Source: Capsulimonadaceae bacterium (GTDB lineage Bacteria > Armatimonadota > Armatimonadia > Armatimonadales > Capsulimonadaceae). Taken from it: DNA of 64,000 nt. The notes under the pieces are model-generated. The model did not search any database. It had not been told where the DNA came from and saw only the letters and a program-made list of their open reading frames with translations. The stretch spans positions 1,856,001 through 1,920,000 of the forward strand of contig OZ244065.1 of the NCBI GenBank assembly GCA_965215505.1, given 5' to 3'. Made by a program: the position numbers and the translations under genes. Shown here one piece after another: positions 1 through 64,000 of this stretch (position 1 is its first letter; each line of letters opens with the position of its first letter).

Positions 1-1919
1 CCTACGGCGAGATCGCTTTGTCGCCGGATGCCCGCACCTTCGCCGCCTACCGCATCGACCCCGCGCCGATCAAGCCGGTCTACATGGTCGAGTCCTCGCC
101 CAAAGACGGCGGGACGCGCGGCGTGCTGCATCAGCACGAGTACGCCCAGCCCGGTGATCCGTTCCCCCTGTACGAGATGTGGGTGTTCGACACCGCCGCC
201 GGGACCGGAGTCAAGGCGCAGGTCGAGAAGACCGCGACCGGCGGGACGCCCGAACTGCACTGGCGCAAAGACGGCCGGACGTTCCTGTTCGAGCGGGCGG
301 ACCGGGGCCACCAGTTCTTCCAGATCGTTGAGATCACGGTCGGGACGGGCCGGGCCCGCATCATCGCGGACGAGCGCGCGAAGACGTTCATCAACACCAG
401 CAACGTCTACACCTACTATGCGCGGGACGCCGCCGAGGTGCTGTACGCCTCCGAAATGGACGGATGGAGGCACCTCTACCGCTATGACGCCGTGCAGGGG
501 AAGCTCGCGAACCAGGTGACGCGCGGGGACTGGGTGGTGCGGAGCGTGGACCGGGTGGACGAGGAGGCCGGGCAGGTCTGGTTCCAGGCCAGCGGCCGGA
601 ACCCCGGCGAGGACCCGTACCTGCTCCATCACTACCGGGTCAATTTCGACGGCACCGGCCTGGTCGCGCTGACCGAAGGCGACGGCACCCACGCCGTGCA
701 GTATTCGCCTGACAACGCCTACCTGATCGATTCGTACTCCCGCGCCGACCTGCCGCCCGTCCATGTGCTGCGGAAGGCGTCCGACGGCAGCCTGGTCTGT
801 CCCCTGGAGGAAGCCGACGTGTCCGCGCCGCTGGCCGGCGGCTGGCGGTTCCCGGAAGTGTTCCGCGCCAAGGGCCGGGACGGGGCGACGGACATCTGGG
901 GGATCGTCTTCCGGCCCGCCCACCTGGACCCGGCCAGGAAGTACCCAATCATCGAGAACATCTATGCTGGGCCGCAGGATTCGTTCGTCCGCAAGACCTT
1001 CGCCGTGCGCGACTCGATGCAGGCATTGGCCGACCTGGGCTTCATCGTCGTGCAGTGCGACGGCATGGGGACGCGCAACCGCTCCAAGGCCTTCCACGAT
1101 GTCTGCTGGCACGACCTCAAAGACGCCGGCTTCCCCGACCGGATCGCCTGGATCAAGGCCCTGGCCGCGAAGCACCCCTACTGCGACACGGACCGGGTGG
1201 GCGTGTACGGCACCTCGGCGGGCGGGCAGAACTCCACCGGCGCGCTGCTGTTCCACCCGGAGTTCTATAAAGTCGGCGTCTCGTCGTGCGGCTGCCACGA
1301 CAACCGCATTGACAAGCAGTGGTGGAACGAGCAGTGGATGGGCTACCCGGTCGGGCCGTGGTATGACGACAGCTCGAACATCGTCCACGCGGAGAACCTG
1401 CGCGGCAAGCTGCTCCTGCTGGTGGGCGAGCTGGACACGAACGTGCCGCCCGAGTCCACATTGCGGCTGACCGGGGCATTGCAGAAGGCGGGCAAGGATT
1501 ACGACCTGATCGTCAGCATCGGGCAGGACCACGGCAGCGGCGGCCCCTACGGCGAACGTCGCCGGCGCGACTATTTCGTCCGGCACCTGCTCGGGGTCGA
1601 GCCGCCCGACCGCAACGTGCCGGCCCCGCCCCCCGCGCCGGTCGTGCTGACGCCCCGGTCGGCCGGCGAGGAGAGCTTGGCGCAGGCCGAGGGCGGGGCG
1701 GACACCAGCATACGGTTCCACAACGGGACGAGCCATCCGGCCCTGCTTTTCTGGCTGCCCGGCGACGGCACGCGCAAGTCCTACGGGGAGATCGCGCCTG
1801 GGGAGGATCGCGAGGTCCACACCTATAGCAGCCATTCCTGGCTCGTGACCGCCAAAGACGGCCCGCCGCTGGCGGTGTTCGTCGGCGAGGAGCATCCCGG
1901 CATCGCCGAGATTCGCTGA
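1..1919 (+). CDS. S9 family (DPP IV-like) serine peptidase, 5'-truncated by the window, with C-terminal VHL-beta-like domain
   Basis: Frame open from base 3; DPPIV_N-type propeller motifs (SEMDGWRHLY); nucleophile elbow GTSAGG, Asp in GELDTNV, His in GQDHG; Pro-rich linker then extra ~70-aa domain. Confidence 0.9.
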   Translation, partial: YGEIALSPDARTFAAYRIDPAPIKPVYMVESSPKDGGTRGVLHQHEYAQPGDPFPLYEMWVFDTAAGTGVKAQVEKTATGGTPELHWRKDGRTFLFERADRGHQFFQIVEITVGTGRARIIADERAKTFINTSNVYTYYARDAAEVLYASEMDGWRHLYRYDAVQGKLANQVTRGDWVVRSVDRVDEEAGQVWFQASGRNPGEDPYLLHHYRVNFDGTGLVALTEGDGTHAVQYSPDNAYLIDSYSRADLPPVHVLRKASDGSLVCPLEEADVSAPLAGGWRFPEVFRAKGRDGATDIWGIVFRPAHLDPARKYPIIENIYAGPQDSFVRKTFAVRDSMQALADLGFIVVQCDGMGTRNRSKAFHDVCWHDLKDAGFPDRIAWIKALAAKHPYCDTDRVGVYGTSAGGQNSTGALLFHPEFYKVGVSSCGCHDNRIDKQWWNEQWMGYPVGPWYDDSSNIVHAENLRGKLLLLVGELDTNVPPESTLRLTGALQKAGKDYDLIVSIGQDHGSGGPYGERRRRDYFVRHLLGVEPPDRNVPAPPPAPVVLTPRSAGEESLAQAEGGADTSIRFHNGTSHPALLFWLPGDGTRKSYGEIAPGEDREVHTYSSHSWLVTAKDGPPLAVFVGEEHPGIAEIR

Positions 1920-1945
1920 CCCATGATCGCGGAGGGACGAGCGGT

Positions 1946-3466
1946 TTGACTCTGAGCGGCCACAACTATCTCGGGCGGAGCGCTTCGGCGATTGGGACGG
2001 TGACATTCACGGGATTCGCCGCCGCGACCGGCGAGCCGCTGGACGTCCTGTTCCACGAGGCGACGCCGCAGGAGCTGGACCGCGCCTTGACGCTGGCCGC
2101 CGGGGCGGCGGGGACCTGCCGTGCCCTCCCCGCCGCCAAGCGGGCCGAATTCCTGGAGGGCATCGCCGAAGAACTCCTGACCCTCGGCGACCCGTTCATC
2201 CGACAGGCGCACCTGGAAAGCGGCCTGCCGGAAGCGCGGCTCACCGGCGAGCGGATGCGGACGGTGAGCCAGCTCCGGCTGTTCGCCTCGGTCGTGCGCG
2301 AGGGTTCCTGGGTGGACGCCCGCATCGACCGGGCGCTGCCGGACCGGACGCCCGCGCCCCGGCCCGACCTGCGCCGGATGCTCGTCCCGCTGGGTCCGGT
2401 GGGCGTCTTCGGGGCGAGCAACTTCCCCTTCGCGTTTTCCGTGGCGGGCGGGGACACCGCCTCCGCCCTGGCCGCCGGCTGCCCGGTCGTCGTCAAGGCG
2501 CATCCGGCCCACCCCGGCACCTCCGAGATGGCGGCCCGCGCGGTCCTGGCGGCGGCCTCGGCGGCGGGGATGCCGGACGGCGTCTTCTCGATGCTGCACG
2601 GCGGCGCGGAGGTCGGCCTGGCGTTGGTCCGGCACCCGCTGCTGCGGGCGGTCGGATTCACCGGGTCCCTGGCGGCCGGGCGGGCGCTGTTCGATGCCGC
2701 CGCCGCGCGGCCCTGCCCCATCCCCGTCCACGCCGAGATGGGCAGCATCAACCCGGTCTTCCTCCTGCCCGGCGCGCTCCGGGAGCGCGGCGCGGCCATC
2801 GCCGCCGGGCTGGCGCAGTCGGTGACGCTGGGCGTCGGGCAGTTCTGCACCAACCCCGGCCTGGTCGTCGGCCTCCGCAGTCAGGGCCTGTCCGATCTCC
2901 TGGGCGAGACGGCGCGGGCGGTCTCCCGGACGCCGCCGGGGGTCATGCTGACATCGGGAATCCGTGAAGCCTATCGGCAGGGGCGGACTCGGCTGGGAGA
3001 CACGGCGGGCGTCGAGCGGGAAACGGGGGCATCCGACGCGGCGGTGTTCTCGGCCCGCGCCGAAACCTTCCTCGCGACTCCGGCGCTGGCCGAGGAGGTC
3101 TTCGGGCCGTCCACCCTGGTCGTCGCCTGCGCCGACCCCGCCGAGATGGAAGCCGTCGCGCGCGGCCTGGACGGGCAGCTCACCGCGACGGTCCACGGCA
3201 CGCCCGACGACTTCCGAGAGTTCGCGGGCGTGATCGCCCTGCTGGAGACGAAAGCCGGGCGGCTGGTCTTCAACGGCTTCCCGACGGGCGTCGAAGTCAG
3301 CCCCGCCATGCAGCACGGCGGCCCCTACCCCGCCGCCACCGACGGCCGATCCACCTCGGTCGGCACGGCGGCCCTGCTGCGCTTCGCCCGCCCGGTCTGC
3401 TGGCAGGACGCGCCCCCCGTGCTGCTGCCCCCGGCGCTGCGCGACGACAACCCGGACAAGATATAG
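1946..3466 (+). CDS. NADP-dependent aldehyde dehydrogenase, alpha-ketoglutarate semialdehyde (2,5-dioxopentanoate) dehydrogenase-like
   Basis: FGASNFPFAFSVAGGDTASALAAGCPV, FTGS, EMGSINP, GQFCTNPG, EEVFGP, HGGPYPA; possible premature TAG (see findings). Confidence 0.88.
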   Translation: MTLSGHNYLGRSASAIGTVTFTGFAAATGEPLDVLFHEATPQELDRALTLAAGAAGTCRALPAAKRAEFLEGIAEELLTLGDPFIRQAHLESGLPEARLTGERMRTVSQLRLFASVVREGSWVDARIDRALPDRTPAPRPDLRRMLVPLGPVGVFGASNFPFAFSVAGGDTASALAAGCPVVVKAHPAHPGTSEMAARAVLAAASAAGMPDGVFSMLHGGAEVGLALVRHPLLRAVGFTGSLAAGRALFDAAAARPCPIPVHAEMGSINPVFLLPGALRERGAAIAAGLAQSVTLGVGQFCTNPGLVVGLRSQGLSDLLGETARAVSRTPPGVMLTSGIREAYRQGRTRLGDTAGVERETGASDAAVFSARAETFLATPALAEEVFGPSTLVVACADPAEMEAVARGLDGQLTATVHGTPDDFREFAGVIALLETKAGRLVFNGFPTGVEVSPAMQHGGPYPAATDGRSTSVGTAALLRFARPVCWQDAPPVLLPPALRDDNPDKI

Positions 3467-3504
3467 CGCCTGCTTGACGGCCGGTGGACCCAGGAGATGA
3501 TCCC

Positions 3505-5181
3505 ATGCCCCTCCCCTCCGACGGCTTAAGCCTGGACGACTTCGACGTCTCGCCTGACCGGATGCCGGCGCTGGTCGCCCGGTTCCGGGCGGACCATGAG
3601 TGCCTGAACCGACCGTCCAAGTCGCCGCTCTCCGCACAGCGCCGGGAGCGGATGCGGCAGTTTTTGGCGGGCTGGCGTCGGACGCTGGGACGGATCCCTT
3701 TTGACGACCTGACGCGCAGTGACCGGGCCGACTGGCTGCTGCTGCGCTCCTATCTGGACGCCGAGGCGCGGGAGCTGGATCAGGAGGAGCGCGGCTCCGC
3801 CGAGGCGGCGGCGCTGCTGCCCTTCGCGGACAGCCTGGTGGCGCTGGAAGAGCGACGCCTGGCGATGGAAGACGTGGACGCCGAAGCCGCCGCCGAGACC
3901 CTGGATCACGCCGCCGGCCAGGTACGGGAACTGTGTGCCGCGCTCAAAGACGACGCGCCGGCCCCGAGCGGCACGGCGGCGGCGGAAGCCGCGCGTGTCC
4001 TCGCCCGGCTTCAGCCGATGCTGAAATCCTGGTTCGAGTTCTATCACGACTACGACCCGCTGTTCACCTGGTGGGTCGAGAAGCCGTATGCCGGGCTGGA
4101 AAAACTGCTCGCCGACGCTGCCGCCCTCGTGCGCGAATCGGCCGCCGGGGCCGGGGAGGAGGCCGTCCTGGGCCACCCGATCGGGCGTGACGCACTCGTC
4201 GCCGAACTGCACTCGGCACAGATCTCCTACACGCCGGAGGAACTGATCGCGGCGGGACGCGCCGAGACGCAGTGGTGCCGCTCGGAACTCGGGCGGGCAG
4301 CGCAGGAGATGGGGCACGGCGACGACTGGCGGGCCGCCCTGGAGCAGGTCAAGCGCGGGCACGTCGCGCCGGGCCGGCAGCCGGCCCTGGTGCGCGACCT
4401 GGCGCGGGAGGCCATGGACTATGTCGAGGCCGAGGACCTGATCGCGGTGCCGCCGCTCGCCCGCGAGTGCTGGCGCATGGAGATGATGTCGCCGGAGCGG
4501 CAGAAGGTCAACCCGTTCTTCCTCGGCGGCGAGTCCATCATCATCTCGTTCCCGACGCAGGGGATGGAGCAGGCCCAAAAGCGGATGAGCCTCCGGGGCA
4601 ACAACCGCGCCTTCGCGCGGGCGACGGTCCAGCATGAGCTGATCCCCGGCCACCGGCTACAGGCGTTCTATCAGGAGCGCTGGCGGCCTTACCGCCGGCT
4701 GTTCTACACGCCGTTCTGGACGGAGGGCTGGACGCTGCACTGGGAAATGCTTTTGTGGGAGCGCGGCTTCGCGCGGACCCCGGAGGAGCGGATCGGGATG
4801 CTGTTCTGGCGTCAGCACCGCGGCGTGCGCGTCCTCTTCTCGCTGGGCTTCCACCTGGGCCAGATGACGGCGGGGGAGTGTGTCGAGATGCTGGTGGACG
4901 AGGCGGGGCACGAGCGCGACAACGCCGTGGCCGAGGTGCGCCGCTCCCTGGAAGGCGACTACGGCCCCCTCTACCAGTGCGCCTACCTGATCGGCGGCCT
5001 CCAGATGCATGCGCTCTATCAGGAGATGGTCGGCGGGGGCCGCCTCAGCGCCCGCGACTTCCACGAGGCGGTGTTGCGCGAGAACTGCATGCCCCTCGCG
5101 ACGCTGCGCGCCCTGCTGACCGGCGGGCCGCTGGGCCACGATTTCCGGCCCGAGTGGCGCTTCTTGCGGCCCGCCAAGTGA
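3505..5181 (+). CDS. DUF885 family protein (putative metallopeptidase-like)
   Basis: HELIPGH and FWTEGWTLHWE motifs, YLIGGLQ; ATG 3505 follows AGGAG. Confidence 0.8.
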   Translation: MPLPSDGLSLDDFDVSPDRMPALVARFRADHECLNRPSKSPLSAQRRERMRQFLAGWRRTLGRIPFDDLTRSDRADWLLLRSYLDAEARELDQEERGSAEAAALLPFADSLVALEERRLAMEDVDAEAAAETLDHAAGQVRELCAALKDDAPAPSGTAAAEAARVLARLQPMLKSWFEFYHDYDPLFTWWVEKPYAGLEKLLADAAALVRESAAGAGEEAVLGHPIGRDALVAELHSAQISYTPEELIAAGRAETQWCRSELGRAAQEMGHGDDWRAALEQVKRGHVAPGRQPALVRDLAREAMDYVEAEDLIAVPPLARECWRMEMMSPERQKVNPFFLGGESIIISFPTQGMEQAQKRMSLRGNNRAFARATVQHELIPGHRLQAFYQERWRPYRRLFYTPFWTEGWTLHWEMLLWERGFARTPEERIGMLFWRQHRGVRVLFSLGFHLGQMTAGECVEMLVDEAGHERDNAVAEVRRSLEGDYGPLYQCAYLIGGLQMHALYQEMVGGGRLSARDFHEAVLRENCMPLATLRALLTGGPLGHDFRPEWRFLRPAK

Positions 5182-5537
5182 GGCTGAAAGGCGGGCCGGA
5201 AGCGAGTGTTCACTTATTGCAGCAGGTCAATATATTCCATATTTATATCTTGAATTCCTTTGTTTTGCGCGCGTGGCTGCGGCATAATACAGTTGCTCCG
5301 GCGGCCAGCCTGTGGCAGTCTTCCTCCTCGCGAGCGCGTGGCCTGCGCGGTTCATTGGTGAGCCTCTTACTCTTCCGAATCTCCTGCGCCCCTTCGGCAG
5401 CGGCGCAGACATCGCACGGTCGTCACCGTCCGCGAGTCCGACGACGGCTCATTCTCCAGCCCTTCTTCTATCGTCAGTATCATCGGTGATGCGGCCCGCT
5501 CAAGATTTCTGTCGTTTCTACTCAGAAAGGGAACCCC

Positions 5538-6333
5538 ATGGTACAGACAGACACGCCCGCCCCCCCAGAAGCGTCAGGGCTTCACCTTGATCGAACTGCT
5601 CGTCGTCATCGCGATTCTCGCGGCGATACTTTTCCCGGTCTTCCAGAAGGTCCGCGAGAACGCCCGCCGCACGTCTTGTCTCAGCAACCTCAAGCAGCTC
5701 GGGCTGGGCTTCACCCAGTATGTCCAGGACGGCGACGAGAAGTATCCGGGCCTCTCCGCCGCTGATCCGAACTTTGTTGGGCAGAGCGGCTGGGCAAGCC
5801 AGATCTATCCCTATGTGAAGAGCGTCGGCGTCTATACCTGTCCCGATGACGGCACGGTCGGCACCCCGCAGAAGACCTACAAGACTCCGCAGAAGGTGTC
5901 TTATGATGTGAACTACTACATCTATGTCGTGGACTACGGGCAATATGCGGAGGGCATATCCAATGCGACATACATAGACAACACGAACGGCGCGGCGCTG
6001 TCTCAGTTCAACGCGCCTTCAAGCACCTTCCTCTTATACGAAATCAGTGATCCGACGCCGCAGCAATACACCGGCAACAACGGGGACCCTTCCATCACCC
6101 CAATCACTGCCGCCAGTGCCTCGGGAGGATCGAGCGGCGACTACGGCTGGCTTCCTACTCGTCACGACTCGACTGCCGAGTATGCCTCCAATTACCTGGC
6201 AGCGGATGGTCATGTGAAATTCCTGAAAGCGTCCAGCGTTTCCTTCGGGACCGGCACCCCCGGCAATAGAAACGGCACGCGCACCGATAACCGGGGGTCG
6301 AAGGGGCAGGCGATCACGATCCGATTGCAGTGA
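5538..6333 (+). pseudogene. Prepilin-type N-terminal cleavage/methylation (DUF1559-like) protein, frameshifted in a C7 run in the leader
   Basis: [40 protein letters not shown] and C-terminal H..N...ADGHVK; ATG 5538 with SD is out of frame by one base at C7 5560-5566. Confidence 0.8.
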
Positions 6334-6482
6334 GGCCAGCCCTCATGTACATCAGCCGCGCGATTGCGGCCTGCTGAGACGGGGGGAGCAGTCTGATTCG
6401 ATCCCTCTCCCCCTATTCGATGGTCGCTGTTCCATCGGGAGGTAATCTCCCGACTAATAGATCGCCTAACCCTGGAGTTTCT

Positions 6483-7952
6483 ATGTCAAACCCCATCAAA
6501 CCACCCGTATTCATCGCCATCGTGGTGGCGGCCGTTCTTCTCGTCGGCCTGATCGGCTACAAACTCGTCGCGGCCGGCCACCCGCCCCTGCGAACAGATG
6601 CCGCTTCCCAAGAGTTGTATGCTTCATACGCAAAAGCGCGGGCGCAAAAGCTGGCAGGCGGCAAGGGGATGCCGCCGGCCCGACACACCCCTGAAACACT
6701 CCTGAGAACCATCACGATGAAGCACGGCACCCCGGTACTGGCGGCGGTCACATTCCTGCTCGGAGCGCTGGCCGCCGGGGGAGACGGCGGCACACCTCTC
6801 CCCCTGCTGCGGGCGAATTACCCGAAGATCGTCGCCATCGCCCCGCCCGGAGACTGTTTTTTCACCAAAATGCTCGATTTCCACGGCATCCCGATTAAAG
6901 CAAGCTCGGTCGTCTCAGATGAGGCCCTCGATGCGGCCTATGACCGGCTGGCACTCGAACTGGCACACCTCCCCGTAGTGACCGTCAACCTCGTGGCGGC
7001 GGGCGCGCAGCTCCAGATCATCGGCAAAGATCAGGTCACTTCGGACCTGCCGGAGTTCCGCGCCCTCAAGGGCAGACCCCTTCCGAAGTACAACGGCCTG
7101 ACCATTGGCCAAAGGACGCGCGGCATGGGCGGTCTGGAAACGTCCTGCGGGGAGGAGCACCTGCTGAAATTGGACAAAGACCGCTACCGGGGACGCGACA
7201 TCTGCCTGCACGAGTTCGCCCACTGCATCCGAGATCACGGCATACAGGCGGAGATCGTCGCCCGCGCCTGCCCCCCATCTCCGGCTCGGTATGCCTCCTA
7301 CCTCAGCGCCTGGGCATTGGTCAATTCCGGCACGCCGGAGTCGGGCTACGGCTACTGGTACCCCGGCCTGGAAAACGACGGTGGGGCGGGGGGCGGGTTC
7401 GAGCCGGCCCCGACCGGGACGACGTGGCTGGGCCAGCCACACCACCGCGGCTCCTGGTATTACTCCTGCGAGGAGAATCCCGGCTACTGCGGCGCATTGC
7501 GGACCGCCGCCACCATTCTGACGGATGACCCCATCTTCGGGCGATTCTGCTTCGGGGGCGACTGGCGCAGGACGACGGCGGGCCTGGAAGTCATCCCGAA
7601 GGACGGGCTGCGGAAGCGGTTCCATGCCCTGATCGGCGGCAGGCTGCACCTGGTCTCGGAAACGGATCGCTTTCCCGCCGGACGTCCCATCATCGTCCGG
7701 GAAACCCTCTCGGAGATTCGCTTCTCTCTGAAAAGCGATAACCCGGCACCGCACACCGCCGCCGTCCGCCTGTCGGGGCTGCCGCCGGGCGGATATGTCG
7801 TCAGTGCCGCCGACGGGAGCGGACTGACGGCGGAACAGGGCAAAACAAAGATCATCGCGGGCCAGGAAACCCTCCTGGGGCTGCCGATGGCCGGCAACGG
7901 CAGCCGGACGTTCCTGCTGAAGCGGCAGACAAGAGAAAGAGTTCCAAGTTGA
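6483..7952 (+). CDS. Chimeric ORF: small membrane protein + truncated HExxH zinc peptidase + C-terminal part of a DUF5695-like protein
   Basis: TM segment after ATG 6483 (GGAG SD); second signal-peptide-like start at 6717; HEFAH at 7209-7223; then YASYLSAWALVNSGTPESGYGYWYPG...DDPIFG. Confidence 0.55.
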   Translation: MSNPIKPPVFIAIVVAAVLLVGLIGYKLVAAGHPPLRTDAASQELYASYAKARAQKLAGGKGMPPARHTPETLLRTITMKHGTPVLAAVTFLLGALAAGGDGGTPLPLLRANYPKIVAIAPPGDCFFTKMLDFHGIPIKASSVVSDEALDAAYDRLALELAHLPVVTVNLVAAGAQLQIIGKDQVTSDLPEFRALKGRPLPKYNGLTIGQRTRGMGGLETSCGEEHLLKLDKDRYRGRDICLHEFAHCIRDHGIQAEIVARACPPSPARYASYLSAWALVNSGTPESGYGYWYPGLENDGGAGGGFEPAPTGTTWLGQPHHRGSWYYSCEENPGYCGALRTAATILTDDPIFGRFCFGGDWRRTTAGLEVIPKDGLRKRFHALIGGRLHLVSETDRFPAGRPIIVRETLSEIRFSLKSDNPAPHTAAVRLSGLPPGGYVVSAADGSGLTAEQGKTKIIAGQETLLGLPMAGNGSRTFLLKRQTRERVPS

Positions 7953-10723
7953 ACAAACAGAGGCAGGGAAATCGGGGAGTCTGGCTGATCGGGCTGGCGC
8001 TGTTTCTCCTCGCGCCCATCGTGTCGAGGGCGCAAGGGGATGGCCGGCCAAAACCCCCGGCAACGCTGGGGTTGGAGCAGGGCGTGATGACCATTGACAC
8101 GCCCGATTTCGCCCTCACGCTGGTCAAGGCGTCTCAGACGGTCGCTTCGCTCCAGCCGAAAGTCGGTCAGCCGAAAGGCGGCGCGGGTTTCGACTTCACA
8201 CCCACCGACCGGCTGCCGATCCGGTCCGGGGACGGCTTCTACCATCTGGGGGACCTGACCTTCCGCGCCCGCGTCGGCGGCACCGGCCCCTGGAAAGACT
8301 ACTCCACGGCCGCCGCCCGCCGCCCGATCTTGGCGCTGCCCCCCGCCGCCGGGGAGCTGGCCGCCGCCGACCTCGCCGCGACCCTGCCGGCGGACTGCCC
8401 CCTGCATGTCACCCGCACCTGGGCGCTGGAGAACGGCCGACTCGCGCTGCGCTTTGCCCTCCGGAACACGTCGGCGGGGACGATCCAGATCGGCGCGCTC
8501 GGCATCCCGATGGTCTTCAACAACATCATCAGCGACCGCACCTTGGAACAGGCGCATGCGGCCTGTTCGTTCTCCGACCCCTACATCGGGCAGGACGCGG
8601 GCTACCTCCAGGTGACGCGCCTGAGCGGCCACGGGCCGACACTCGTCGTCGTCCCAGACGGGAAGACGCCGTTTGAGGCGTACCGGCTGCTGAATGAACC
8701 GATGCGCCCGAACCAGACATTCGAAGGCATGTTCGCCTGGATGGTCCACACCCAGGCTTATGCCGAGAACGAATGGAAGGGGGCGAACCAGTGGAACCCG
8801 CCGACGCAGGCCGCGCTCGCGCCGGGGCAGGCCCGCACCTACGGCGTCAGGTTCCTCGTTTCCGGCGAGATTCGCGGCATCGACAGAACGCTGGCCGCCG
8901 ATCACCGCCCCCTGGCGATCGGCATCCCCGGTTATGTCCTGCCGATGGATCAGACGGGCAAGCTGTTTCTCAGGTATGCCTCCAGAGTGGCCTCGGTGGC
9001 CGTCGAGCCGGCGGGCGCGATCCGGTTCAGCCCCGGCAAGCCCACCCCGAACGGCTGGAAGAGTTACGACCTGCACGGCAGGACCTGGGGCCGGGCCAGG
9101 GTGACCGTGACCTATGCAGACGGTCTGGTGCAGGCGATCAGCTATAACGTGATTAAGCCCGAGGCGCAGGCGGTGGCCGATCTCGGGCACTTCCTGACGA
9201 CCAAACAGTGGTTCGATGACCCGAACGACCCCTTCCACCGCGCGCCCTCCGTGATCAGCTACGACCGGGAGGCCGACCGGCAGGTGACGCAGGACAGCCG
9301 TGTCTGGATCGCGGGCCTGGGGGACGAGGGCGGGTCCGGCTCGTTCGTGGCCGCCGCCATGAAGGAGTTCGGCCGGCCCGATGCGGTCGAAGTCGCCAAA
9401 TACTCGCAGTTCGTGGACAAGGTGCTGTGGGGCGTGATCCAGTACAAGGACGGTCCGAACAAGTACGGCGTCCGCAAGAGCGTGTTCTTCCACGACCCGG
9501 CGAAACTGCCGGACTTCCCCTATGATCCGGCCCTGGACTGGCGTTCGTGGACGAGCTGGAACAAAGAGGCTTCGGAGGACATTGGACGCGGCTACAACTA
9601 TCCCCATGTCGTCGCCGCCTACTGGGCGATGTACCGTGTGGCCCGAAACCATCCCGGTATGGTCACGGCCCGCCCCTGGCAGTGGTATCTGGAGCAGGCC
9701 TATCAGACGACTCACTTCATGTTCAGCCGGGACGCCCACGGGGACCGCCGGGTCGGCTATGTCGAGCTTGGGCTGATGGAGGGGGACGTGTTCCTGGCGA
9801 TGCTCAAGGACTTGCAGAACGAAGGCTGGACGGCGAAGGCGGCCGACGTCACCGCGCTGATGAAGGAGCGCGCCGACCGCTGGAGCCACGAAGCTTACCC
9901 GTTCGGCAGCGAAATGGCCTGGGACTCGACCGGCCAGGAAGAGGTCTACGCCTGGTGCAAATACTTCGGTTTTGAGGACAAAGCGGAGGTCTCCCTCAAC
10001 TCCATCCTCGGCTACATGCCGACCCTGCCGCACTGGGGCTACAACGGCAACGCGCGCCGCTACTGGGATTTCTTGTACGGCGGTAAGCTGCCCCGGATCG
10101 AGCGCCAGATCCACCACTACGGCTCCGGCCTTAACGCCATCCCGGTGCTGTCGGAGTACCGTTCGCACCCCGACGACTATCTGCTGCGGGTCGGCTACGG
10201 CGGGGTTTTAGGCCCGCTGACCAACATCGACCAGGGGGGGTTCGCCTCCGTGGCCTTCCACTCGTTCCCCTCGACTCTCAAGTGGGACGCTTACTCGGGC
10301 GATTACGGCCCGAACTTCTTCGGGCATGCGATGAACACGGCGACGTATCTCATTGACCACCCCGAGTTCGGCTGGCAGGCTTACGGCGGCAATGTCCAGA
10401 CGGACGACGGCTGGGTGAAGGTGCAGCCGCGCGACTCGTTCCGCACCCGCGTTTACATCGCGCCGCGCGGCCTGTGGCTGACTCTGGATGCCGGCACCTT
10501 CGAGAGCGTTGAGGTAAGCCGCCGGAGTCATACAGTGCGGGTGAGCCTGGCCCCGGCCGCGGCCTATACGCCGCAGGCGCTCCTGCATTTGGAACAGCCC
10601 GCGAAGATCGCCGGAGTCAAGACCTATCATCCGGTCGGTCAGCCTCTCCCCCAGTCACGAGGCGCTTATGTCGTTGGTTTGAAAACCAACGCAGTCTGGG
10701 TGACTCTGAACGACACTCCCTGA
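7949..10723 (+). CDS. Secreted DUF5695 family protein (putative glycoside hydrolase)
   Basis: Signal peptide; GIPMVFNN, WIAGLGDEGG, YNYPHV, YPFGSEMAWDSTGQE, PHWGYNGNARRYWDF, ERQIHHYGSGLN. Confidence 0.85.
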   Translation: MNKQRQGNRGVWLIGLALFLLAPIVSRAQGDGRPKPPATLGLEQGVMTIDTPDFALTLVKASQTVASLQPKVGQPKGGAGFDFTPTDRLPIRSGDGFYHLGDLTFRARVGGTGPWKDYSTAAARRPILALPPAAGELAAADLAATLPADCPLHVTRTWALENGRLALRFALRNTSAGTIQIGALGIPMVFNNIISDRTLEQAHAACSFSDPYIGQDAGYLQVTRLSGHGPTLVVVPDGKTPFEAYRLLNEPMRPNQTFEGMFAWMVHTQAYAENEWKGANQWNPPTQAALAPGQARTYGVRFLVSGEIRGIDRTLAADHRPLAIGIPGYVLPMDQTGKLFLRYASRVASVAVEPAGAIRFSPGKPTPNGWKSYDLHGRTWGRARVTVTYADGLVQAISYNVIKPEAQAVADLGHFLTTKQWFDDPNDPFHRAPSVISYDREADRQVTQDSRVWIAGLGDEGGSGSFVAAAMKEFGRPDAVEVAKYSQFVDKVLWGVIQYKDGPNKYGVRKSVFFHDPAKLPDFPYDPALDWRSWTSWNKEASEDIGRGYNYPHVVAAYWAMYRVARNHPGMVTARPWQWYLEQAYQTTHFMFSRDAHGDRRVGYVELGLMEGDVFLAMLKDLQNEGWTAKAADVTALMKERADRWSHEAYPFGSEMAWDSTGQEEVYAWCKYFGFEDKAEVSLNSILGYMPTLPHWGYNGNARRYWDFLYGGKLPRIERQIHHYGSGLNAIPVLSEYRSHPDDYLLRVGYGGVLGPLTNIDQGGFASVAFHSFPSTLKWDAYSGDYGPNFFGHAMNTATYLIDHPEFGWQAYGGNVQTDDGWVKVQPRDSFRTRVYIAPRGLWLTLDAGTFESVEVSRRSHTVRVSLAPAAAYTPQALLHLEQPAKIAGVKTYHPVGQPLPQSRGAYVVGLKTNAVWVTLNDTP

Positions 10724-11308
10724 GCGGAGCCGTCCCCGCCCGTAACCCGTTTCAGAATCGTCCGCTCTTGATACTCTTCTGACGTGTTTTGTTGAGCGGC
10801 TTCGTTCTTCGGGTACTGCCGGCCGGACTCGTCGAGGTCAAGCAAGGAACATTCCGGTTCTCCCGTCTCGTGAGCGGCCCCTAAAAGGGCCGCCCGCGAG
10901 AACACCCCCAACTGCGGGTCGGGAGGCTGGAGCGACAGGAGACACTCGGAGGGCCACGGCAGGCCCCGGAAGGTGCGCCGCCCGTGGTCAATCGTCCCGC
11001 CGGCCACCGAGCGGGCCGCATGTCGAATGCCCGCCTGTGCGGGCGGAAGAACCCGTGCCGACCGGCTCTCCCCCTCCACTTGGGGAGCGGAGCTACCTCC
11101 GGTAGCGCGTCTCTCTAGTTCGCCTCGCAAGCGGCAGGGCACTTTTTTGTCCTCGGATTTTGCCGTCAGAAGCGGCGGGCCAGGGCCTCGGCGCGCGGGC
11201 GCAGGGCGGCCTGGCATTCTGCTTCAAGTACCGGAGGCGGATCGCCCACGGCGCAGCCCTCACGTCCTTCAGCCCATTGCTCGGGCTTCCCGCTCTGATA
11301 TGGACCTC

Positions 11309-12235
11309 CTAAATCCCTGCCAGCAGCGATCTTGACATCTTGCAGACCACCGTGTAGGCGGGGTCGAACACGTTCGCGACCTCGTATTCCACGCACTGCC
11401 CCAGCAGCGTATGCGCCCCCACCCAGTCCAGCCCGTAATCCTCCTGGAGCCAGCGGGCCATCTCGCTGGTCGCGTGCTGCAACGCCTGGTCCAGAGGGCG
11501 CGCGTTCCCCGCCGTCAGGAGGTGCGTCTCGGTCTCGGCGCGGGGCCACCCGATCGTCTTCCCCTTGATGACCGCGAGCGTGAACCGGACGTCGAACGAG
11601 ATCTCGATGCCGGTCCCACAGACCTCCCCGCACCCTTGCAGGGCGTGGCCGTCGCCCAGAAAGAACAAAGCGCCGGGGACGGCGACGGGGAAGAAGACCG
11701 TCACGCCCTCCACGAAGCCCTTGTAGTCCATGTTGCCGCCGTGGGTGGACGAAGTCGCCGTGGAGACCGCCTCCCCGCCCGGCGGGGCGACCCCGAAGCA
11801 GCCCACCATCGGGCGGACGGGGAGACTAAGGCGGCCCAGCCTCGTTTCGGGCGCGGTGAGGGTGGCCGTGCCCACCTCCATGTCCACGTCCCACTCGCCG
11901 CTGCCCTCGGCAAAGCCGGGCGGGGGCGGCAGCCGGGCCACGTCGGCGGGGTCCATGACATTCGAGGCGAGCTGGATGCCGCTCCAGCCGAAGCGGCGGT
12001 TGGGGCGCAGATGGTCCAGGCGGACGGCGAGCGTATCGCCCGGCTCCGCGCCTTCCACGAAGAAGGGGCCGGTCATGGGGTTGACGCCGGTGTGGCGGCG
12101 CTGGCGAGCGGCGTCGAAGCCGCGCGCGTCCACGGTGGTCGTCTCGACGGCGTCGCCGCCGGCGACGTGCAGCACGGGCGGATGGGTGCCGAGGGTGCTG
12201 AAGTAGTGGTCGGGCGTGAACAGGTGCGTGGTCAT
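11309..12235 (-). CDS. Acetamidase/formamidase family protein
   Basis: NPMTGPFFVEGAEPGD, HGGNMD, GDGHALQGCGEVCGTGIE. Confidence 0.88.
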   Translation of the reverse strand: MTTHLFTPDHYFSTLGTHPPVLHVAGGDAVETTTVDARGFDAARQRRHTGVNPMTGPFFVEGAEPGDTLAVRLDHLRPNRRFGWSGIQLASNVMDPADVARLPPPPGFAEGSGEWDVDMEVGTATLTAPETRLGRLSLPVRPMVGCFGVAPPGGEAVSTATSSTHGGNMDYKGFVEGVTVFFPVAVPGALFFLGDGHALQGCGEVCGTGIEISFDVRFTLAVIKGKTIGWPRAETETHLLTAGNARPLDQALQHATSEMARWLQEDYGLDWVGAHTLLGQCVEYEVANVFDPAYTVVCKMSRSLLAGI

Positions 12236-12287
12236 GCGTCCTCGTCCTTCTCCGTCGGGATCGTCTGTCAGGGGCTTGTCCCGGCTG

Positions 12288-13121
12288 CTATTTGCTTCCC
12301 GCCGCGATCTCGGCGTCCACGACGGCCTGCCCTTCGGAGTGCAGCAGACCGTAGACCTGGGCGCGGATCTGGAAGAACTCGGGCGTCGTCCGCAGGGCGG
12401 CGTCGCGGTCCGGCCCGAACGGCACGGTGATCTCGGCTTTCAGCCGTCCGGGCCGGGCCGTCATCACGAAGATGCGGTCGCTGAGGAAGACGGCCTCGTC
12501 AATGTCGTGGGTGATGAAGAGCGTCGTCGTGCGCTCGGCCCGGCGGATGTCCAGGAGAAGCTCCTGCATGACCGTCCGCGTCTGGGCGTCTAAAGCGCCG
12601 AACGGCTCATCCATCAGGAGGATGCGCGGGGAATTGGCGAGGGCGCGGGCGATGGCGACGCGCTGGCGCATCCCGCCGGAAAGCTGCTTGGGGTAGTGGT
12701 CGCGGAACCCGTGCAGGCCCACGGCGTCCAGGAAGTGGTCGGCCAATCGCTCGCGCTCGGCCCGCTTGACGCCGCGCTGCTTGGGGCCGAACTGGACGTT
12801 CCCGCGCACGGTCAGCCAGGGGAACAGGGTGTAGGCCTGGAAGACCATGCCGCGCTCGGCACCCGGCCCGAACACCTCCTTGCCGTCGAGCAGCACCCGG
12901 CCCCCGGTCGGCGTCGTCAGGCCGCCGACGATGTGCAGCAGGGTTGACTTGCCGCAGCCGGACGGGCCGACGATGCTGACCAATTCGCTGACGCCGATCG
13001 TCAGTGAGGTCGGCTCTAAAACCGTCAGAAGGCCGTCCTTGGTCGGGTAGTCTTTGGACAGCCCTTCCAGGCGCAGGATCGGGTCCGGCAGAAAATCCGG
13101 CATCAGCCCCTCTGCCATCAA
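12288..13121 (-). CDS. ABC transporter ATP-binding protein, NitT/TauT family
   Basis: GPSGCGKST, LSGGMRQR, LLMDEPFGALD. Confidence 0.95.
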   Translation of the reverse strand: MMAEGLMPDFLPDPILRLEGLSKDYPTKDGLLTVLEPTSLTIGVSELVSIVGPSGCGKSTLLHIVGGLTTPTGGRVLLDGKEVFGPGAERGMVFQAYTLFPWLTVRGNVQFGPKQRGVKRAERERLADHFLDAVGLHGFRDHYPKQLSGGMRQRVAIARALANSPRILLMDEPFGALDAQTRTVMQELLLDIRRAERTTTLFITHDIDEAVFLSDRIFVMTARPGRLKAEITVPFGPDRDAALRTTPEFFQIRAQVYGLLHSEGQAVVDAEIAAGSK

Positions 13122-13975
13122 CCCCTCTGCGCTTCCGCCCAGGGCAGCAGGCGCGGCTGGGCGATCTTGAACACCATGTCGGTCGCAAGACCCAGCAGGC
13201 CGAGGATGAAGATGCCGACGAAGATCTCGTCGGCCCGCGAGAACCGCTGCGCCTTCATGATCGAGTACCCGAGGCCGGAAGAGGTCGCGACGACCTCGGC
13301 GATGACGAGGTACGTCCAGGCCCAGCCGATCATCGTCCGGCAGGTGTCCAGGATGCCCGGCAGGGTGGCAGGCAGGAGGACGTTGAAGAGGACCTGCGTC
13401 CGGCTCGAACCCAGTGTCCGGGCGGCGTTGAGCAGGTCTTTGGGCACCTGCCGGGTGACGTCGGCCACGACCAGCACCATTTGGAAATAGGTGCCGAGGA
13501 AGATCAGCAGGATCTTCGCCGGCTCGTCAATCCCCGCGACCACCATCACGAGTGGAATCAGGGCCGGGACGGGGACGTAGCGGACGAAGCCGACGAACGG
13601 CTCGTGGGCCGCCTCGGCGCACTTGTAGGCACCCATCAGGATGCCCAAGGGGACGGCAAGGACGGCGGAGAGCAGGAAGCCGATGCCGATGCGCGTCACG
13701 CTGATCTTGATGTCCGGCAGGAGATCACCACTCTGGTACATCTCGACGGCGGCCTGGAACATGTGTGTCGGGGTGGGCAGGATGAGCGCGTTCGCCCGGC
13801 CCGAGTAGGTCAGGACGCACCACAGGATGACCGGGACGAGGAACGAGGCGGCGGCGATGGCGAGGTACGCGCCGCGCGGGATGTCCTCACCGAGCTGGAA
13901 CAGGCCCGGCCCGCGCCGCCGAATGGGCGGTGCGGGCTGGGTTTCTTCTCGTCGTAACTGCTGGGCGGTCGCCAT
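13118..13975 (-). CDS. ABC transporter permease, NitT/TauT family
   Basis: Several TM helices; RYVP, AARTLG EAA-like loop, AWTYLVIAE..SSGLG. Confidence 0.92.
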   Translation of the reverse strand: MATAQQLRREETQPAPPIRRRGPGLFQLGEDIPRGAYLAIAAASFLVPVILWCVLTYSGRANALILPTPTHMFQAAVEMYQSGDLLPDIKISVTRIGIGFLLSAVLAVPLGILMGAYKCAEAAHEPFVGFVRYVPVPALIPLVMVVAGIDEPAKILLIFLGTYFQMVLVVADVTRQVPKDLLNAARTLGSSRTQVLFNVLLPATLPGILDTCRTMIGWAWTYLVIAEVVATSSGLGYSIMKAQRFSRADEIFVGIFILGLLGLATDMVFKIAQPRLLPWAEAQRG

Positions 13976-13988
13976 TTAAACCACCTCC

Positions 13989-15098
13989 CTAGTCCACCTT
14001 GAGCGTGTAGTCGTAGGGCGGCTTCTTGCCCTCGCCCTTCTTGACGGCGGCGTTGATAAAGGTCGGGTCAATGGCCGAGGCGTAGTCGGGCAGCTTGGGG
14101 ATCTGCTTCTGGGCCAGCAGGAACTGCGTGATTGAGGGGCCGCTGCTGAACAGCGAGGTCGGCTTGGCGCTCTGGGTGAAAGCCGCCTGCGCTTCGGGGC
14201 CGCTGAAGATGCGTGTCCCCTTGATGAAGCTCTGGTAGAAGGCGATCTGCTGGGCGGGCGTGCCGGGGTCCTTGGCAGTCTCGGCCATGATCTTGACGGC
14301 GTCGTCGGGGTGCGCGCGCCACCAGTCCAGCGAGTCGTACCAGGCGTCCACGATGCCCTGGACGTCCTGCGGGCGGGCGGTGATGACCTTGCCCTGGAAG
14401 ACCAGCAGGTCAGGGATCTGGCCGGGCAGGGAGCGGCTGTCGAAGATCACATGGGAGCCGGGCAGCTTCGCCAGGAGCTGGCTCTTGTTCGGCTCCCACA
14501 CCGCGACCGCGTCCACCTGCTTTGAGATCATCGCGCCGGGGCAGTCCTGGACCTTGATGGGGACATAGGTGATGTCCTTCTCGGTCATGCCATTGGCGGC
14601 CAGCGCCTTGTCGAGCAGGAACTGCTCCACCGTCCCCAACTCGGTCGCGACCTTTTTGCCCTTCAAGTCCTCCATGGAGTGGACGCCCGGCCCGGCGACC
14701 ACGGCGTCATTGCCCGCCGAGTTGTCGTTGATCAGGACGGCCTTAGCGGATTGCCCCTGGGCGAGCGGCCCCATGGTGTCGCTCCAGGTCTGACAGTTGG
14801 CGTCCACCTGGTTGGCGGCGAAGGCGTTCAGCGAGTCGGTGTAGTTGGGGAACCAGACCAGCTTGACGTTGACGTTGTGCTTCTTGAAAAAGCCCTGCTT
14901 GTCGGCGATGGCCCAGGCCGTCCAGCCCGGCCAGTCCGAATAGCCGATGGTGATCGCCCCGCCCGCGTCCGCCGCCGCGCCGGGCGTGGAAGAGGCCGTC
15001 GGGGAGGCGGGCGCGGAGGCGTTCTGCTTGGGACCACAGCCGGTAAGCGCCAGGGCAGCCAGTGCGGAACCGGCAAGAAGACAACGGGGAAAACGCAT
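13989..15098 (-). CDS. ABC transporter substrate-binding lipoprotein (SsuA/NMT1-like; type seen in urea-carboxylase loci)
   Basis: Lipobox LTGC; GYSDWPGW, NDNSAGND, WEP, IPDLL; SD AAGGAG. Confidence 0.88.
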   Translation of the reverse strand: MRFPRCLLAGSALAALALTGCGPKQNASAPASPTASSTPGAAADAGGAITIGYSDWPGWTAWAIADKQGFFKKHNVNVKLVWFPNYTDSLNAFAANQVDANCQTWSDTMGPLAQGQSAKAVLINDNSAGNDAVVAGPGVHSMEDLKGKKVATELGTVEQFLLDKALAANGMTEKDITYVPIKVQDCPGAMISKQVDAVAVWEPNKSQLLAKLPGSHVIFDSRSLPGQIPDLLVFQGKVITARPQDVQGIVDAWYDSLDWWRAHPDDAVKIMAETAKDPGTPAQQIAFYQSFIKGTRIFSGPEAQAAFTQSAKPTSLFSSGPSITQFLLAQKQIPKLPDYASAIDPTFINAAVKKGEGKKPPYDYTLKVD

Positions 15099-15223
15099 GA
15101 GAACGCTCCTTTTCTAAGTCGCAGGGCGGAACGCCGTGCCGGAATGGAAAAGAGCGCCATGCTCTGGGGGGCCGCATCGCTGAGGCCGGGGAAGCAGAGG
15201 TGTCTCGTCGTCGAGGCAGTGTG

Positions 15224-15252
15224 AGTATACAGGCTTTAGGAGGGATTGTCAA
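15224..15252 (-). promoter_or_regulatory. Sigma70-type promoter of the ABC/amidase operon
   Basis: TTGACA-17bp-TATACT on the minus strand. Confidence 0.8.
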
Positions 15253-15278
15253 GCCTCCGTAAACTTTCTGGCCGCTCT

Positions 15279-15325
15279 GTGACGTGATTCGGTCACTTCG
15301 GTGCTATAATGACGAAAAGCGTCAT
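15279..15325. promoter_or_regulatory. Paired operator sites overlapping the extended -10 (TGcTATAAT) of the Lrp/AsnC gene
   Basis: ATGACG-AAAAG-CGTCAT at 15309-15325 and weaker GTGACG.. site starting 30 bp earlier at 15279. Confidence 0.65.
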
Positions 15326-15342
15326 CAATCAGGGGAAATGGC

Positions 15343-15843
15343 ATGGCAAGCGTCACGGGCGAAGACACGTCGGGGGAGACGGCGATCCGGCTAGACACGC
15401 TGGATCACAAGATCATTGCCGTATTGCAGGAAAATGCGCGTCTGACTAATGCCGAGGTCGCAGGGCAGGTCGGCAGCACCGAACCGACGGTGCGACGCCG
15501 CGTGGACCGGCTTTTGGAGAACCAGGTCATCAAGATCGTCGCGGTCGCGCCGCCATTCCCGCTGGGCTATCATGTCGTCGCCATCCTCGGCATCCAGATC
15601 GACCACAGCCGGTTGGACGAGATCCAGGAGGCTCTGCTGGCGATGCCCGAGATCCGGTTCGCCGGCGTCACGTTGGGCAGTTACGATGTGGTCACGGAAG
15701 TCTGGTTCCACAGCAACAGTGAACTGCTGGCGTTCCTGCATGAACGCTTGAGCAAGATCCCCGGCATCCAGCGCATCGAGTCGCTTCAAGTGGTGAAGAT
15801 GATCAAGTACGCCTACGACTGGGGAGTGCAGCCCTCGGCTTGA
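15343..15843 (+). CDS. Lrp/AsnC family transcriptional regulator
   Basis: LDTLDHKIIAVLQENARLTNAEVA...TVRRRVDRL HTH; GSYD motif; IPGIQRIES. Confidence 0.93.
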   Translation: MASVTGEDTSGETAIRLDTLDHKIIAVLQENARLTNAEVAGQVGSTEPTVRRRVDRLLENQVIKIVAVAPPFPLGYHVVAILGIQIDHSRLDEIQEALLAMPEIRFAGVTLGSYDVVTEVWFHSNSELLAFLHERLSKIPGIQRIESLQVVKMIKYAYDWGVQPSA

Positions 15844-15871
15844 AGCGTTCAGCGCCATACCTGAGCCGATT

Positions 15872-15918
15872 ATGACGCTTTTCGTCAATCAAGGCCGCGA
15901 TGGTATGGTTTTCGTCAT
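15872..15918. promoter_or_regulatory. Paired operator sites upstream of the cgdAB-uca-atzF promoter
   Basis: ATGACG-CTTTT-CGTCAA at 15872-15888 and GGTATG-GTTTT-CGTCAT at 15902-15918, 30 bp apart. Confidence 0.65.
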
Positions 15919-15945
15919 ACACGGGCGCTCTAGGCAAATCGAGAC

Positions 15946-15974
15946 TTGACAACGCCCCGGCCCGTCAGTATACT
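15946..15974 (+). promoter_or_regulatory. Sigma70-type promoter of the carboxylase operon
   Basis: TTGACA-17bp-TATACT. Confidence 0.8.
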
Positions 15975-16119
15975 GTCATCGGCTCTACGACGAGCCTCGG
16001 CATCCGCGTCGGCATCGTCGCCCCCGCTTTTCCTATCCCGACTGTTCCCAGACGAATTCCGAGACGAGTGAATGAATTTACTCGTCCTGTTCACCTGACT
16101 CCCGTTGAGGAAAACCCGC

Positions 16120-16833
16120 GTGGCAGACGACGTCCTGGTCGAAGAAACCTTACAGCCGGGCGCGGCCTGGTCGCACATCCTAAAGCGCGGCACGGCCCTC
16201 CGCCTGACCGATGTTGAGGGCGGGGCGAACGTCGGCGCGATCTTTTACAACGCTGACTGCTCCGTCGAACGGCTCAATATCCCGGACACGCTGAAGGCCC
16301 AGCACGTCGCAAGGCTGACACAAGGCCTGGTTCTGTACTCGGACATGGGCCGCATCCTCTGCTCGCTCACTGCCGACAGCGCGGGCTGGCATGACGCGCT
16401 GGGTGGGTGCATGGACGCAGCCGCCGTCGAGGCCAAGTACGGCGAGGCGCGCTACCAGGAGTGCCGCAACGACTTCCATCGGAACGCCCGCGACGGTTTC
16501 CTGATAGAACTCGAAAAGCACGGCTTGGGGCCGCGCGACCTGTCCCCCAACATGAACTTCTTCAGCAAAGTCGCCGTGGGCGATGACGGGGCGATGGCCT
16601 ACACACAGGGGCATTCAAAGCCGGGCGGCTTCGTAGAGCTGCGGGCCGAGATGAACGTCCTCCTCATCCTTAACTCGTGCCCCCACCCGCTCGACCCCAG
16701 CCCGCGCTACGCCCCGAAGCTGGTGCGCCTGTCCGTGCGGCGCGTCCCGCCGCCCGCCGCCGATGATGCCTGCCGCGTCTCGCGCCCCGAGAACGGGCGC
16801 GGCTTTGCCCTGACGGAGAGGTACTTCCTATGA
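16120..16833 (+). CDS. cgdA: Urea amidolyase-associated protein UAAP1 (carboxyguanidine deiminase subunit, DUF1989)
   Basis: [50 protein letters not shown] 16120 after GAGG. Confidence 0.88.
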
Positions 16834-17489
16834 GCGGCTTCATTCTGACGCACAGCGCGCTCGACCCCGCCGACGCGGCCTACAGCGCGGTCATCCCGGC
16901 AGGCGAGTCGTGGATTTATCCCATCACAAGGGGCCAGACGTTTCGCATTGTGGACCTGGAAGGCAACCAGGCCGTGGACACGCTCTTTTATGATGCCGCC
17001 GACCATGCGGACCGCTACGACTTCCAGAACACGATCCGCGCACAGGGCAACATCTATCTGACGACCGGGTCGCGCCTGATGTCAAGCAAGGGGAACGTCC
17101 TGCTGACCATCGTCGCCGACACCTGCGGGCGGCATGATACATTGGGCGGGGCGTGCGCGACCGAGAGCAACCAGGTCCGCTATGCCTTGGACAAAGGCCA
17201 CATGCACGCCTGCCGCCAGAGCTTCCTGTCGGCGCTGCTGAGGTATGACAATGGCCTGGGGAAGCGGGACATCCCCAATAATATTAACTTCTTCATGAAC
17301 GTCCCGGTCACGCCCGAGGGCGGGCTGACGTTCGAGGACGGCATCTCGGAGGCCGGGAAGTACGTCGAGATGCGCGCCGAACGGGACGTGCTTGGTCTGA
17401 TCAGCAACTGCCCACAGCTTAACAACCCGTGCAACGCCTACAACCCGACGCCGGTTCAGGTTTTGATCTGGGACGCCCATGTTTCGTAA
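16830..17489 (+). CDS. cgdB: Urea amidolyase-associated protein UAAP2 (carboxyguanidine deiminase subunit, DUF1989)
   Basis: [48 protein letters not shown]. Confidence 0.9.
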
Positions 17490-20400
17490 GGTACTGATCG
17501 CCAACCGGGGTGCCATTGCCTGCCGGATCATCCGCACACTGCGGACACTGGGCATAGGGTCGGTCGCCGTCTACTCCGACGCCGACTGCCACTCCCTGCA
17601 CGTCTCGCAGGCGGACGAGGCGGTTTGCATCGGGCCGGCCCCGGCAGCACAGAGCTACCTGTCTATCGAGGCGATCTTGCAGGCCGCCCGCCGAACCGGG
17701 GCGGAGGCGATCCATCCGGGATATGGTTTCCTGAGCGAGAAGCCGGAGTTCGCCGACGCCTGCGAGGCATCGGGGATCGAATTCATCGGCCCGACGGGGG
17801 CGCAGATGCGGGCATTCGCCCTGAAACACGCCGCCCGCGCGACGGCTGAAGGGTTGGGCGTCCCCCTGCTGCCGGGGACGGGCCTGCTGCGCGGTCTGCC
17901 GGAGGCGCGGGCGGCGGCCCAGAGCATCGGCTACCCGCTGATGCTGAAAAGCACGGCGGGCGGCGGCGGCATCGGCATCCGCCTGTGCAATGGCCCCGAA
18001 GAACTAGATGAAGCCTGGGACGCCGTGCAGCGCCAGGGGGAGGCCAGTTTCGGCGACGGCGGCGCGTTCCTGGAACGCTTCATCGCGCGGGCGCGGCACA
18101 TCGAAGTGCAGATATTCGGCGATGGGAAGGGCGGGGTCGTTGCCCTAGGCGAGCGGGACTGCTCGGCCCAGCGCCGGAACCAGAAGGTGATCGAGGAGAC
18201 GCCCGCGCCCGGCATCTCGCCCGAGACCCGTGCCCGGCTGTGCGCCTCCGCCGTGCGTCTGGGCGAGGCAGTTCAGTACCGCTCGGCGGGGACCGTCGAG
18301 TTCGTCTACGACGAAGCGGCGGGCGAGTTCTACTTCCTGGAGGTCAACACGCGCCTCCAAGTGGAACACGGCGTCACCGAGGAAGTGACCGGCATTGACT
18401 TGGTGGCGTGGATGGTGCTGCAAGCCTCCGGCGACCTGCCGCCGCTTTCGTCTTTTACCATCAGCCCACGGGGCCACTCGTTCGAGGCCCGGATCTATGC
18501 CGAGGACGCCGGGCGCGGCTTCCAGCCGAGCATCGGCCGCCTGACGCACGTCCGATTTCCCGACACGGCGCGGGTGGAAACGTGGGTCGAGGCGGGGACG
18601 GAGATCACCCCTTATTACGACCCGATGGTCGCCAAGCTGATCGTGCATGGCGCGGACCGGCCGCAGGCTTTGGCTGCCCTGCGAGATGCGCTGGGCCGGA
18701 CGCAGCTTGCGGGCATCGAAACCAATCTGGATTATCTTCGCAAGTTCTGCGTTGCGCCCGCGTTTGCCGAAGGCGCGGTCATGACTTCATTCCTCTCCCG
18801 GTTTCCCTATCAGCGCACGGCCATAGAAGTCATCGCGGGCGGGACGCAGACGACGGTGCAGGACACGCCGGGGCGGCTGGGATATTGGAACGTCGGCGTG
18901 CCGCCGTCAGGTCCGATGGACGGCCTGGCCCTACGGCTGGCGAACCGTCTGGTCGGAAATGAGGCGGGAGCGGCGGGCCTGGAGATGGCGGTGAGCGGCC
19001 CGACCTTGCGCTTCGGCTGCGAGGCGGTCATCGCGCTGGTCGGCGCACCGATGGAGGCGACATTGGACGGTGAACCCGTCCCCTTCCGGCAGGCGGTCCG
19101 CGTGGCGGCGGGCGCAACTCTGAAGATCGGCATCGCGAACGGACCGGGCCTGCGGGCCTACCTTGCGGTCGGCGGCGGGCTGGAAGTCGGCGAGTATCTG
19201 GGCAGCCTCAGCACGTTCATGCTGGGCGGCTTCGGGGGGCATGACGGGCGCGCGCTGCGCCCCGGCGATGTCGTCCACCTCAAAACACCGGGCGCGGGCA
19301 TGGACCGGGTGGGAACGGCGCTGCCGCCGGCCCTGACGCCGGCCTACACGGATGCCTGGCGCATCGGCGTCCTGTACGGGCCGCACGGGTCGCCCGACTT
19401 CTTCCGGGACGACGACATCGCCATGATCTTCGGCACCGACTGGAAGGTGCATCACCAGTCGGACCGGACCGGCATCCGGCTGATCGGCCCGAAGCCGCAA
19501 TGGGCCAGGCTTGACGGCGGCGAGGCGGGCCTGCACCCATCCAATATCCACGACAATGCCTACGCCATTGGGACGGTGGACTTCACCGGCGACATGCCCA
19601 TCTTGCTCGGCCCGGATGGTCCCAGCCTGGGCGGCTTCGTCTGCCCCGCGACAATCATCCACGCGGAGCTATGGAAGATGGGCCAGCTCCGGCCCGGCGA
19701 CACGGTGCGCTTCCAGGCCGTGACGGCGGCCCAGGCAGACGACATGGCGCGGCAGCTCGACGAAGCCGTCGCCTCGCTCCGGTCCCCTCTGCCCTCGCTG
19801 CCCCCGCCCGTCGTTCAGCCGCCCGAGCCGGCGATCCTCGCTTCTCGTCCGGCCACGGAGAATGCGCCAACAGTCGTCACGCGCGCCGACGGGGACCGCT
19901 CCCTGCTGGTGGAGTTCGGGCCGAACGTGTTAGACCTGTCCCTGCGCCTCCGGGTCCACGCGCTGGAGGCCACGCTCCGCGCGATGCATCTGCCGGGCAT
20001 CGTTGACATCACGGCGGGAGTTCGCAGCCTGCAAGTGCATTACGACACGAGCCGTCTCCCGCGCGAGGCGCTTCTGGAAGCCTTGCGGGCGGCGGAGCAG
20101 GCGATACCCGCTGACCTGGACATCACGGTGCCGTCGCGCACCCTGCACCTCCCGCTGTCGTGGGACGACCCGCAGACGCGGCTGGCGGCGGAGAAGTACA
20201 TGCAGACGGTCCGCCCCGATGCGCCCTGGTGCCCGGACAACATCGAGTTCATCCGCCGCATCAACGGGCTAGGCTCGGTGGACGACGTGCAGAAGATCAT
20301 CTTCGATGCAGGTTATCTCGTGCTGGGCCTGGGCGACGTTTACCTCGGGGCGCCCGTGGCGACGCCCACGGACCCCCGGCACCGGCTGGTCACGACCAAG

Positions 20401-21090
20401 TACAACCCCGCGCGCACCTGGACGCCGCAGAACGCTGTCGGCATCGGCGGCGCGTACATGTGCATCTACGGCATGGAGGGGCCGGGCGGCTATCAGCTCT
20501 TCGGGCGGACCACGCAGGTCTGGAATACTTTCAAAAGTACGCGGGAGTTCGAGCCGGGGACGCCGTGGCTGCTGCGCCCCTTCGACCGAATACGGTTCTA
20601 TCCCGTCAGCGCCGCCGAGCTGCTGGAGATGCGCGACGCTTTCCCGCACGGCGAAATGTCCTTGGCGATCGAGCCGGGCGAGTTCAGTTACCGCGAGTAT
20701 CTGGCGTTCCTGGACTCGATCAAGGACGAGGCGGAGGTCAGCCGGGCGCGTCAGCGGGAGGCGTTTGAGGCCGAGCGCGCCCGCTGGGCCGAGGCGGGGC
20801 AGACAGCAGGATTTGACGCTGAACAGGGCGACGCCGGCCCGCTGGCAGGTGGCGAGATACCGGAGGGCTGCGAGGCAGTGCCCTCCCCAATGACGTCGAG
20901 CGTCTGGAAGGTCCTGGTGGAGCCGGGGCAGCGCGTCGGCGCGGGCGAGACGCTGCTGGTGCTGTCGGCCATGAAGGTCGAGTGGGCGGTGACTGCTCCC
21001 AGTGAGGGCATCATTGAGGAAGTGCTGGCGCGGCCTGACGCGCTCGTGATGCACGGGCAGGCCCTCGTCATCCTGCGGACTGGAGACTGA
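17479..21090 (+). CDS. uca: Urea/guanidine carboxylase (biotin carboxylase + carboxyltransferase + biotin carrier)
   Basis: [51 protein letters not shown], biotinylation motif AMKV. Confidence 0.95.
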
Positions 21091-21091
21091 C

Positions 21092-22903
21092 TTGGACACT
21101 CTCAGGCTGGACCTGACCGCCCTGCGCGCGGCTTATGATTGCGGCGAGACGCCCGCCTCGGTTCTGGACCAGGTGTATGCACGCATCGAGGGGGCTGACC
21201 TGAACCCGGTCTGGATCTCACTCGTACCCCGCGAGACGGTGATGGCGCGGGCCGCAGAGATCATGCGCGGCGACCGGGCGACGCTTCCACTCTACGGCGT
21301 CCCGTTCGCCGTCAAGGACAACATGGACGTGGCCGGAATGGAGACGACGGCGGCCTGCCCCGCATTCGCCTACACCGCCGAAGAGACGGCGACGGTCGTA
21401 AAGCGCTTGGAAGAGGCGGGGGCGATCCTCGTCGGTAAAACGAACATGGACCAGTTCGCGACGGGTCTGGTCGGGGTGCGATCCCCTTATGGGGCCTGTT
21501 CCAGCGTCTTCGACGACCGCTGCGTCTCGGGCGGGTCGAGTTCCGGGTCGGCGGTGGCCGTCGCGAGCGGGCTGGTCAGTTTTGCGCTCGGCACAGACAC
21601 CGCCGGGTCAGGGCGCGTCCCCGCCGCCCTCAACAATCTGGTCGGCCTGAAGCCGACGCGCGGCAGCCTCAGCGCAAGCGGCGTCGTCCCGGCCTGCCGC
21701 TCGCTCGACTGCGTCTCGATCTTCGCGCTGACGGCGGACGATGCCGGTCAGGTCTTCGAGGCGGCGCGCGGCTTCGACGCAGCCGACCCCTACTCCCGCC
21801 GGTCGGCAGGCGAGGATGCCCCGTCCCCCTGGCTCGGCGGCCCGTTCCGCTTCGGCGTACCCCACCAAGAGCAGTGGGAGTTCTTCGGCGACGGCGAGGC
21901 AAAGGAGCTGTACGAAGCCTCTATTCGTGCCCTGGAGGCGCTGGGCGGCGTCGCCGTGCCGTTCGACTTTGGCCCGTTCCAGGAGGCCGTCGCGCTGCTC
22001 TACTCCGGCCCCTGGGTGGCCGAGCGCCAAGCCGCACTGGGGGAGTTTTTCGCCGCACACGCCGAGGACGTTCACCCGGTCGTGCGCGGCATCATCGCGG
22101 GCGGCGCGAAGTTCAGCGCCGCCGACGGCTTCCTCGCCCAGTACCGTTTGGAAGAGCTGCGGCGGCGGACGGACGCGGTCTGGGAGGCATCGGACCTGCT
22201 GCTGATGCCCACGACGGGGACGACGTACACGCTGGCGGAAGTCGAGGCCGAGCCGGTGCGGCTGAACACGAACCTGGGCCATTACACCAACTTCGTCAAC
22301 CTGCTCGACCTGGCCGCCGTCGCGCTGCCCGCCGGGTTCCGCCCGGATGGCCTGCCGTTCGGCGTTTCGCTCATCGGGCGGGCGCGCACGGACCGGGCGC
22401 TGCTGTCGGTCGCCGACCGGCTGCACCGGCACTCGGGAGGCATAGTCGGCGGCCTCACGACATTGCTGGCCGAAACCGCGCCCTTGACGCCGCCGCTCGC
22501 GCCGCCGGGATGCACTTTGCTGGCGGTCGTCGGCGCGCACCTGACCGGGCAGCCCTTGAACCGGCAGTTGACGGAGCGCGGGGCGCGGCTGTCGGCGACT
22601 ACGAAGACCGCGAGCGGCTACCGGCTGTACGCGCTGCCCGACACGACCCCGGCGAAGCCCGGCCTGGTGCGCGCCCCCGGCTTCGAGGGTGCGGGCATCG
22701 AGGTGGAGGTCTGGGCCATTGCGACTTCCCACTTCGGCAGTTTCGTCGCCGCCATCCCCGCGCCGCTCGGCATCGGCAGCGTGGAACTGGCGGGCGGGGC
22801 GGTCGTGAAGGGGTTCGTCTGCGAGCCGTTCGCGGTGGCATCGGCGACCGAGATCACGCATTTCGGCGGGTGGCGGGCTTATCTCGCCTCCGCTCGGGCA
22901 TGA
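21092..22903 (+). CDS. atzF: Allophanate hydrolase
   Basis: Amidase signature VKDNMD, GGSSSGSA, GTDTAGSGRVPA; C-terminal VVGAHL...GFVCE domain. Confidence 0.95.
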   Translation: MDTLRLDLTALRAAYDCGETPASVLDQVYARIEGADLNPVWISLVPRETVMARAAEIMRGDRATLPLYGVPFAVKDNMDVAGMETTAACPAFAYTAEETATVVKRLEEAGAILVGKTNMDQFATGLVGVRSPYGACSSVFDDRCVSGGSSSGSAVAVASGLVSFALGTDTAGSGRVPAALNNLVGLKPTRGSLSASGVVPACRSLDCVSIFALTADDAGQVFEAARGFDAADPYSRRSAGEDAPSPWLGGPFRFGVPHQEQWEFFGDGEAKELYEASIRALEALGGVAVPFDFGPFQEAVALLYSGPWVAERQAALGEFFAAHAEDVHPVVRGIIAGGAKFSAADGFLAQYRLEELRRRTDAVWEASDLLLMPTTGTTYTLAEVEAEPVRLNTNLGHYTNFVNLLDLAAVALPAGFRPDGLPFGVSLIGRARTDRALLSVADRLHRHSGGIVGGLTTLLAETAPLTPPLAPPGCTLLAVVGAHLTGQPLNRQLTERGARLSATTKTASGYRLYALPDTTPAKPGLVRAPGFEGAGIEVEVWAIATSHFGSFVAAIPAPLGIGSVELAGGAVVKGFVCEPFAVASATEITHFGGWRAYLASARA

Positions 22904-23004
22904 GGCGGCCCCGGCTTCCGGGCGAGACGTGCGTTGTCCGCCCGTACTTGGGGTAAGACGAAGACGCCGGGCGATCCGTCCCGCCCGCAGGAGAGGAAGA
23001 CCCC

Positions 23005-23838
23005 ATGTTCATTCGCCTTGGCTACGAGATCGTGTTTGACGTCCCGAGACCCCTCCCCATGATCCTCCTGCTGCACACGCTGCCCGACCGGGCGGCGGAT
23101 CTGCGCCAGCCGGAGCGGCTGCGGGTTTCGCCGGAGACGCCCACCACGGAGTTCATAGACCGCTTCGGCAACCGCTGTACGCGCCTGCTCGCGCCCCCCG
23201 GCGAGCTGCGCCTGTGCAGCGACTTCGTCATCGAAGACAGCGGGCTGGTCCTGCCAATCAAGATGGACGCCATCCAGCACGAAGTCGAGGACCTGCCTAA
23301 TGAGTGCCTGGAGTTCCTTCTGCCCAGCCGCTACTGCGAGGTGGACAAGATGGGCGACATCGCCTGGGAGCTGTTCGGGCACTTCCCGCGCGGCTGGGCG
23401 TGTGTCCAGGCGGTCTGCGACTGGGTTTTTGCGAACGTCGAGTTCGGCTACCAGTATGCCCGGCCAACCAAGAGCGCCTACGACGTCTACGAGGAGCGGC
23501 GGGGCGTCTGCCGCGACCTGACGCACCTGGCCGTCACCTTCTGCCGCGCCCTGGGCATCCCCGCCCGCTATGCGACGGGCTATCTGGGGGACATCGGCGT
23601 GCCGACGGACGTGAACCCGATGGACTTCAGCGCCTGTTTCCAGGTCTATCTGGGCGGCGAGTGGCACCTGTTCGACGCCCGCCACAACGTCCGGCGCGTC
23701 GGCTGGGTGCTGATGGCGACCGGGCGGGACGCCGCCGACTGCGCCCTGACGACCTCCTACGGTTCAAACACGCTCAAGAAGTTCACCGTGTTCGCCGACG
23801 AGGTTTCCTCGCCCGACCTGCCGCAGCCCCGCTGCTGA
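23005..23838 (+). CDS. Transglutaminase-like family protein
   Basis: LLPSRYCE, GVCRDLTHL, PARYATGY, MDFSA, FDAR, GRDAAD. Confidence 0.9.
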   Translation: MFIRLGYEIVFDVPRPLPMILLLHTLPDRAADLRQPERLRVSPETPTTEFIDRFGNRCTRLLAPPGELRLCSDFVIEDSGLVLPIKMDAIQHEVEDLPNECLEFLLPSRYCEVDKMGDIAWELFGHFPRGWACVQAVCDWVFANVEFGYQYARPTKSAYDVYEERRGVCRDLTHLAVTFCRALGIPARYATGYLGDIGVPTDVNPMDFSACFQVYLGGEWHLFDARHNVRRVGWVLMATGRDAADCALTTSYGSNTLKKFTVFADEVSSPDLPQPRC

Positions 23839-23850
23839 AGGCGTCCGGAC

Positions 23851-25203
23851 CTAGTCGCCCGCCCCGCGCCCGAGCGCCGCCTGGAGCCGGGCGCGGGCGA
23901 TGACCAGGTCCGCCTTCGCCTGGGCCGACGTCCCCTGCGCGCGTGTCAGTGCGGAGAGGGCGTCAAGTCGTTCGGCGGTCACGGACTTGCCGGCATTGTA
24001 GCGCAGAATTGCCAGAGTGTAAGCCTCTCGGGCGGCGGCTACCCCAGCCGTCGCCGCCTGCCCCGAGGCCGTCGCCGTCTGCACTGTCAGCCAGGCCCCA
24101 GCGACCTGGCCGTCTACGGTCTGCCGGGCCTGGAGCGCGTCCGCCCGCGCCCGGTCCAGTTTAGCCTTCGCGCCGTCGGCGTCGGCCCGCCGCTGGCCCG
24201 CGTCGTAGAGCGGCAGGCTGGCCGTCAGCCCCACCGTGTACCCCACCCTTCCGACGCCCGCGCCGGTCATGGCGTCCCCCATCGCGACTCCGTACACCTG
24301 GGGGGCGTATTCGCCCCGCGCGGCACTCACCCCCGCCTGCGCCGCCTCCACCTGCCGTTGTGCCGCCGCCAATTCGGGGCGATGGGCGTCCGCTTGGAGC
24401 AGTGCCTCTTGAAGCGTGGCCGGGAGAGGGGCCTCTGCCGCCAAACCATCAAGCGTGTCGGACAGGGTGATCTCAGACGCCTGGGACACGCCCAACGCCG
24501 TTTTGAGGGCGATCAAGGCGAGCGCGGCGTCGTTCCGGGCGGCGAGCAGCGCCTGCCGCGCGTCCGCCTGCTCCGCCTGCTCGCGCAGCAGGTCCACGGG
24601 GGCCGAACGGCCCGCGCTCACTTTTTCCTGCGTCACGCGCACCTGCTCGTCTTCGGCGGTCAGCCGCGCCTGGGCCACGGCGACCAGGGCATCCCGGCGG
24701 ACGGCGTCGGCGTAGTCCTCGGTGACGGTTTCGGTCACGTTCAGGCGCGCGGCCTGCACGGACAGGGCGGCGGCCTCACCCTGATGCCGCGCCGAGGCCG
24801 ACGCGCCGCCCAGTCTCCCGCCGGTGAACAGCGGCACCATGAGCATGAGGTCCTGGTTGGCGAAGCCGTGCGGCGGGACCGCGAAGATGTTCTGTGGCAT
24901 GACGCCGGGCGAGGAGGTCAGGATATTGGCCGAGTCGCCCGCCGTTCCGTAGGTGGTCGCGGACAGGCTGGGCTTGGTCTGCGCCGCCGTAGACCGGGCC
25001 GAAGCGGAGGCGGAGTCCGCGTCGGCCTGTGCCTGTTTCAGCGCGGGGCTGTCGGCGGAGGCGACCGCGAGGGCGTCCCGCAGAGACAGCGCCGCGTTGT
25101 TGACAACGGGCGGGGCGGGCATGGCCTGAGCATCGGCGGCGTGGGCCATGCCGGGAAGGAGGGCCAGCACTGAGGCGGCCAGGGGCAGGAGGCGGTATTT
25201 CAA
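23851..25203 (-). CDS. TolC family outer-membrane efflux protein
   Basis: TTG start overlapping RND stop, signal peptide, two OEP repeats (PLFTGG, LPLYDAG), RPEL motif. Confidence 0.88.
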   Translation of the reverse strand: MKYRLLPLAASVLALLPGMAHAADAQAMPAPPVVNNAALSLRDALAVASADSPALKQAQADADSASASARSTAAQTKPSLSATTYGTAGDSANILTSSPGVMPQNIFAVPPHGFANQDLMLMVPLFTGGRLGGASASARHQGEAAALSVQAARLNVTETVTEDYADAVRRDALVAVAQARLTAEDEQVRVTQEKVSAGRSAPVDLLREQAEQADARQALLAARNDAALALIALKTALGVSQASEITLSDTLDGLAAEAPLPATLQEALLQADAHRPELAAAQRQVEAAQAGVSAARGEYAPQVYGVAMGDAMTGAGVGRVGYTVGLTASLPLYDAGQRRADADGAKAKLDRARADALQARQTVDGQVAGAWLTVQTATASGQAATAGVAAAREAYTLAILRYNAGKSVTAERLDALSALTRAQGTSAQAKADLVIARARLQAALGRGAGD

Positions 25204-28200
25204 GCGTAGTCCCTCTCGGTATGGACAGCGACGGGCGTCTGGACGCCAACGTCCGGGGCGGGCCGACGTCGGGTAGCCCACCGGCCGATGTCGTCCACGA
25301 TGGCGTGCATGACGGGGATGACCAGCAGGGACAGGGCCGTGCCGACGGTCAGGCCCGCGACGATCACAGTCCCCAAAGGCTGGTAGGCGTCCATGCCCGT
25401 CCTGGGGGCCAAGGCCACGGGCAGCATCGTGATGATCGTGATCAGGGCGGTCATCAGGATCGGGCGCAGTCGGTCCCGGCAGGCCAGGGCGATGGCCTCG
25501 TCGCGCGGCAGGTTCCTTTCGGCCCGACGCCGCCGGATCTGGTCAATCAACAGAATGGCGGTCGTGATGTCCATGCCGGTCAGGACGATCACGGCCATGA
25601 TGCTGACGCTGGAAAACGCCTGGTGCGCCAGCCACAGGCCGAGGAACACGCCGGTCAGCTCCAGCGGGACCGAAAGCACCATCTGGAGCGGGGCCAACGG
25701 CCCGCCGAACTGTGCGACCAGGACGAGGAAGATGAGCAGGACGGCGATCTCCAGGCCGCGCAGGAGGCGGGCGAAGCTGTCCATCATCTGGGTCATGTCC
25801 CCGCGCATCTCCAGCGAGTAGCCCGGCGGAAAGTTCAAGGCTGACGAGGCCTTCGTGATGATCGTCATGGCAAGATCCATCGAGGGCGGCCCGCCCTTGC
25901 GGTAGTAGGCCAGGACCGAAACCGAGCGCCGCAAGCCGTCGTGCTGGATCAGGGTCGGCGCGAGCTGCGAGGTCGCCGTCGCCAGCGTCTTGAGCGGCAC
26001 CTGGACGGCGTCCCCAGCCTCAGACTTACCCGTGATCGGCATCTGCATCAGGTCATAGACGGAGCGGCGCTGGATGCCCGCGTAGCGGATGTTGATGGTG
26101 TCCTGGCGGACGTTCGGCAGGCGGTAGAACTCGTCGGCCAAAGCGCCGCCCATGGCGTAGTAAGCCTGGTCGGCGACATCGGCGGGCGTCAGGCCGATCT
26201 CGGCGGCGCGGCGTGGGTCAACGGTCAGGGTATAGGACGGCTTCTCCACGGCCCATGAAGTAGAGACCTGGTACGCGCCCGGAGTCCGCCGGGCGACGTC
26301 CGCCACCTGGCCGGCCAGCTTGGACAGGACGTTCAGGTCGGGTCCTGTGACCAGGACTGTCACGGGGGCTTCGGAGGAGGCCATGACGTCGCTGCCCATC
26401 TCTTTGATCTGGAGGCGGCGGACGTTCGGGATCGTCGCCAGGGCCTCTTTTTGCACGGCGTCAATCACCTGCCAGACGGTGGCGGCGCGGGCATCCTTAT
26501 CCGAGAGCGTGATCATCATGGTGGCGCTGTTCACCTGGCTCATTGCGTAGCCGGTGAAATAGGTCCCGCCCGGCTCCGCCCCGATCTCAGTAGACACCTT
26601 CTCGATCTCACGGTGACGCAACATGATCTTTTCCAGGGCGTTCGTCGCCGCCTGGGTCTGGGCGTAGCTTGCCCCCGGCTCCATTTCAAGCACGCCATAG
26701 GCCTGCCCGACATCGGCCAGCGGCATCATCTCGCTCCCGATGAAGTGGTAGAAGCCGAAGCCGACGATGATGGTGCAGACGGCGGCGGCCACGACGGAGA
26801 ACTTGTTGCGGAGCAGCAAGCGGACCAGGCCCTGGTAGCGGTCGTCCAGGCGGCCCAGCCCGCGCTGCGTGGGGGCCAATACGCTCCGGGCGAACCAGCC
26901 GCGCCGTTCCAGGGCGTCCTCCTGCCGCAGCAGTTTCGAGGCCAGCACGGCGGTCAGGGTCAGGGACACGAGGAACGAGGCGATCAGCCCAAAGATGATG
27001 GGGTAGACCAGCCCGACGAACATGAGCTGTGTGATGCCCCCGCAGAAGACCAGCGGCAGCAGGGCCAGGACGAGCATGAGGGTGGAGGCGGCCACGGCCA
27101 GTCGCACCTCGGTGATGCCGTCAACCGTGGCTGTCTTCGGGTCCTTACCCATCTTCAGGTGCCGCTCGACGGCATGGATGTCAATGACCGAGTCGTCCAC
27201 GAGCCGCCCGATGGACACGAGCAGGCCGATCAGGGTGGAGGAGTTCAGGCTGAAGCCGAACGGGACCATGAGCAGGATCGCCATCGCCATCGAGACGGGG
27301 ATAGTGATGACCGAGATCAGGGTCGCCCGCCCGCTGCCGAGGAAGAACAGGACGGCCAGGCCGCACAGCCCGATCGCCACGGCCAGCTCCTCGCCGGTGT
27401 TGTGGAACAGGATGTTGACGAAGTGGGCGTTGTCGTAGGCGACCCGGAAGTGCAGGCCGGGGTGGTCCGATTCGAGCGGAGTCACCTGCGCCTGCACGGC
27501 GGCGATGACGGGCGGCGAGCCGGCGGCGGGGTCCTGGATGACGGCCATTTCCACCGCGCTGTTTCCCAGGCCCTCGATCGTGTGACGCTGCCCGTCTACG
27601 AACTCGTAGCCGCTGCGCTGCTCGCGGGCGTCGTCCGTGACGGCCGCCACGTCCCGGAGGTAGACGACTCGGCCGTCCTTCGCCCCGAGCGGGTAGTCTG
27701 CGACGGTCTGCGCGTTCTGGGCAAGGCCCGCGACGCGGACGATGCTCTCGTTCAGCCCGCCGGTCAGTACGCCTGCGGGTTTGGCAACCGAATTCTTGTC
27801 TACGGCGTCGCGCACGTCCAGGATGGAGTAGCCGTAGGCGGCCAATTTGTCCCGGTTGACGACGATGCGGAGCTGCCGTTTCAGTCCGCCGTACACCTCG
27901 ACCGACTGCACATTCGGCACCTGCTTGAGCGCGCGCACGCCCTCGTTCTCGGCGAACTGGCGCAGGGCCGTTTGCGTCCAGCCCTTGTCCGGGTCGCCGG
28001 TCAGCGAGAGGGACAGGACGGGGATGTTGAGCGGGTCAATCGGCAGCACCCAGGACGGTTTGAGGTTCGCGCCGGTCTGCGGCAGGTCCGCCTGGGCGGC
28101 GTTCATGACCGATTGCACGTCCGCCTGCGCCTTCTTCATGTCGGTGCCGTAAGGGAACTCCAAAGACACGATACTCAGGCCGTCCTGTGATGTAGAGCGG

Positions 28201-28511
28201 ACGTAGCGCGCGCCGCGTATGTCGGTCATGCGCTCCTCGATGGGTTTGGAGATGTAGGTTTCCATCTCCTGCGCCGACAGTCCGGGCTGCATGGTGACGA
28301 TGCCGACCAGGGGCGACTCGACGTAGGGCATCATGCGTCGGGGCATGACGCCGCCGAAGACGGCCCAGAGCGCCAGCAGGACGACGGCGGCATAGAAAGC
28401 GATCACCACCCAGGGGTGCCGGATGGCCCAGGCCGAGACGTTAAAGCCGCGCGAAGCCTTGCCGTTCGGGGAGTGCCCATTGCGAAGTCCGTTCGTGTTC
28501 TGCATCATCAT
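25200..28511 (-). CDS. RND efflux permease (AcrB/CusA/CzcA superfamily)
   Basis: Two 6-TM halves with large periplasmic loops; GRLVDDSVI, RLRPILMT. Confidence 0.93.
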   Translation of the reverse strand: MMMQNTNGLRNGHSPNGKASRGFNVSAWAIRHPWVVIAFYAAVVLLALWAVFGGVMPRRMMPYVESPLVGIVTMQPGLSAQEMETYISKPIEERMTDIRGARYVRSTSQDGLSIVSLEFPYGTDMKKAQADVQSVMNAAQADLPQTGANLKPSWVLPIDPLNIPVLSLSLTGDPDKGWTQTALRQFAENEGVRALKQVPNVQSVEVYGGLKRQLRIVVNRDKLAAYGYSILDVRDAVDKNSVAKPAGVLTGGLNESIVRVAGLAQNAQTVADYPLGAKDGRVVYLRDVAAVTDDAREQRSGYEFVDGQRHTIEGLGNSAVEMAVIQDPAAGSPPVIAAVQAQVTPLESDHPGLHFRVAYDNAHFVNILFHNTGEELAVAIGLCGLAVLFFLGSGRATLISVITIPVSMAMAILLMVPFGFSLNSSTLIGLLVSIGRLVDDSVIDIHAVERHLKMGKDPKTATVDGITEVRLAVAASTLMLVLALLPLVFCGGITQLMFVGLVYPIIFGLIASFLVSLTLTAVLASKLLRQEDALERRGWFARSVLAPTQRGLGRLDDRYQGLVRLLLRNKFSVVAAAVCTIIVGFGFYHFIGSEMMPLADVGQAYGVLEMEPGASYAQTQAATNALEKIMLRHREIEKVSTEIGAEPGGTYFTGYAMSQVNSATMMITLSDKDARAATVWQVIDAVQKEALATIPNVRRLQIKEMGSDVMASSEAPVTVLVTGPDLNVLSKLAGQVADVARRTPGAYQVSTSWAVEKPSYTLTVDPRRAAEIGLTPADVADQAYYAMGGALADEFYRLPNVRQDTINIRYAGIQRRSVYDLMQMPITGKSEAGDAVQVPLKTLATATSQLAPTLIQHDGLRRSVSVLAYYRKGGPPSMDLAMTIITKASSALNFPPGYSLEMRGDMTQMMDSFARLLRGLEIAVLLIFLVLVAQFGGPLAPLQMVLSVPLELTGVFLGLWLAHQAFSSVSIMAVIVLTGMDITTAILLIDQIRRRRAERNLPRDEAIALACRDRLRPILMTALITIITMLPVALAPRTGMDAYQPLGTVIVAGLTVGTALSLLVIPVMHAIVDDIGRWATRRRPAPDVGVQTPVAVHTERDYA

Positions 28512-30310
28512 ATCCCGGCCCTCGCGGGGACAAGCCGACCGCCGTCCATCGGGTCAATATAGTTGTGCTTCCTGGCATCCGCTTCGGAGTAGGTCATGCC
28601 GCACTTCTCGCAGCGGTAGACGGTCTGGCTGCCTGTTGCCGCAGCCGCCGTCGGGAGGGTCGCCGGACCGCCCGCGCCCCAGGCCGTCGCTACCACCTGC
28701 GCTCCCTCGTTCAGCCCCGCCTGCCCCTGCGTTACGACCCGCGCCGCTGCGCTCAGGGCGTCGGAGGATACCTCGGTCCAGGTGCCGTCGCTGGCCCCAA
28801 CCCGCACCGCGACCTGATGCGCGGTCAGCCCCGTGCCGGGCGATGCGGCCTGCGCGCCCTTGACGGGGATGAGTCTGCCGCCGTCCATCGGGTCTTGGTA
28901 GTTGAACTTCTTCGCCTGCGCCGCAGAGTAGTGCATATGGCAGACGGAACACTCGTACACCTGGCCTGCCGACGCCGCGCCGCCCGCCGCCGTCCAGACG
29001 GAGGACTGACCGCCCTGCGTCAAGACGGCGGAGGCGGGCACGAGCAGCTTGTCGGCCACCGTGTTCTTGCTGATCTGCATCGTCACGAACGCGCCGGGCA
29101 TTAGGCGATGACCAGGATTGGAGACGACCGCTTCCACGACCGCCGTTCGGGTCTGACCACTGGCGGCGGGGAAGACCGAGGAGAGGCGGGCCGCGATTGT
29201 CTTGCCGCCGCCGTCCCCCTGCACCGTGATCGTGACCGGTGAGCCGGCATGAACATCGGCCACGTCCTCCACAGCCACATTCGCCTGCACCCGGACGCGG
29301 TCTATTTCGGCGATCTTCAGGAGGACCATCCCCGGCTGCACCAGCGTTCCGGGCGCGATGGGGCGGGCGGTCACCACGCCGCCGAACGGGGCGGTGATGC
29401 GGGCGTAGCCCTGCTGGACGGCGGCGGCCTGCGCGGCGGCCTGCGCCGCCGACGCGCCCGCTTCGGCCTGATCCGACTGCCCCTGGGCGACGGCGATGTC
29501 CGCCTGCGCCATCCGCTCCCCCGCCGAGGCGGCGGCCACTTGGCTCGCGGCGGCCCGGACTTTGGCGACCGCCGAGGCCGCCGTGGCGCGGGCCTGGCTC
29601 ACCTTCGCCTGGGCCTGGGCGAGCGCCGCCACAGCAGCCTGCGCCTGCGATTGTTCGTTCTGATACTCCTGCTGTGAAACCGCTCCCGCATCGGCGAGCT
29701 GCTTCTCGCGCCCGATCTCCGTCTTCCAGTAGTCAGCACTAGCCTGGACGCTCACCACCCCCGCCTGGGCGTCCGCAATCGCGGATTGGTCCGCCGACGC
29801 CGAAGCCTGGGCGTCCGCCACCCCGAGGCGGGCGGCCTCCACCTGGGCCGATGCCTGGTCGAGTGCGGCCTGGTGGTGTCCGTAGTGTGTCAGGTGGGCG
29901 ACCCGCGCGCCGAGCCGGGCCTGCCGCGCCTGGGCCTCCGCCTGGGCGGCCTGCGGGCCGACCTGGGAGGTGTCCAGCCGGGCCACGAGTTGACCCGCCC
30001 GCGCCAAGTCACCGGGGTACAGCGGCAAGGACAGGACGGTCCCCGTGATGCGGGGGCTGATGTCCTGTTCATTGTAGGCCAGGACACTACCGGTGTAAGT
30101 GACTGTGTCTGCCAGGGAGCTTGACCGCACGGAGGCCAGGGCGACGGGGGCCGCGCCCGTGGGCGGGCGCATCTGGGACATGTCCATGGCCTGGGCGGAG
30201 AGGACATCGAGCTGACCTGGCTTATGATAATGCTGCACGGCCCAGGCCGTGCCCAGCGCGGCGGCGGCAAGGGAAGCGATGCCGAGGCTGTTCTTGATCC
30301 AGGTGTTCAT
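28508..30310 (-). CDS. RND periplasmic adaptor (MFP) with two CxxC/DPMDGG putative metal-binding repeats
   Basis: Lipoyl/hairpin MFP core (ITAPFGGVV, LMPGAFV); repeats at 28871-28957 and 28532-28618. Confidence 0.9.
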   Translation of the reverse strand: MNTWIKNSLGIASLAAAALGTAWAVQHYHKPGQLDVLSAQAMDMSQMRPPTGAAPVALASVRSSSLADTVTYTGSVLAYNEQDISPRITGTVLSLPLYPGDLARAGQLVARLDTSQVGPQAAQAEAQARQARLGARVAHLTHYGHHQAALDQASAQVEAARLGVADAQASASADQSAIADAQAGVVSVQASADYWKTEIGREKQLADAGAVSQQEYQNEQSQAQAAVAALAQAQAKVSQARATAASAVAKVRAAASQVAAASAGERMAQADIAVAQGQSDQAEAGASAAQAAAQAAAVQQGYARITAPFGGVVTARPIAPGTLVQPGMVLLKIAEIDRVRVQANVAVEDVADVHAGSPVTITVQGDGGGKTIAARLSSVFPAASGQTRTAVVEAVVSNPGHRLMPGAFVTMQISKNTVADKLLVPASAVLTQGGQSSVWTAAGGAASAGQVYECSVCHMHYSAAQAKKFNYQDPMDGGRLIPVKGAQAASPGTGLTAHQVAVRVGASDGTWTEVSSDALSAAARVVTQGQAGLNEGAQVVATAWGAGGPATLPTAAAATGSQTVYRCEKCGMTYSEADARKHNYIDPMDGGRLVPARAGI

Positions 30311-30437
30311 CGTTTGCGTGGTGCCTTCCCAGGGTTAGACCCCTGGGCTAATTAGTGGAAGACGGGACGTGAGGGCGCGAATCAGCCGGTCCCGTCAGCG
30401 TGTGACGAAGTGCGGGTGTGAGTGCAAGTAGGCGGGT

Positions 30438-30983
30438 TCAGGCGGCGGGGGGCGCACGGAGGCCGTGCAAGGCGGGTGCGGCGTGTGGGGACAGAGTGAC
30501 GGTGTGCGTCCAGGAAGTGACGCGGGCGGTGCGGGGGGCGGAGACAGCAACGGGGGCAGACTGGGGCGGTGCAAGTGCGGGTGAGGCTGTCAGGAGCCAG
30601 CGCGAGCGGTGGACGACCGGCGGGGCCGACACGGGGGCGGAGACGTGGATGGAGACGACGCAGGGGCGCGTCGAGAAGGCGGTGCGGGCCGGGGAGGAGA
30701 CTGCGAGCGAGGCGATGCTGCCGTGGTACGGCTGCCCCATCGGACATCCTTGCATGGGGGCGCGTCCGGCTTGCATCGAGCGGCAGCAGGACATCAAGGC
30801 CCCGTAAACCTGCTTCTCGGTGAGGCCGGCGGGAAGTTCGGCGCGGGCACACGGGGCGGATTTCGGGGATGCTCCCACGCAGCGCATCTGCGCCTCCGCC
30901 CGTCCAGGCAAGGGCGTCCACGAGGAAACCGCGAGTAGCAGCGCCAGGAAGAGGGTGATGAACTTGTAGGGTCGGCACCGCAT
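30438..30983 (-). CDS. Secreted Cys/Met-rich leader protein ending in RAPP (putative arrest peptide, CruR/CutF-like)
   Basis: Signal peptide MRCRPYKFITLFLALLLAVSSW..AEA; MSCCRSM, GCPMG; Pro/Ala/Ser linker; ends HGLRAPPAA*. Confidence 0.7.
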   Translation of the reverse strand: MRCRPYKFITLFLALLLAVSSWTPLPGRAEAQMRCVGASPKSAPCARAELPAGLTEKQVYGALMSCCRSMQAGRAPMQGCPMGQPYHGSIASLAVSSPARTAFSTRPCVVSIHVSAPVSAPPVVHRSRWLLTASPALAPPQSAPVAVSAPRTARVTSWTHTVTLSPHAAPALHGLRAPPAA

Positions 30984-31169
30984 GATTACCCAGAGTATAC
31001 CTGCAAAGGGCCGGACAAGTTCCCACGGCGTGCCCGTCATGATGCTGGGTTTGCCAGGCAGGCGGAACATTTTTCGGCACGACGCCGTCGGTAGAAGCGT
31101 GGACGACAACGAGGCGTCAAGCACCCCATGTCCATGAACAAACGCCCAACATCCATGAAGGATAACACC

Positions 31170-31472
31170 ATGAAGATCTCGATCACGAATATTCTGGCCC
31201 TCGGCGGCCTGTGCGCCCTGCTTGCGGGGTCGGCCGGGGCGGCTTCCGCTCAGGCCTACGGCGGCCCTGGGATGCACCCCGGCGCGATGCACGCGCGCCG
31301 CCATATCCAGGGGCTGAAGGCGGCCTACGCCCACGACGTGGCGACCGGCCACTACAGGGCGGCGCAGCGGGCGCATCTGAAGGCGCGCGCCATCCGCCAG
31401 CACGTCCGGGCGCACCGGGAGATGATGCACTCAGACATGCACCGCGACATGCACCACGATCACGGGATGTAA
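31170..31472 (+). CDS. Small secreted His/Met-rich protein
   Basis: AAGGA SD; signal peptide ending ASA-Q; C-terminus HREMMHSDMHRDMHHDHGM. Confidence 0.75.
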   Translation: MKISITNILALGGLCALLAGSAGAASAQAYGGPGMHPGAMHARRHIQGLKAAYAHDVATGHYRAAQRAHLKARAIRQHVRAHREMMHSDMHRDMHHDHGM

Positions 31473-31660
31473 GTGGACGCCGCTCGCCCCGGAGAGTTTC
31501 CCGACAGGCCGACAGGCCGCGCAGAACCAGTTCTGCGCGGCCTGTGCGCGTTTCGGCTTCGTCAACCGGCGTTTGAAACGCCGCATGTGCTGGTATCAAT
31601 GGCAGAGCCGCGGGGCCACGGCCCTGCTGGAAGAAACACAGCACAGGAAGAATCAAGACC

Positions 31661-32716
31661 ATGATACAGAGTACCGGGTACGCGACCCAGGACGCGAAAA
31701 CGCCGCTGACGCCGTTCCAATTCGAGCGGGAGGAGCCGGGGGCGACGGACGTCCAGATCGCCATCCACTACTGCGGCGTCTGCCACTCGGACCTGCACCA
31801 AGTCCGCAACGAGTGGGGCAATACCGTCTACCCCTGCTTGCCGGGCCATGAGATCGTCGGCCGGGTGGTGAAGGCCGGCGCAAGCGTGACCAAGTTCAAA
31901 GAGGGGGACCTGGTCGGCGTCGGCTGCATGGTAGGCTCGTGCGGGAAATGCGAGGCGTGCAAGGAAGGGATCGAGCAGTACTGCGAAGGCCCGCACGGCT
32001 TCACGGCGACCTACAACGGCCCGATGAAGCCGGACGGCAGCAACACATTCGGGGGCTACTCGGACACGATCGTCGTCACCGAGGAGTTCGTGCTGCGCGT
32101 CCCGGAGAGTCTGGACGTCAAGGCGGTCGCGCCGCTGCTCTGCGCGGGCGTCACCACCTACTCGCCGCTGCGGCACTGGAAGGTTTCGCCGGGGCAGAAG
32201 GTCGGCATCATCGGGCTGGGCGGGCTGGGCCACATGGCGACGCAGCTCGCGAAGGCGATGGGCGCGCACGTCACGGTCTTCACCACGTCGCCCGGCAAAG
32301 AGCATGACGCCCGGCGTCTGGGGGCCGAAGACGTGGTGCTTTCGACCGACGAGGCCCAGATGGCGAAGCACGAGGCGAGCTTTGATTTCCTCCTCAGCAC
32401 CATCCCCGACACGCACGACGTCAACCCCTACATCCAGCTTTTGAAGCGGGATGCGACACTGACATTGGTGGGCGCGCTGGCCCCGAGCGAATGTGGGATT
32501 GACAACAGCCAGGTCGCGTTCCACCGCCGGAACGTCGCCGGGTCGCTGATCGGGAGCGTCGCCGAGACGCAGGAGGTTTTGGACTTCTGCGCCGAACACG
32601 GCATTACGGCGGACGTCGAGATGATCCCGATACACGACATCAACACGGCCTTCGAGCGGATGAAGAAGGCGGACGTGCGCTACCGGTTCGTGATAGACAT
32701 GGCCTCGGCGAAGTAG
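31661..32716 (+). CDS. Zn-dependent NAD(P)H alcohol dehydrogenase (cinnamyl-ADH/YahK-like)
   Basis: CGVCHSDLH, PGHEIVG, CGKCEAC..C, GLGGLGH, YRFVID. Confidence 0.95.
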   Translation: MIQSTGYATQDAKTPLTPFQFEREEPGATDVQIAIHYCGVCHSDLHQVRNEWGNTVYPCLPGHEIVGRVVKAGASVTKFKEGDLVGVGCMVGSCGKCEACKEGIEQYCEGPHGFTATYNGPMKPDGSNTFGGYSDTIVVTEEFVLRVPESLDVKAVAPLLCAGVTTYSPLRHWKVSPGQKVGIIGLGGLGHMATQLAKAMGAHVTVFTTSPGKEHDARRLGAEDVVLSTDEAQMAKHEASFDFLLSTIPDTHDVNPYIQLLKRDATLTLVGALAPSECGIDNSQVAFHRRNVAGSLIGSVAETQEVLDFCAEHGITADVEMIPIHDINTAFERMKKADVRYRFVIDMASAK

Positions 32717-32741
32717 GCCGCTGCGCCTGAATGACAAATAC

Positions 32742-32772
32742 GAAGGGCCGCCGCATGATGCGGCGGCCCTTC
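32742..32772. terminator. Hairpin between convergent genes
   Basis: GAAGGGCCGCCGCA-tga-TGCGGCGGCCCTTC perfect 14-bp stem. Confidence 0.7.
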
Positions 32773-32788
32773 TGCGTCCGGGCCGGCG

Positions 32789-33535
32789 TTAGAGGGAAAA
32801 GCGTTCACGCAGGAAGGCGCGGCTGGCCCGCATGTCCGCCATCGGGTCTTCCGAGTCCGGGTCCTGTTCCACGACGACATGGCGCAGGTTGGGCAGGCGC
32901 GGCAGCTCCTCGATGATGGGGCCGAGGTCCATCTCGCCGCCACCCAGAGGCGCGGCCCGTCCTCCGCGCCAGTCGCGCAGGTGGACCATGCCGACTTGGT
33001 CCCGGCAGCGCCGGAGGAGTTCGACCGGGTCGTGCCCCGCCTTCCAGACCCAGCCGGTGTCTATGCACAACATCACGGAGGCAGGGTCGAGGCCGTCAAG
33101 AAGAAGGTCGTAGCCGGTCCGGCCTTCGGACACGATATCGAACTCGAAGTCATGGTTGTGGTAGTGAAGGAACAACCCTTGCTCGCGCAGGCGGCGGCCC
33201 GCCGTGTTCAAAGCTTCCGCCGCCGCGCGGTAATTGTTTACGCCGCGCTGCTCCCATTCCAGGAGGCCGGAGCTGACCACATCGCTCCCGCCCGCGTGCA
33301 GGGTGCCGGCGATGACCGCGTCCGGCGACCCCAGCGCCGCCAGGACGAGGTGCGGGCCGATGAAGCCTAGCCCGTGCCGGTCCAGCAGATCGCGCCCGGC
33401 AGGCTCCCCGCTGAATCCCTCCACGGATGCGTAGCCTGCCGCCGCCAAGCCCTCCAGAATCCAGTCCAGGTCCCTGTCCAGGTCGTACTTGTCTCGGAAG
33501 ATGTAAAGCTGCGCGGCGATCTTCTGTTCGGGCAT
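32789..33535 (-). CDS. Sugar phosphate isomerase/epimerase (xylose isomerase-like TIM barrel)
   Basis: AAQLY, YHNHDFEF, DTGW, HLRD, VVEQD. Confidence 0.88.
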   Translation of the reverse strand: MPEQKIAAQLYIFRDKYDLDRDLDWILEGLAAAGYASVEGFSGEPAGRDLLDRHGLGFIGPHLVLAALGSPDAVIAGTLHAGGSDVVSSGLLEWEQRGVNNYRAAAEALNTAGRRLREQGLFLHYHNHDFEFDIVSEGRTGYDLLLDGLDPASVMLCIDTGWVWKAGHDPVELLRRCRDQVGMVHLRDWRGGRAAPLGGGEMDLGPIIEELPRLPNLRHVVVEQDPDSEDPMADMRASRAFLRERFSL

Positions 33536-33547
33536 CGTGTTCCCCTT

Positions 33548-35122
33548 TCAGGCGGAGCGGCGCAATAGGCCGTACTCGATGCTGTCCACGACGGCGTGCC
33601 AGGAGGCGTCAATGATGTTGGTGGAGACGCCCACCGTACTCCACGTCTCGCCCGCGTCGGCGTAGTCCACGACGGTACGAACGCGGGCCGCCGTGCCCTC
33701 CTTGACGTTGACGACGCGCACTTTGAAGTCGGTCAGGCGGATCGTCGCCAGCTCCGGGTAGTGGGGGGTCAGGGCCAGCCGCAGGGCGCTGTCCAGGGCG
33801 TTGACGGGGCCGTCGCCCTCCGCGACGGTCAGCATCTCCTCGCCGCTGACGCGCAGTTTCAGGGTCGCCTCGGTGATGGCCTCATGGTCGGCGGCGCGCT
33901 TCTCGACGATGACCCGGTAGCCGACCAGCTCAAACAGACTCCGGTAGGTGCCCGTGGCCTTCTTGACCAGTAGGTCGAACGAGGCTTCCGCGCCTTCGAA
34001 CGAGTAGCCCTGATGCTCCAAAGCCGTCACCTGCGTCAGAATCTCCTTGATCTCGGGGCTGCCTTTCTGGAGGTCTAAGCCGCCCTTCTGGAGCTTTTCC
34101 AGGATGGTGGAGGAGCCGGAATGCTCGGAAACCAGGATGCGGTTCTCGTTGCCGACCAGGGCGGGGTCGAGGTGGATGTATGTCTCGGGGTTCTTCCGCA
34201 TGGCGTCCACATGCAGGCCCGCCTTGTGGGCGAAGGCCGACCGGCCCACATAGGGCGCGGAGGTCTGGGGCGGGACGTTGGCGATCTCGTCAATGGAGTG
34301 GGCGAACTCGGACAGTTCGGCTAGGTGCGGGGCGCAGGCCAGGTCGTAGCCCAGCTTGAGCGCGAGCGCGGGCATGATGCTGGTCAGGTTGGCATTGCCG
34401 GTCCGCTCCCCCAGCCCGTTGATGGTCCCCTGCGCCTGGAGGCAGCCGGTCTGGATGGCGACCAGGCTGTTCGCGACCCCGCACTCGGCGTCGTTGTGCG
34501 TGTGGATGGCGAAGCGGCCCTGGGGGAACCGCCCGACGACCTCCTCCACGATGTACGCGATGGCGTCCGGCAGGCTCCCGCCGTTCGTGTCGCACAGCGC
34601 GATGCAGTCCACGCCCGCCTCTAATGCGGCGCTGAGGCACTTGCCCGTGTACTCCGGATTGCGCTTCCAGCCATCAAAAAAGTGTTCGGCATCAAAGATC
34701 ACCTCGCGCCCGTTGGCCTTGAAGAACCGTACCGTGTCGGCGATCATCGCCAGGTTTTCTTCTAGGGGCAGGCGCAGGGCCTCCGTGACGTGGAAGTCCC
34801 AGGACTTGCCGACGAAGGTAATGACGGGCGTTTGGGCGTCGAGTAGCTGCTGAAGCATCGGGTCGTCTTCGGCCCGGCGATGAGGCCGGCGCGTACTGCC
34901 GAAGGCGGCGAGCTTGGCGTGGGTCAGCATGATGCCCTTCATGCGGTCGAAGAACTCAATGTCTTTAGGATTACTGCCCGGCCAGCCGCCCTCGATGTAG
35001 TCAATGCCGAAGGCGTCCAGACGGCGCGCGATGCGGATCTTGTCTTCAACGCTGAAGGAGATGCCCTCGCCCTGCGAGCCGTCGCGCAGAGTGGTGTCAT
35101 AGATGTCTATTCGTGTGGTCAA
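33548..35122 (-). CDS. cimA: Citramalate synthase
   Basis: DTTLRDGSQGEG, EGGWPGSNPKD, DAEHFFDG, LCDTNGG, HTHND, C-terminal regulatory domain. Confidence 0.93.
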   Translation of the reverse strand: MTTRIDIYDTTLRDGSQGEGISFSVEDKIRIARRLDAFGIDYIEGGWPGSNPKDIEFFDRMKGIMLTHAKLAAFGSTRRPHRRAEDDPMLQQLLDAQTPVITFVGKSWDFHVTEALRLPLEENLAMIADTVRFFKANGREVIFDAEHFFDGWKRNPEYTGKCLSAALEAGVDCIALCDTNGGSLPDAIAYIVEEVVGRFPQGRFAIHTHNDAECGVANSLVAIQTGCLQAQGTINGLGERTGNANLTSIMPALALKLGYDLACAPHLAELSEFAHSIDEIANVPPQTSAPYVGRSAFAHKAGLHVDAMRKNPETYIHLDPALVGNENRILVSEHSGSSTILEKLQKGGLDLQKGSPEIKEILTQVTALEHQGYSFEGAEASFDLLVKKATGTYRSLFELVGYRVIVEKRAADHEAITEATLKLRVSGEEMLTVAEGDGPVNALDSALRLALTPHYPELATIRLTDFKVRVVNVKEGTAARVRTVVDYADAGETWSTVGVSTNIIDASWHAVVDSIEYGLLRRSA

Positions 35123-35406
35123 TTCACTGCTCCTGCATCCCGCAGCACTCTCTCGATCTCGGTATGTCCATCATCCACAGCACAGTAGAGTGGCGTTTCA
35201 CCACTATCGTTAATGGTGTTGACCTCTGCGCCTTTCTCAATGAGCAGCCTAGCCATGTCTGTCTGCCCGAACATAGCGGCGTATTCCAATGCTGTGGAGT
35301 TGTGGCTATCGCGGGAGTTGACATAAACTCCGCGTTCCAGCAATTCCTTGACCAGCGCGAGGTCGCGGTCAAAGGCAGCATTCACCAGGCGTTCGTCTAG
35401 CTCCAT
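35119..35406 (-). CDS. Small ankyrin-repeat protein
   Basis: TALEYAAMFGQTDMARLLIEKGAEVN and GETPLYCAVDDGHTEI; lower GC than flanks. Confidence 0.85.
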   Translation of the reverse strand: MELDERLVNAAFDRDLALVKELLERGVYVNSRDSHNSTALEYAAMFGQTDMARLLIEKGAEVNTINDSGETPLYCAVDDGHTEIERVLRDAGAVN

Positions 35407-35411
35407 AGAAC

Positions 35412-36515
35412 CTAACCCCGTGGGTCCAGCCCGCGCAGCACAGTTCCGGCCACGAGGTCCCCCATCTGGCGGCAGGTGACGTGGTTCATGCCTTCGCCCA
35501 GGATGTCCGAGGTGCGGTAGCCGCCTTGCAGGATGTGGCCGACGGCGGCCTCGATGTCCCGCGCGGCGGCCTCGGCCCCCAGCGAGTAGCGCAGGAGCAA
35601 AGCGCCGGAAAGGATGGTGGCGAGCGGGTTGGCCTTGCCCGTCCCCGCGATGTCGGGGGCGCTGCCGTGGCTCGGCTCGTACAGGCCGAAGGTGCCGCTC
35701 TCGGTCTTCTGCTCCCCTAAAGAGGCCGAGGGGAGCATCCCCAAGGAGCCGGTGAGCATGGCAGCCTCGTCGCTGAGGATGTCGCCGAAGAGGTTTTCGG
35801 TCACGATGACATCGAACGACTGCGGGCGGCGGACGAGGTCCATGGCGGTGGCATCTACCAACTGGTGCGAGAGTTCCACATCGGGGTACTCGGCGGCAAG
35901 ATTCGTGACGGTTTCGCGCCACAGGCGGGAGGTTTCCAGGACGTTCGCTTTGTCCACGCTCAGGAGGCGCTTGCCGCGCTTCTGGGCGGCCTCAAAGCCG
36001 ACGCGGGCGATGCGAGCGATCTCGGCCTTGGTGTAGGTGCAGGTGTCCACGGCGTGGTCACCTTCCCAGGACTTGGGCGACCCGAAGTACAGGCCGCCGG
36101 TCAGTTCGCGGACGACCAGGATGTCGAAGCCCCCTTCCACGAGGTCTGCCCGCAGGGGGCAGGCCGCCGCGAGGCTCGGGTACAGGACGCAGGGGCGGAG
36201 GTTGGCATACAGGCCCATCTTTTGGCGCAGGGGCAGGAGTGCGCCGCGCTCGGGGCGCAGGTTCGGGTCGGGGATGGCGTCGTACTTCGGCCCGCCGACC
36301 GCGCCGAAGTAGACGGCGTCGGAGGACTGGACGAGTTCCAATGTCTCGGGCGGCAGGGGATGGCCGGTGGCATCGTAGGCCGCGCCACCGACCAGTGCCT
36401 CGGTGAAGTCCAGCGTCAGGCCGTGCTTCTGCGAGGCCGCGTGCAGGACCTTCAGGCCCTCCGCCATGATCTCCGGGCCGATGCCATCGCCCGCCAAGAC
36501 TGCGATCTTTGCCAT
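35412..36515 (-). CDS. leuB: 3-isopropylmalate dehydrogenase
   Basis: [46 protein letters not shown]. Confidence 0.97.
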
Positions 36516-36552
36516 GTTAGTTCGTCCCCTTTAGAAACTGTAGAAAAAGCAG

Positions 36553-36663
36553 AACGGGCGACTGAAGTCGCGGCAACAAAGGCACGAAGTCGCCCTCCGG
36601 CGACTAAGACTTGAACCGGCAAAGGCCGGTTTTGTGCCATTATTGCTGCGGTTTCAACCGCTG
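36553..36663. repeat. Multi-hairpin palindromic intergenic element (REP/BIME-like)
   Basis: GCGACTGAAGTCGC, AGTCGCC-CTCC-GGCGACT, AACCGGC-AAAG-GCCGGTT, GCGGTTTCAACCGC; outer arms GCAACAAAGGCAC / GTGCCATTATTGC roughly complementary. Confidence 0.6.
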
Positions 36664-36676
36664 GCCCCCGTGTTTT

Positions 36677-37654
36677 TCACACTCTTAGTTGTGCCTGTCG
36701 GCATTCTTCCCAAAGACGCGCCACTAAATCGGCGGCGGCGGGAATGTCCTGGATGACGGCGCTGCTGGTGCCCGCATAGAGGGCCATTTCCAGCACGTCG
36801 CCGGTGGTGCCCAAGCGGGGTGCAGCGTCGTCGTAGCGGACAATCGGCTCGCCCGATGCCGAATGGCCCACCGTTTCGCCCTCGCCGGGCCGCAAGCCAG
36901 CGGGGGAGCAGCCGGAGGCCTCCCAGCCTTCCAGCGTCCCGTTCCGTAGAACGCGGTGGGCGGCATAAGGCCAGTCGCCGTCGAAGCAGACCGTCAGGGC
37001 AGTCTCGCCCAGCCCGACTTGCGTCAGGCGCTCTTTGTAGGCGGGGTGCGCGCCGCTCTCCAACGTCGCCACGAAGCGGGTTCCCAGCATGGCCGCGTCC
37101 GCGCCGAGGGCTAGAACGCGGGCGATGTCTGCGCCGTTGCCGATGCCGCCGGAGGCGATGACGGGGAGGCCCGGTGCGGCTTCCAGGACGTGCGGCAGCA
37201 GGTCATCCAGAGGCATCGTGGACTGGACATGGCCGCCTGCCTCGATGCCCTGACAGATGAGGAAGTCGGCACCCAGATCAATCGCGCGCCGCGCCCCGGC
37301 GGCGTTGGCGACTTGGATGCCCAACTTGGCTCCCGCCGCCCGCACCTGGGCCAGATACGGGGCGGGGTCGCCCCAGGAGAACGTGACGACCGGTGCCCCG
37401 GCGTCCAGGGCGGCGGCCAAAGAGGCGGGCGGCTTGTACAGGGCGTAGTTGGCCTGGAATGGGGCCGCTGTCGCCTCTCGGACCCGTCGTACCAGTTCCG
37501 CCGCCGCTTCGGGGCCAGTCCAGGTCAGGGCCATCGCGCCTAAAGCGCCCGCGCCGGAGACGGCGGCGGCAAGCTCCGGCCCGGCGATGCTGCCGGTCGG
37601 GGCCTGACAGAGCGGGAAGGGCAGGCCGAGCAGATCTTGCAGGCGGGTCGTCAT
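36677..37654 (-). CDS. Nitronate monooxygenase family flavoprotein
   Basis: QAP, QGIEAGGH, ASGGIG, LGTRFVATLES. Confidence 0.9.
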   Translation of the reverse strand: MTTRLQDLLGLPFPLCQAPTGSIAGPELAAAVSGAGALGAMALTWTGPEAAAELVRRVREATAAPFQANYALYKPPASLAAALDAGAPVVTFSWGDPAPYLAQVRAAGAKLGIQVANAAGARRAIDLGADFLICQGIEAGGHVQSTMPLDDLLPHVLEAAPGLPVIASGGIGNGADIARVLALGADAAMLGTRFVATLESGAHPAYKERLTQVGLGETALTVCFDGDWPYAAHRVLRNGTLEGWEASGCSPAGLRPGEGETVGHSASGEPIVRYDDAAPRLGTTGDVLEMALYAGTSSAVIQDIPAAADLVARLWEECRQAQLRV

Positions 37655-38130
37655 ATGCTTCCCATGTCCACGCGCAATGTCCGCAGGAACTCGGAATATC
37701 CCATCTTGCGCCAGAAGGCCTGCGAGGCGGGGTTGGCCCGGACGACCTGGATCTCGATGGCCGTGATGCCGTTCGCCCGGAACCAGGCGCGCAGGCGCTC
37801 GTACAGCCGCCGCCCGATGCCCTGCCCGCGCCAGGCCTCCTCGACGCAGAGGTCGGCAACATAGCCGCAGTCGCCCGAGGCGAGGGTCGGTCGGCGCATG
37901 ATCTGGCCGAAGGTGTAGCCGACGATGATCTTCTCCTGTTCGGCGACCAAGACGGCCATGTTCGGGTTGTCGAGCTGATCGCCCAGGTAGCCGATGAACC
38001 AGTCCGCCGCGCTCTCGGCCAGCGTCAGGCGGGCATCAAAGGAGGCGTTGATGTCTTGTAGCTGCCGCCAGAGCGCGATGACGGCGGGCAGGTCTGAAGA
38101 ACGCGCTGACCGGATGAGGACGTCAGACAT
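37651..38130 (-). CDS. GNAT family N-acetyltransferase
   Basis: LCVEEAWRGQGIGRRL acetyl-CoA motif, ANPASQAFWRKMGY. Confidence 0.9.
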   Translation of the reverse strand: MSDVLIRSARSSDLPAVIALWRQLQDINASFDARLTLAESAADWFIGYLGDQLDNPNMAVLVAEQEKIIVGYTFGQIMRRPTLASGDCGYVADLCVEEAWRGQGIGRRLYERLRAWFRANGITAIEIQVVRANPASQAFWRKMGYSEFLRTLRVDMGSI

Positions 38131-39688
38131 GTTCCAGTATGCGCTCGGCCTGGGTGCGTCCGCCTGCTCGTGCAATCTGCTTGTTGAGGGCTTGCAGGTA
38201 GGCCTTGGTGGAGGCGACGAAGATGTCGGTGTCCGCGCCGTGACCCGTGTAGATGGTGCCGCCTTCGTCCTTGATGCGGATGGTGACGTCGGCGAGGGCG
38301 TCAATGCCACCGGTGACGCTCTGGACCGTGTATTCGATCAGCTCGTTCGGGACGCCGACGATGCGGTTGACGGCACGGTAGACGGCGTCCACGGGGCCGT
38401 TGCCGGTGTCGGCGTCCATCAGGACGGCCCGGTTCTCGTGGCGCAGCTTGACGGTGGCCGTCGGGATGGCGAGGTCGCCGCACGACACCTGCACCTGGAC
38501 CAGCTCGTAGGTCTGCGGAACGGTCGTGACTTCGTCGGAGACGATGGCGTCTAAGTCCTCGTCGTAGACGACCTTCTTGTTGTCGGCGACACTCAGGAAG
38601 CGCGCATACACCTTCTCGAATTCGTCCTCATTGGCGAACGTGTGGCCCAATTCGTTCAGACGGTGTCGGACCCCGGCGCGGCCCGAGCGGGCGGAGAGAA
38701 TGATCTTGCTCTCGTGGATGCCGACCGTCTTGGGGTCAATGATCTCATAGGTCGAGCGCTCCTTCAGGACGCCGTCCTGATGGATGCCTGACGAGTGGGC
38801 GAAGGCGTTCGCGCCGACGATGGCCTTGTTCGGCTGAACGAGAATGCCGGTCATGGTGGAAACCATGCGCGAGGTCTTGTAGATCTCCTCGGTCTTGACG
38901 TTGGTTTGCAGCCGGTACACGTCGCGGCGCGTGTGCAGGGCCATGACCACTTCCTCCAGGGACGTGTTGCCGGCCCGTTCGCCGATGCCGTTGACCGTGC
39001 ATTCGATCTGCCGCGCGCCGGCCTTGACGGCGGCCAGGGCATTGGCGGTCGCCATGCCGAGGTCGTTATGGCAGTGGGCGGAGAGGGTGACGTTCTCGCT
39101 GCCGGGGACGTGGTTCAGGATGCCCGCGAACAGCGCGCCGTACTCGTCCGGCGACATATAGCCGGTCGTATCGGGGACGTTGATGACCGTCGCGCCGGCC
39201 TTGATGACGGCCTCGATGACGCGGTACAGGTACTCGGGGTCGGCCCGGCCGCTGTCCTCGGTGAAATACTCGATGTCCGGGCAGCCCAAAGAACGGGCGT
39301 GCTTGACGGCGGCGACGCCGATCTCCAGCGCCTCCTGTCCGGTCTTCTTCAGCTTATACTTGAGGTGGCTCTCGCTGACTCCCAGGCCCGTATGGATGCG
39401 TGGCCGGGATGCGCCTTTGAGGGCGTCCCATGCGACATCAATGTCCTTGGCGACGGCGCGGGTCAGCCCGCAGACGGTGACGCGGTCGCTGACGACGGCG
39501 GCGACGCGGCGAACGGCCTCGAAGTCGCCGGGGCTGGAGATCGGGAAGCCGGCCTCGATGACGTCCACGCCGAGCCGTTCGAGCTGCCGGGCGATCTCCA
39601 CCTTCTCCTCGACGTTGAGGGACGCGCCGGGCGACTGTTCGCCGTCGCGCAGGGTGGTGTCGAATATCTGGACGATGTTGCTGGGCAT
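38123..39688 (-). CDS. leuA: 2-isopropylmalate synthase
   Basis: [31 protein letters not shown], regulatory domain GNGPVDA. Confidence 0.97.
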
Positions 39689-39774
39689 GATGACTTCCTG
39701 ATGGACCTAACCCTCCCTTGACAGGGGAGGGTCGGTCGGGTGCAGTTGCTCCGCGCTTGCGCCGGGGAGAGGTC

Positions 39775-40788
39775 CTAATCCTTGACCATGTCGGCCTTCT
39801 TGACCCAGGACATCAGGCCACGCAGGGTGCGACCGACTTCCTCGATCTGCGAGTCGTTGTCGATGGCGGCTAGGGCGTTGAACGAGGGCCGGTTGGCCTT
39901 GTTTTCCAGAATCCATTCCTTGGCGAACTGGCCGGTCTGGATCTCCTTGAGGATGCGGCCCATCTCGGCCTTCGTCTCGTCGGTGACGATGCGGGGGCCG
40001 CGCGTCATGTCGCCGTACTGGGCGGTGTCGGAGATCGAGTAGCGCATCCCGCCGATGCCCGCCTCGTACATGAGGTCCACGATCAGCTTCAGCTCGTGCA
40101 GGCACTCGAAGTAGGCGATCTCGGGTTGGTAGCCCGCCTTCACCAATGTCTCGAAGCCGGCCTTGACCAGAGAAGTCGCGCCGCCGCAGAGCACGGCCTG
40201 CTCGCCGAACAGGTCCGTCTCGGTCTCCTCTTTAAAGGTGGTTTCCAGGACGCCCGCGCGGCTGCCGCCGATGCCCTTGGCCCAGGCCATCGCCAGGTCA
40301 CGCGCCTTGCCGGTGGCGTCGCGCTGGACGGCGATGAGGCAGGGGACGCCCTTGCCTTCCTGGTAGACCCGCCGGACAAGGTGGCCGGGGCCTTTCGGAG
40401 CCACCATGAAGACGTCCACGCCCTCGGGCGGCTTGACCTGTCCGAAGTGGATGGAGAACCCGTGCCCGAAGGCCAGCGCGTTGCCCGGCTCCAGGTAGGG
40501 CAGGATGCTCTCGCGGTAGACATCGCCCTGGACCTCATCGTTGATGAGGATCATGATGACGTCGGCCTCCTTCGCGGCCTCCTCCACGGTCTTGACGGCC
40601 AGGCCCGCTTCCTCCGCCTGGTTCCAGCGCCGAGAGCCGGGCCGCAGGCCGACGCGGACGTCCATCCCGCTGTCGCGCAGGTTGAGGGAGTGGGCATGGC
40701 CCTGGGAACCGTAGCCGATGACGGCAAGCTTCTTGCCTTCGAGCAGTGTCAGATCGGCGTCGTTGTCGTAGTAAACCTTCGCTGGCAT
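39775..40788 (-). CDS. ilvC: Ketol-acid reductoisomerase
   Basis: [41 protein letters not shown]. Confidence 0.98.
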
Positions 40789-40819
40789 GTGTTTGTGTGT
40801 TCTCCTGATTGCCGGACGG

Positions 40820-41068
40820 TTAATCGCCGGGTAGTGTCGGCAGAAGCAGCACCTTCAGGTGCTCGTTTGCTTCCAAATCTTCCTCGATCTGCTCCATGAC
40901 GTCCCGGTAGTCGCGCCCCCTGGTGTCTTCAAGGCTAGGCTCAACGACGATGTACCACCGGTCGCCCTCGCGCTGTGCGCCGACGCGGGACATCTTCAAC
41001 TGGAAGTCTTGCGGCTGGTGTTTCCCGACGTAAGCCGCCACGATGTCAAGCGTTTTTGCATCACTCAT
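40820..41068 (-). CDS. Small acidic hypothetical protein (paralog of 41113-41364)
   Basis: 82 aa; HQP...W.IVV.P....Y...E.DLE..E.LKVLL.P pattern shared with neighbour. Confidence 0.7.
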
Positions 41069-41112
41069 GGTCAACCCCCTAGGTAGTCGGGCAGCGACAA
41101 TGGGAGGACTCC

Positions 41113-41364
41113 TCAGCCGTGCAGCACAGGAACGAGTAGTATTTTCAGGTCCTCGTGGTCCTCGATGTCGCCTTCCGCTTCGGCCAGACGGCCATAGTAG
41201 TCGTAAGAGTGGGCGTCCTCTTTGTCCGGCTGCACGACGACTTCCCACCAGTCGTCCCGGTGGCGGATGCCCTGTTCCATGACGTTGAGCCGGTAGCCTG
41301 ACGGCTGGTGAGGCTCCAGGTATCGCCGAACGGTGTCAATGATGTGCTGCTGTTCGTCACTCAT
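41113..41364 (-). CDS. Small acidic hypothetical protein, possible HEPN partner
   Basis: 83 aa; start overlaps end of HEPN gene; GGAGG SD. Confidence 0.7.
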   Translation of the reverse strand: MSDEQQHIIDTVRRYLEPHQPSGYRLNVMEQGIRHRDDWWEVVVQPDKEDAHSYDYYGRLAEAEGDIEDHEDLKILLVPVLHG

Positions 41365-41753
41365 ACTCCACCTCCAGGTAGCGGAACAGGGCCACAGAGT
41401 CGCGGATGGCCTCGCGCGCCGTCGGCCCATCCGTCACGCACCTTTGGTAATCGGCGGCGATCCGTTTGGTAATCGGCGGCGATCCGTGCCGCATAGAGAC
41501 GCCGGATGATGGCGATACTGCCGGTCATCTGCCAGTCTGGCAGCGTCAAATACTGCTTCATCAGCTTTGGCAAGGCCTGATGCGCGGGAGTTTCCTGCTG
41601 ACCAAAGCACGCCCCCGCCTCGACGAGTTGATGCGTAATCACGCTGAAGGCGGCGTAGTAGCTACGGCTCACACTGCTGCGAAATTGTTTCTGCTCGTAG
41701 AGCGTCTGCGCGGCATAGAAGCTACTCAGACCGATCTCCTGCCACGTCGCCAT
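41357..41753 (-). pseudogene. HEPN domain protein frameshifted by a 22-bp tandem duplication
   Basis: RSSVSRSYYAAF, H, RIAADY HEPN motifs; duplication 41443-41486. Confidence 0.8.
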
Positions 41754-42072
41754 GTTCTCCTCCTTGAATGCCTTGACGGCTCCGTCCTCGCGCGGCGAAG
41801 ATGCCCGCCGCTATGCCGATAAGCGTGCCGACGACAAGGAACAAGCCCAGGTTAACGAGTAGGTTCGCGACGGTGTCCAGCCCCAGTTTCGCAGTGATGG
41901 CGTTGTAGGCAGTCCAGAGCGCGTAGTTGCCGCCGCCGACGAGCGCCCCAACGAGTAGCCCCTGCCCCACCCGCTTCACCCGCGCGCCCCAGGCCAGTCC
42001 GACCAAGGGGGCCAGGACGAGGACAGCGAGCATGAGTAGGTGGGCCTGGTGTTCGTCAATCAGCTCTTCCAC
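41722..42072 (-). CDS. Small membrane protein
   Basis: Three hydrophobic segments; directly follows ilvN. Confidence 0.65.
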   Translation of the reverse strand: MEELIDEHQAHLLMLAVLVLAPLVGLAWGARVKRVGQGLLVGALVGGGNYALWTAYNAITAKLGLDTVANLLVNLGLFLVVGTLIGIAAGIFAARGRSRQGIQGGEHGDVAGDRSE

Positions 42073-42077
42073 AGGGG

Positions 42078-42569
42078 TCAGATGCCCCGGACGCCGCGCG
42101 CCATGGCGATGCGGCCCGTGCGGACCAGCTCGCGGACGCCGTAGGCTTCCAGGAGCTTTTCAAAGGCGTCTATCTTGTCGCCGCCGCCGGTCAGCTCAAT
42201 GACGAAGGTCTTTTCGGACATGTCGATGACGCGGCCCCGGAAAACTTCCACCAGTTGCAGCAGGGCCGTCCGGTGTTCCACGGGGGCGTTGACCTTGATC
42301 AAGGCCAGCTCGCGGGCGATGATCGGGATGCCCATGTAGTCTTGGACTTTGGAGACATCAATGAGCTTGTGGAGCTGCTTGGTGATCTGCTCCACCTCCT
42401 GCTCGTCGCCGTTGACGACCAGGGTCATGCGGGAGAGTTCCGGGTTCTCGGTGATGGAGACGGCCAGGCTCTCGATGTTGTAGCCCCGGCGCGAGAACAG
42501 GCCCGAAACGCGCGAAAGGACGCCCGGCTTGTTGTCCACGAGGACGGTGATGGTGTGCTGCTGCTGCAA
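42078..42569 (-). CDS. ilvN: Acetolactate synthase small (regulatory) subunit
   Basis: LVDNKPGVLSRVSGLFSRRGYNIESL, KQLHKLIDV, RTGRIAMARG; TTG after AAGGAG. Confidence 0.96.
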   Translation of the reverse strand: MQQQHTITVLVDNKPGVLSRVSGLFSRRGYNIESLAVSITENPELSRMTLVVNGDEQEVEQITKQLHKLIDVSKVQDYMGIPIIARELALIKVNAPVEHRTALLQLVEVFRGRVIDMSEKTFVIELTGGGDKIDAFEKLLEAYGVRELVRTGRIAMARGVRGI

Positions 42570-42592
42570 AGCGTCGTCGCTCCTTGTGTGCC

Positions 42593-43009
42593 TTATGGCT
42601 TGTGCGAGAGCAGAATAGAAAACCCTGCCTGCGTGAAATGGTGATCGGACGTGAAGGCCTCGCTGATGCCTTCTTCTTGCATAAGGACGAAGCTGGTACA
42701 GTCGGTCAGCCCCCACTCTTTATCCGGCCTTTGGCAGTAAAGCGCCCAACCCTTCATCATCAACTCCTCACTCAGCGGGACGATCTCCACCATACCTCGA
42801 CGCATACGGTTAATGAAAGCGATGGTATGTAGGCGGAGGAGCGGGGCACTGAGAGCATCAGCCACTTCCAACAGTACAAAGTCAGATGTGACTAGCGGCA
42901 CCTTCCGCCGCACCAGCCCTTCGTAAACAGACTGCGCTCGGACATGGAGTGCATCCCTGACATTAATCACAGCGATCCAAGCCGCTGTATCCACGAATAC
43001 CGGGATCAT
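42593..43009 (-). CDS. PIN domain (VapC-like) toxin
   Basis: VFVDTAAW, VLLE, WGLTDCTSF, FTSDHHF. Confidence 0.92.
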   Translation of the reverse strand: MIPVFVDTAAWIAVINVRDALHVRAQSVYEGLVRRKVPLVTSDFVLLEVADALSAPLLRLHTIAFINRMRRGMVEIVPLSEELMMKGWALYCQRPDKEWGLTDCTSFVLMQEEGISEAFTSDHHFTQAGFSILLSHKP

Positions 43010-43263
43010 GGTTCCGTCCTTTTGGGTGTCCCATAAAGGTAGTGATCGTGTTGGTGGGCCAAATCCTCGATGCCCGTGTCCATCTGACAATCGTTAATCA
43101 ACTTGGTTAGAGCATCATAATCGGTTTCTTGGATGTTCCCGAAAGTTGGTAGCTGTACCCGCTCGTTCAGGAAGGTAATCAAAACCTCTTCCTCGTCATA
43201 GCCCTCTACAGGTTCGGCGGGGTAAACGATCCCGTCTTTGATCCGACCTTTGATGGTTAACAT
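43006..43263 (-). CDS. Antitoxin, AF2212/DUF104-like N-terminus
   Basis: TIKGRIKDGIVYPAEPV; C-terminal DLAHQHDHYLYG; ATGA overlap with PIN gene. Confidence 0.78.
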   Translation of the reverse strand: MLTIKGRIKDGIVYPAEPVEGYDEEEVLITFLNERVQLPTFGNIQETDYDALTKLINDCQMDTGIEDLAHQHDHYLYGTPKRTEP

Positions 43264-43332
43264 GCTTCTGTTCTCCTGTGCCTTTTGAGGCACTGGCGTG
43301 CCCTCGGCCCTTCGCTATGCGCCTAATTCTGT

Positions 43333-43605
43333 TTAGGCGTGCCATGTATGTATCTGTTTAGGCGTGCCATGTATGTAGTGGTCGTGCTGGTGCGCGAGGT
43401 CGGTGACACCAGTGTCCATCTGGCATCTGTCAATCAAGGCGGTCAGTGAATCCCATCCGGCATCAATCTCAGCGGCCCCAGCATCGGACATGAGCATGTC
43501 TTCCGCTGCGACTTGTAAATGCGCTGTCGACTCTTGTCCACTCTTCGCCGCTTCTGCTTCCAGCCGCGCCTGCATCTTCGGCGAAATGTTTATAGTCATT
43601 GTCAT
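43333..43605 (-). CDS. Second antitoxin-like protein (RHH-like N-terminus, same C-terminal motif)
   Basis: MTINISPKMQARLEAEAAKSG; C-terminal CQMDTGVTDLAHQHDHYIHGTPK; 25-bp duplication at its 3' end. Confidence 0.7.
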   Translation of the reverse strand: MTMTINISPKMQARLEAEAAKSGQESTAHLQVAAEDMLMSDAGAAEIDAGWDSLTALIDRCQMDTGVTDLAHQHDHYIHGTPKQIHTWHA

Positions 43606-43761
43606 GGCTTGTCAACCTCGAAAGAATGTCGTAAACCGCATCTTCTTCGTTGCCACAACATTCCCACATGGACGCGAGAGACAACGCTCGCCAGTCCGCA
43701 AACTCCTCGTCTTCCGTCTCTTCGCCGTGCAGTGCCGCAGAGTTGCCGACTGTTTCCCCGG

Positions 43762-44247
43762 TCACGCCTGCATCAGCTTCTGGAGACACTTCAGCACCTC
43801 GTCACGGTTTTTCGCGGCCTTCATCCACTTCGGCAGATAGCGGGCAAGGCCGGTGTTTGGATAGGAACACTCGTCCCGCAGATCCGCCTCGACGTACCGC
43901 TTCAGGTAGGCGAGATGCGGGCGGTTGTAGGCCCACAGGGTTTCACCGCAACATGGCGTCTGGAACCAGAGCGGGAGGTTGAAGTACCAATCGGTCGCGT
44001 CTCCGTAGGCGTACCCATTGGTCTTCACATCTTTAATATGGCCGCATTTTGTGCAAATGCAGCGGGCGAAAGTGGCTACTCCGATCCACATATCTGGTCC
44101 GGACACTTCATGCAAGGCAAAATTGTGAGCAAGATCGCGCTCTATTTCGCGGACGGTGGCGCAGTCGCCGCAGGAGGGGCAGCGGACATGGAAGGCATCG
44201 GCGAATGTGCTGAGATGCTCTCCGGTGTTCTCAAACCGCGTCGGCAT
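43762..44247 (-). CDS. Zinc-ribbon hypothetical protein
   Basis: CPSC and CTKC; DWYFNLPLWFQTPCCGETLWAYN..HL; LPKWMKAAKNR. Confidence 0.75.
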   Translation of the reverse strand: MPTRFENTGEHLSTFADAFHVRCPSCGDCATVREIERDLAHNFALHEVSGPDMWIGVATFARCICTKCGHIKDVKTNGYAYGDATDWYFNLPLWFQTPCCGETLWAYNRPHLAYLKRYVEADLRDECSYPNTGLARYLPKWMKAAKNRDEVLKCLQKLMQA

Positions 44248-44291
44248 TGCTCCCCCCTTTGCGGTGCCCGCCGCCCCACCCTGCCGGACGA

Positions 44292-46097
44292 CTAGCCCAG
44301 GAGTTCCTGCTCCACCAAGACCGGCTCGCGCTCGGTCTTTTCGTCGTCGCGGGCGGGGCGGGACTCGACCTCGTCCATGTAGGTCTCGCTGGCCATGTAG
44401 CTGTCGAGGGGGACCATCTCGGGCGGGCGCTGGACGACCATGTCGCGGATGGTGCCGCCGGACTTGATCATCGGGTAGACGTTTTCCTCTTTTGCTATTC
44501 TGAAGTCCAGGACGGTCGGGCGGTCGGTGATGCTCATGGCTTCGTCCAGGGCGGCGCGGACGCCGGAGGGCTGGGAGCAGCGGATGCCGTGCGCGCCGTA
44601 AGCCTCGGCCAGTTTCAGGAAGTCCGGGGAGGCTTCAAGGTCCACGTTGGAGTATTTGGACTCCCAGAACAGCTCCTGCCACTGGCGGACCATGCCGAGG
44701 TACTGGTTGTTCAGGATGCAGATCTTGATGGGCAGCTTGTAGATGGTGGCGACCATCAGCTCCTGGATGCACATCTGGATCGAGCCGTCGCCCGAGACGC
44801 AGAAGACGGGCTTGTCGGGCTGGCCGAACTGCGCGCCGATGGCGGCGGGCAGGCCGAAGCCCATGGTGCCCAGCCCGCCGGACGTGATGAACTGGCGGGG
44901 GCGCAGGCACTTGTAGAACTGGGCGGCCCACATCTGGTGCTGGCCGACGTCGGTGACGACGATGGCCTCGTGGTCCGTCACTGCGCCGATCTCCTCAATG
45001 ACACTCTGCCCGTGCAGGACGCCGTCGGCGGGAAAATGCAGCGGGTAGTCCGCCTTCCACTGGCGGACGCGGGCGTTCCACTCGGGGTGCTGCGCGGGCG
45101 CGGCGATCTTCAGAAGCTCGGTCAGGACGGCCTGGACGTCGCCGACGATGGGCACGTCGGCGGCCAGCACTTTGCCGATCTCGGCGGGGTCCACGTCAAT
45201 GTGGATGATCTTGGCCGTGGGCACCCACTCGTCCGCCTTTCCGGTGACGCGGTCGTCGAAGCGCGCGCCGACGGCGATGAGCAGGTCGCACTCGCTGATG
45301 GCGTAGTTGGCATAGGCCGTGCCGTGCATCCCCAGCATCCCCAGCGAGAGGGGGTGCGTCTCGGGGAACGCGCCCAGGCCCTTCAGGGTGGTGGTGACCG
45401 GGGTGTCGGTCCGCTCGGCCAGGGCCAGCACCTCGGCGTGGGCACCGGAGTAGATGGCCCCACCGCCGACATACAGGACGGGCCGCTTGGCCTCGGCGAT
45501 CAGCTCGGCGGCGCGCTGGATCTGGCGCGAGTGGCCCCGGACCGTCGGCTTGAAGGTGGGGATGTTGACCTCCTCGACGGGCGTGTACTCAAATTCGGCG
45601 CGGGAGATGTCCACGGGGATGTCGATCAGGACGGGTCCTGGCCGGCCCGAGCGCGCGATGTGGAAGGCCTCGGCGATGATCTCGGGCAGTTTGGTGACGT
45701 CCTTCACCAGCCAGTTGTGCTTGGTGATGGGCATGGTGATGCCGGTGATGTCCGCCTCCTGGAAGGCATCGGTGCCGATAGACGCCGTCTTGACCTGGCC
45801 GGTGATCGCGACGAGCGGGACCGAGTCCATCATGGCGTCGGCGATGGGGGTGACCAGGTTGGTCGCGCCCGGCCCCGACGTGGCGAGGCAGACGCCGACC
45901 TTGCCAGTCGCGAGGGCGTAGCCCTCGGCCATGTGTCCCGCGCCCTGCTCGTGGCGGACGAGGATGTGGCGGATGTCGGGGAACTGGTAGATCATGTCAT
46001 AGATCGGGATGACCGCCCCGCCGGGGTAGCCGAAGATGGTGTCCACGCCCTCGCGCTTCAGGCACTCCAGGAGCGCGCGGCTGCCGTTGATTATCAT
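44292..46097 (-). CDS. ilvB: Biosynthetic acetolactate synthase large subunit
   Basis: FGYPGGA, RHEQGA, TSGPGATN, GMLGMHG, TDVGQHQMW, GDGS..NN TPP motif, GMVRQWQ. Confidence 0.97.
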   Translation of the reverse strand: MIINGSRALLECLKREGVDTIFGYPGGAVIPIYDMIYQFPDIRHILVRHEQGAGHMAEGYALATGKVGVCLATSGPGATNLVTPIADAMMDSVPLVAITGQVKTASIGTDAFQEADITGITMPITKHNWLVKDVTKLPEIIAEAFHIARSGRPGPVLIDIPVDISRAEFEYTPVEEVNIPTFKPTVRGHSRQIQRAAELIAEAKRPVLYVGGGAIYSGAHAEVLALAERTDTPVTTTLKGLGAFPETHPLSLGMLGMHGTAYANYAISECDLLIAVGARFDDRVTGKADEWVPTAKIIHIDVDPAEIGKVLAADVPIVGDVQAVLTELLKIAAPAQHPEWNARVRQWKADYPLHFPADGVLHGQSVIEEIGAVTDHEAIVVTDVGQHQMWAAQFYKCLRPRQFITSGGLGTMGFGLPAAIGAQFGQPDKPVFCVSGDGSIQMCIQELMVATIYKLPIKICILNNQYLGMVRQWQELFWESKYSNVDLEASPDFLKLAEAYGAHGIRCSQPSGVRAALDEAMSITDRPTVLDFRIAKEENVYPMIKSGGTIRDMVVQRPPEMVPLDSYMASETYMDEVESRPARDDEKTEREPVLVEQELLG

Positions 46098-46142
46098 CGC
46101 TGTTGTTCCTTCGATCGTGCAAAGAGGCGAACTGTCCGAGAC

Positions 46143-46490
46143 CCAAAAAAGCCCCTCGTCCACCCATGAGATGTCTGCGGGCGGAAGACGCCCACAGGCA
46201 AGGGACGAGAGGCTTTCGATTCGGCGAAAAGCGTCACGCGGTACCACCCTTGTTCGATCCGAGACCTAATCCAGTTCATCCTGGGAGGCGACGGGCCGCA
46301 CTTGGAGCGCGATCACGGGCGCGAACCGGGCGGCCTTAGTGGCCCCCCTGGCCCAAATTCTGGGGAGTAGGAGGACGTTCGGGACGCCTGCTCGGAGGGG
46401 AGTTTCCTGGTGGCTTGCTGCCGTCTCGCACCAGCCGACGGCTCTCTGTAAACGCGCGCACCGGGACGTTGTCCTCGTCAATGCAGTTGC
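46143..46490 (-). ncRNA. T-box leader (riboswitch), probably Leu-specific
   Basis: Minus strand: AGAGA and GGTG boxes, specifier GAAA-CTC, T-box AAGGGTGGTACCGCG, antiterminator arm CGTCCCTT, terminator ending GGACGAGGGGC-TTTTTT. Confidence 0.9.
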
Positions 46491-46512
46491 AAATCATTCA
46501 GTTGTGGGGCGT

Positions 46513-46542
46513 AGTATACCCGCAGTGCTTACAGGCTGTCAA
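46513..46542 (-). promoter_or_regulatory. Sigma70-type promoter of the ilv-leu leader
   Basis: TTGACA-18bp-TATACT just upstream of the T-box. Confidence 0.75.
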
Positions 46543-46558
46543 GTGTTTTGGCAGATAT

Positions 46559-47593
46559 TTAGACACCCGTTGGGCGCGGCCTGCGCGTCCGCCGCCAGAG
46601 TCCGACGCCCAGGGCCGCGACGAGAGCGGCTCCCAGTGTTCGCCAGTAGGCCATGCCATGGAAGCCGTCCCCTTGTAAGAGAGGCGGTGCGCTGTCTTTG
46701 CGGGGGTCAATCATCGGGTCGGACGCGAGAGCGCGGACGGAGCGCTGCGGAGCGTTGAAGTTCCAGCCTTCAAAGCGCGTCAGGTAGCCGCCCCTGGCTC
46801 CCGCCGCCCGCCAGAGCAGCGGGGCGTCGGCGGCCTCCCGGACGCTGACGGAGGGGTCGGCGTAGAGGCGGTCGCCGCCCAGCAGTGTGCCTTTGAGCGG
46901 GCCGGGGGTGTAGGCGTACATCTCGACATCGAAGACGCCGGAGTTGGCCGAGAACTTGAGGGGCAGCGAGAGCGTGTCTGACTTGTAGACGATGTGCAGC
47001 GGCTTGATGTCGGAGAAGCCGCCGTGCAGGCCGTGGAGCCTGAGAGTCAGGAAGACGGCACCCTTTTTGAGATAGGGCCGCTGGGTTTCCGTTGGGATGG
47101 CACTGAAGCCGTTCGCGACGAGCCAGTGGTTTAGCGCACCGCCCGCGTTCTTCAGGTCCAGGACTTCGACCGGCTGCACCTGATAGCCGCCGACGGTCTG
47201 CATCGGGTGAACTCGGATGCTTTGAGTGGGCGAGGGTATACCCGCCGCCTTTGTCGCCCAATGCGCGGCGGCCTCGCGCTCCCGGTCTTCGTTCGCCTTC
47301 TCGACGGCGCGGAACATTTCCGGGAAGAGGTTCGGATCGGCCTCCTCATAGTGGGAAGGCAGGGATGGCAGCGGGATGACCCAGGCCATCGTTTCAGGCA
47401 AGGAGCCGGACGACGCCTGCAAGTTCGTCCGAATGATCAGGTGCGCGTTCACGCCGTCATGGAACAGCAGCGCCTCCTTGGTCTTCTCCGTCACCGTGCC
47501 TTTGTAGGTACGCGGGACATGGATGCAGGCGCAGGCGACCGGCACGGCGGCAGCAAGGCAAAGGAGCAGGGCAGACAAACGGCGCATAGTCAT
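46559..47593 (-). CDS. DUF2330-like secreted protein
   Basis: Signal peptide ending ACAC; AWVIPLPS, VGGYQV, WLVANGF, LPLK. Confidence 0.7.
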   Translation of the reverse strand: MTMRRLSALLLCLAAAVPVACACIHVPRTYKGTVTEKTKEALLFHDGVNAHLIIRTNLQASSGSLPETMAWVIPLPSLPSHYEEADPNLFPEMFRAVEKANEDREREAAAHWATKAAGIPSPTQSIRVHPMQTVGGYQVQPVEVLDLKNAGGALNHWLVANGFSAIPTETQRPYLKKGAVFLTLRLHGLHGGFSDIKPLHIVYKSDTLSLPLKFSANSGVFDVEMYAYTPGPLKGTLLGGDRLYADPSVSVREAADAPLLWRAAGARGGYLTRFEGWNFNAPQRSVRALASDPMIDPRKDSAPPLLQGDGFHGMAYWRTLGAALVAALGVGLWRRTRRPRPTGV

Positions 47594-47750
47594 CAGACAT
47601 TCTCCCTGAGAGAGTCCTGGCCCGGAGGTCCCGGCCATGAATGGCCGGTCTAGGGTTTTATTGGGGTACTCCCGGCTCCGCCGGTGGGCCGCCCGCTTCG
47701 GGGCTTCTGAAGGAGCAAGGCACGAAGAGGGGGCGCGGTAAGAACAAAGA

Positions 47751-47774
47751 GGGCGCGGCAAGCGGCGCCCCTAC
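47751..47774 (-). repeat. GTAG-type REP palindrome
   Basis: GTAGGGGCGCCGCTTGCCGCGCCC on minus strand; identical copy at 62432-62455. Confidence 0.75.
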
Positions 47775-47914
47775 GAGGCTCGGACGATGTTATCCAGCGG
47801 CATTCTCCGAAGCCCCGGAGGGGCGGCCCATCCGCCTAGACGGGCGGTTTAGCGCCGGGCTATACTTAAGCGGGCGGCGCATGATCATCGTCCTCTCACG
47901 AGTCGCCTTCGGCC

Positions 47915-49033
47915 TCAGTTGCTCGCGACGACCTGTGTCCCGTTGTAGGTCCGCAGGTGGAAGCGGCCGTTTTTGAGGCGGGCGAGGTTGATCTGGCCCT
48001 TGGCGATGGTGTTGACGGTGAAGGTGTTCGGGTCACCGTCGCTGACGTATTTTAGCGCCTTTTGCTTCTCCATCAGCTCCAGCCAATAGTGGATGGTGTC
48101 GCGGCCCGCGCCGGGGATGATGCGCGGGAGGTAGTAGGGGTTGAAGCTCTTGTTGAAAAAGTCTTTGCCCATGGGCGAGGCGGCGGGGTCCGCGCCCGCC
48201 TTCAGGGCGCAGATGTTGTGGTAGGTGACGCCGCCGCTGGCCCCGCTGATGACCAGCTTCTTGTTCTTGGGGAAGACGCCGAAGGGCATTGCCAGGGTGT
48301 CCACGGGGTAATTTGGCTCGTAATGGTGGATGTTGGCGACCGCGCCGGCAAGCTCGGCCTCGACGCGGGCGTCGGGCCAGTGGCGGATGCCGGCGAGGTG
48401 ATGGATAGTGTGGTTGCCGATCTCGAAGCCTTCTTTGACCAGATAGTCCATCTTGCCCTGGGCGTACTGCGCCTGGTAGAAGGGGGGAGGCAGATTCGTC
48501 CCGACATCGGTCAGGACGAAGAAGGTCCCCTTCAGGGGCCAGTCTGGGTGCTGGGCGTGGAAGGCGTCTAGGATGCCGACGGCGCAGTCCGGGTCTATCT
48601 TGGCGTCGTCAGTGTACCGGAACTGGCCGCGCAGGGCATCATCGAAGGTCAGGATGACCGGGGACATGCCTGCGGGACAGTCTATCTTGCCGAGAACGTA
48701 ATCGTGCAGGCTGACCGGGCGGTAGTTGTGGTCGTAGAGCCACTGGATGTCTTTACGGAATGCGGAGGCGGGGTACTGATAGCCGGTGGTCTTGAGTCCC
48801 TTGACGAGATCGTGGTATTCTAAGATCGGGACCAGCCCGGCCTCGTTCGGCTGCACTTTGGTCAGGTCCACGGGCAGCATCGGCGGGACGGCGCTGGCGA
48901 GCGCGGCGCGCGGCTTGACGGCGGCCTGGGTGTGGCCCCGGTGGAGCAGGTGGCAGCCGGACAGCGCGCCGGCGAGCAGGGCGGCGGCAGCGCCGAGGGC
49001 GAACGGTCGCAGGGAAAGACGGGCGCTTCGCAT
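47915..49033 (-). CDS. Polysaccharide deacetylase family lipoprotein
   Basis: Lipobox LSGC; PILEYH, LTFDD, GTFF, IGNHTIHH, AMPFG. Confidence 0.85.
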   Translation of the reverse strand: MRSARLSLRPFALGAAAALLAGALSGCHLLHRGHTQAAVKPRAALASAVPPMLPVDLTKVQPNEAGLVPILEYHDLVKGLKTTGYQYPASAFRKDIQWLYDHNYRPVSLHDYVLGKIDCPAGMSPVILTFDDALRGQFRYTDDAKIDPDCAVGILDAFHAQHPDWPLKGTFFVLTDVGTNLPPPFYQAQYAQGKMDYLVKEGFEIGNHTIHHLAGIRHWPDARVEAELAGAVANIHHYEPNYPVDTLAMPFGVFPKNKKLVISGASGGVTYHNICALKAGADPAASPMGKDFFNKSFNPYYLPRIIPGAGRDTIHYWLELMEKQKALKYVSDGDPNTFTVNTIAKGQINLARLKNGRFHLRTYNGTQVVASN

Positions 49034-49153
49034 GGGGGGTCCTTTATCTGACGCGGGCAGTGAAAGCGGGCAATGGGAGATGGCAACGGAACGGGTCTTG
49101 GCTGGCCTTGTTATTATACCATGACGGTCGGTGGGGAACAAGGGGGAGGGCGG

Positions 49154-49537
49154 GTGACACAATGGGCGGAGCGGGTCTGGAACGGCGTCAACAGCCTTCT
49201 GGGGCTGCTGGGCGGGCTTGGCGGGACGGCTGATTACCTGCCGGAAGTGGCGGTGTGGGAGGTCGCGGGCGGCTGGCTGATCGGGCTGCTGGGCCGGGCG
49301 GGGTGGGCGGACGCCATCACGCTGGGCGACGTGGTGCTGTACGCCGACAGGGGCCTGATCCCTCTGCTGCACACGCACGAGATGAGGCACGTCGAGCAGG
49401 GGCGGGCGTGGGGGCCGCTGTTCCTGCCGGCGTATGTGCTGGAGTCGGCGTACCAGTGGCTGCGGACGGGCCGGGGCTACTGGGACAACCGTTTCGAGGC
49501 CGACGCCCGGCGGGCTTCGCATGGGGAGGAAAATTGA
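49154..49537 (+). CDS. Small hypothetical protein with HExxH motif
   Basis: AITLGDVV, HEMRHVEQ, GPLFLPAY, YWDNRFEADA. Confidence 0.65.
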   Translation: MTQWAERVWNGVNSLLGLLGGLGGTADYLPEVAVWEVAGGWLIGLLGRAGWADAITLGDVVLYADRGLIPLLHTHEMRHVEQGRAWGPLFLPAYVLESAYQWLRTGRGYWDNRFEADARRASHGEEN

Positions 49538-49566
49538 GGCCGTCCGGCGAACAGGCGGGTCGGAGG

Positions 49567-50103
49567 ATGACGATGTTTACTGCCCCAAAGAACCGGCTTT
49601 CCACGCCTTTGCATGTCGCGCCCCTGCTTCTCCTGCCCTTTGCTCTGTGTCTCGCGCTCCCGGCGGCCTCGAAGCCGGCCGCCCCGGTGCCGTCGGCACG
49701 GCGGGAGATCCAGGCCATCTACAACAGGGTGAATGCGGCGGTGATGCAGAAGGATGTGGACGGCGCGTATGACTTTGACAGCGACGACTACACGGTCATA
49801 GACACCAAGGGCCACGTCCACGAGTCGTCGGAGTGGCGTCAGGAATTCGAGCAGGCGCTGGAGGAAGTTGACTCGATCAAGGCCGTCAGCGTCATCCAGA
49901 GCTTCACGGGCACGGGGGACGAAGCGACCGTCACGGTGAAGGAACACATGGTCGCCCGGATCGCAAACAACGCCAATGGCCGCGCCGTCAAGATCACGGT
50001 GGGGGACGTTGCCCGCGACCACTGGGTCAAGACGGCGGACGGCTGGCGGCGCACCCGGACGCGCATCCTGTCCGGGAAGGGCGCTTTCCAGAAGAACTTC
50101 TGA
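49567..50103 (+). CDS. Secreted NTF2-like (DUF4440-type) protein
   Basis: Signal peptide; GDEATVTV, DHWVKTADGWR; GGAGG SD. Confidence 0.75.
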   Translation: MTMFTAPKNRLSTPLHVAPLLLLPFALCLALPAASKPAAPVPSARREIQAIYNRVNAAVMQKDVDGAYDFDSDDYTVIDTKGHVHESSEWRQEFEQALEEVDSIKAVSVIQSFTGTGDEATVTVKEHMVARIANNANGRAVKITVGDVARDHWVKTADGWRRTRTRILSGKGAFQKNF

Positions 50104-50476
50104 GGAGCGGAGAAGAAAGGCGAACACGGAGAAGAAGGGCGGATAAGGGCAGGAAGGGCGAACACGAGGTTCGCCCCCACCCGTAGTGTGTCCAAAGCCT
50201 GAGTACCCTGACCACGTGTGCGTCTTTATCCACCTGATAGACGAGGCGGTGCTGGATGTTGATGCGGCGTGAGTAGGCCCCCTCCAAGTCGCCCACCAGC
50301 TTCTCATAAGGAGGCGGGTTCTGGAAGGGGTTGACGCGCAGAACCGCCAGCAGGGCTTCGGCCTTTGCGCGCAACCCTGCCGCCGCCAGGTCGCGCGCAT
50401 CCTTCTGGGCCTGCCGCGTGAACACGACTTGCCACGCTTCTAGAGGCGCTTCGTCCGCATCTGGTCCTGCACTCAC
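50027..50476 (-). CDS. yoeB: Txe/YoeB family toxin with read-through C-terminal extension
   Basis: NPFQNPPPYEKLVGDLEGAYSRRINIQHRLVY..WTHY; no stop after HYG. Confidence 0.88.
   Translation of the reverse strand: MSAGPDADEAPLEAWQVVFTRQAQKDARDLAAAGLRAKAEALLAVLRVNPFQNPPPYEKLVGDLEGAYSRRINIQHRLVYQVDKDAHVVRVLRLWTHYGWGRTSCSPFLPLSALLLRVRLSSPLLRSSSGKRPSRTGCASGCAASRPPS
50156..50180 (-). repeat. GTAG-type REP palindrome (GTAG reads GTGG)
   Basis: GTGGGGGCGAACCTCGTGTTCGCCC on minus strand. Confidence 0.65.
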
Positions 50477-50715
50477 CAGGATGGCTCCGGGCTGCACTGC
50501 TCCAGAGGCGTCCGCATCCCCTCCCTGAGCGACTCGCGCATACCCGGAACGGAAAGCAAGTAAAGCGTCTCCTCGATGGAGCGCCAGTCCTCTTCGGCGA
50601 CCAGAACGGCGCTGGCACGCTCGCCGTTGATCTGGACCGGCTCATGCGAGGCCGCTGTTTGCTCCACTAGCTGCGTCAAGTCGTGCCGTGCTTGTTCGTC
50701 AGTGACAGTTCTCAT
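50473..50715 (-). CDS. yefM: Phd/YefM family antitoxin
   Basis: SHEPVQI, AVLVAEEDWRSIEETLYLLSVPGMRESL; overlaps toxin start. Confidence 0.92.
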   Translation of the reverse strand: MRTVTDEQARHDLTQLVEQTAASHEPVQINGERASAVLVAEEDWRSIEETLYLLSVPGMRESLREGMRTPLEQCSPEPSW

Positions 50716-50743
50716 GGGTACAGTTTACCTTGTTCACCCTATG

Positions 50744-51007
50744 TCACCGCTTCCAGAAGCGGAGGCGTTCCCACCAGAGGGAGGCGGGGGTGTGCGCGGC
50801 CAGCTCGCGCAGGACGCGGGGGGACAGGGCGGCCTCCTGCATCAAGGTTTCCACCTGTCGGCGCGACTCGGCCTCGGCCTGGGCGGGGGGCGGGGGGGAA
50901 CGCAGGGCGGACTGGGCCAGGCGGATGGTTCCCGAGAGCGCGGGCGAGTCGGGGGCGTCCTGCCCGAAGGCGTCCTGCGGCTCCGAGGAGTCAACTTCTT
51001 CCGACAT
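50744..51007 (-). CDS. Small hypothetical protein downstream of ECF sigma (possible anti-sigma or remnant)
   Basis: AGGAG SD; 87 aa; overlaps sigma 3' end. Confidence 0.5.
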   Translation of the reverse strand: MSEEVDSSEPQDAFGQDAPDSPALSGTIRLAQSALRSPPPPAQAEAESRRQVETLMQEAALSPRVLRELAAHTPASLWWERLRFWKR

Positions 51008-51752
51008 ACTGCGTCTCCTCTTGGCTTGCGTGTGATTGCTGCGTCTGGGGGGTGCGGGGGCGTCGGTCGCGGCCGTTCTCCAGTCGTTCGACGGCCTCGA
51101 CGCGCTGCTCGATCTCGCGCCGGAGGGCGACGGTGGCGCGGTGGAGCAGGGACTTGACGGCGGACTCGGAGCGGCCCAGCAGGGGGGCGATCTCGCGCGT
51201 GGAGAGGTCGCCCAGGAAGCGGTGGATGAGCACGTCGCCCTGGTTGGGCGGGAGGGCGGCGATGGCGGAGCGGACGAGCTGCTGGACCTCATGGCGCTCG
51301 ACGACCTCCTGCGGGGACAGCGTGCCGTCCGGCCGGTGGGAGTCCAGCAGGGCGCGCATCCCCTCGATGACCGGGGCGTCCAGGGACACGACGCCGGAGG
51401 GCGGGCGCTGCCGGTGGCCGTCCACAATGAGGTTCAGGGCGATCCGGTGCAGCCAGGGGTAGAACGAGACGGGGCCACTCTCGGGGTCGGGCTTGAGGCG
51501 GAAGCGGCTCAGGCTGGCGAGGGCGCGCATGAAGGTTTCGGAGGCGACGTCTTCGGCGTCCTGGGCGTTGTTGGTCTTGAGGTAGGCGAGGTGGTAGATG
51601 CGCTTGTAGTGGCGCGCGTGGAGCGCGCCGAAGGCGGCCACGTCGCCGCGCTGGGCGGCGGCGATGAGTTCGCCGTCAGGGGGTCCATCCGGGGCGGGGC
51701 GGCCGGCGGGGACGGTGGCCGTCAGCCCGCACAGCGCGAAAAAGCCAAACAT
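50991..51752 (-). CDS. ECF RNA polymerase sigma-70 factor
   Basis: DAEDVASETF, WLHRIALN region 2; LSTREIA..LGRSESAVKSLLHRA region 4. Confidence 0.92.
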   Translation of the reverse strand: MFGFFALCGLTATVPAGRPAPDGPPDGELIAAAQRGDVAAFGALHARHYKRIYHLAYLKTNNAQDAEDVASETFMRALASLSRFRLKPDPESGPVSFYPWLHRIALNLIVDGHRQRPPSGVVSLDAPVIEGMRALLDSHRPDGTLSPQEVVERHEVQQLVRSAIAALPPNQGDVLIHRFLGDLSTREIAPLLGRSESAVKSLLHRATVALRREIEQRVEAVERLENGRDRRPRTPQTQQSHASQEETQYVGRS

Positions 51753-51844
51753 GCGGTCTCCTCTGTGCCTCTCTCCTTGCGACAGTGTACCACGGGGCGG
51801 CGGGGGAAGGCAAGAGGGTTCTGCGGGGGGGTGCCCGGCGAGGC

Positions 51845-51909
51845 GGAGGGCGCGAAGGGGGAGGAGGGCGCGAAGGGGGAGGAGGGCGCACACGCAGGTG
51901 CGCCCCTAC
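51845..51909 (-). repeat. GTAG-type REP with adjacent 18-bp tandem repeats
   Basis: (GGAGGGCGCGAAGGGGGA)x2 then GGGCGCACACGCAGGTGCGCCCCTAC. Confidence 0.7.
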
Positions 51910-51910
51910 G

Positions 51911-52960
51911 TCAGCCCTCGTCCGCCCCAGACAGCAGCCTCTCCATTTCGAGCGTTTGCCGTTCGCGCTGAAGCTCGCCGATGAGTTCGTCCTCCGTCGG
52001 CAGGTGGAGTTTGTAGCGGGACGCGAAGATCTGGGTGCTGCCTTCCGGCAGGGTGTAATGCACGACGGCCTCGCTCTTGTCGGCACACAGGACGATGCCG
52101 ATGGGCGGGTTTTCGCCTTCCTGGGTCAGCTCCCGCGCGTAGTAGTTGACGTACATCTGCATCTGCCCGATGTCCTGGTGGGTCAGGTCGCCGATCTTCA
52201 GGTCCAGCAGGACGAAGCTGCGGGTGAGCCGGTTGTAGAAGACCAGGTCCACATAGAAGTGGCGGCCGTCGAGCGTGATGCGCTGCTGCCGGCCCATGAA
52301 GGCGAACCCCTTGCCCAATTCCAGGAGGAACTGCTGGAGCCTGCCCAGCAGGGCGCGCTCCAGGTCCGCTTCCAGGAAACTCTCGTCCTGCCGCAGTCCC
52401 GTGAATTCGAGCACATAGGGGTCTTTCACCAGGTCGGCGGGTTGATGTACCGCATGGCCCTCCTGGGCCAGCGCGAGGACGCCCGCGCGGTCCCGGCTCA
52501 GGGCCAGCCGCTCGAACAGCAGGGAGTTGATCTGGCGCTCCAGCTCGCGGGTTGACCAACGGGCGGCGACCGCTTCCGCCTCATAGAAGGCGCGGGCGTC
52601 GGGGTTTTCGACGCGCAGGAGCAGGCGGTAGTGGGTCCAAGCCAATTCGTGACGCAGTGCGTCACGGATTGGAAAGACGCGGTACAAGTTCCGCATGTTC
52701 GAGAGATTGGAACGGTCGAAGCCCTTGCCGAACTCCTGGGAGAGACGCCGGGAGAGGGCGGCGACGACCTGTTTACCGTAGTCGGCGCGTGCGGCTCCCC
52801 GCAGCTCCTCTTCGGCGATGACGCGGTCGATCTCCCAATAGGCGGCCACTATTTCCACGTTGACGGCCTGCCAGGCGCGCGAGCGGGCCTGGGTCAGAAT
52901 GGTGCGGATGCGGTCGCGGGCGGCGTCCCACTGCGGTTCTAGCGGCACTTCGGCGCTCAT
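51911..52960 (-). CDS. DUF1016/YhcG family PD-(D/E)XK nuclease-domain protein
   Basis: LAWTHY, WSTRELERQI, KDPYVLEF, FLLELGKGFAF, DLVFY, GQMQMY. Confidence 0.93.
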   Translation of the reverse strand: MSAEVPLEPQWDAARDRIRTILTQARSRAWQAVNVEIVAAYWEIDRVIAEEELRGAARADYGKQVVAALSRRLSQEFGKGFDRSNLSNMRNLYRVFPIRDALRHELAWTHYRLLLRVENPDARAFYEAEAVAARWSTRELERQINSLLFERLALSRDRAGVLALAQEGHAVHQPADLVKDPYVLEFTGLRQDESFLEADLERALLGRLQQFLLELGKGFAFMGRQQRITLDGRHFYVDLVFYNRLTRSFVLLDLKIGDLTHQDIGQMQMYVNYYARELTQEGENPPIGIVLCADKSEAVVHYTLPEGSTQIFASRYKLHLPTEDELIGELQRERQTLEMERLLSGADEG

Positions 52961-53067
52961 GTCGGGATGCCTTTGTTCCCCGGATTGGAAATCCGGGTCT
53001 TCGGTAAAGCGAATGTCTGCCTGCGCGGATGGAAGATGGGGACCCTGCTCCTGTGCCGGGAGGGGTA

Positions 53068-54062
53068 CTAGAATGCTGCCCGGATGGACTTTCGGCGGGC
53101 GGCGTTTTCCTGGTCGTAGCGTATCCACTTTTCGACGGGCCAGTCCTCGACCAGCTCGATGCGCTCGGCGGCCCAGGCGAGGTATTCGGGGGTGCTGTCG
53201 TTGCCGAGCCAGCGGCGGCCTAATTGTTCGGCGACGACGGCGGTGGTGCCGGAGCCGAGGAAGGCGTCGAGGACGAGGTCGCCGGGGTTGGAGGAGGCGA
53301 GGACGATGGCGCGCAATAGCTCCTCGGGCTTCTGGGTGGGATGCGGGGTCTTTTCGTGCATGCCGTTACAGGTGGTGGGGATCTCCAGGACGTCTTTGGG
53401 CTTCGCGCCGTTCGGGTGGGGGTGCCAGAGGCGGCCTTTCTGGCCGCCCTTGCCGTACTGGCTGGATTCGGCCTGTGGGTGTTCGGGGTACTTCAGGGTG
53501 TGGCTGCCGTAGGGGATACGCACGTCGTCCACGTTCATGGTGAACTGTTTGGTCTTGCGGAAGTGGAGGATGCTCTCGTGGGAGCGGCCCCAGTCACTTC
53601 CGAGGTTGGCTTTGTTCTTGTAGTGCCAGACGAGCCAGCGGCAGCCCTGGAAGAAGGCAGAAGCGGGGAGCTTCAGGTCGGCCAGTATCTCAAGCCGCAG
53701 ATGTAGAGTGTCCCGGTGGGTTTGAGGACGCGGGCGGCCTGCTCGATCCACTGGAGGGACCAGCGGACGTACTCCTGCTGCGACTCGAGAGTATCCCATT
53801 CGGCCTTCTTGATGCCGTTGGGCGGGTCGAAGAAGGCGAGATCAACGGAGTCGGCGGGCAGCGAGCGCAGCCAGGTGACGGCGTCGCCGAGCCAGAGCCG
53901 GCCGTGCGGGTGCGTGTAGTAGACGGCGGGCGTGTCGGCCAGGGACGGGGCGGGTGTGGTGACGGTGCCCTTGGTCGGCGGCGGCCCGAAGAGGCCGGGG
54001 GCGTCGGCGGGGGCGCTCCTGCGGCGGGCATACTCGGCAATGGGTTCCTGGATTTGTGACAT
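53068..54062 (-). pseudogene. Site-specific N4/N6 DNA methyltransferase (beta class), frameshifted
   Basis: DPPN (vs DPPY) in 53673-54062; HPTQKP and LDAFLGSGTT in another frame; frame break near 53693. Confidence 0.85.
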
Positions 54063-54070
54063 GCTGTTTT

Positions 54071-54265
54071 TCAGGCGGCGAGGGAGGCGAGTTCCACTTC
54101 CAGGCCGAAGGCGTCAAAGAGGTAGTAGTCGCCGCCCCGGTTGATGCCGTGCCGCTTCTGCTCGACGGCGTAGGGAAGACGGTTCCGGTCCGGGAGATTC
54201 AGCGTCTCCCGCAGCGTTTGTGCCAAGGCGTCAAAGGCCATGTCGGTTTTGAAGTAGATTTCCAT
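54071..54265 (-). CDS. Short hypothetical ORF, probably truncated
   Basis: 64 aa ATG-started ORF in the same orientation as neighbours; no recognised motif. Confidence 0.35.
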   Translation of the reverse strand: MEIYFKTDMAFDALAQTLRETLNLPDRNRLPYAVEQKRHGINRGGDYYLFDAFGLEVELASLAA

Positions 54266-54313
54266 GTGTTACGCCCCGATGTTACGCACCGATCTGGGCC
54301 AGCCCCAACGAAC

Positions 54314-54456
54314 GTAGGACGAGTGATTGAAATCACTCGCTCCGGTAGGATTTGTCCAAGGGACAAGCGGCCAGAGGACACGGATGACCGGCTACCTTTT
54401 CCGTCTTCTGTCCCCTGCACAGGTCCCCCCCAGCGAGTGATTTCAATCACTCGTCC
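54314..54456. repeat. Inverted doublet (REPIN-like) of a two-hairpin repeat
   Basis: GGACGAGTGATTGAAATCACTCGCT (54317-54341) and its exact reverse complement (54432-54456). Confidence 0.8.
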
Positions 54457-54587
54457 GATGCTCGTCCCCATGCGCCCGGCCTGAAGATGTGGCCGGATGT
54501 CCTCCGTGCCGGCGGCGGCGCGGAAGCGGCGGGCGGCTTCCGCGAACTGCTCTTCATCCGTAAAACCTAATGGCGGCATGTTTTCTC

Positions 54588-57260
<2,673 letters not shown>

Positions 57261-57340
57261 TGTCACCGTGCCGTTCTTTATCCAAGTTTGCCATGGTTGT
57301 TTAGTTCGCGGCGGGCGGGTCGGTTTCCTGCGCGGGGGGA

Positions 57341-58267
57341 TCAGCCCCCACCCCCAGCCCCTCCCCCGCAAGCGGGAGAGGGGGTCCAGAGGGAGTTAGT
57401 CCGAATGGGAGGCGGTTTCAGCAGGGGGGCGGCCCAGCCGGGGGTGAGCAGGAGAGCGGGAGAGAACGCGGGTTCGTTTCGGCAGTTTTCGGCGGCGTCC
57501 GTTGGAGGGGCGGGCGGGACAGGAGCAGGCACGACCGGTTCGGCGGAGCGCCACGGGGTCGCCGAGAGGGACGGCGCGGCCACGCGCGGCGGAACGGGAC
57601 CCGACCCGGCCCGCGTGTCCAGAGGCGCGTCCGCAAGAGCCGCCACCACTGCCTCCGTCGCCTTGCGGATGCGCCGCAGACGCCCACGGGTCTCCAGGTC
57701 TATGTCGGTCTCCTCGCGGGCGCTGTCGCGGCACTCCCGCTCCGAGGTCATCGCCTCCTCCAGCACCTCGTCGCGCACGCGCCGGGCATAGAGGGCGGGC
57801 GCGTCCCGCCCCAGCATCTTGACGGCGGTGTCGATCTGCCGGTGCAGATGGGTCTCGTGGCGCAACGCCTTGTCCAGCCGGTCCAGGCGGGCCTCCTCGG
57901 TCAAGGTGTCGTCTTCAAAGAGCTGGGCCTGCCAGCGGTGCAGGCGGCGCAGGCGCCAGGAGGCGGCGGCGATCTTCTCGACGTAGTGCTGCTCGAGCAG
58001 GGTGCGCGGGGGGAGCTGGGCGAGCCAGGCGTCTTCGAGGAGCCGGTAGCCCTGGGGGTCTTCGCCGAGGGCGGGGAGGACGACGTCGCGGGCGAAGAGG
58101 CCGTGGGTGGTGGCGTTACGGGCGGCGACGGCTTTGCCGGCCTCAGTCTTGCCGGCGGGGGTGCGGGGGCCGGTGGCATGGGGCGCGGGGGCGGCGTGCG
58201 GTGGTGCAGCCGGGGGGACGGGCGCGGGAGACGGAGGGACGGTGGTCGAAAGAGTGGCGGTGGACAT
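57341..58267 (-). CDS. Hypothetical protein with TGPRT..GK...RNA..HGL motif
   Basis: [31 protein letters not shown]; own promoter upstream. Confidence 0.7.
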
Positions 58268-58301
58268 TGGCGTGGCCTTTCGGTGTAATAACTTGTCTAC
58301 T

Positions 58302-58331
58302 AGTATAGCGCATGACGCAGGGGAATGTCAA
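58302..58331 (-). promoter_or_regulatory. Sigma70-type promoter
   Basis: TTGACA-18bp-TATACT, about 35 bp upstream of ATG 58267. Confidence 0.65.
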
Positions 58332-58344
58332 GGGGGCAGGAGTC

Positions 58345-58468
58345 AAGACGAGTTAAGACGAGTTAAGACGAGTGAATGAATTCACTCGCTGACGCCGGAC
58401 CTGTCCAGGGGACAGAAGAGGGAGGGGAGCAGGAGAGGAGAAGGGCAACCACGGGGGGTTGCCCCTAC
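58345..58468. repeat. Repeat cluster: 10-bp tandem, two-hairpin repeat copy, GTAG REP
   Basis: (AAGACGAGTT)x2, GACGAGTGAATGAATTCACTCGCT..CTGTCCAGGGGACAG, GGGCAACCACGGGGGGTTGCCCCTAC. Confidence 0.7.
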
Positions 58469-58761
58469 CAGGGCCGGGCAGGGATCGCGTAGGGGAGAGC
58501 CCCGTGCCTGCGCTTCCGGTATCCTATGCCGGGGGGGCTGCTCCGAAAGAGCCGAAGGCAGAGGGGCCTCGCGCGCGTCTGAGTTGTCTTTGAGTCTTCT
58601 CTGAGTAGTCTCTGAAGTAGTATGTGGGGTTCCCGCAAACTGGTGTGGGGGATTCGGGGGGTCCGGTTTGCGGGATTTGGCGGGGGAACGCGCCCCGTGA
58701 CGCCCCCAACAGAGCCTTAGTCGCTGCCCCTCGCGGAGTAGGCAGGCCCCTCTGTTCCGGC

Positions 58762-59367
58762 TCATCGGGGGCCTTTGGCGCTGAACGGTGGTCGGTCGAA
58801 AGGATGAGGAGAGACAAAAAGGATCTCCCGCCTCATCTGCTCGTGGAGTTCTTGTTTCACTCCCGGCGTCAGCAAAGAGCTGTCTATCCTGTCTTTCAGG
58901 CGGTCAATCCGCTGCCTGGCCTCAAAGACTTCGTGCCGCCAGCGGACCAGGTCATCGCGCCACAGGGAGATCATCCCGATGGTCCACTTCCCGGCTTGAG
59001 TGAGGGCTTTGAGTTCGCCCGTCGGGAGAACCTCCCAGTGCTGTTCCGTGTCTTCCTCGGTGGAGTCCACGAAGCGCAACCCGAGGGCGCTCTCGACGGC
59101 ATCGGGCCAAGTGTCCCGCTTGAAGTGGTTACACTCGCCGCACGACCAGAAAAGATTCGCGTAAGTGTAGGCAAGCTCCGGCCTGTTCATCCTCTGGAAT
59201 TCCGCCTCCGGGCAGAGATGGTCTATCTGGCCGTTGGCTTCGCCGCCGAAGTGAAATTCGTGTCTCAGGCAGTAGGCGCAGCGGTTGAGGAAGGTCCTGC
59301 GGAGAAGCGGTTTGTAGGCGTGATAGTCCTTGTACACGCGCGGGGCTGGGACTCGTGGGAAGATCAT
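58762..59367 (-). CDS. HNH endonuclease
   Basis: CAYC, IDHLCP, NLFWSCGECNHFK. Confidence 0.88.
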   Translation of the reverse strand: MIFPRVPAPRVYKDYHAYKPLLRRTFLNRCAYCLRHEFHFGGEANGQIDHLCPEAEFQRMNRPELAYTYANLFWSCGECNHFKRDTWPDAVESALGLRFVDSTEEDTEQHWEVLPTGELKALTQAGKWTIGMISLWRDDLVRWRHEVFEARQRIDRLKDRIDSSLLTPGVKQELHEQMRREILFVSPHPFDRPPFSAKGPR

Positions 59368-59380
59368 GCCAGCCGGTCAA

Positions 59381-60031
59381 TCATTCCGCTGCGCCCGCCC
59401 GTTCCGTTCCTGCCAGCTCGGCCGTGCGCTCCGCGATACGCGCGTCCACCTCTTCCTCCAGTGCGGCGAGCGCGGCGTTCACGCGCTTGACCTGCCGTGC
59501 GGCCTCCTGCGAGCGCTCGTCACGTCGGCTGATCGCCTGGATCTGGTCGCGCAGGCTGACCAGCTCTTCTTCCTGGCCAGCGGTCAGCCCGCCGAGCCAG
59601 CTCTTGCGGGTCAACGCTTTGTATCTTGTTAGCAGTTCGTCGGGATAGGCTGGTGTTTCCAGATCTACAAGAGGGCTGTTCGCCGTCACCCGTGCGATGA
59701 GCGGGCCAAAGGAAAAACCTTTCTCATCCAGCCGTTCTGCGAGGTTCCTTCGCTCAACAAGTGCTGAAATCTTGGTTGATTTTTCCACCATCTGACGGAT
59801 GGCTAACAAGTACTGAGACGGCGTGTCCCCCGGCTCAATCTCTAGAATGGCTGTTCGAGGCGTTAGGGTGTAAGTACGGAAAACATCCCCAGGCGGAGAG
59901 GCACGCCTCTTGCGTGTGCGCCCTTTAGTAAGTACCTCCTTTCGCAGCACCCCAAGTTGGGATGAGTCCTTCACAGCGTACAATCTTAAAGCCGAAAAAG
60001 CATGACTTTTTTGTTTCTTAGTTTTTTCCAT
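59381..60031 (-). CDS. Hypothetical protein with C-terminal helical/coiled-coil region
   Basis: 216 aa, AGGA SD; ELLTRYKAL..GGLTAGQEEELVSL followed by heptad-like helix. Confidence 0.7.
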   Translation of the reverse strand: MEKTKKQKSHAFSALRLYAVKDSSQLGVLRKEVLTKGRTRKRRASPPGDVFRTYTLTPRTAILEIEPGDTPSQYLLAIRQMVEKSTKISALVERRNLAERLDEKGFSFGPLIARVTANSPLVDLETPAYPDELLTRYKALTRKSWLGGLTAGQEEELVSLRDQIQAISRRDERSQEAARQVKRVNAALAALEEEVDARIAERTAELAGTERAGAAE

Positions 60032-60078
60032 AGCTCATCCTAAAAACGAATAACTCCTGGATCGTTCTAAAACATCTT

Positions 60079-61101
60079 CTAAAATCCGGTTGGGAGGTCT
60101 GCCGTCTCTTCCCAATCAATGAATTTCCGAAATTCTGAGACGAAACCGATACGAATCGTTCCTAAAGGACCATTGGGGTTCTTGGCGATGATTAATTCCG
60201 TTGCCTCCGCTAACACGATCGAGGTGTTAGCTTCTCCTGACGTATATGGCGTTGGGTCCGCGAAGCTTCGATACAGAAAAGAAATGCCGTCTGCAACTTC
60301 CTCCAGCCTTCCCTTTCCGGGGAGGTCGGTTAGGTATGGCCGCCGGGTTCCCCGCTGTTCAGCAGTACGAGAAACCCCGCACGTTACAATTATGGGGACA
60401 TCAAGTTCACGTGCGACTAGCTTGAGGCTACGCGCAGCCTCACCAATATCCTCCTCACCCGCCCTTCCCCCGGGTGTTACATTAAGCAAATCCAAACCGT
60501 CAATCACGATCAGCTTCAGCCCAGAGTCTGGGAGGGCTTCGCATCTAAATAGGATATCGTCGGTGTGCAAAGCCACTGAGTCATCGATAAAGAGAGAACT
60601 TTCATAAGTCGGCTTTATAATGCCTGCAAGTTGAACCCACTCGTGTTCGCTCAACCTACCGGACGCAACAGAGAGACTGTTGATGTCCGCTTGGGCACAA
60701 AGCAAGCGAAGAGCAACTTCTTCTCGTCTCATTCCAGGTGTAAAAAGAGCCGTAGTGTGCCCTTCGTATATTGCGGCGTGGGACGCAACTTGAAACGCGA
60801 GGCTGGTTTTACCTACTGCCGGGCGTGAGGCAATCAAGTACAAATGTCCCGGACTAAACCCGCCTGTGATTAAGTCCCAGTTTTCCAGCCCCGTGCGGAC
60901 TCCTTGGGTGTGGGGACCGGTTTCCGCCATCTCCTCAAGTCTCTCAAGTATTTTCAGGAGATCGACGCCGATTGGGCGAAGGCTTTCACTACTAGTATCA
61001 AGGTATGGGGTGAGATCCATACCAGTGCTTGGTATCTTCTCCGGCTGGGCATCAGTAGTTTCTGGTTCGACACCATCGGAAGGGATTAAATTATCTGCCA
61101 A
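60079..61101 (-). CDS. DnaB-like helicase C-terminal (RecA-fold) domain only, catalytic motifs degenerate
   Basis: ASRPAVGKTS Walker A, LFIDD, SLKLVARELDVPI, ELIIAKNPNGP; no N-terminal domain; lower GC. Confidence 0.85.
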   Translation of the reverse strand: MADNLIPSDGVEPETTDAQPEKIPSTGMDLTPYLDTSSESLRPIGVDLLKILERLEEMAETGPHTQGVRTGLENWDLITGGFSPGHLYLIASRPAVGKTSLAFQVASHAAIYEGHTTALFTPGMRREEVALRLLCAQADINSLSVASGRLSEHEWVQLAGIIKPTYESSLFIDDSVALHTDDILFRCEALPDSGLKLIVIDGLDLLNVTPGGRAGEEDIGEAARSLKLVARELDVPIIVTCGVSRTAEQRGTRRPYLTDLPGKGRLEEVADGISFLYRSFADPTPYTSGEANTSIVLAEATELIIAKNPNGPLGTIRIGFVSEFRKFIDWEETADLPTGF

Positions 61102-61196
61102 AGTTACAGATCCTCTGTGTCAGGGCATCGGTGTCAGGGCATCGGTGTAGTGGGTCGGTGTTCATATCATTGCACTAACCTTTTCTCATTTTCTCA

Positions 61197-61352
61197 TTAA
61201 GAGCCGCTCCTAAGCCTCTTCTCCGCACGCTTCAGGTAGCGGCGGCAGGCCAGCCGGATGACCGCGCTGCGGCTGTCCGGCCCCTGAGCCTCCGTCACCG
61301 CGTCGAATGCGGTCACGAGGTCAGGGGACAGGAGGACGGAGGATTTGTCAGT
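61197..61352 (-). pseudogene. Ribbon-helix-helix (CopG-like) repressor remnant lacking a start codon
   Basis: Translated by hand: TDKSSVLLSPDLVTAFDAVTEAQGPDSRSAVIRLACRRYLKRAEKRLRSGS*; absent from the ORF track. Confidence 0.6.
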
Positions 61353-61361
61353 TCCGTTCTC

Positions 61362-61390
61362 AGTATAGCCGCTGAGTCAAGCGTTGTCAA
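61362..61390 (-). promoter_or_regulatory. Sigma70-type promoter of the RHH-DnaB-like-HNH cassette
   Basis: TTGACA-17bp-TATACT. Confidence 0.72.
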
Positions 61391-61603
61391 CACACCAAAC
61401 GGCGCAGATCATGTGCTGGTAGACCGGGCGCTGATACCCGGCCTTCTCCGCTCAGGCCGGCCAAAAATTTCTGCGATATTTTCCGCGCGGCGGGTTTATT
61501 TCTGTTTTTTCGCGGGGTAGAACTCTCGTGGGAAGCCCGGAAGCCAACGCCGGGCAGACCCAACCAATACGCTTCTGCAACTGCAAAAGGAGGTTTTTGA
61601 GCA

Positions 61604-62188
61604 ATGGCACTCTCAATTATCCGCCGTGGTGGCAGCCCCGTGTCGGTGCGCCGTGGCGACAGCAGCATTCCGAGCGGCGTGACCAGCCGCCTGGACCCCT
61701 GGAACGATTTCGCGGTCATGGACCGCCTCCTCGAAAACTTCTTCTCGTCCCCCCTGTCCGCGTTCGGGCGCGGCGGCACGGCCGCCCAGCCGTCCTTCGC
61801 GCCGACTACCCCGTCCGAGCCGGTGGTTGAGCTGTATGAGACGGGGGAGGAGCTGCTGGCCTTTATTTACGCGCCCGGACTCGCCCCGGACAGCTTCGAC
61901 ATCTCCGCCACCGGCGATTCGCTCGTCCTTAAGGCCGAGCGCAGGCCGCTCCTGGAGGTGACCGAGGGCATGACCTCGCACACCCCCTGGGCGGGCCTGG
62001 CGACGGGGGCGAGCGCGTGGAGCGCGTCCTACACGCTGCCGGTGGAGATCGACCCGAACCGGGTGGAGGCGAGCTACAAGGACGGCGTTCTGTCCCTGCG
62101 CCTGCCGAAGATCGAGGCGGCTAAACCGCGCCGGGTGAAGGTCGAGGTCGGCACCACCGTGTCTCGGGACCAGATAAACACGGAATAA
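61604..62188 (+). CDS. Hsp20/alpha-crystallin small heat-shock protein
   Basis: VELYET, APGL, LPVEID..VEASYKDGVLSLRLPK; AGGAGG SD. Confidence 0.92.
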   Translation: MALSIIRRGGSPVSVRRGDSSIPSGVTSRLDPWNDFAVMDRLLENFFSSPLSAFGRGGTAAQPSFAPTTPSEPVVELYETGEELLAFIYAPGLAPDSFDISATGDSLVLKAERRPLLEVTEGMTSHTPWAGLATGASAWSASYTLPVEIDPNRVEASYKDGVLSLRLPKIEAAKPRRVKVEVGTTVSRDQINTE

Positions 62189-62237
62189 GAGCTGCAAGGA
62201 ATAAGAGCTGCAAGGAAGCGGACGACTGAGGAACGAG

Positions 62238-62272
62238 AAGGCCGCCGGTGCAATGAGTACCGGCGGCCTTTG
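62238..62272 (+). terminator. Intrinsic terminator of hsp20
   Basis: AAGGCCGCCGGT / ACCGGCGGCCTT stem followed by T-rich tail. Confidence 0.7.
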
Positions 62273-62431
62273 TCTGTCTCCGCCGGGGCTATAGAAACCC
62301 CGGCAGGGAAGCATCCTTCGGGCGAAGACGATGTGCAAAAACTATTCGCCGTTCCCCCGGTCTTTTAGCTTGCCTAGCATAGATCATGCAGCAGATGGAC
62401 GGTGATCGGGAAGGCGCGGATTTTGGAAAGA

Positions 62432-62455
62432 GGGCGCGGCAAGCGGCGCCCCTAC
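62432..62455 (-). repeat. GTAG-type REP palindrome
   Basis: Identical to 47751-47774; both followed about 30-45 bp later by AGGGGCGGCCCATCCG. Confidence 0.75.
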
Positions 62456-62703
62456 AGTTTCAGATAACGCCTTCCGAACCCCTGAAGGGGCGGCCCATCC
62501 GTGTAGACCAGCCCTTCCAGGGCTGGACTGATTGTATCGCCGCGTGTCTTGCGACGGCCTTACGTCGGGGGCATGGTCCAGTCGAACGCGGCGGCTTTGG
62601 CGGCCTGATAGCCGGTATCCAACGCGGGTTCGAGGAGGCGGAGGGCGGCGACGCGGCAGTGATTTCGCGGGTCCCACCGGGGTCGGAGGAGTCTTGAATA
62701 TGG

Positions 62704-63513
62704 CTACCAGTCAAGCGCTTCCGGCGCATCGGTGAACAACCGGTTGACTTCCTGATGGTGGCGAAGTGACCGTTGTCGCTTCATTTCGTGCCAAACAGTT
62801 GGATGGTGCATGTGCCGCAGGGATGTAATGGTATGCTGGATTGCCTCGGGCGGCTCGCCGTGAGACTTCTGATCCACATAGCGTTTCAGGCGATCCCGGT
62901 AGGCATGATAGGCTTCCTGGCGCGCGGCGGGTAAAACGTCCTCCTCGTTGAGTTTGAGCAAGATGATCGTGTGTTCGGCACGTTCCCGTTCCCGTGTGCC
63001 CGGCGCGGCACGGGGGAGAAAGAAAAACGTGTCGCGCATTTCCAGCATCATAAACTGTAAAGGGTCTTCGCGGCGGGGGTTAATGAGAAGGGCGTCGCCC
63101 GCTGGGGGGTGAAGCCCGTGCTGTTTGACGAACACGGGTACTTCCAAGCGCGCGCCATCCGTTTCGGAATAGATCTCGCAGCGGTTGGATTTGGGGCGGT
63201 TGCAGCGGGGACACGCGAACAGATAGTTTTGCCAGGCGAAGACGAGGTCGGGGTAGAAGTCCTTCGGCCAGATGTGCTCGACATCCGTCGCCTGCGAGTC
63301 CTCGCAGTAACAGCAGCGCTGCGCCCCAACGCACATCTGCTTCAAGGCGGTCAGGATCGGGCGAAAGGCCACAAGTCCGCGCTTGGCCTCAAAAAGCTCT
63401 GCCCCTGTTTTTACCTGCTGTTCATAGGTCGGCTCGGCGTCCACGATCTTCTGAAGACCCGCCAGCCAGGTCTGTGCGGCGTCAGGTAAGGACCTATCGG
63501 GCAGCCGGATCAT
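62704..63513 (-). CDS. HNH endonuclease (PtuB-like)
   Basis: [35 protein letters not shown] overlap with upstream ATPase. Confidence 0.88.
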
Positions 63514-64000
63514 TTGGCACCGTTCGTCGCGGCGGGCAAAGAATGGGCGGCGGTGGGCAGGGTGGCGCGGAGGCTTTCCATCTCGGCGCGTTCGGTGTTC
63601 GTAAGGTCGCGCATCAACTCGGCCATGTTGAGTTCGGCCAGCCGCTGCTGGCGTTTCTTGGCCTCTTCCGAACGGGTCGCGCCGGTCCCAAACATGTCGG
63701 TGCTGTAGGCGTCTAAGATGTTCCCGAACAGCAAGCGGTCGAGGTCTGTCCCGGTGACCATGCCGGCCTTCTCGCTGCTGCCGGGCCTGGGCAGTCGGTA
63801 CACGGTCCCGACATCGGCGGCCTGGCAGACGAAGGGGCTGTGCGTGGTGACGATGAACTGAATGTTCGGGAAATGCTCCCGGAACCAAAGCCCGATCTGC
63901 CGCTGCCAGGAGGGGTGCAGGTGGGCGTCCACTTCGTCAATGAGCACGACGCCGGGGACGATGACTTTCGTCAAATCCCCGGAGAAGATGTTATCGTTGG
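63510..64000 (-). CDS. AAA/ABC-type ATPase C-terminal part (PtuA-like), truncated by window end
   Basis: [15 protein letters not shown] Walker B/D-loop, [10 protein letters not shown]-loop. Confidence 0.88.

Follow-up and report, generated by a model that had tools for sequence, protein, structure and literature searches.

Organization of the Locus

The Armatimonadota locus described here lies in a window of 64,000 nucleotides, the whole stretch of DNA that was analyzed. At its center is a gene for an Lrp/AsnC-family regulator (166 aa, 15343..15843, plus strand), which is flanked by mirror-image sets of putative operators facing operons for guanidine uptake and guanidine breakdown. The ABC operon on the minus strand (11309..15098) encodes an NMT1/SsuA-type binding protein, a permease, an ATPase, and an FmdA/AmdA-like protein. 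The carboxylase operon on the plus strand (16105..22903) encodes UAAP1 and UAAP2, which constitute a DUF1989 pair, a urea/guanidine carboxylase, and an allophanate hydrolase, all four of which exceed their NCBIfam cut-offs. The paired DUF1989 genes are of the cgdAB type. According to the extracts of PMC12186494 used here, the carboxylase active-site residue is Asp where the substrate is guanidine and Asn where it is urea. The presence of the DUF1989 pair, along with a separate urease/urt system in the genome, favors a guanidine rather than a urea pathway and guanidine as the probable substrate of the carboxylase.

The preliminary description of this DNA had assigned the central gene to the Lrp/AsnC family, and matches to the HTH_AsnC-type (PF13404, 2.1e-15) and AsnC_trans_reg (RAM; PF01037, 2.9e-14) domains bear this out. 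The protein reaches no NCBIfam equivalog cut-off. Regulators of this family (FFRPs) form dimers that assemble into higher oligomers. A four-copy model of the regulator scores 0.65, with 0.00 for the best of 3 controls, a pass that may come from likeness to known structures since Lrp/AsnC oligomers have already been solved; in the benchmark, 20 of 30 solved pairs of one chain attain that mark, as does 1 of 23 solved single chains. At least 66% of contacts are shared between the model runs, and the partner pLDDT is at least 79. Self-association of the regulator is a prediction that this model supports.

Outward Promoters and Operator Sites

Both operons are preceded by an outward-facing TTGACA-17-TATACT promoter, positioned as originally described. 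In the ABC promoter (15224..15252, minus strand), the −35 is at 15252-15247 and the −10 at 15229-15224, and in the carboxylase promoter (15946..15974, plus strand) they are at 15946-15951 and 15969-15974. Each scores 11/12 against the consensus, as is the case in all orthologues, and the two found in the 1.4-kb region compare with 0.2 ± 0.4 expected from 50 shuffles. Both hexamers of the ABC promoter are invariant across 23 aligned orthologous upstream regions, and the TTGACA-17-TATACT of the carboxylase promoter is invariant across 14 aligned orthologous regions.

The sites of Lrp/AsnC regulators are roughly 13–15 bp palindromes with an A/T-rich center, of which several are often phased, including at the regulator's own promoter. 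At this locus there are two full candidate operators, the palindromes ATGACGAAAAGCGTCAT on the left (15309-15325) and ATGACGCTTTTCGTCAA on the right (15872-15888). These form a 16-nt inverted pair with 100% complementarity and are identical at 16 of 17 positions when read in the same sense. Closer to each promoter is a half-site. On the left (15280..15296), TGACG at 15280-15284 lies 27 nt from the −35, and the A-tract is degenerate in this genome (TGACGTGATT...GTCAC) where orthologues have TGACG(C/T)AAAA. On the right, TTTTCGTCA at 15909-15917 lies 28 nt from the −35 and 30 bp from an identical nonamer within the right palindrome. Indeed, the spacing between each half-site and the matching pentamer in its palindrome is exactly 30 bp. 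The palindromes, the weak sites upstream of each −35, the 16/17 identity, and the 30-bp spacing at both promoters had all been noted in the preliminary description, and all are present as reported. The claim that one site lies over the −10 of the regulator itself holds as well: the hexamer TATAAT at 15305-15310, upstream of the regulator's ATG (15343), is overlapped by the left palindrome, as is the predicted start site. With a TG at 15302-15303, this hexamer makes up a putative extended −10 (TGcTATAAT, 15302..15310, plus strand), and in orthologues TAnAAT abuts TGACG.

Across the 6.18-Mb genome, TGACG-N5-CGTCA with an AAAAG/CTTTT spacer occurs in only these two places, and this locus alone has pairs of TTTTCGTCA copies on one strand that are no more than 120 bp apart. 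Two further TGACG-N5-CGTCA palindromes with A/T-rich spacers are ascribed to chance, as they lie in G+C-rich DNA under long open frames and are apparently coding. A CGTCA-N7-GTCA element over the carboxylase −10 was considered as an extra operator and rejected, since orthologues do not have it.

Conservation of the Operators and Co-occurrence with the Regulator

Upstream of the regulator, 21 of 25 distinct orthologous loci have two TGACG pentamers exactly 30 bp apart, the distal of which abuts the regulator −10. The proximal pentamer is 26–29 bp from the ABC −35 in 16 of the 21 loci with such a pair. Downstream of the regulator, 8 of 14 loci have CGTCA pairs with a 30-bp separation, at −62/−63 and −32/−33. 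The position of these downstream sites varies in a few loci, being ~18 bp nearer the −35 in L002 and also different in L014 and L032, which argues against a strict helical-face requirement. The alignments show conserved islands at the operator sites and promoter hexamers only, with spacers that are otherwise variable. Conservation of the motif upstream of orthologues, which the preliminary description had left to be established, thus extends both to the sites and to their 30-bp phasing.

The exact sequence TGACGAAAANCGTCA gives 14 matches in 24 genomes of the genus, 12 of which are at this locus; the 2 copies elsewhere, inside ORFs of 650 and 716 aa, are attributed to chance. No exact match is present in the 7 genus genomes that do not have the regulator. 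When one mismatch is tolerated, genome-wide matches to the palindrome pattern are roughly as numerous as those to its reversed control, so that only exact or contextual matches are informative. Regulator orthologues (78–90% identical) are found in 16 of 23 same-genus genomes, every one of which has at least two DUF1989 matches, and paired DUF1989 genes are found in none of the 7 genomes without the regulator. By these sequence comparisons the operator sites look functional, and we take as confirmed, at that level, a real Lrp/AsnC operator architecture that is of an ordinary kind but serves a new pathway.

The 5′ Leaders of the Two Operons

An Rfam scan of positions 13500-17500 returned nothing at E ≤ 10, and a scan of the whole window returned nothing at the gathering score, in agreement with the earlier statement that no ykkC-type motif is recognizable at the locus. 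Guanidine-I (RF00442) was found in 0 of 41 relatives' genomes. RF01068 and RF01763 gave 0 matches in this genome, the RF01763 search being a weak one because its control matched nowhere. The preliminary description had placed the operators at the locus instead of a guanidine riboswitch. That proposal holds insofar as no known guanidine riboswitch was found, but it overlooks a conserved RNA element in the 5′ leaders of both operons.

Both leaders open with a 3-bp hairpin, P1, of the form CUC-hexaloop-GAG, in which loop position 4 is an invariant G (G4). In the carboxylase leader (plus strand), P1 (CUC-UACGAC-GAG, 15983..15994) begins 8 nt after the −10. It is followed by an element at 16011..16033 that consists of a second hairpin, P2 (GGC-AUCGUC-GCC, 16011-16022), and then CCCGC-UUUU-CC. 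In the ABC leader (minus strand), P1 (CUC-GACGAC-GAG, 15204..15215) is accompanied by a second hexaloop hairpin (GGCCUC-AGCGAU-GCGGCC, 15170..15187) and by GAGCAUGGCGCUC then UUUUCC (15146..15164). The 13-mer of this last element matches GAGCA[UC]GG[CU]GCUC in 17 of 17 genus ABC leaders and is identical in 15. In both leaders, then, the second hairpin is followed by a short U-tract for which pairing with the Shine-Dalgarno region is predicted. In the carboxylase leader this region is near 16108-16114; in the ABC leader the predicted pairing takes in both the Shine-Dalgarno sequence and the start codon (15096-15115).

P1 is present at 37 of 38 promoters, and in 35 of these 37 its distance from the −10 is constant. 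Among the 32 unique P1 sequences, G4 is retained in all 32, the three stem pairs are each retained in 29–32, and loop position 1 is A in 20, G in 7, and U in 5. Twenty distinct leaders, as well as the long ABC leaders, have P2 or a second hexaloop hairpin, and P1 stands alone in four carboxylase leaders. Loop position 1 of P2 is always A, which is partly imposed by the search pattern; G4 of P2 is imposed by the pattern, yet it is also true of the genus leaders. The combined motif TTGACA-N16-18-TATACT-N6-9-CTYNNNGNNRAG is matched 30 times, in 17 of the 24 genomes of the genus, and its reversed control 0 times; these 17 genomes are exactly those that bear the regulator. Twenty-nine of the matches are at the guanidine locus. 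The other is at the porin-urtABCDE-ure operon of this genome, which has no TGACG sites. In a pattern scan of metagenomes, 18 of 30 stretches were discarded as chance matches with no −35 at the right distance.

RNAalifold predicts an anti-SD/anti-AUG helix, for which no two-sided covariation was found. The ABC leader of the window folds no better than its shuffles (z = −1.11; 28 of 200 fold at least as well), and no canonical intrinsic terminator overlaps P2. The leaders are predicted to be off by default, with the Shine-Dalgarno sequence sequestered, and their RNA elements may hold the inducer-sensing step.

The leaders best fit the targets of ANTAR antiterminators, though incompletely. As far as the extracts of PMC8934654 go, the contacts in an ANTAR-RNA complex are to a flipped G4 and to the backbone of three closing pairs. 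As in the targets of EutV, NasR, and AmiR, insofar as these are covered in the extracts of PMC3369931 and PMC8934654, the hairpins here are short, with at least 3 bp, hexaloops, and an invariant G4; an A at loop position 1 (A1) occurs in every P2 and most P1; the genes concern nitrogen metabolism; and the genome encodes two REC-ANTAR proteins. Unlike in those targets, A1 is missing in 12 of 32 P1, the P1-P2 linkers are 15–31 nt rather than the 5–12 nt of E. faecalis eut, and P1 is predicted to be at the extreme 5′ end with a conserved stem sequence. Moreover, no overlapping terminator is evident here, and the platform looks translational (anti-SD). Both ANTAR genes are present in 24 of 24 genus genomes, with or without the guanidine locus, and hence do not follow its distribution. 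ANTAR gene 2 adjoins a BBP2 porin gene across the genus, and we considered whether its own neighborhood ties it to the leader. This was rejected: upstream of the ANTAR-adjacent BBP2 porins (22 loci) there is neither the promoter-plus-P1 nor the P2 motif, and upstream of ANTAR gene 2 in this genome there is a TTGACA-17-TATACT promoter and no P1.

Proposed Regulation and Alternatives

We consider it probable that the Lrp/AsnC-family protein is the local regulator of this guanidine (urea-carboxylase-type) assimilation locus, that it acts through the phased sites, and that an independent RNA layer operates in addition. Each outward promoter would be served by two direct-repeat copies of TTTTCGTCA, the distal of which is extended to a 15-bp palindrome, and we infer that one dimer occupies the palindrome while a second dimer of the same oligomer occupies the half-site, both on the same DNA face. 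The regulator would be expected to repress itself, since the left palindrome covers its own −10 and start site. The ABC-transporter and carboxylase operons would be co-regulated, given that the sites center near −70 and −100 of both promoters, and would respond to a small molecule related to the pathway. This molecule could be guanidine or a carboxylated intermediate, though to name guanidine as the effector is a guess.

Sites at −70 and −100 would not by themselves occlude RNA polymerase. By analogy with the divergent AsnC/BkdR-type arrangement, we lean slightly toward ligand-dependent activation. Repression by wrapping is about equally likely in view of the near-consensus promoters, as promoters that score 11/12 are unusual where transcription depends on an activator. 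In the second layer, the hairpin with G4 is followed by the second hairpin and by a C-UUUUCC tract, which could sequester the ribosome-binding site, and the most likely reader of the leader hairpins would be one of the two REC-ANTAR response regulators.

It is possible, though we think it the less plausible course, that the protein does bind these sites but is instead a sensor of the feast/famine type, for an amino acid or for general nitrogen status, one that shuts the locus when nitrogen is plentiful and leaves substrate-specific induction to the leader RNA. To our knowledge, the characterized effectors of Lrp/AsnC proteins are amino acids, and among solved structures the regulator is closest to archaeal FFRPs, for example PH0140 and FL11/PH1519. 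The near-consensus promoters also suggest negative control, and leaders that are predicted to be off by default would suit such a division of labor. However, the regulator strictly co-occurs with the pathway (16 of 16 genomes with the DUF1989 pair, 0 of 7 without), and no other non-coding exact sites occur in the genus. Such a pathway-restricted pattern is typical of pathway-specific regulators, the effector of which is usually a substrate or intermediate.

A different view of the leaders is that they make up a previously unknown riboswitch, acting in cis and responsive to guanidine, urea, or a related compound, with two small hexaloop hairpins that engage in loop-loop pairing or a fold switch and with the riboswitch as the substrate sensor. 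We regard this as unlikely. The promoter-plus-P1 motif, confined to the guanidine locus and one urea operon, does track the locus and not the core ANTAR genes. Positions 4–6 of the P1 loop can pair with positions 4–6 of the P2 loop, the informative central pair being present in 16 of 20 distinct leaders (A-U in 12, G-C in 2, U-A in 1, G-U in 1). RNAalifold recovers the loop-loop helix, and 11 of 20 leaders have two alternative folds within 2.5 kcal/mol. Guanidine-II and -IV riboswitches likewise work through loop-loop contacts, according to the portions of PMC8373139 and PMC11611296 consulted. Against this, the central loop pair is mismatched in the other 4 of 20 leaders, and P1 has no complementary partner loop in the ABC leaders or in four short carboxylase leaders. 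Conservation covers only ~24 nt, Rfam gives no match, and all examples come from one family-level clade, so that few independent changes are available. It is likewise improbable that an undescribed cis-acting RNA switch of this kind, linked to the anti-Shine-Dalgarno tract, works in concert with a dedicated Lrp/AsnC protein, and that this RNA sensor and protein sensor have together replaced ykkC-type riboswitches in this lineage.

P1 (CTC-N6-GAG, ~+2 to +13) might also be not an RNA element but the DNA operator of a second repressor on the transcription start, a reading suggested by its fixed offset from the −10 in nearly all cases and by a palindromic CTC-NN-CG-NN-GAG with three-base arms that hardly vary. 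The conservation is asymmetric, however, with loop G4 in 32 of 32 sequences and its symmetry mate C3 in 22 of 32; RNA pairing is preserved in each of the five stem variants (three U-A, two U-G, no A-C or C-A); and the second hairpins are likewise hexaloops with A1 and G4. We give this reading little weight. Finally, although one-mismatch copies of the palindrome are common in these genomes, it is very improbable that the palindromes are bound by another transcription factor or are chance or relic repeats, given the exact phasing, the footprint-like conservation, the constant abutment on the regulator −10, and the absence of exact copies from genomes without the regulator.

In the extracts used here of a 2025 review (PMC12186494), riboswitches are the sole receptors known for guanidine, aside from transporters and enzymes, and guanidine-binding transcription factors are still to be found. 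Among the papers listed in a full-text search of the literature from 2021 on for guanidine-sensing, -responsive, -binding, or -inducible systems, none has a title about a protein regulator. With a 166-aa regulator, defined 15-bp sites, canonical guanidine-assimilation genes, and no known riboswitch, the locus offers a cheap test case. Should the effector be guanidine or carboxyguanidine, this would be the first case of a protein acting as transcriptional sensor for the pathway, with possible use as a biosensor part; should it be an amino acid, the circuit at this locus would be of the ordinary feast/famine type. The leader hairpins, for their part, would provide a case of ANTAR-type control specific to this lineage or, with lower probability, an RNA switch of a new kind.

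Comparison with Known Systems

Local Lrp/AsnC regulators that are divergent from their target include E. coli AsnC-asnA and Pseudomonas putida BkdR-bkd and PutR-putA. The present system resembles these in its small HTH and RAM-domain protein, its 15-bp A/T-centered palindromes, a candidate site over the regulator's own promoter, and further sites upstream of the divergent target. It differs in that the operator module is mirrored downstream of the regulator for a second, co-directional operon, and in that the pathway is guanidine/urea-carboxylase assimilation, for which the effector need not be an amino acid. The best solved-structure matches to the regulator are archaeal FFRPs (7fby; PH0140, 9w4v; FL11/PH1519, 1ri7/2e1c; and LrpA, 1i1g), which match over near full length with E values of 8.6e-23 to 4.3e-12. 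The relationship is a distant one, and this, together with the lack of an NCBIfam equivalog, means that ligand and site specificity are not transferable from them.

Many bacteria control operons such as these by guanidine riboswitches. The Guanidine-I/-II operons of Proteobacteria, as outlined in the extracts of PMC12186494, contain the same genes, namely an ABC importer, the DUF1989 pair (carboxyguanidine deiminase), the carboxylase, and allophanate hydrolase. Unlike in those operons, there is no Guanidine-I, -II, or -III match here or in the relatives searched, and the genes are instead associated with a protein regulator that has putative operators and with a different leader RNA. Since both operons carry a conserved RNA hairpin leader besides the regulator sites, this lineage appears to use a protein and an RNA element where many bacteria have guanidine riboswitches.

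Results and Discussion

The gene for the 166-aa Lrp/AsnC regulator (15343–15843, plus strand), which combines an AsnC-type HTH with a ligand-binding domain of the Lrp/AsnC type, lies between two operons. To its left, on the minus strand, an ABC operon encodes an NMT1/SsuA-type binding protein, a permease, an ATPase and an FmdA/AmdA-like protein; on its right-hand side the plus strand carries the DUF1989 pair UAAP1 and UAAP2, urea carboxylase and allophanate hydrolase, all scoring above the NCBIfam cut-offs. A 2025 review (PMC12186494) assigns this gene set to the guanidine carboxylase pathway and names guanidine-I or -II riboswitches as the usual control of such operons. The ABC operon ends against a convergent gene (7949–10723, plus strand) for a 924-aa DUF5695 protein (E = 0); the 894-aa ORF antisense to that gene has no family match and is probably spurious.

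The control elements laid out in the preliminary description all stand at the coordinates given there. Two outward-facing TTGACA-17-TATACT promoters occur in the region 15224–15974, as compared with 0.2 expected from shuffled sequence, and the mirror palindromes (15309–15325 and 15872–15888) are reverse complements of each other across 16 nt. The weak sites and their 30-bp phasing are likewise borne out, with each half-site located exactly 30 bp from its palindrome and 27–28 nt from the -35 hexamer. The unit repeated at each promoter is TTTTCGTCA; its two direct copies both read towards the promoter, and the distal one is extended to a full palindrome. A TGnTATAAT motif, 33 nt ahead of the regulator ATG, is overlapped by the left palindrome, in keeping with the proposed site on the putative -10 of the regulator. 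Nowhere else in the 6.18-Mb genome (66.5% G+C) does the palindrome occur with the AAAAG/CTTTT spacer, and the 30-bp pair of TTTTCGTCA is unique; two other palindromes with A/T-rich spacers were set aside, as they sit in apparently coding DNA. The same genome carries TTGACA-N17-TATAAT 60 times and TTGACA-N17-TATACT 39 times, where a back-of-envelope estimate gives well under one of each by chance, and perfect sigma-70 consensus promoters are therefore heavily used.

Relatives of the window genome are labelled Armatimonadota/Capsulimonadaceae, and 16 of 23 same-genus genomes carry a regulator orthologue (78–90% identity). Exactly those 16 contain at least two DUF1989 matches, the pair being present in 0 of the 7 others. 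Pooling the genus loci with public contigs gave 25 distinct loci, and in 21 of these two exact TGACG pentamers stand exactly 30 bp apart upstream of the regulator, showing the motif to be conserved with the orthologues. The distal pentamer is 33–34 nt ahead of the regulator ATG in most of the 21, and the proximal one is 26–29 bp from the ABC -35 in 16, the exceptions being 38, 16, 6 and 6 bp and one locus without a value. On the downstream side, the second promoter is no more than 140 bp past the stop codon in 14 loci. Eight of these show exact CGTCA pairs with the 30-bp spacing, at -62/-63 and -32/-33 relative to the -35; in the remainder one copy is exact and the other degenerate, or the layout is shifted (in L002 about 18 bp nearer the -35; L014 and L032 also deviate). 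In both intergenic alignments only the promoter hexamers, the half-sites and the regulator -10 with its palindrome are conserved. Exact TGACGAAAANCGTCA occurs 14 times in the 24 genus genomes, 12 times at the regulator locus and twice within long ORFs, and is absent from the seven genomes lacking the regulator. At one mismatch the pattern is no commoner in the 24 genomes than its reversed control, so only exact or contextual matches are informative.

Several loci depart from this plan. One (L013; G019:C7:133498-134720) looks decayed: an in-frame TAG interrupts the regulator match, the downstream operator and -35 region are deleted, leaving ...CGTCACTTGTATACT, and the DUF1989 genes survive as fragments containing a stop. 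TGA stops also lie inside one DUF1989 match of G015. In L012 (G008), whose left palindrome is degenerate, the regulator gene is parted from the carboxylase promoter, about 300 bp past the regulator stop, by an insertion that holds nested repeats, both inverted and direct, and looks like a miniature mobile element. At L075:1603-3053 (G002) the first genes behind the carboxylase-side promoter and leader are those for an isochorismatase-family hydrolase and another NMT1-like protein, an insert of ~2.5–2.7 kb ahead of the DUF1989 pair, and the loci of G009, G011 and G005 are similar. The extra genes hint at a wider substrate range, perhaps biuret- or triuret-like compounds.

A four-copy model of the regulator scored 0.65, the best of three controls reaching 0.00, with contact agreement of at least 66% and pLDDT of at least 79; among solved structures, 20 of 30 one-chain pairs reach that mark, as does 1 of 23 single chains. 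The prediction supports self-association, and the pass may simply reflect solved Lrp/AsnC oligomers. Homologues in a 5.8-billion-protein collection bear generic Lrp/AsnC names only.

The preliminary description had placed these operators in lieu of a guanidine riboswitch. A scan of 13500–17500 with 4227 Rfam families returned two noise matches at E 5–10, nothing in the whole window reached the gathering score, and Guanidine-I was found in 0 of 41 related genomes. Guanidine-II and Guanidine-III gave no match in the window's own genome, the latter search being weak since its control was recovered nowhere. The absence of a known riboswitch match thus stands, but the description missed a leader-RNA layer in both operons. 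These leaders, ~120–145 nt long, carry a 12-nt hairpin element (P1), CUC-NNNGNN-GAG, beginning 8 nt past each -10; of the 38 promoters at the 25 loci, 37 have it, and in 35 cases the offset is identical. The composite of promoter and P1 has 30 matches in the genus and none for the reversed control, confined to exactly the 17 regulator-bearing genomes. All but one are at the locus; the other precedes a porin-urtABCDE-ureF operon in the window's own genome (G000:C1:4487649-4490705, L085/L020, outside the window). As that operon has no TGACG sites, P1 is independent of the Lrp/AsnC operators. Its leader, directly downstream of a UreG/HypB-like gene and ahead of a BBP2 porin, also bears a second hairpin, and the pattern used did not find it at the urt operon in other genus genomes. 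This second hairpin (P2), GGC-ANNGNC-GCC, follows P1 by 15–31 nt in most carboxylase-type leaders, with CCCGC plus a short U-tract behind it; in four loci the carboxylase leader is short and has P1 only.

The chance that the hairpins are ANTAR targets is about even. By the definition in PMC3369931, such a target consists of two hairpins, each having a stem of 3 bp or more and a hexaloop bearing A1 and G4, the second overlapping a terminator, and ANTAR regulons typically hold nitrogen genes, urea transporters included. In the EutV-RNA structure (PMC8934654), a flipped G4 is the sole base-specific contact; the protein otherwise touches the backbone of the three closing pairs, and one hexaloop makes up the minimal site. 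P1 conservation agrees with this: among 32 unique sequences G4 is invariant and each of three stem pairs is kept in 29–32, while a fourth pair is possible in only about half. Against it, A1 is missing from 12 of the 32 (A 20, G 7, U 5), the linkers exceed the 5–12 nt of eut leaders, and no terminator overlapping P2 is evident. Two REC-ANTAR genes are encoded in the window's own genome, the first close to a GAF-GAF-HisKA_2 kinase, with which it makes up a PdtaS/PdtaR-like pair, and the second adjoining a BBP2 porin; both are core (24 of 24 genomes) irrespective of the locus, and no similar hairpin motif stands beside the ANTAR-adjacent porins, which also counts against ANTAR. By coordinates, in most genus genomes a REC-ANTAR gene is immediately upstream of the BBP2 (OmpL-like) porin (G000:C1:454298-456030, L116, and matching places).

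Loop positions 4–6 of P1 and P2 are mutually complementary, the informative central pair forming in 16 of 20 distinct leaders, metagenomic ones included (A-U 12, G-C 2, U-A 1, G-U 1), and mismatched in 4. RNAalifold predicts a corresponding 9-bp helix joining the 3′ half of P1 to the 5′ half of P2, and in 11 of the 20 the fold with this alternative helix and the one with P1 plus P2 differ by at most 2.5 kcal/mol. The window's carboxylase leader (z = -2.28) has a minimum-energy fold pairing the U-tract with the Shine-Dalgarno; the window's ABC leader is no more stably folded than shuffled sequence (z = -1.11). All 17 genus ABC leaders contain the 13-mer GAGCAUGGCGCUC, which is identical in 15 of them and differs by one substitution in L006 and L009; its predicted pairing partner, together with the following UUUUCC, is the Shine-Dalgarno with the start codon. 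Changes in these pairs are one-sided only, so support for the helix comes from conservation and thermodynamics rather than covariation. That the leaders form a new cis-acting switch is improbable. A shade less probable again is P1 as a DNA operator; its five stem variants all pair as RNA (3 U-A, 2 U-G).

Judged from its sequence, the DNA layer is a classical Lrp/AsnC local circuit, in which the regulator would repress itself through the site over its own -10 and start and would control the two outward operons together, from phased sites with centres near -70 and -100. As to the sign of control, the divergent arrangement is similar to activator circuits such as AsnC-asnA. The promoters, however, match the consensus in every orthologue and there are ~100 such perfect promoters in the genome, which points to negative or post-initiation control. 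No guanidine-binding regulatory protein is known according to the 2025 review (PMC12186494). Our literature search on guanidine-sensing found no title about a protein regulator, and separate searches gave no paper linking Lrp/AsnC or ANTAR to urea/guanidine carboxylase operons. Candidate effectors are guanidine, a carboxylated intermediate, or an amino acid signalling nitrogen status. What is new is the pathway under apparent Lrp/AsnC control and the pairing of operators with a hexaloop leader. The architecture itself is of the ordinary Lrp/AsnC kind.
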